A stretch of 49,494 bases of DNA, the filler included, from Bipalium vagum (taxonomy: Eukaryota), in NCBI GenBank assembly GCA_037834085.1. It is 3 parts of 3 records of this genome, joined end to end, with 100 filler letters (N's around TTAATTAATTAA, not from the genome) between each part and the next. Parts side by side here need not be neighbours in the genome. Positions count along the whole stretch, not along the records: positions 16,926 to 32,615 come from JBBMKC010151357.1; 2 more parts are not named here. The stretch is one strand, 5' to 3'. Below are positions 1-49,494 of the stretch, one piece after another (within the stretch, counting starts at the first letter, position 1; every line of letters begins with the position of its first letter). The translations under genes and the position numbers were made by a program. Below the pieces are notes generated by a model. That model did no database searches and was not told the DNA's origin. It saw only the letters and a list, made by a program, of their open reading frames with translations.

Positions 1-994
1 AAATGTTGGTTAATTTTAAAAAAGTAAATAATTTAATTTTAATAAAAGGTGAGGTCCAAGTTTGAAAAGTTTGTTTATTTAATCTGATTTAATGAAATAT
101 ATGATTATTATGGCTTCGACTTTAAATTCTGATTTACAAATGACTACACAAGAATATAACTTGGCGGCATGAACACTGACAGACTCGATCACAGACAGAA
201 TAGCTCCTGATCTACTAAGAAAAGGAGACGATGTGGGGTGTTTTATAAAAAGATATCAAAGATACTTTGACATTAAGGAGACCCCAATAAAGAAAAGAGA
301 AACAGCGATTTAATCGCTATTACATGAAGATCTATGGGAGGCCTACGAAGAAACATTTGGGAAGGCAAGCGGATTTGAAGCTAGAATCAGTCTATTGTTC
401 GAGATTGTTCAGTGTGATGACTAGGAAAATTTTGAATAAGTTTAAAGACGTGGAGGTAGTAAGAAGTAATGACAGATTAAGGTGTGCGAACAATAGCCAA
501 TTGGAAATAGTGGGAAAATGCTCGATTTTGGTGAGGGTAGCAAATGAGTCAAAGCTGGTGAACTTTACAGTAGTAGAGGAAGTCACACAGGATTTAATCG
601 GCGGAATAAATCTCCAGAAGGTATTCGAATTTAGATTGGTTAAAGAGAATTTCGAGCAGATCAAAACTGATGAAAAGGAAAGAGAAGAATCATATATGTG
701 TAATATAAGGAGTGATTCGAATAATTAGTTTATTTGAATTTTTTTTAAAACAGGACCTCACGCCATGATTAGCAATTATTAAATGTTTTTAACTTAAAGT
801 TTTTAAAAATTATGTTACGTTTTTAAATTTTTAAATAAATGTTGGTTAATTTTAAAAAAGTAAATAATTTAATTTTAATAAAAGGTGAGGTCCAAGTTTG
901 AAAAGTTTGTTTGGTTAATCGGATTTAATAAAAGATATCATTATGGCTTCGACTTTGAATTCTGATTTACAAATGACCACACAAGAATATAACT
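1..994 (+). mobile_element. Internally deleted Ty3/gypsy-type LTR retrotransposon (5' LTR 1-161 cut by window edge, PBS at 162, gag/protease remnant, 3' LTR ~699-994)
   Basis: Bases 1-161 repeat directly at 837-994. TGGCGGCA (PBS-like) follows the first LTR at 162. ORF 324-728 contains a retropepsin C-terminal half (LRCANNSQLEIVGKCSI...FTVV...DLIGGINL). RT and integrase are absent. Confidence 0.85.
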
Positions 995-3230
995 GAAAAT
1001 AGCTTTTTCATTTCAAAATTCGATAAGTCACTATAAAAAAAATATTTAATCAAAATATGCATAATTGCTATCTACAACACTTTGCCTAAGTCCTATGAGT
1101 TTCTTTATCTCGTTTCTGAAAAAGTCCGAGTCACGGGATTCAATAAAAGACGCGTAGGTATGTTGAAAATCATTCTGATTTTTGAACTGATGTATTTTTC
1201 TTTAACTTATATTCTTAAATGAAGTAAGTTCTAATTTTCGTCCTTTTCATTGTCCTTTAAATAGAGTTTTATATTATTAAAACAAACCTAAAATAACAAA
1301 ATGAAGTTTTAAATTAATAGAGACTTACCTGTCTTATTATTATTTATCAATAAATATAAAAATATCAGTCGATATTTTAAAATATTTTTACTTTAAAATT
1401 AACATATGAAAAAGCGACAATACTTTTAACTCAAGCTAACAAATATATTTTTTAATTTTACAGAGTGAATGGAAATATGATTTTCCGAGATGCTATTCTT
1501 CATTTTTATAAATCGCTACAGCATGCAGCCTCTAACTCATCTGTCAGTGAGATCATCGGGGCCGTGGCTCTACAGTTAAATGCCTGTTTAGATTGCGGAC
1601 AAAAAAAAATGATGTACGCCAGTTTTAGATTATGACTGTCCTATCCACAATAGTTAAAATAACATCTTTGATTTAAAAAACACCAATTGAAATATTATTA
1701 TCAATCTTTTTTTATTTCCTTCTTACTTTGTTGATTACACAACAAAAAATTGTAACTGGTTATATGCAAAAATATCACTATGAAGATCATACATACCAAA
1801 AAAGTGAAGATTGTCTATTGCTTGTGCATCTTGACTGAGAGTAACTATTTTGGAGTAATTCGAAGTAACTTAAATTCACGGACACACATCGAAAGTAAAA
1901 ACAGGTGTCTATTTGGTTTTTAAATTTAAAAACACTAAAAATAGTCTTAGCACCTTTGAAACACAATTACACAGTAAATATCTGTAAAAATCAGACATTT
2001 ATGCTTCAAAAAATCTAAAAATTGTTTTACAAAAATTCAGAAATATTTTAAGAGCTTAATAAAACATGATCACTTTTTTGTTATAATATAAATCCAATGG
2101 ATACAAAAAAATTATAAATAAAATTTAATTTGGGGAAAATTTGATAATGAATGTCGACAATTTTGTTTTTTGGTTATCAAAAGCAGTACTAATTATAAAT
2201 TTGAAAAATATTTTTTCTGATATTTAAAAATTACAAATATTATGAACAATGTACAAAAGACTTGTTTAAAAAGAGATTTAATTAAATTATTTTTTAACTA
2301 AATTTATATATATAATATATATTAAAATATGCAATTGTTTTAATAATTTATTTAATAATTTTTAAAACAATTCAAAATCAAACTAATAATAATGTTTTTC
2401 TAAATTTAATTAATCATGTAAATAATTAATAAACAAACATAATATTCGATATTATTTATTTATTCAATATTGGCATAAAATTATAATTCGCAGGAGTTAT
2501 CTAAAATTAACAGTTAAAAACCATTATTTAGAAATGTTAACAAAAGTACCCAAATGTTTACTTGTTATTGCAATTTTGATTTTTTTATTTTTTCATCTCA
2601 ATTTTGTACTGCAATTGATTAGTTAAATTCAAGAAAAAAATTGTCAAATATTTTTAATTTGCTAAATTTATTAATAAATTATTTTAATTAACAAATCTTA
2701 ATAAATTAAAAAACTGAAAATGGAGGTAAGAGATTTAATTTTTATAAGAGACTGCCGGTAGCCCCGACTCATTTTGAAGAGAATTCGTTCTGATTATAAC
2801 AGTTTATCATACGTTGAACTTTACAACCCCTCATAGTTAAAATTTTAGGACAAAGTAAATTGCACAATATCATTCATTAAAAATATTCAAATCACATTAA
2901 AAATATTGATGAGATTGCAAGCTTTAAACTCACCTCACTATTTTCTATAGTCTATTTTTTAATATAAAAATTAGAAACACAAGACTGGTCGATTTCAATG
3001 AAGTATTAACACAGGAAATCAATATCTCTGATATATTTTGTTACTTAATTCCATTTAATTTTTGGTTTTTTATTATCATTCAAAATAATTTTTTTGCTTT
3101 TAAGAAACTCGATACATCAACTGTTGGATATCGATTGTTTTTATATGTATTATGATGTATGAGATCAAAAATTCATAAAAATATATAGTAATCAAAAAAG
3201 AAAACATGTATATATTTAGTAAATTTATTA

Positions 3231-3527
3231 TACAAACAAACTAATGTTGCCTTTATAAATAATTAGAAGCCCATGTAATAAGAAAAACTTTTAATAACAA
3301 ATTCTAACCCCTCAGGTACTCAAAATTACATCCATCAGCGTTAACACACTCTTCTAACCGTGCACGAACACACATGCACACTCTAGAACAAAAATTTTTA
3401 TCAGCATCAATTTCTTGACAAGCATCCAAAATGAACTGAATCACATCTCAAATGCTCTCTTAGATGTTCACTATTTTCTGTCTTTCAGTATTGTTTCAAT
3501 ATTTATGTAACATTAGTTTGTTTGTAT
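3231..3527 (-). mobile_element. Tc1/mariner-derived MITE carrying a transposase C-terminus
   Basis: 24-bp inverted repeat ATTATACAAACAAACTAATGTT(G/A)C at 3227-3250 and 3507-3530 with TA ends. The minus strand reads ...CVRARLEECVNADGCNFEYLRG*, a typical transposase tail. Confidence 0.75.
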
Positions 3528-4240
3528 AATACACGTGGTAAATATTATATGTAAGTGGTTTCTCTTTTTTTCATAACTGTTTACTTACTTTTGCACTCTT
3601 CTGTATATTGTCTAATGGGTTATCCAACAAATTTTTACTAATTTGAAAGTACTTGCGAATCTTGATATGAAGTCATTCGTGGAACTCTATCTTTTGTCAA
3701 GATGTTGAAGGTGTCAATAAATTGGCTTATTCGAACTAATAATGGATTTAGATATATCTGAATATAAACAATTCAGTTGATTATCGTCTTTGACAACCGA
3801 AGGTCTTCGAAAACCTTGTCCACATTGAAGGCGGGTGTCATCGGAATTGAATTTCGAAAATCAGCGCCTTGTTGTTCTCCAATTGAGCGCATCTGAACCT
3901 TCAACTTCTACTATTAATCTGTTGTATTCATCGACTTATATCTGTCTTTTCTAATAATGGAGAACTATACGACTTTCATATTTTTTAGTTATTTTAGTTC
4001 AGGGCTAAAATGATTATTAAAACAAATTAATATAATTAAAGAATGGTTCAAGGATAATTCGCTCAGTTTTAATGGGAAAAAGTCAGCTTTGAAAACCCTA
4101 GGGTATGCCTAGAATAGTTCAGACTTTAATTAATAAAGAACCATGTCGAAAATCACAAGAAACTGAAATGATAATTTTTATATGTTGGTAAAATCAGAAA
4201 GATACAGAAATAAAAATCGTCTCGAATTATAGTGAGCACT

Positions 4241-4653
4241 CGGGTCATCTTTTTTTGCAAAGATCATATTTTTTTGCCGATCATAATGCAAAAATGAATA
4301 CAAGACTGTGGCTCGTCAAAAGTCTACCATAATGAGTGATGAATGGAGAGTCTATTCTTCGTTGAATTTTCATTTTGGGCAGAACTGAAACTGAAGATCA
4401 AGTGAATGAAAGGAGTGCATGGGATTGTTCTCATTTCATATTTATCAGAATATATGTAGAGGCAGAACGTCCAGAAAGAAAATTTACATGCAATATTTAT
4501 TTTGTTAAAAAAATAAAACAAATTTTATACCTTATTTTTAATTTATTAATCTTGTTAAAACTTATAAAAATTATGGGGGAGAAATAAATGTGATGCAAAG
4601 TTATGGGTGATAAAAAATATGGTTCGCACATGGGTGAAAAAAAAGATGACCCG
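4241..4653. mobile_element. MITE with CGGGTCATCTTTTTTT termini (Mutator-like)
   Basis: CGGGTCATCTTTTTTT at 4241 and its reverse complement AAAAAAAGATGACCCG ending at 4653, with related subterminal repeats. No TSD recognised. Confidence 0.55.
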
Positions 4654-6861
4654 AAAATTTTGCTCTATTAACATTTACAATTGCCATAGCTTATGTTGTG
4701 ATTGACACAGATCTCATCGATTAGCAACTGTGTTTCATTGTCTCGAACTTTTCGATTGACATGAACGAAGTTTATCATGGACACTGAAATCATCCATCTT
4801 GTAATCTATAATTTAAACCATTCTCTTCATGGTTTATCTCGGATAAATTTCTGTACAATCTTCCATGAGCATTCGATGAATTCTTTCAAACCGAAGCAAG
4901 GCATTAACATTTTTGGGAAAAGTTGTTGCGGTTAAATAATAATAAAATTAATAGTAACTGAGATAAATTGTTACAATTCCAAACGTTTAATAGCAAGATA
5001 TTATTAAAATATTTCCAAACTCAGAATTAAATGGTAAATGGAAGTTTTCATATATCAAAGAAATAATCAATGATTAATTGACATAAAAACGGACCGAATT
5101 AATTCAAACCTAATTATTCATTAACTTCTTATTTTATCACCTTACACTTCTAAATTTCAAAGATTTATCTTAGAGTATGATGTCATATTACATAGACTCA
5201 ACAGAAAAAGAACAGCCTACGTATATTACTGAAAATAAAAGTCAGAAATAAAAAACTTTTAATAAAAAATATTTTTATTTACTAATTGCTAATAATATAT
5301 TTATCATCATATATTTTATTCACTAAATTTCTCAAAGCATTACAAGCGAGTTATTTGAGTTTAGAAAGTAAATTAGGTAATATATTAATGTTATTCACAA
5401 TTTTAAGTTAAACCAATATGTATTTAAATAATTTTATTCTTTATTATTAAAAATTAAATAATATGATAAATTAAAAATTGATCCTGTCTATGAGGCACTA
5501 AGAAAATAAATCAAATTCACAAAATATGGATTTTTCAAACTGAATCAAAAATTTTTTCAAAATTCTAAAATTCACTTCGCTTTATTTTTAGAATAAGTAA
5601 TATATATAAATAAAATAAATTATTTAGCTGCAACACATTGATAATAAGAAATTATCAGCCTATGTATTGAAAGACGGGGAAGACACTGGAATGAAAAAAA
5701 TATGGAAAAAGGCAGTATTTTCTTTGAAGCGGGACAAAGTAATAATATTTTAAAAAATATTTTGTTCTTTTATTTCAAATAGGGAAACAAAAGTCAGAGT
5801 ATTTTGAAAAATATAAAAAAAGAATCTTTCAGACCTTCCAGTAGTTTACTCCAAACCAACTGCCATCACGACGATTCAAGTAATTATATTATTTAATTAT
5901 TTTAATTTTATTTTGAAGACATAAATATACAATTTTATTTATCTATTTAGTTTTTTTACAGAAAATTTTATTTTCGTTATATATATAACAAATATAATAT
6001 ATAATAATATATATAACAAATATTTTTATTAATTATGACTGGCTAATTTTTATATTTTTTGTATTTAATTTTTTTACGTTATTTATTCAAATATATTTTC
6101 ACAGATAGATATCAAAAGAAATGAAAAAATATTTTAATATTAAAAAATTGATCATTTTTAGTAGTGTCAAACCATCCAAACAAGACCAACATTGGAGCTA
6201 AACCTTAAAAATCATATTTTATCAATTTTTTCTATTTTTGTATTTTTTGCAATTTGTGTAATTTTAAATTAATTTTTGTATGTTTTAAATTTTTTACACT
6301 TTTATAATTTTTAATATAAGTAAAAGAGAAAAATGTAAGAAAATACAAATGAATTTGGAGACATGTTTTTATTAAACAATGTTTTTTTTATGGTAAAACT
6401 TGAGAAAATACGTAAGTTTTTAAGAAACAGAGAAGATTTTAAAATTATTTCAGATAATGAAAGGTTTAAAAGGCTTCAAGGTGTCTACGACTATTTCGCA
6501 AATTATTTTTTGAAATTTGTCAATTGTAACCGCAAACAACTGGTATTTTTTATTATTGATCTTGAGAAGTCTTTCATTAACCACAAATACCATATGTATA
6601 GTATTTAAGAGCATAGCATTTTGTGGTCTTCGAAAATCGAATCTCTTATTACTGAAATTGTTGATCTTCGACGTTTTTGGCCATTGCTTCTTCTCTTCTA
6701 CTTTGACTTTTTCGTAGTTGCAGTAGTTTTTAGCATAAGTAACAATGTTCTTTCATAAAGAATATTCTATTAATTATTAAAAATTCTATGATTATTTTTT
6801 CATCAAAAAAGACATCTTTTAATTGAAATATTGTTGGAATAATCTGAAATATATTATATTA

Positions 6862-7889
6862 CTGATGGTCATCCGAAAACCGGGAAATTTCAAAAAAAAT
6901 TATATTTATAACAAATATACACGAATTTCATAAATGTTCAAAATGGCTTCCTTGTGCATCATGACATCGTCCTAACCATGGGATCCAAGCTTTCGTTGCC
7001 GTTCGAAGTAATATATTTCGTCACAATAGATATTGTGATTTACCGTTTTCCTTTTCCTTCTGTAACAAGGGAGATGTTCTTGTTCTGAAGCAAAGCCTTT
7101 AATAAATCTAAGTTCTGTTTTTCCATAGAAGGACACTGCACCCTAACAAGATACAGAGGGTTGCACTTTGTCATATTCAATCAGTAGATCTTCGTTGAGT
7201 ATATCAGTTCTCACGGAAAATTCTATCATTCTGTTGGTTTAAAGGATGCCTCAATGAAGACTTTACTTCGTCTGAGAACCACACTTTCTTCTAAGCATCC
7301 ATTTGTCCACAACGATTTGCCAGTGCCCGGGACTTATTCATACGCATTATTTTATGGATTGCGGAAATTGCACTTTACTCTTCTATAGCACGTCAGCTTA
7401 TATTGTTTCATGATATTAAAAACGGATGTTTTTGATATTTGTAGTTACCGGGATATTTCTTGATGGCTCAAATGCTTCCTTTCAATATCTCCTACACGAA
7501 CTGGCGATAAAGCTAAAGCCTTCACATTTTCACGTTTCTCATCAGAAATTCGGTTTTGGGATCCTATTCTTTTTTATCCGGGCAATCTATAACGGATTTG
7601 CTTTAAAAGATGCAACGACATTATCAAATTGGTGTTTGGTAACCTTTGAACATTTTATTATTCCCATGTAGGATTTTCCGTCTTAAACAGAATTATTACT
7701 TGTCTTTTAAAATCTGATAATTGTTTTCCTTCTCGCATCAATTAGTTATCTAAAAAAATCAATAATTATGAAATGATAAATAATGAAATTGAATGTATAA
7801 TGACAATAATTAATTTTTTTGAAATTCATGTATATTTGTTGTAAATATATTTTTTTTTGAAATTTCCCGGTTTTCGGATGACCACCCTG
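6862..7889 (-). mobile_element. Decayed Tc1/mariner element (maT/rosa-like), internally deleted
   Basis: ~70-bp TIRs (..GGTCATCCGAAAACCGGGAAATTTCAAAAAAAA..) flanked by TA. Minus-strand remnants: MREGKQLSDFKRQVII, VWFSDE...LNQQNDRI and a C-terminal GSHFEHL*. Confidence 0.85.
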
Positions 7890-7908
7890 TATGAAACATA
7901 TTATTTTA

Positions 7909-8134
7909 TTGGGCTGTTCCCAAAGTCACTTCTATTTTTTATAACTATCTTTAAATCTTAATTTAAAGTACATAATTCATTTTAAAGGTTTGGATATTCA
8001 AATTGCCTGGCAGATAGCAGAAGGTCTTGGAACAGAAGGGACAATACATCATTGATTAAAAAATTTATTACTAATTAAACTTTTGATCTTACTTTTTACT
8101 AAAAAAATGCGAAGTGACTTTTTGAACAACCAAA
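7909..8134 (+). mobile_element. Mariner-derived MITE
   Basis: TA-flanked TIRs TTGGGCTGTTCCCAAAGTCACTTC / GAAGTGACTTTTTGAACAACCAAA. Internal LPGR*QKVLEQKGQYIID* matches the mariner transposase C-terminus. Confidence 0.8.
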
Positions 8135-9099
8135 TATTACTATCTGACATTAAGTACTAATAACATAAAATTTTATTATTGTTTGACCCTAATATGTTTT
8201 CAATCTAAATTGAATTTTTGTCAAATTAACTTGCAGAAATTGACAAATAATTTTATTTGTTTAAAAAAAAGACTATTTTAATTATTTTTAAAAAATGACA
8301 AGCGTGGCACATATATATCCAACGATATTCTCTTTTCTTTTTGATTTATTTATTCTTTATTCTCATAACAATTTAAAATCGAATCTTTTATTCCTTTTCC
8401 AAAATAAGAATCATAAAATTCCAGATCCTTGATATATTTTTTAGATTTTGGTTTTTATTATTATCTTTTTGCATTTAATTAATTTTTAAAAAATCTGTTT
8501 CTAAGTTTCCTTTGATTTTTAAACTGTTTCTGCAATCCCTACAGGTTCAGAAGGACATCATCGAGCTTTTATTTTAAAGATTCGACAAAATTGTTATACC
8601 CATCATGTTTAAAGAGATATTCGAGTTCGACTATTTAAAAATTTAAATAATTATAATGGTAAATATCTTTTAGGATTTTTTTAATCTAAATTAATTGAAA
8701 TAAAAATGAAAATGACTTTTTCAAAAACAAATTTAATCTAAAAAGTTATTATAAAAAACAATATTTATTTTAACAATATAAAATATTTTAATAAAATTAT
8801 AAAAGAAAATCAATATTTTAACAATATTAGAATGGTTGATTAATGTCTTCCGTGGAAGACTTTTCTCAAAATAGATTTTTATTTTTTATTTTTAAGTAAT
8901 AAAAAAATAATAATATTGTATAAATAAAAACAGAAATATAAAACTAAATTATTATTATTTTCTCAATGCTAGTAACAATAAAATCAATCATCAATTTTTA
9001 AAAGCTTTAGAATTTCATTTTTAAGAACTTTTTTTCTAAGCATTAAATAACAATTATTATTCAAAAATATTATTATTAAAATTGACCCAATGATTTTTC

Positions 9100-10130
9100 A
9101 CTAAACTAAAAAGAAAATTATTATGTATTATTTTATCTTCTTTTTTTCATTCATGAAATATCATTTTTGATTTATTAAAGGATTAGAATATTTTCATATA
9201 TATTTCCTGTAAAATAATTAGGATAAATAGGTGCAATTCCTTTTTAAACCTATTTTATCACGTGAATCTTTGGTGACATTTTCCATTTCTTAAAATTCTA
9301 CATTAAACTTTGATAAAATATTTTCATAAAATTTTCAATTTTTTTAATTCATTTCTTTGTAAATATTTTTGAAAAATCATATTTTTTCTTCTGAATTATA
9401 ATGAAAAAAGGACTTTGTAAATAATGTAATAATCTTAAAATATTATATCGCTTCAAATTATATTTTTCTACATCTTTGTGAACCAAACTTTTTCCACCAA
9501 TCATAAAATAATTCTTATACTTATTATACCACCCAGAAATATGATATTGAATTGTAGTTTCAAAATTTGAATTTTTATTTATGTTTATCTGCAACTAATA
9601 TTATTGTAACTTCATTTCCATCATTTCTCCTTGTAAATATCTCATTTTATTTATATAATTTTTAAATTTCACAAAATCCAAGACTCAAGAAATAATGATT
9701 TCCATTGTGTATCCCAACTACATAGGTTTACTTTTGAATTTATAATTTATATTTATCAGTAGTATCATAATATTTAAAAATTGGTTGGATTTTATTAATT
9801 AATATTTTTATAAAGGTTTATTTGAAATTGAGAAAGTCACTGAAAAGCTCTGTGAATTCCTTCATTTTTTTATTGATTCAATATTTTCATTAGGAGTATT
9901 TTTATTTAATAAATCTAAATTTTTTTGAGATCTGGATTTTTTATAGAACTTTTAAAATAGTTTTCTTAAAATTATAGAAAATAGAAATTATTTTATTCTT
10001 ATTCTTTTCCACTGATTCCACAACTTTGATTGAATAAATAAAATATTGCAAATTAAGAACATCAAAATTATCGATAGGATTACCAATATTTATTATTTTA
10101 TTTTCATTTATATTTATAAAATTTTTCATT
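9100..10130 (-). pseudogene. Decayed virus-like structural (fibre-like) gene
   Basis: NENKIINIGNPIDNFDVLNLQY resembles the KIxNLxxPxxxxDAxxxxY stalk motif of fibre/adhesin proteins. Downstream YFTGNIYENILI resembles a LamG/ConA-like strand. Many stops. Confidence 0.3.
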
Positions 10131-10389
10131 ACATATCAAGTCATTTAAAAAATTTAGAACCTGTTTCTTTCAAAATATTACTCATATTTTATATAAAGTT
10201 TATTATTATTTATTATAAAATTTATCATCAAATTGAAAGTTGATTTTATATAATATTTTTCCATTTTATTAAAATAAATAATATATTAAAAGAATTAATA
10301 AAAAATCTCTTAAATTTGATTTTGTTAATTATTGTTTTAGTTTCAACATTAAAAAATTTTTTTCCTTTTATTATTATTTCCGTAAACAC

Positions 10390-10660
10390 ACCATGTTTCT
10401 TCAAAACATTCTGCAATTCAGGATATGACAGTTTTGTGTAACAAAGGCCACATATCCGATTTTTTATTTCGACATTTAAATGTTTCTTAGTCAATTTATT
10501 TATAACTTGAATTATTAAAACAAACAGAGCAAAAACACCAAATTACATACATATTACGTGCAATAGCTGAAATATTAAAAATATAATAAATGTTAACCAA
10601 TTTAAACATTTTTATAAAAATGTTTTATTTTGTGTAAGCCTCATTTTTTGTCCAGCTGTG
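10390..10660 (-). mobile_element. 5' fragment of a Tc1-like element
   Basis: TA+CACAGCTGGACAAAAAATGAGGCT terminus at 10660 on the minus strand, followed by an HTH-like start TKKHLNVEIKNRICGL. No second TIR found. Confidence 0.5.
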
Positions 10661-11147
10661 TATATATATTAATAATATGATTTAAAAGAAAAACATTTAA
10701 ATTCTCCAGAAAATAAATAAAAACTAAGCTAAAAATTCATAAACATTTAGGATTCTTATCAAGACATTTTTAAAAAAAAATCAATAAAGTTTTAAAAAAT
10801 GAAATTAGTTTTAAATAAGATTTATTGGATTATGTAAACATTGATTATTAATTGAAATTACATTTTCTCCGCAATTTTACTAGAAATTTTTTAATGATTA
10901 TTTTCATTTTAAAAATTATAAAAATGTTTCAAGAAACACTGATTTGTCAAGGAACTGCATACAATCACTATAAGAAAACCTTACAAAGCGTAAACTCAGG
11001 TTTTTCCAATTGATAGATTATAAGAAATTTATTTTTTTCTGAAATTTTTAAGAAAACATTCTTTAATTCTTATTTTTTAGAATTTTTATTCTATACACTG
11101 ATAATGCTTGAAAAGAGTCAAATTTTTGAATCAAAACAAAATGATTT

Positions 11148-11282
11148 NNNNNNNNNNNNNNNNNNNNNNNNNNNNNNNNNNNNNNNNNNNNNNNNNNNNN
11201 NNNNNNNNNNNNNNNNNNNNNNNNNNNNNNNNNNNNNNNNNNNNNNNNNNNNNNNNNNNNNNNNNNNNNNNNNNNNNNNNNN
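11148..11282. other. Assembly gap
   Basis: Run of N. Confidence 1.
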
Positions 11283-13900
11283 AATGGTTGCATCAATTTC
11301 AAATCTTATAAAAAATTTTTTCCCATAAGATCTGTAACAGGTCTTTCGTAATATGAGCATTTCTCCTGTGAATTAATTCGGTTAGGCAATCAGTTATGGT
11401 GGTCTGTGAGCTTTCCGAAATGCGCATCTACCAAAGATTGTTCTGTTGATCTGGTTAATTGAAAATCAGCAAGGATACTATATAATGTGTTTTGCATCAA
11501 ACTACCAATTGAAGATCTAACAGTGTTTTCTTGGCGATTATTAAAGATCTAATTGCATATTTTCATGCAAAAAAGAATTAATAAAAATTATTGGGCTCAC
11601 ATTGGTTTTCTGCAATTTTTACATTTAGTTTTAATAGTTCATGGTGAATATAATATCTTTTATATCATAATATTCAGAGGGTATAACTTTTCAAGATAAT
11701 TGTGCTTTGATGTCTGCTCTAAATCAAACAATGATTTCTATCATTTTGGATTATTAAAGTCAATACTTTCATATGAACCGTAATAATTGTCTACAAAGAA
11801 CTCTTTCGTTGCAGTCTGCAAGTAAAGACACTGTTATACTTAATAAATTACTGATTGGATCCTCAGAACATTTTGGTTTCTTTCTCATAATGGATGTAAC
11901 CGTTTGTAAATTTTTGATCTAAGAGTCCAGTTCTTAGTAAATTCGTTCTACAACATACATTGACATCTTCAAACTTTTGGTTTGTCTAATTTTTGTTAAT
12001 TAAATATGTCGACAGATTTGAATTTTTGAAAAAACATTTACAGTTTGAAGAAAATGTAACTTTATTATCACAAGTATCTATTAAACTTCTATTTCATTCA
12101 CGTAATATTTTAATCTAATCAAAACACTTCAAAATCAATTTTTATTCAAATCTAAAATACGAGCATTCTTAAATTATTATTTAAAGGAACCCATAAAATT
12201 GGATAATATTTAGGAGACGCAAAAAGCAACTTCTTAAAAAACATATTATTCCAGAAAGAGTATGACATTTTATGATCAATATTTACTTTAAATATTCACC
12301 GTGACACAAAATCATGCTGTCAAGTTCGTGTCTCGAACAACTCACAAGTCAGCTTGCATAAATGTCTGCTTTCCCAAGAACTATTCCGGGAACATTTTAT
12401 TTCGAGCACGGATTTGAATGTTTTCATTTTTTTGACTCCAAATTCCAAAATATATCACATTGATACCAGGATAGTGAGGTAGTTGTGTATTGCAGATATC
12501 TTAAATAATTTTTCTTTATATTATCGTAAACTTTATAATTTATTTTGATTAAATGATTATTATAATTACCTTAACAAAGTCTATTCATCCAGATTTGAGA
12601 AAAGTGAGAACCAGGTTTAATAAACATAAATATTTTAATTTCTAACATTCCAATATTATTTATTATTTATAGTATTGAACGATGGAAAACCTCTTTATAG
12701 ACAATGAAAGCTTTATTCCAAAAATATTTCTTCAAATATGACCATTAATATTCATTTTCTTAAAATTGTAACTATGAACACGGTTAAATAAAAAAAATAT
12801 TTTAATTATTAAAAATTGGGGAAATCACAACCGAGTTGAATTTCTTTGTACAGTGGACTTCGGTTAATAAGATGTTTTCGGGATTTCCAAAAATCATCGT
12901 GATAAGCGATATATCGTATTAACAGAAATGTAATTATTTCATTTAGATGACATGTATTATTCAATAAGAAGAAATAAATGAAAAAATCGATTTTCAAACA
13001 TTTATTAATTAAAATTCCTCGATATCTAGTTTGACTTGAAAAAATCCGATATTGATAGTTGTTTAATACAGCATTGTTTATTGAAGATTCCATCTTCAAT
13101 TATATAAGTTAGTTCCATTTCTACACTAAGATTGTTTTGTTGAAGGTATTGGCGACTTACCACATTGTCAGAGTTACCACATTACAAGGTACATTTTCAT
13201 CTTTAATGGAATCATCTATCTAAACGGTTTTATATTTTATATGAATACTACTGTACCAGGTTTTTGTTTTGTTTTAATAGAGTAAATTATAGTAAAAATT
13301 ATGCCAAATTCATTTTTGTAGAGGCTTTTTTTTATATATTTTTATTATTTTATTAAAAATGGATGGCTAATATAATTTAAATTTGAAAATTATTAAAGTC
13401 AGGTTCACAGAAATATATATATAATTTTAAGATCAAGATTGTTTAAATGAACAGTTCAATTTACTTATTACTGAACTATTAAATAAATAAAATAATATAA
13501 ATCCCCATTTTCTGCAGATCAATCAATTTCCGAAAGTGCTTGAAACAGATTTTTCAGCAATTTCCGGAATCTAATCCAATTAATGACTAAATTCCTGTCG
13601 TGATAAGAAAGTTTCTCTATTTCCAATTATTTGTTGTTTTAATTATAATTATCTTCAAAATAAATCTGCTTTATTTACGATCAGCAATATTAGCAATTAT
13701 AAAATATCAAATCTCTGTGATTACATCCTCAATTTTCTCTGAAAGCTGTGTAAGATGAGTCTTCGTTTTGCAGAAATTATACATTTCCCCTTTTCTAAAT
13801 TATTCCCTTACACATTTAAACAACCATTTTTAATTAAAGATATACAAGTCGCAGATTGTTAATTTTAATGCTTCAGCATTTCAGAGTATTTCTATTCCTG
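11283..13900 (-). pseudogene. Decayed intron-containing KDZ (Kyakuja-Dileera-Zisupton)-like transposase, copy A
   Basis: Exon-like blocks broken by stops and frameshifts give, in order, IIEDGIFNKQCC, KEIQLGCDFP, SITVSLLADC..YGSYESI, LVDAHF and INSQEK. This resembles the KDZ motif order. Confidence 0.35.
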
Positions 13901-14004
13901 CTTTTTATAAATGTGACTATAAATAATTACCAAAAGATATTATTATTTTTTATTTCATTTTCAATATTAACCATTTCTAAAAATAACAAAAATAAAAGCA
14001 GTGA

Positions 14005-15770
14005 TTTATTTCAAATCAAAGATATGGTTGTCATTGTCACGGGGAAGTTTTTAAATGTTTGTCTCTGCTCTGGCTAAGTATCTTTTACAGATATTATGGG
14101 TATAAATGATCGTCCTTGCTGCACATTTTTCCATAATTGAATTAATTTCTGCTATTTTAAATCAAAATGCTCCGAGTGTTTGGTAGTTTGATGGGATCCA
14201 CGAACCCCTGGCTCCGATTATAAATGTTCTGATATCATAGTACCATGCTCTTCCGATTTCGGATTGAACTTCGTCCAACAAAGTCTGATATTTTTGCTTG
14301 TTTGCTTCGTCATTGCCCTTGATAGAAATCTTTGATTCAAAGAGGATCTTGACGTCTATTATTAGGTATATTTTAAGCCTCTTATTCACTAATTGTATAT
14401 CAGGAATTAAGTTTTTTCCTGAAAAAATTCCTTTCTTTTCAATGTGCATTTCCCATTCCTTTTTAAGTGTGGACAACAAATCAACTAAGATATTGTGCAC
14501 ATCATTGCTTCTTTTTCGTACCATAGGCATTATGTAGATACAGCTGCAAAAGGAATGTGAGGAAGTTTCTTCTTTTCAATAGCAATTTCTATAGTTGCCG
14601 GCTTTATTCAATTTTTTATTTGTTGGTAAATCATTAGTCAGATACTTTTGAATAAAGTACCATTCATCTGTACTGCACAGGTGCCCGCTCATCAGTTTTT
14701 TGTTTAGGCGACCAGTTAGGACAATTGTTTTTGCTAGGATTTCAGCGCTGCACAAGTTAACCCAATTCTCAAACATCTTTTCCCAGATTTCCTCATGTAA
14801 GAACAGACATAGAAGGTGAGCTGCGAATTTGTCAAAGATTGTGATTTTTTTCCAGCTTTGATGATTGTATTGATTTCGCTGTTGTTGTTCAGTTGAAAGG
14901 CTATATTGATATCGTCACTGATTCATAGGTATGATGAGGGTTTCGCTCAATTTTAAACCCCCTATCTATATCCAAGTATCTGTACCATTCACCATCCTTA
15001 GTATTGGGTAAAGGGCTGCCGTTGATGGTTATCTGTCCGATTTTCTTCTTAGAGAGATTTAAGAACGCGCATTTAGAAGCGTTTAATGTCATACCTGACC
15101 ACTGGATAACATTAATCACATCAGTCACCATGTTTTGCAAATCTCCAATTTTGTTGGCAACGACGGCTAAGTCATCAGCGTAAGAAAGTACTGCAAATTC
15201 CAACTGAGGGAATTTTCTATAGTTTTCTATCAAAACCATATTTATCGTTATATTAAACTATAACATAGATAATGGTCAGCCCTGCCTTATCCTCCTCTTC
15301 ACTTCTATAGGGTCTGTAGAAATGGTCTCGCAGAAAACTTTGGTTGGGCAATTTTGATATAAGTCTTCGATTATTTGTCGTGCATTCTCACCAACTCTGT
15401 GTCTTTCTAATATGTCTAATATAACTCTGACCGGCACACTTCCGAATGCATCTGCAATATCAATGAAACAAATAAAAAGATCCTCTTTCTTTAATTTAAA
15501 TTCCTCGATTTTTAGAGCAGCGTGAAGTTTTGTTCGGAACAGTCTTCAAAGTGCCCTAATGATTTTTGATTTTTGTGCATCAGCTTCTCTTCCAAAACCC
15601 AATCCTCTAACTGTTTGCAAATAATTGGTGTATAGAGCTTGTAGTTCGTATTTAGAAGGACAATCGGATACCAAGCATTGAATTTTGAGTAATCGTCTTT
15701 GTTCAAGTCTGCCCATGTTATGATCAATGCACAATGTTCTTGATTCCTAGTAGGAGAAATTAACAAAGTA
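14005..15770 (-). mobile_element. 5'-truncated, decayed RLE-type non-LTR retrotransposon (R2 group, NeSL/Utopia-like)
   Basis: RT motifs FIDIADAFGSV, IRQG*PLS and LSYADDL. C-terminal zinc-knuckle remnant, PDIQLV...IIDVK endonuclease motif and IGARGSWIPSN. Confidence 0.9.
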
Positions 15771-16825
15771 CTGAGAAAAGCTTTAATATAGAATTTGAAA
15801 CGATAAACTTCCCTTTGTCCCGTTTATGATGTATCACATGAGATTTTTAAAGCACACAATTTCAAAGCGACAATACTTTTCCCTCAACCTATTATTTTGT
15901 ACTTTTTAGTTGAAATAGGATATTTGAAAAACTTTTAAGTTTCTATGGTTGTTGGAAAACGAGTTTTTACTCAAAATCACAATTTAGTGATAATAAGAAA
16001 AACTACAGAGTTTTATCATTTAAAACTGGGTACCTGTCAATACTTTTCTTGGAAAATAGGAAGATGGTTTGCCAGATTTTTTTATGCTGATACGATAGTG
16101 TATCTAGTCTTGACTGCATCGCATATCACTGCTCTTTCTTTAAAAAGATGAGATTAAAAAAGTAAAGAAAACAATGGATTCTTTATTAAAACCAGTAAAA
16201 TATTCGTTAAAGCAATGAATAGAATATTCATAAAAATGGTTTTGTTACCATTTTCCTCTATCGAAATATGTAATTTTTAGCTCTATAACTTGTTCATCAA
16301 ATCTATATTACTCAGAAAATGTATCCCTTGTTGAATCTAAATTACTCCTATAAATAATCAAATAAATAATAAAAACATTAAGATAAAATATCTGAATAAT
16401 GAACGGAAAAGTTATTTATTCTTCATTATTTTAATAATAAATATTACGATAAATAAAAAAATATATTTAGATTCTCCGAGTCAAAACAGTGTAGAAACCT
16501 TCTGAGTATTAAGTTACCTCTTAATTATGAAATGAAATAAAATTCTAATTCTAGTATATCACTTTCTTTAATTTATAACATGTACGTAGATTTCACAAAT
16601 AATAATCTGCAGAGTATAAATTCTCATTTATTTTTTGAAGAATAATTATATTTTTAATACATAAAATTATTATAAAAAGTCAATCAACCGAAAGTTACTT
16701 TGATAAAGAGATTTCAATGATCAAACGGCTAAATATTTCTTAAACAGCTCATTTCTTTTGGTAGCTCCCGTGAGAAGTATGTAATGCAAATTCACTTTAG
16801 TTAATAATATTTTTCTCAATCTTTT

Positions 16826-16925
16826 NNNNNNNNNNNNNNNNNNNNNNNNNNNNNNNNNNNNNNNNNNNNTTAATTAATTAANNNNNNNNNNNNNNNNNNN
16901 NNNNNNNNNNNNNNNNNNNNNNNNN
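16826..16925. other. Assembly gap with TTAATTAATTAA linker (16870-16881)
   Basis: 100-nt block of N surrounding a six-frame stop linker. Confidence 0.97.
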
Positions 16926-16949
16926 ATAGTTTAGAAATTTTTTAATTTA

Positions 16950-18100
16950 TTAACAATTATTTAGAATTTTAGGGTGCTTTTTACTTTTTTCCATGAGTAT
17001 ATATATATGACCCCCAAGAGTACTACATCTCTTTCTCTAAATCTAATGAAAACTGAAATTATAATATTATAATTTAATGAATAAATTGAATTTAGGCAGA
17101 CAAAATATGACCTTAAAATATCAGGCACCTGGTTTATTTATTAACCTCTAAATTCTTTTACATAATATGAGTATATTCTATTATTTATATCTTTTGCAAA
17201 TGTACAGGATTTATAGGATTTAAACCGATAATATGAAATATTAACTTAAATTCTTAAGCTTTTTATATTATCTTGAATAAAAAAACTTTTATTTTCTTAA
17301 AAATCACATTATTTTTCTCTAAAAGCAATAAATATATAAAATAGTTTATTATGAATATTAAATAATTGTAAATTTGACCTGTTCCTTCTGTTAAATTTCT
17401 TTCTTCACGATGTCAATAAAAAATTAATATATTTATAGATTTCTCATTTTCAATTATTTTTAATTCAGTATCTGGATTTACGGTTAATTCTGCAATAAAC
17501 AATTTTAAATCTACCAATTTTAATTTAACATCTCCCATTGTTCCAAAAAATATTTCTTTATTCATATCAAATTTTATTGTAAATTTAACTTCTCCCTGTA
17601 TGTTATAAAAAATTATATTAAACAATTATAAAAATCCAAATATTAATTTTAATGAAAACTCTCATACAAATATATTTTGAGAATATAACAGTTTTCTAGT
17701 TTTAGATCCCTTATTATATTTATTTAATCATGTTTAATTTTGTCTGGTATTCGACCAAATATTTCTCCTTCATTATTTTTCAAATAATACATATTTTATC
17801 AGAGAATGTGAAGTTTCTAATTTTTCTGTTGCTTAAACTTTGTTGAACCTAATTTTAAATTGTGTTTGAAAAAAAAGGCTTTGTAAAGAAATATTTTCTT
17901 TTGGTGTCATATTCTTTATTTTTATTTCGAAAACTAATAAATCTTAAGCATTTAACGTTTGTAATAAAGAGAAAGTTAAATTTCCATTTTTATTTTAATT
18001 CGTTGCCGTTGTTAGCTTTAAAGAAACCGTTGTATGATTGCACTTTTTTTGTTTTCAAATCTTAAAAAAAATTTTTAACAACAATTTTAAATTATTTAAT
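16950..18100 (-). pseudogene. Decayed Maverick/Polinton (adintovirus)-type major capsid protein gene
   Basis: Minus-strand fragments NGFFKANNGNEL, NKGSKTRK...FSLKLIFGF and GEVKFTIK...KLKLVDLKLFIAELTVNPDTELKII resemble conserved blocks of Maverick double-jelly-roll capsids. Many stops. Confidence 0.55.
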
Positions 18101-18679
18101 AAAATAAATTAGTATAATATCTTTTAAAAGGTAGATTTTAGTATTTTTAAATCTTCAAAATTAATAAAAAAATATTTATATTTTCCTTCATGTGATAATT
18201 TTATAAAATAGCAAAATAATCTATTTCTATAAAATAATTTATAATCAATTCAATTTATTTTATTAAAATATTTTAATATTTTAAACTTGTTCGAGGTGAA
18301 TTATAAAACTAATTTTTCATTATTAAAATCTAATAATTCAATTTAATCAACTATTTAAAATGTAATCTATTTTTATATTTATTAAATGAAATAAAAAATT
18401 AACGAACGGAAACAGAGGTTTTGGTTAACGAGCTTAATAAACCACTTAATTTAAGTTTATTTTAGTTAAATTTATTTTAAAAAAGCACCTGAATATCCAC
18501 GATTGGTTCTATGGTTAAGTAATTTTAAGTTTATTTTTAATATTAAGTTTAATTTTTGGTTTAATTTAAGTTTATTTTAAAAAAAATAATTTTTGAATTG
18601 TGATTTTAAAATTGTGAAAACATGTTAGAGTGTTGAATTTGAATTTTAAATTTTTTATATTTTACAGAAAATAATCGAA

Positions 18680-19460
18680 GAATGCAGTTATTACTATTGT
18701 AAATGCCATTGAAACAGATATTAGAAATGACCAATTTGTAGGGTTTGATGTGATAAATAACTTAGGTTTTTTAATAATCTAAAAATTTCGAGAAGTCTTT
18801 CCATTAACTTTGTATATATTAAATTCAATAAATTTAATTATTATAGATATATTTATGTAAAAAATAAGTAATTAAATAATTAGTTTTAAATATAATTTTT
18901 AAAAAATATAATTTGTATACTGATAAAGGTGCTTTATTTGATGAATTAAAACAAGCGTCAATAGATCCTTAATATTCAAGTTTGGTGGTAATTACATTAA
19001 TTATTATTTTTACCACTACTGATTTGGCCTCGGATCAATAATGAATCATCTCCTTTTGGTCTGATATTAAGAAATGAGTCTAAAATTCTTGGAAATTAAG
19101 ATAATTCAGATCTTATCATATCTATTTGAATTTCTATTTCTAAAATTTAAATAAATCTCACAGAATTATAATTTGAACTATTTGTATCTAAGATCAATAT
19201 TTAGATTCTTGTTTTTGTGTTAATATGATAATAATATCAGTAAAATAAAATATCCATAATAAATCCTTAAATTGGTAAATTTTCCTATCGACATTTGATT
19301 TTGTGAAAGGCGTAATTTTGTAGATTATAATTACGATCTGATGATCAAATTTCATAATACTAAGTGAGTTCAATTACCACTGTGGTGTTTAAAGGTGAGG
19401 TGGAATATGTTATTGGGTCCATGATGAAATTCGAGGTGGACGATGGGACTGGTCATTGAA
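18680..19460 (-). pseudogene. Decayed superfamily-3 helicase gene (parvovirus NS1/papillomavirus E1-like)
   Basis: Walker A-like SLLIRGQISSGK (19029-19009), then FNSSNKAPLS, then motif C-like KKPKLFITSN (18769-18743) about 80 codons after Walker A. Walker B is not recognisable. Confidence 0.5.
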
Positions 19461-19670
19461 TTTCCCTTGATATTTACGTACCATTTTGACAGAAAGACGC
19501 ATAATTTGAAGCAAGAGAACAAAATTGAAAAGAAAAAAACTAGAACAAAAAATTGGAGTTAAAACGAGCGAAAAACAAGACTGTGAACCAAAAGAGAACA
19601 ATAATTAGAGTTAAGTGGAAGAGAACAAAACCGAGAAAAATTACAAAAAAGAACATACTCAGTGATATTA

Positions 19671-20901
19671 CAGGGTTTAACACACCACTTAGCTTTCCTA
19701 ACATTACATTTCGTTATTTAAAAATTTGATTTTATTTTTATAACATTAAATTTTGTAATTTTAATATTTTATTTAGTTTTTTAACTTAAGATTTTTCTAA
19801 CAAAAAACACCAATATTCTTAATTAAATTCAACAAAATCAATTTCAATCCATAATTGTCAGCTAAGAAAACACATTGCAATAAAATCCAGCACAGTCTTC
19901 AGTGGTTATGAAAAGAGACGAATAGTCAATAACCCTAAAAAGTTGCTCCCCATTTTGTGGCGGAAAGAGTAAGGTGGAAAGAATAATAGTTAAATATTTT
20001 CCAAATCAAATTTATCCCTAATTATTTTTAATTTATGGAAGGGAACATTGTCCATAATCACTAGGGCTCTAGCAATGTTTTGTGATTTTTTAATATACCC
20101 AACTAAATTATCTATGAAATCGGCAAATGTTGAGGTTCTGAAGGCTGTTGTCTGACATGAATATTTAACTATGTCATTTTTAGTCATCGAACAGCACACA
20201 GAAATATTTCTGGTTCTGATACCAGGTACTATATGAACTGCTGGTGTACCAGCTAATGGTCTTCTTTTTTGTTCTCATCAACACGTTGAATGCGACCTCT
20301 TCGACGAAGAATATATTGGATTCATCAATTTTGGAAAGATGGTCTAGAAATTTCACTGCATAATCGAATCCAGGGATATATTTTTCAAGGTACACGCGAA
20401 CGAATCAATATACCTGTGCACAGTTTGTTCAGATACTGTTATTTGATAATTATCAAAAAGGCGATTTTTCAATTCCTTAAGAATTCCAAAGTTTTCATTT
20501 ATACATTCTTGTATATATAATAAATTTTAAAATATTCCACATGGTCAGGAAACAAAGATTTCTTTGTCTTTCCACCCTTTAACCTCTTTTTATACCTATC
20601 TTCTTTTACATAAATTGATATAATAGTTCTTTATTTACAACCCAAAAGGTCTGTTATTTGTTTCCTGGAATGACCCCTTATAAAACTCTGTATAATATAT
20701 TTCCGTATTTCATTTGAAATTGATGCCATTCTTGTCTAAAATTAAAATAGAACTAAACTAAGAATAAATGTTAAAGTTACAAAATTTAATGTTAGGATAT
20801 CTAATTTAATTTTAAAATATACGAAATTTTGTGTTATAAAAAAAATTATAAATTTAGCATACTACAATTTAATTTTAAACTAAATGACGTGTTAACCCCT
20901 G
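19671..20901 (-). mobile_element. Decayed IS630/Tc1-type DNA transposon
   Basis: TA-flanked TIRs CAGGG(T/G)TTAACAC. Transposase remnants run from ATG 20729 (MASISNEIRKYII) and include IFFVEEVAFN and VIMDNVPFHK. Frameshifted. Confidence 0.88.
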
Positions 20902-21349
20902 TATTAAGTGATTTTTTTAGTGAATAAATTGATTCGAACGAACCTTTATTTTTCAATTTTGAGTCAGGATAAAATTTAGTTGGTTAATATTTATTTAAAT
21001 ATTGACATTATTTAAAAAATTTCAAGTTAGGGTTCTCCCTTTGATATTTTGAAGAATGTTATGGTTTTCTTAAACCATTTTATACATACAAAGAATATAA
21101 ATATTTTCAACTACATTTGTTTTTAAATTTTAAAGGCATTATTAACTTTTTAGTGAAAATTGATTTTTTTTATTATTAAAATTGTATATTGACAACTGAT
21201 TAAAATTAAATTTTCAAATATCTTTTAGAGGAACTCAATAAAATTAAATTAACCAGTGTCTATAGACAAGATTGTAAATTTAACAAATAACTTAAAAATC
21301 TCAGAAACTTATATTAAACATACAAAAAATTTCTAAACAAATAAAATTA

Positions 21350-22850
21350 TCTAAATTCAACACACATTTGCACATTATTTGCGTAGTTCAGATATCTTTT
21401 AATTCAGAATCTTTTCAAATTTAAATCGATTATTCTTAGATCATGGAACAAGATTGTTCATAAATCTTTTAACTGAAGACAAAAATGTCTTGTAAAATAT
21501 AACATATGATTGGAGATATTATGCATAAATTAATTACATTTCCGAGCACAGAGAATGTTTATCCATTTTCTTGAAAACAAATATTGATTCAACTGAAGAG
21601 AACTTGATTTTTTATTGAAAAATGAAAATAATTTTCATCGACTAAAATTTTTGGAACAAGTCGGTTAAAAATGGAATACATAATCAATCACTCAATAAAA
21701 ATGACCAGAATTTCTGAAAACCTAAATCAGATTTACATTACTGCACAGAAGACAAAACCATGGTTTATTTTTCACGAAGATAATATTTTGGTAGTACAAA
21801 TCACAAACTGTTGATCTCAAATCTATTTTTTCTTTAAAACCTTATCAAACCAATCCCTGTAAAGAAATCAAAAACCATATATAAAATGTTAATTATCCCT
21901 CCATCTGCAAAAAAATTAAAATAATTTACGTTGGTATGAGAATAACACCACTGCTCCACTTTTTCTGACAAAATATCACTGAAGCTGACGTGGAATTTCG
22001 TCGATACTTTTCTGTTAAAGAGCATTGAATTTGATATTCGGATGCTTTACTCGAAGTAGTCTAAAGTATTCGATGACTGATTTGAAAAATTATTTTTAAA
22101 TGGATTTTTTATTCAGCTTTTCATTCTTGTCTATTCATAATTTGAAATTATTTTTCTAAACAAATCAGTCAATGCAGAAATTTGAAAACTGGTCCTTGAG
22201 TATCAATATCTTCAAAAATAAAATATCGATTTATAAAAAAATATGTAATCATACTTAATACTTTTTATTTCACTTTTCTAACTCTACAGAGTGATTGATA
22301 AATATGTATACGAGCTTAAAACAAAAATAATCAACTAATTTTAAACCGAATTTATTAATCAAAACGTTTTTTGTACAAAAACTATGCAAATAAAAAATGC
22401 CTATCAACAAATTTAAGTAATAATATATTAAAATTAATCAGTTTGCATTCCTTGGACATCCATAGATTTCTGTAATATTGGCATTAAAGATCTGTAAACT
22501 TTCTGAAAAAGATCTACTGGAATCAAACTGATTTCTCCATAGGGTTTTCCAGACATTTATAAAATATTTATATTTTTCCAATGATTTATCTACAATGATA
22601 AATGAAAAGATTTATGTTCATTGACAAATTGATTAATTTTTATTTTTTTAAATGCGTATACATATTTATGAAAAACTCTATTATTGGGAATAATGAAATT
22701 TCTTAGACAAACCGAAATTCGCGCTAGAATATTAGCAAAAGCAAGCCTATCAAAAAGCACTAAATGGAATAAATTGATCAAATTCTTGATTGAAAAAAAA
22801 GATTTAGTTTATTCATCTGAATTTTTTTCATTTTCTCAGTGTATTATGCG
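21350..22850 (-). pseudogene. Decayed intron-containing KDZ-like transposase, copy B
   Basis: Exon-like blocks give KKWSSGVILI..DGGII, KILVDENYFHF and G*TFSVLG (compare EQxFSWL), collinear with copy A. Confidence 0.33.
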
Positions 22851-23123
22851 CATAATAATAAATAAAAATATTGAACTTATCAATTTTAAAAATTTCATTT
22901 AGAAAAACAAAAACCAATTTTTAAATAAGAGAAGCTAAAGTCTAAACAAAATTATTTTTGCAATCATCATCTTGTTATTTTTTGTTTAAATATTTAATAA
23001 AATTGAGTAATTAATGTAAATTTTTATTATAAATAATTTCGGTCATTTTATACCTATTTCTCACATTTAAAACGAATTAAAAGTTCAATCATAGAAAAAT
23101 TGAGTTATTTTTCAGGAAATCTA

Positions 23124-23658
23124 ACGTAGATACTCGAATATAAGTCGATCTGGAAAAAATGGGAAATTCTGTGAAAAACCGTATGACTCTTATATAAGTC
23201 GAGGTAAAAATATATGCCTGCTTATTAGTCATATGGTCTGAATAGAAGTCGTCATCATCCGATTCGTCATAATCTTCGGCAGAGGTGGTGTCATCTATCC
23301 AGAGAATGTCGACTTCAGTTCCGTCCATCTTGTTTGTTATCCCGGTCTTCTTGAAGCTGTATGAGATGGGGGCGTCTATCTTCTCACAGGCTGTTTTGGT
23401 CCACCCAGTGACTGTCAAGAGGTCTGGTCGTTTCAGGTTTCCAGCTTTGGTGGTCTGCGCTTGTCCACTGGACATCCACGATGTCCATTGGTCTCGTACA
23501 CGAAACATAAATGATAACCAGTATTCAATTATGAACACAACGTGATACATTGCATAAATACAGCCATTACATTGGTTAAAACTGCTATGTCTCTTATATA
23601 AGTCGACCCCATTTTCCATCAAATTTTATAGAAAAAAACCTCGAATTATATTCTACGG
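23124..23658 (-). mobile_element. Internally deleted pogo-family element
   Basis: TA-flanked ends ACGTAGATACTCGAATATAAGTCGA / ..TTATATTCTACGG with internal TATAAGTCGA repeats. ORF 23089-23622 contains TKAGNLKRPD...SFKKTGITNKMDGTEVDILW, a pogo DDE C-terminus. Confidence 0.85.
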
Positions 23659-24220
23659 TAATCATCAAGCCATTTTTAACACTTCCATAAATCAATGTTT
23701 TTGCTATCAAACTTTTATTTGACTACAAGTTTACGATAATCAAATAATAACAATCTGGATCATTTAGTGAAAATAAGTCTTACATTTAACAGAACATATT
23801 TTAGATTTTGATAATTTATCCCTTTATAAGAACATAATAACTTATAAAATATTTGAGTCTCTCTAACATCTCATAAAACAGTTTCTCAATTTTTAATTTT
23901 ATTAACATATTCAAATCTTTTATGTGTGTATTTATTTTAAAACCAGTTTAGATATTTTTATCGATTTCACTTATTAACTTAATTAAACTTCATAAAAATA
24001 AGCCAAGAACATGTTTCGTTAACGATTATATAATGTAGAAAATGAATAAACAAGATAGGTTTGATTGATAGAAAAGAGGTAAACAATGAATGTCAATACT
24101 ACTCCAACTGAGAGAAACGAAAAAAATATCGTAGGTTTAAAGATTCGAATGACATTTATTACAAGGATTCTTAAGACTTCCTTATTAAGATCTTATTAAT
24201 AAGAAATGTCATGAAAAGTA

Positions 24221-24931
24221 AGGTGTGTATAATTGATTCCTAGAATTTTACTACTGCTTTCATTGTACCATGTATGCATATGCATGTATAAGATATATTT
24301 TAATAGCATATTTAAAGGCTAATATGGTACATAAAAATATCGAATTTATAATGATCAATATATACTTGCAGAGTGAAAAAGCCGATGCCATAAAGTGATA
24401 CGGCAAACAAAATTCTAGATTCACTTGTTCACCTCTGCAAGAAAGACAGACTTCAGCCTTTGCGCAGTAGTGGACATAGCCTGTCGGGTGCATACAAGGT
24501 GTTGAAGAAATTCGATACATTTGAAAGCACGTCTGATGACAGAAAGGAAAATGAGGCCCAGTATAAGATCGATGGAACACCTGCTAGCGGACTTGTACGC
24601 AGTTACAACAATGCCACCCACAAAAGCCTCGGTAAAACTGCCAAAAATTAAATATCTGCGAGTCTCAAACACACTGGAGAGATATGGCGTGATGTGCCAC
24701 AAGATGAAAACTGCACCTATGTATAATTCAGCTAAGAAAGGAGAGATCAAAAAGACTCTGGGCCGATTTCATAGAGAGCATCTTACGATGAGGATTGATG
24801 TTTTGCCTTTCATCATTATAGATGATGACACATACATCACCGAAAATGATGAAAGTTTTCTAGTAGAACTTTTTATGCTAAAGACATCAACACTACTATA
24901 AAAAAATTCTTTGAATTAATTATACACACCT
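24221..24931 (+). mobile_element. Internally deleted Tc1/mariner-superfamily element
   Basis: TA-flanked ~30-bp TIRs AGGTGTGTATAATT(G/A)ATTC. ORF 24521-24901 has KTAPMYN...FIIIDDDTY (first catalytic Asp region) and then breaks off. Confidence 0.8.
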
Positions 24932-37300: not shown

Positions 37301-39021
37301 TACGCATAATATTGACGAAGATATTTCGTTAGACTTAAACCATATCAAAAGACACTGGTAAGAGTTTATCCAGAAAAATGTCATGTTTATCAGGCGTATT
37401 GGGGGCCAAAAAGATTAAGATCGAGCCATGACAAAATAATCTATTCAAACGCTGCTTATATTAAATAAAATAAAGAAATCGTACAATTTTATTATATTAT
37501 TACTAATAACAACTCTTACTTAATAACTTACTTTGGATATTTTATTGATTTTTGTATCGGTCCAAAAATAAAATTGAAAATATTTTACCAAAGGTTGCAA
37601 TAAAAGTCGAACAGGAAAGGAAATTCCTTCTATATTGTGATCAATCATAAATTTTTGACTAGTCACCATCAAACAATCTTCATTGTTGTTTACGACGCTT
37701 TTGTCACAGTAGTCAAGCAGGTGTTGTCTGGAAATTAAATGATTATTAGAAAAGAAAAATAAGATTTTTTTTTAAAAAATCAAAAAAAATAAAAATAAAA
37801 AACTGTTAGTTGAAAAATTAATCGGAGATACCGAGATTCAAACCCAGGACCTTTCACTTGCGCATGAACTGCTCTGACCGCTGAGATAATTTTCAATTTA
37901 TCTCACAAAAACAAAAAAAGAAAACATAAATAATGATTAACGACATATAGAAGAAAGTGCAAACAAAATTAAGAAATAATTAATTAAAATTTTGAATTTT
38001 CTTACGGAATCTCAATGACAAAGAGCTGTTTGAATTGGACACTGAATTTCGACGAAAACACTTGAAGCGTCTCTATTTGAGATCCTGAAACGGTTTGTTG
38101 AAGATCGTTTGAGATAAAAGGCCAGCAGATTTCTTTCAAACATTCCTGAAATTGTCTGGAAACAAAGGAAACGTGACAAATGAATATAATATTATCATTA
38201 TTGATAATACTTGACAAGCTGCGTTTTCACTAATTGATAATAAAACTGGAATTTTTTCCAAATTAGTCTGTGCCTATCATATGCCCAGGTTCCAATGTTT
38301 TCATTCTCGTTAAGAGGTTGAATTGTCTTAATGAGATTCCACAAATACTCACTTGCCAATTGAAGGTCGTCCAGAATAACAGAACTTTGAATGGCCGAAC
38401 TTAAGAAAAATTAATTGGAAGTTGTCAAGATTTTTTTGGGAGTGGAAAAAAGGAATGACCTAATTACTTCAATTATTTAAAAAAATCATAATCAACGGAT
38501 TAACAAGACAATTTAAAATATCAAAAGTATATCATCTGAAAAACCTCAGAAAAAATATTTTGACGAAAGACTTTAAAACTTATGAGCCATACATTGTCTC
38601 CAATTCACTCTCATATTTTTCCATAATGTTATATTTTAACTCCAAATTAGTTATTTCATCATAACGTTGTATAATTTCTTCCACTATACTTTGAGAACTA
38701 TCTGTAACCGCTTTAGCACTACTTTGGATATTTTTAATAGAACTAATTTTTTTATCAACCTCTTTAATTATTTCAACCGATTCTTTATCAATTTCAGAAA
38801 ACTTGCTTTCACATTCCTAAAAAAATATCCAATAAAATTGCAGAATGTATTTACATAACCTTTAAAATATTTGATTCTAATACATCATCAATCTCTTCCA
38901 AAAAATTATTCAAAGAATTTGTAAGATCTGTTGAGCATTTTTTATTTATAATACTAAATATTTCATTATTATCTAATGAAAAATAATTTGACTCCACTAA
39001 TTTAATTAAATTAACTTCCAT
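34327..39021 (-). CDS. RINT1: RAD50-interacting protein 1 (RINT1/TIP20). Exons: 39021-38860, 38816-38593, 38399-38211, 38155-38006, 37727-37532, 36580-36479, 36326-36013, 35956-35713, 35618-35535, 35046-34327
   Basis: Phase-consistent GT-AG exons give ICWPFI, PLVKYFQFYF...ISKPEWYMTQVIQWI, EFMRGL, LFEKWMRLE and KFNELGASQLDFDIRKNLLPLF, which are RINT1/TIP20 family blocks. Confidence 0.95.
37823..37895 (-). pseudogene. Second, more decayed tRNA-Ala-like copy in RINT1 intron 4
   Basis: Minus strand ..TCTCAGCGGTCAGAGCAGTTCATGCGCAAGTGAAAGGTCCTGGGTTTGAATCTCGGTATCTCC aligns with 31851-31922. The 5' acceptor strand is eroded. Confidence 0.75.
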
Positions 39022-39410
39022 ATTTTGTACTATCGACAAGTTTATATATTATTAAAACAATTCTTTTTGTTAACGTAATCAGCATTTTAAAAGAATGTGA
39101 AATTTTTAATATAGGTTTTCTAACTTTTAATTAAATAACAAATAAATAAATCCAAAGATTTCAAAAACTCCTCAATATCATTACTATTATGATTACAGTC
39201 TTAAGATTATTCATATACCTTGGACAGAATTTTTCTTATTTCTCGATATCACTGAAGATAATGTCCAATGAACTATAATGTATAATAAAATCATAGATCC
39301 AGGTATTATTATTATTATCTTTAGTATAAGAGCTATTATATATTCAAAATCAGAACAAGTTAAATCAGAAAAAATAATTCTTCAGAATAAGAACCAATAC
39401 TTAATATGTG

Positions 39411-40620
39411 CGCTGTAAGAAACAAAAAACCGGAAACATTTTTTTAAAAAATTAAAGATGATTTTCTGAAACGTATCATATATTAAAATAAATAATGTGA
39501 ATGATCTTATTAAATTTATAATTAGCCTTAAAATCATATGTAATATATTAGAAAATATTACTGTTTTAAATTTTTTAAAATAAGACAAGCACAAATCTAG
39601 ACAAAAAAATTTATACTTAGTATGATTCCCTTTTTTCATTAAACATACTTCTAACTAATTTTTTACAAAGTTCTAATGGGATTTTCCATATTTCTATGAG
39701 TTTCTTGAAGCCAATCCAATACTGATATTTTGTTTTGAAAGAAGAAATCCTTTACAAATATTGAGGTATGTTTCTAGTGATTGTCATCATTAATATATAA
39801 AATTTTCTTCTAGAATAGCCGAATTTAAAAGATTTTCAGACAGAAATCTTTTATATGAAAACCTATGCAGTTTTCCAACTATGAAAATTAATAATCCGAC
39901 TCTTGGATGATATACATCCCCAAATCATATGAAACACTTCCAAATGTAATCGTAGATTGAATATATTCTTTTTTTTAGTCGAGAATTTGGAACGCGTTAA
40001 CACTTTGTTCTCATCTCTAAATGTGTTGTGTTCATGCATTGTCAAAGTCAATCTGGTCTTTATTTTTATTTTTTAATGGTACAGAGTTTCTGCTTGAAAC
40101 ATTCTAATCTTTCTTTTTTACTAATATTTTCGCCAGTGATGGAGATGATATTAATGGTACTTTTTTCGTTTTTATAGCGAAAAAGATTATATCACCTTCA
40201 TTTAAGGAAAATTTTCGGCAGACCCTTTCCCTCTCATTTATTATATTTTCTTATGATAATATGGACTAGACTTTGGAATTCCAGTATTTTATGAAATATT
40301 TCTGTGAAATTTAAATTAAAAATCCGGATAATTTCAAATCTAATTGATAATTTATTTTCTTATAATTCACTTATGAAGTCTTTAAAAAGTTTATTCATAT
40401 AATCTTATTTTTTAAGTGAAAAAAATTACCTGTCCGGAATTTTATTTCCTATTTTTTAATTCTAATTGTGTTCGCTACTAAATAAATAAGGATATATCAC
40501 AAACAATTCAAAAACTTTAATTAATTCAAGGAATTTGATATAATTATTTTTATTTTATTTAAAGATTATAAAGAGAAGTTTAAAATTTTTATTTTGTCCG
40601 GTTTTTTGTTTCCTACATTG
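39411..40620 (-). mobile_element. Decayed Tc1-like element with IR/DR ends
   Basis: TIRs C(G/A)(C/A)TGTA(A/G)GAAACAAAAAACCGG at both ends and an inner repeat near 40430-40452. Remnants MIWGCISSK and DDNH*KHTS...VLDW. Confidence 0.8.
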
Positions 40621-41560
40621 TATGTTATTTTATTAATTACTGTATTATTAGTGCAAATATATTGCTTAAATTAAATCTTCATAAGTTTTAGTGAAATAAT
40701 TATGAAATATAAATGGTTTAAGCTACGCTCTGAATTGCTTGTTCTTAATAAGTTATCTAACTTAAAAAAATATTTTATGTAAAAAAAAACCATATATTGT
40801 ATTTCTTATGATTTCAATTATTCTTACCACTGGAACAAACTTAAATTAAAATAATAACATCATTTATAAAACATTACATTATACTAACTTTTCCAAATTT
40901 TGCATTTTTTCAAAAATTTTCCTTATTTTACATTTTAAAATATTACAATTAAGACTATAACAATAATAAAAATTTTATATAAATCTTTTTAAGTATACAA
41001 AAAGCTTATTTTTCCTTAATTAAAATTACTCATCTTAAAACAAAAATTGACATATTTCCACATGTTCAGTTTTTAAACATAAAACAGCCTTATGAAAAGG
41101 AAAAATGTAATTAAACCTTGTCATAATGAGCCATTGTTTAATGCATCAAAAGTGAAACCTTAAATTATTTTTCCTGTTCACATTACTCATAAAAATATAT
41201 TAAGTGAGTCAATTCTCCAATATCCTTTATTAGTCTTAAGCAAATTTGTATAAAATGGACTAAAAAAAATATTTAGGCAATATTTAATCAAAATGAATTG
41301 ATAATAAAAATTAGTTTTCCCTCTATTTAATTACATTACATAATAACAAAACGATGTATAAATCACAAAATACAAATTCAGTCAACAGTCAACTGCTTTT
41401 TTCTTCAGCTTCAGCCTTTAGTCAACTTTCACCACTATTATAAATAATGTTACACATTAAAAATGATAGGTTTTCCAATCATCTTTCGATATTTACACAA
41501 AACATTCACACACACAGTGCATATCAAATTTAAATTCAACTATTTTTTTCAAATAAATCT

Positions 41561-44500
41561 TTATTTCTTTTTAGCACGACTTTTCGATTTTGATTTTGTT
41601 CCAATTTCTTTGCTTTCTGATAATTTGTCTTCGAGACATCTGGGACAAAACCACTCCTGCTCTTCTGGAGGTGGAATAAAAATTCCCAAACAAAGTCTAC
41701 AAAAGCAGTGAAAATATTTATAGAATTATCTACTTTTCAGCGTATACGCCACTCGCTTACCCATGGTACCAATCCTGACAACGATCACAGCCCAGCATAA
41801 GTGTCCCATTGTCTTCGGTGTTACAAATCGGACAGGTGTAAACGGTTTTACCATCTTCTGACTATTCGAGTAAAAGAAATCAAACATAATTATTAATAAT
41901 TAATGAACTATAAAGCTTTTGTGTGCCTGTATTTTTTCCTCACCTTGTAAAAAGCTTCTCCTTGAAGACAGCAATAACTATAAACGAGCTTCGGTTGTTC
42001 CAGTGGATTCACAGCAAAAGATGATGGTGTAGTTGTACCGATTGGATTTTGTTTGGATTTCGCTTTCGTAACTTTTTTGGAAGATGATTTAGAGCTGATT
42101 TTTATTGGTGGAATAACTGGATCACGATAAGCAGCATGAGGAGCCACTGATACGCGATGTGAAACTATGGGTGTACTGAGTTTATCAATTTTTGTGTGAT
42201 TCTTTTGATCGATTTTGTTTCCATCATCTTCATCGGAAAACACGTCATCCACTGAAACAAAATGTTTTTCTATTGGTGGTTTTATGGGGATTATCATTGG
42301 CTCATCATTATTCATCTTTAATTTGACGGATTTTTTAGATTTCACTTTCTTGGAACCTACACCACAAGATAATCAATAAATAACATTTGAGAACACTGAA
42401 AGAGAACCTTGTGGTAATTTTAAAGCATACAATGTTAAAAATTTCAAAATTACTTAATCTTGTTATAGAGCATTAGATGAAAAATCAAATAAAACCAAAA
42501 TAAAAAATGTAATCGAAAATCTAACCTGAACTGAGTTTGAGTCGTTTTCGTTTCCGTACTGATTTGTTAGTTTTGAAAAACAATGTTGGTATTTTATCAC
42601 AGTCGTCTGATGCGGGCAATGTTTTCGGGGATGAGTGTGTTGAAGACGAGTTGAATTGAGAAATATTAAGGTGGGGCTTGATTGTGATTTTATTTGGAGT
42701 TGGAGGCTTTGAAAATGTTGGAGAAAGAGTTCCGCTGGCAACGGAATTGTCTGTACGATAAAAATCTCGAAAAGATTCTCGCGTGGACGAATAAGCCGGA
42801 CTGTGTTGATGTACATCGTAGCTGGAAGGCTCAGGGGACTTTTCGAAGGAGCTGCGTTGCTGGTGGCAAAAGCCACCGCCGCCACCACCTTCAACTTCTG
42901 ACTGAGGACTGAGGTAATTCATAAGTTGAAGTCGTTCTGATATCGAATTTCTGTCGTCTGAATGTTGAGACGGAACTGGGGATGAAAGATCTGTGTTGCT
43001 ATTCACAATTGAGCTTGAGCCTTGTCTGCTGTTGTTGGTGTTTTTGTTTTTCTTGATTTTGATTTTCATTCTTATGCTTCCTTCACAATTTCGATTATTG
43101 ATGTGATTAGCCTGGAATCAAAATATGAAAGTTTGCAAAATAAGACAATTTATGAAACAAAAATCATAAGCAAAATCAATTGCAAAACAAAAAACCGAAT
43201 GATATGAAAACCAATTTCCATCGAAACCCCTTTATTGATAAAAAACTACAATAGTTTTTTATCCAAAATTAAAAATATCTATTTCAAATGAGATGATTAC
43301 CTATTTATTATAAGATGATTGTCCGTATTGATTTTAATTTTAAGACAATCTCGGTGATGAAGACGTACCATAACAAGAAAGAGAAGTATAAAATCAATAT
43401 TTTGACAAAAAATGTTATGATACAAAGTTAGAGTAAGATAACAAGTAAAATTGATGTCATCAAATAAGAGCTGTTTTGAAAACTCGGGAAACAATTTGGA
43501 ACAAAAGCTTTAAAAAATTAAAACCAACGGATGACGTATGAGAATGATTTTTTATGAAGATCGTGTGATACTGATATGGGTGAAAGCATGCTAACACATT
43601 TATTCATGCATTTTCACTCACATTAACCAACTCCCGATTTGTTGACGATGCTGTAAACGGTGGCGACATCGAGCAGGACTCAATAGTAACAACATTGGCC
43701 GTATTGGAGAACTGATCATTGCAACCAGTGGCGGACACTTCTAACATTTTGATTAATTCTTCCGATGATTCCTGCATCGGTTCCGTGCGATCATCGTCGG
43801 AATCGTCAAAGTCCATATCCATAACAGGATATGGACTGAGTGTATTTGACCGATCTCTGTTCAAAATGTAACCGGAAATACCGTTGCTGTTGCGGACGAC
43901 ATTGTCGTTATCTTTCTGATTATCATCCTTATCATTATTATTCGATGAATCAAATCGATTCGACGAATGGTGATGCTGATGATGGTTGAATAGAATGTTG
44001 TTTTCGCTCACCAATTGGTGGTTTATTGTTGAGTAGAAATTATTGCTATTGCTGCTAATACTTTTTTTACTGCTATTATTGTTCACGAGCACGGCTGTTG
44101 TGTCCAGGCAACCAGCACCGGTACCAGCACTTGAACTGGCGCCTTTTTTCGGAGAAGATACAGAAGAATAAAAAGATTTCCGTTTCCGTTTATTGGTAAA
44201 ACGAGTCTTCTGAGTAGACTTTTTCTGTAAAGAGATGTATCGATTTTTATTATTGAACAAATACAAAATTTGTTACAATATTGATTTTTATCAAACATCG
44301 ATTTTGATTTAAATTATATTAAAATATTGAATTCTTTTCTTGGTCTCGATTCATAATTAAATTTTAAAATAAAGTTTTATAAAGAGTTCTCAAGGTGTTT
44401 AAAATTAACAAATAAATATTGTATTCATGTAATTATACTCAAAAGAAAAAGAGATAAATTTTCAAATTTTGTTTTTTACCTTGAAAGATAATGTTGGAAT

Positions 44501-46420
44501 CGGTGATTCGTTGACGGATGGAATGATTTCGGTCTGGTAATAGAAATCTTGTTTAGGCACAAAATTATTGACGTAAGATGGATAAGTCGGTGATTTGTCC
44601 GTTATATCTTTGGGAGACTGCTGATAAGAATCTAAAATAAAGGTTGAATACGTTTCTAAAAGACAAAAAAACAGGTTACCGTAATAATGATACGCTGGTT
44701 CCCGGTCTTCAGAGTGAGAAGAATAAGGCACGGATCTCTCCGATGCATATGAATCCATCGTCCATTCTGTGTGGTAAGACTGGCCAGTAGTCGCATAGTT
44801 ACTGTCAACGATTCTTTGGTCGTTCTGGGCCTCAACTTTGCGAGCCTTCTTTGGTCTGAAAAGAAATTATTGAAAACATGCAATTTATTAGCTTTTCTAG
44901 ATTTTGTGTGTTTGTGTTTATTTTACACAAGACGTAAATATATATGCAAAATTCAATAATTGTAAATTGTAATTTGTTGAATAATATAAATTAAAAGAAA
45001 GTTTAAATATTACCGAGAACTTGAAAATGATCTTTTGTGTTTCTTGGCTTTTTTAACAGTTAAAGTTCCCGGTTTTGCATCCGGTGTAGATTCATTGTTA
45101 TTGGTAATGTAAGTGGTTATCTGTGGCGTTTCAGTCGCTTTCATAATCAAGGGTTCTACTTTAGCAAGCAAGGCAGCATTCCACACGTCATCGCTTATTG
45201 TTTGACGTTCTACCTGATTAGATGATGGTTTATAAGGCGCGATTGAAGTTGACAGCTCGTCACGATTAGATGAATAGACTGTCGGAGACGATGTCGACGT
45301 CTTAATACTGCTATTTTGGTGATTCTTCGACATGATATTTTCTTTGACTTCGTCGTGATTCGTATACAGAGACATGTCCAGCACTGACATTGAAGGTGTT
45401 GTGGACCTCGACATTTTCTTGTTGGTGCCGTGCTTCAGCAGTCCATTAAAAAGAGAAATTTGACTGTAATTGTGATTATAATTGCTATTGGGAAACAGGG
45501 ATTTGTGGAGATGGTTAATTTCTGAAGATTTAGAAGATTTCTGGCGCAGCATGTCCTGCTCCTCTGAATCGCTTATGAACGGATCGGGCAATTTACCGAT
45601 TTTTCCATTCAAACCGACAACGACGCCATTACAGTCGAGATCTATGGTGGGAGGCTCATATTTATTTGGAAATGCTTCCGGTGGCAACTCATAAAGACAG
45701 TTTGAACCGTACTTTTGAGTCATATTCGAAATAGAACCGGAAACAAACGACTTGCACTGAATATTATTTTTATTGTTCGAATCTGAAAGATTTTTACAGG
45801 AAGGTGGAGAATCAAATGAAAGAGCTAAGTAATTCGATCGATCGAAACTGAGATCAGGCACGATCTATGTAGTTCGGAAAGAAAATAAAACTTGATAAAT
45901 CTCTAATATCATTATACCTGTCTGTTTTTTAATTTCATTCCTATTGTTGCTAACGACGAAGACATGTCTGGGACCCATGGCACAAATTCCAATGGTTTTT
46001 CTTCGACTTTTTTGTCAACACAATTCAAAGGAATAGGTCCAAAATATGTTTTTGGAGGTGGCGGAAAAATATCATTATATTGTTGCAAGAAATCAAACAA
46101 TTCATCAAGATTATATCCATGCAATTTCAATGTACCTAGTCCAATCAAAATATCCGTCTCAGGTAAATTACCTGAAAGAATTTTCATCCATAAATATTGA
46201 ATACACTTATTTAATAGAGTTAAATATTTTTTATGATTAATTAACAATAAAACGTACAATCGCTTGTAAGAGTAGAGATCTTTGAAATGATGATTTTCAT
46301 GTAATTCAATGACATTCCCACCAACTCATCCAATGCACGTTTGGAGGAATTTTCGAAACCACATTGGAGTAAAATATTTACAATAGCAGTGGATAAAGAA
46401 TCTTTGTAATGGGACTCCAT
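41561..46420 (-). CDS. TAF3: Transcription initiation factor TFIID subunit 3. Exons: 46420-46258, 46171-45918, 45864-45014, 44855-44680, 44631-44480, 44224-43622, 43111-42526, 42356-41944, 41861-41761, 41696-41561
   Basis: N-terminal histone-fold/BTP domain (MESHYKDSLSTAIVNILLQCGFE...LDELFDF), a long low-complexity S/N/K-rich linker, and a C-terminal PHD finger (YTCPIC...MLGCDRCQDWYHGLCLGI...WFCPRC). All junctions are GT-AG and in phase. Confidence 0.92.
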
Positions 46421-47749
46421 ACCAACTAAATATTATCATCATTAATTTCAGTATTACAAAAAAATATAAAAATTAATCATTTTTATATTACTTATTAAAA
46501 AATATTTACATTCATTTAAAGAAACATCTTTATTAATAAATTCAATAAGAACGAGTTATTTATTTCATTTTTATTATCATTTTAATCGTTAGCTACAATT
46601 TTTACCAGCATTTAGTTTCAAAAGAAGAATTATTTTAAACAAATCCATACTTACATAATGACAAATCACAATTAAATAAAAACACATTTTAATAATATTT
46701 TTTGTTTTTAATAATTATATTATTTAAAAGTGATTCTTAAAGCCATAATTTTTTATCAAATAAAATTTTTAAAACGTTTTAATTTAACATATACTTAAAA
46801 GAAAACTAAGATTATCTTGTATTTTATCTAAGGTATAGACAATTATAATAAAAATTCATTAGCGTACTTCAAGAAAATTACTTTTTAAAAAATTAAAAAT
46901 TCTAAAAACTACATTTAAACTTTAACTAATTTATAATCAATATGTATATAATATAATTATGATGTATGTTATATAATTATGATAATCAGCACTACTTTTT
47001 TTCCTTAAAAATTTTTATCAATTTAAACTACGTGTAGATATTTATTTAGTTTAAAGATACTGGTTAACGATAAATTATAAAATAAATATTTTATAACTAA
47101 TCTTTTAAGAAAAATGAAATTAATTATGAAATTGCTTAATTAATTTTAGAGATTAATTGATTACTTTAATTGGTGATAAACAACTTACTCCAACCTGGCT
47201 CCTGGGATCAACATCCCAGGAGCTCCCTTCCATTGTTTAGAGTTGATATGATGTCTATGGTACATCCAGTAGATGGAAGATGTTGGCAAAACTAATGACT
47301 CAAAACTGGCTGTTGTGATCGAGATACTAAAACTCCCTTTCAAAGTTGATGGTGACTTTGGAATGTGTTTATGGTTTTCTGTTGAATTTTACACTCGGGG
47401 TGAGCGTGAGTTATTCTGAATTAACAATAGCACTAATTTATTTAGTGTCCAATTTGGAATCAAAACGTATTGGTACTATCTCGCCAGAGAACAATGACTT
47501 CGAAATACCTGTAATTATTTCAATGCTTCTCTAACTTTGGAAACAGATAGCATTCAGATCATCACTTTGTCTGGATGCCGATGCTCATATATCATAAGAA
47601 TTGTAAAAATTATAGTCAGGCCCAAATATCTACTTCTGTTAGTAGATATCCAAAGAACTGCTCTAGAATCTCTTTCGGCGATTGTGTAGATTTGTACTTT
47701 AAATTATTTTTATTAAAAATTAAAAAATCAATAATTATCAATATAAATT

Positions 47750-48680
47750 GAAATTTACATTTAACTTTCTAACTTCTTTAATATTCCTCCACCATTCTAA
47801 GAAAAGCATCCACATACATGTATTGTAGGTCCAAGTTTGATGAATATTTTCTGGTTTACCTTTGTTATTTGCTGTCCGTAACACTAAATGTTTCCCATTA
47901 TAACTGTAACACTCAAAAAATGCTTTCGTCACAGAAATTTCAAAACTAAACTCAGTGCTTTAATTATGAAAACCAATGCGTTAATTGTGCACTCAAATAG
48001 AAACAACCCAAAACACATCCTTGGCTCACATGACTCATACACCTGTTGAAGTAATAAATACCCAGCCCTTGGTGAAGAATCATCTTGGTCTCATCTATAT
48101 TTTTACTTCAGAACGAATTTTTTTTTCCATCAACGAATATTATTTTTAAAAACTCGAATTACTGCAGTTATATGCTTGAATACTTTATCCAACTATCTCT
48201 GGGATATTTAAATTTTTATCGCAGAGGAATTTCAATCCTCTTATTTTTGTTATCTTTCTTTCCAACTTGTCTCCAATTTCTTTGATGCATTAAATATTTT
48301 CACCTGGATCTCTGTTGGATCCTTTTTTATTTCATATATATGTTTGGATCTATAAAAAAAAGGCTCCAGCATCCTATCAAATCAAACTCAAAGCCAACTA
48401 AGAAGCCGGAGCCGCTACAACCAGAGCAAGAGCTTATAGATGAAAATTCTCCAAAGCTAGTAATAGACACAACCAATATTTTTATCTGTGAAATTTGCAT
48501 GAAAAAGCCTTGTTATGCTAACTTTTTTTTATATTCTGACTCTTTTTATGTGTTATTTTATATTTTATAAATAATAATAATATTTAAATTATAAATTTGT
48601 TTTTAAATAATATAAATAAATATAATAATAATAATATAAATTGTGGGTTGAAGTTAAGTAAAACTTAACCCACAAAAATT
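47750..48680. mobile_element. Possible piggyBac-like remnants
   Basis: Minus strand NIDETKM and YVDAFL resemble piggyBac catalytic regions. Plus strand ICEICMKKPCYANF resembles the Cys-rich tail. GGGTTGA/TTAACCC-like ends near 48645-48671. Confidence 0.3.
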
Positions 48681-48830
48681 ATTATAAATATATAAAATGA
48701 ATAATAATGATTCAGAAAATGAAACTTGCTAAAAATGCATTAATATGAGAAAGTATTAATATGTGGGTAGATATATTTAGTAAGCTCTATAATAAAAGAA
48801 CTTTCCTAAAATAGCAAAAACCAACATATA

Positions 48831-49494
48831 GAGGTGGTCATAATTTTTATACACCTACTTATTTTTAAATCTTTTCAGCAAAGGTAAAGAAACCGATTTT
48901 TAATCTTCATATAAATGTATATATAAAAATTTTCTATGTTTATACAGATATTTGTAATACATACAATTAATATATCTAATAGATACATGTTATTTTAAGA
49001 TAATAGTAAAAAATTATAGGCCATAATTTTTTATACACTTATATTTTTTAATAAATGAAATAACAAGAAACTATTAATTAATAAAAATTTGCTTTGTTAA
49101 TCAAAACCTTAGTTAGTCTGCTTCTAAAACTTTGATAAATTTGAAAAATAGTGTTACGTTTGCCATTATTAATAGCGTTTACGGCTTCATTGATTTTCTT
49201 CCTGAGTTCTCTTAGGTTTTCCGCCTGATAGTCATCGTAAACTATGTCACTGATGATCTTACATATATTTTCCACTATATTAATGTCTGGTGATTTTGAT
49301 GACCAGTCAATAATATTAATATCATTTGATTCATGGCAATGACGTACAACCCTTGATATATGAATCCTGTAATTATCCTGAGCCAAGTTAGCCGACATTT
49401 CCATATTCAATCGAATAGCAGGCACAATAACCGTATTAAACAGTATTTTGTAGTCCTCACTTTTCTGAAGTCCAATTAACTCTTTTATCAATAT
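48831..49494 (-). mobile_element. Tc1 (DD34E) element, 3' part, running off the window
   Basis: ORF 49078-49491 has QDNYRIH...DWSSKSPDINIVEN. TA+GAGGTGGTCATAATTTTTATACAC terminus at 48831 with an inner direct repeat near 49018-49038. Confidence 0.9.

Follow-up and report, generated by a model that had tools for sequence, protein, structure and literature searches.

Remnants of a Maverick-type capsid gene and a likely superfamily 3 helicase in Bipalium vagum: a possible fossil of one chimeric virus

Analysis of a 49,494-nucleotide stretch of DNA from the genome of Bipalium vagum (hereafter the window) identified a decayed major capsid gene of the Maverick/Polinton kind, located about 550-600 nt downstream of what is likely to be a helicase remnant on the same strand (Table 1). 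The single most likely reading of this locus, to which we give a probability of roughly 0.45, is that capsid and helicase remnant together are the fossil of one chimeric virus element. An earlier note on this DNA had proposed a chimeric Polinton-like virus using a helicase/Rep module. The capsid identity in that proposal stood and its helicase is likely; its HUH reading was not supported. All peptide strings quoted in support of it are present in the minus strand. The stretch is non-coding today and is flanked by a gap and transposons.

Table 1. Features of the locus, with positions counted along the window
Feature	Position	Strand	Remarks
N gap, read as an assembly gap	16826..16925		N runs around a 12-nt linker; sequence after the capsid gene cut off
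Major capsid gene of the double-jelly-roll kind, decayed, from a divergent branch of Mavericks/Polintons	16979..18100	-	phmmer relatives, PF21738, frame-shift-aware profile; ends set by eye
AT-rich spacer	18101..18660		15% GC, short tandem repeats; no gene or transposon recognised
Likely E1/CRESS-type superfamily 3 helicase remnant, three frames	18662..19140	-	Walker A and motif C; without Walker B
His-rich run	19397..19441	-	no better score than shuffles
Tc1/IS630-like DNA transposon, separate insertion	19673..20901	-	DDE_3, E-value 1.9e-7; inverted ends, TA on both sides

The capsid gene and its relatives

Judged from its sequence, the capsid gene is certainly a Maverick-type capsid fossil belonging to a divergent branch. 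A full HMMER search (phmmer) of 1.84 billion proteins identified twelve closer relatives (P0101-P0112) with 26-44% identity and a best E-value of 2e-11. Eleven of the twelve matched PF21738 with E-values up to 0.001, with eight at or above the curated cut-off, and the ten that were looked up each formed a cluster of one without a name, drawn from ENA assemblies and lying on contigs that measure 601-7375 nt. A profile of the near relatives scored 177 bits over positions 18054-17156, the profile-supported core of the gene, and no more than 24 elsewhere in the window. A Maverick-type capsid on the minus strand, as had been claimed, was thus borne out far beyond chance. Its peptide strings were located as NKGSKTRK (from 17715), SLKLIFGF (17655-17632) and KLVDLKLFIAELTVNP (17520-17473).

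Comparison with canonical Mavericks was performed using L001, found among viral contigs, whose capsid matches PF21738 with an E-value of 2.9e-47. This capsid gave a single match in the window using tblastn, at 17670-17281 within the capsid gene (E-value 1.9e-5), and a profile built from 93/94 of the L001 capsid relatives recovered the window capsid with an iE of 1e-6. The canonical capsid profile in a frame-shift-aware scan gave 46.5 bits, compared to 17.9 +/- 1.9 for 60 shuffles. A first frame-shift scan of the whole window with canonical profiles had made neither capsid nor helicase clear, its setting being too blunt. The frame of the capsid gene read through with X was found to have no match in Pfam, PDB or word-based homologue searches, scans of the broken pieces with Pfam and PHROGs gave nothing useful, and the capsid and its nearest relative had no loci in the viral and prokaryote collections.

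The gene was correctly described earlier as decayed. About nine stops and five frame changes were identified in 900 nt, and this copy is dead. Its last 180 nt scored within shuffles and are capsid-like by eye only.

The seven longest near relatives formed one branch (SH-aLRT 99) in a tree of 27 intact proteins obtained by a quick search only, a more careful search not having finished. One of the relatives, P0103, was 22-26% identical to 19 canonical Maverick capsids, and the window capsid was 27% identical to the best canonical capsid over 179 positions. Among 106 capsid frames from reference Maverick loci, none was scored higher by the near-relative profile. The six longest relatives that were looked up lie on contigs of 2.2-7.4 kb, which is compatible with a small genome, with canonical capsids being found on contigs of like size. 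It is improbable, but conceivable, that the twelve unnamed capsids represent a family of small viruses in which this capsid is paired with an E1/Rep-type helicase without PolB, the locus being a germ-line fossil of that family.

Helicase motifs upstream of the capsid gene

Upstream of the capsid gene, a Walker A motif (GQISSGK, 19029-19009) and a motif C (PKLFITSN, 18766-18743) were identified on the minus strand in different reading frames. They are separated by 266 nt, or 88.7 codons, compared to 84 in E1, with model spacings of 74-92 and a range of 73-92 for superfamily 3 (SF3) helicases. Taken together, the two motifs are likely to be the remnant of an SF3 helicase, one that resembles the E1/CRESS type more than it does D5 or the NS1 of densoviruses.

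Profiles were built from 76 E1, 17 densovirus NS1, 55 CRESS Rep, 73 D5-like and 14 Maverick ATPase sequences, with class membership confirmed by Pfam for examples (two E1, two NS1 and one each of CRESS-like, D5 and ATPase). A two-block test was then applied over 18150-19690, combining a Walker A block and a motif C block and comparing the score to those of 150 shuffles. Shuffles scoring as high numbered 0-1/150 for E1, 0-3/150 for a mixed E1 and NS1 profile and 1-7/150 for CRESS, with the E1, mixed SF3 and CRESS blocks all settling on the same pair of anchors. The densovirus NS1 class fitted poorly (22-43/150); of the NS1/E1-type helicase previously suggested, the E1 side, extended to CRESS, is the likelier. 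A D5-type primase-helicase, also named in the earlier note as a profile to compare, was rejected, as 73-75/150 shuffles scored as high and the anchors were missed (this profile consists mostly of phage-sized contigs, with eukaryotic PLV D5 partly covered). An A32 packaging ATPase, modelled as Walker A with a downstream block, was likewise rejected (108-128/150).

A loose pattern of the motif pair, written after the motifs had been seen, occurred once in the 49-kb window and in one of 300 shuffled windows. It fits 74/76 E1 and 37/55 CRESS sequences, and none of the 17 NS1, 73 D5 or 14 ATPase sequences. This sole pair in 49 kb is situated less than 1 kb from an independently proven viral gene and on the same strand. 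Profile comparison placed the two motif pieces collinearly on E1 residues 432-460 and 530-564 (E-values 0.02 and 0.0098), with the middle piece between them placed elsewhere (E-value 0.46). When the whole window was scanned using the mixed profile, the locus ranked first with a score of 27.6, against maxima of 23.8-27.0 in eight shuffles; using the E1-only profile it ranked fourth on the minus strand. Support for the helicase in the whole-window profile scan is marginal.

No acidic pair corresponding to Walker B was found about 40 residues past Walker A in any frame, an absence that may be due to loss by decay. The stretch between the motifs scored no better than shuffles with E1/SF3 profiles (375-476/500 as high), nor did the region upstream of Walker A (71-245/500), where the best E1 match was in register, yet equalled by 71-92/500 shuffles. 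The helicase pieces had no match in Pfam, PDB or homologue searches, single-frame profile searches gave nothing at the locus and a word-based search with the motif C piece returned no homologues. The exact motif C pattern occurred at ten loci among viral contigs, none with a Walker A in frame. The SF3 helicase of the earlier note therefore retains both motifs, their co-orientation, their spacing and their rarity in shuffled windows, and lacks a Walker B and a stand-alone profile match.

The weak likeness of the His-rich run to an HUH motif did not survive comparison with the amino-terminal, nuclease-side profiles of CRESS, NS1 and E1 (19-55/60 shuffles as high), and an HUH nuclease reading was rejected.

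As a separate observation, a 5-kb viral contig (L037:646-2487, minus strand) was found to carry a 614-residue frame in which a CRESS-type Rep is combined with the phage neck-protein domain PF22756 (E-value 5e-28), being either a fusion or an assembly chimera.

Gap, spacer and flanking elements

The reference set used to identify other Maverick genes comprised 82 Maverick loci with 942 frames, some being near-duplicates. A tblastn search of the 49-kb window with these frames, together with 14 gene profiles, identified the capsid only, with the next best iE being 0.011. The PolB profile (46 sequences) reached a best iE of 2.9 in the window. In 17/30 reference loci with enough sequence, the 1.5 kb following the capsid held PolB as the nearest recognised gene, and the gap, unmentioned in the earlier note, begins about 50 nt after the likely end of the capsid gene. 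A missing PolB would thus be expected in the gap; that none is visible was confirmed by profile, and this absence is uninformative. Best iE values for integrase, packaging ATPase, penton and protease were 0.28, 0.17, 0.045 and 4.0, obtained using canonical profiles only 22-26% like this capsid branch at a locus cut by gap and transposon. Penton, ATPase and protease are needed for a Polinton-type particle and none was seen, so the locus is a fragment.

Upstream of the capsid, one of two small conserved genes is present in 47/51 reference loci. Neither was found upstream here, and the upstream neighbour of this capsid differs from the canonical Maverick layout. An SF3 helicase was present in 0/82 reference loci. 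Eight Maverick gene profiles run against 18050-19690 on both strands gave scores within shuffles in 15 of 16 tests, with one plus-strand score at 0/40. A gene in 20 of the 82 reference loci is presumably a phospholipase of the Alpha class, as read from a motif.

The spacer contains a direct repeat of 33-35 nt (18446-18482 and 18561-18597, 115 nt apart, 80-85% alike) that, by its sequence, could be origin-like or mere low complexity. A sigma-70 scan of the spacer was at chance, the model not being relevant to a eukaryote, and no element end was seen inside it. Terminal inverted repeats or target-site duplications were not seen in 16926-21700 other than the ends of the Tc1-like element, with one end of the locus lying in the gap. 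The Tc1/IS630-like element, also unmentioned previously, bounds the region upstream, right before the His-rich run, and its DDE gene is broken. Several contigs from one sequencing run join 19584-19648 to 20912-20930 across this element, so that the flank has the look of a repeat of which other copies have empty sites.

The locus was matched in one sequencing run, which may come from the source sample, with no RNA run among the matches listed. Exact contigs cover 16978-18478, as an overlapping chain, and 18932-19728 at a depth of 14-24, like the flank; among the contigs listed none bridges 18478-18932, which proves nothing. Related contigs at 80% likeness gave a summed depth of 3200-6000 over the capsid core compared to 235-560 over the helicase motifs, a measure that is not copy number, that varies from 112 to 9100 among capsid bins themselves and that includes AT-rich noise. 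This uneven pile-up hints, weakly, that capsid and helicase differ in copy history. Summed contig depth over the stretch covered in this comparison peaked at 16926-17081 (30,808), which hints at a high-copy repeat starting from the edge of the gap.

The DNA of the window is eukaryotic and rich in AT. It contains a DDE transposon, a reverse-transcriptase element in decay and a split RINT1 gene (E-value 2.9e-32), a mix that suggests an invertebrate animal as host. Host genes are represented by the RINT1/TIP1 exons (34327-36326, minus strand) and a propeller-repeat frame (Hyd_WA, weak; 27138-27530, minus strand). A decayed non-LTR retroelement (14060-16100, minus strand; RVT_1, E-value 1.8e-9) is situated just left of the gap, and pieces like it seem to be present near 33200-34000. 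An inverted repeat of 87 nt (6848-6934 and 7816-7902, 86% complementary, 881 nt apart) is likely to be a small DNA transposon. A dispersed repeat of two to three copies with 86-95% identity (1-161, 740-995 and 28634-28934) adjoins a gag/protease-like frame (291-728) identified by eye and without a Pfam match. The gaps at 16826-16925 and 32616-32715 each consist of two 44-N runs around an identical 12-nt linker, an artefact that makes false repeats.

Origin of the locus and comparison with known viruses

If the favoured reading is correct, one insertion would have brought in the capsid gene and the E1-type helicase gene upstream of it as a piece of a single virus, with helicase, AT-rich spacer and capsid having been arranged in tandem. 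Rings of SF3 helicase unwind an origin on which host polymerases then act, and trimers of double-jelly-roll proteins build the facets of capsids. The DNA of such a virus would have been unwound by the E1-type helicase during replication and then packed in a double-jelly-roll shell, with the helicase standing in place of PolB or beside it, as in mavirus. The shared strand, a spacer without a recognised transposon or gene, the breakage of both genes in several frames and the absence here of the small genes found ahead of the capsid in 47/51 reference loci are the points in favour of one insertion.

Two other explanations were weighed against this. Only the capsid may be viral, left over from an ordinary Maverick with PolB; the remaining genes of that Maverick would then be hidden in the gap or have been deleted, and the motifs would be due to chance or to some other decayed gene. 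The missing Walker B, the failure of the held-out stretches against shuffles, the lack of database matches for the helicase pieces and the marginal whole-window score are as this explanation would have it, as is a gap at the very position where PolB comes first after the capsid in reference loci. Against it, a motif pair seen in one of 300 shuffled windows is here found beside a capsid on the same strand, and the E1 pair score was reached by almost no local shuffles (0-1/150); we consider it rather unlikely. Separate arrivals, in which both fossils are real and a piece of Maverick capsid entered a transposon-rich stretch independently of an E1/NS1-like element such as DENSOV_HM/PIVE, appear a little less likely again. 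The region is packed with insertions (the Tc1-like and non-LTR elements), helicase repeats for which no double-jelly-roll capsid is described exist (PMC3198968, section 8), the related contigs pile up unevenly (a weak point) and 18478-18932 is bridged by none of the contigs listed. Separate arrivals would nevertheless leave an element end to be expected where none was seen in the spacer, and would require two rare fossils to meet by chance within 600 nt in one orientation, as no other viral gene was found in the 49 kb. Given a helicase, it is fairly probable that the capsid and helicase genes came in together.

For a chimeric virus of this kind, precedents exist in the parts of the literature cited here. 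The earlier note took SF3 helicases to be alien to viruses with a Maverick capsid, a premise that no longer holds, as viruses combining a helicase with a Maverick capsid are already published, one with an E1-type Rep (bioRxiv 10.64898/2026.06.19.733378; PMC11071296). In group 2 Mavericks, pPolB is stated to be often swapped for SF1/SF3 helicases, mostly fused to polymerase/primase (bioRxiv 10.64898/2026.06.19.733378), whereas the window motifs show no D5 fit. Group 2 Maverick-Polintons, or Alpha adintoviruses (class Polintoviricetes), have the capsid family PF21738 in common with the window; the near relatives of the window capsid differ in forming their separate branch in the quick tree, as does the window in lacking detected PolB, integrase, ATPase, penton and protease genes.

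The clam adomavirus tegillarca5526 (AdintPa) is described as pairing a RepE1 with adintovirus virion genes (PMC11071296). Its Walker A and motif C are 86 residues apart, as counted by eye, compared to the 88.7 codons of the window, and it is a 13.4-kb circular genome with an ATPase, two pentons and a protease, whereas the window holds an integrated fragment. Adomaviruses of this type are recognised by a circular genome of 9-20 kb that carries an SF3 Rep, a penton and a Cah gene. Adintovirus virion modules are divided into Alpha and Beta classes, with a gasdermin-like gene being tied to the Beta (Terrapene) module (PMC8502044). Tegillarca5526 has such a gene, so that, on gene content rather than alignment, its capsid is likely to be of a class other than that of the window.

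CBEV_PLV1, an entomopoxvirus-associated PLV of an insect, is reported with a mavpol2-clade capsid and a D5-like SF3 helicase gene replacing PolB (PMC11296320), whereas the window motifs fit E1/CRESS and not D5. E1/NS1-like helicase sequences in or associated with invertebrate genomes are described as stand-alone repeats for DENSOV_HM of Hydra and PIVE/PEVE of planarians, section 8 of that source (PMC3198968) describing no double-jelly-roll capsid with them, unlike the window. An SF3 helicase is reported together with pPolB in mavirus (PMC11161782) and in bidnaviruses (PMC4061559), and a helicase does not therefore imply the loss of PolB. Their capsids differ from the Maverick double jelly roll of the window, being of the virophage type in mavirus and a parvovirus single jelly roll in bidnaviruses. 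Searches of open journals and the main texts of preprints listed no paper in which a host genome has an Alpha-like capsid next to an E1-type helicase.

Should the link between the two genes fail, the locus would be an ordinary Maverick capsid fossil, whose lasting value is as a pointer to a divergent capsid branch. If the link is true, a Polinton-capsid virus driven by an E1-type Rep would be known from a second, independent case, a capsid branch without named members would gain a host genome, and the locus would bear on how modules are exchanged between the small viruses that rely on a Rep and the midsize ones with a double-jelly-roll capsid.
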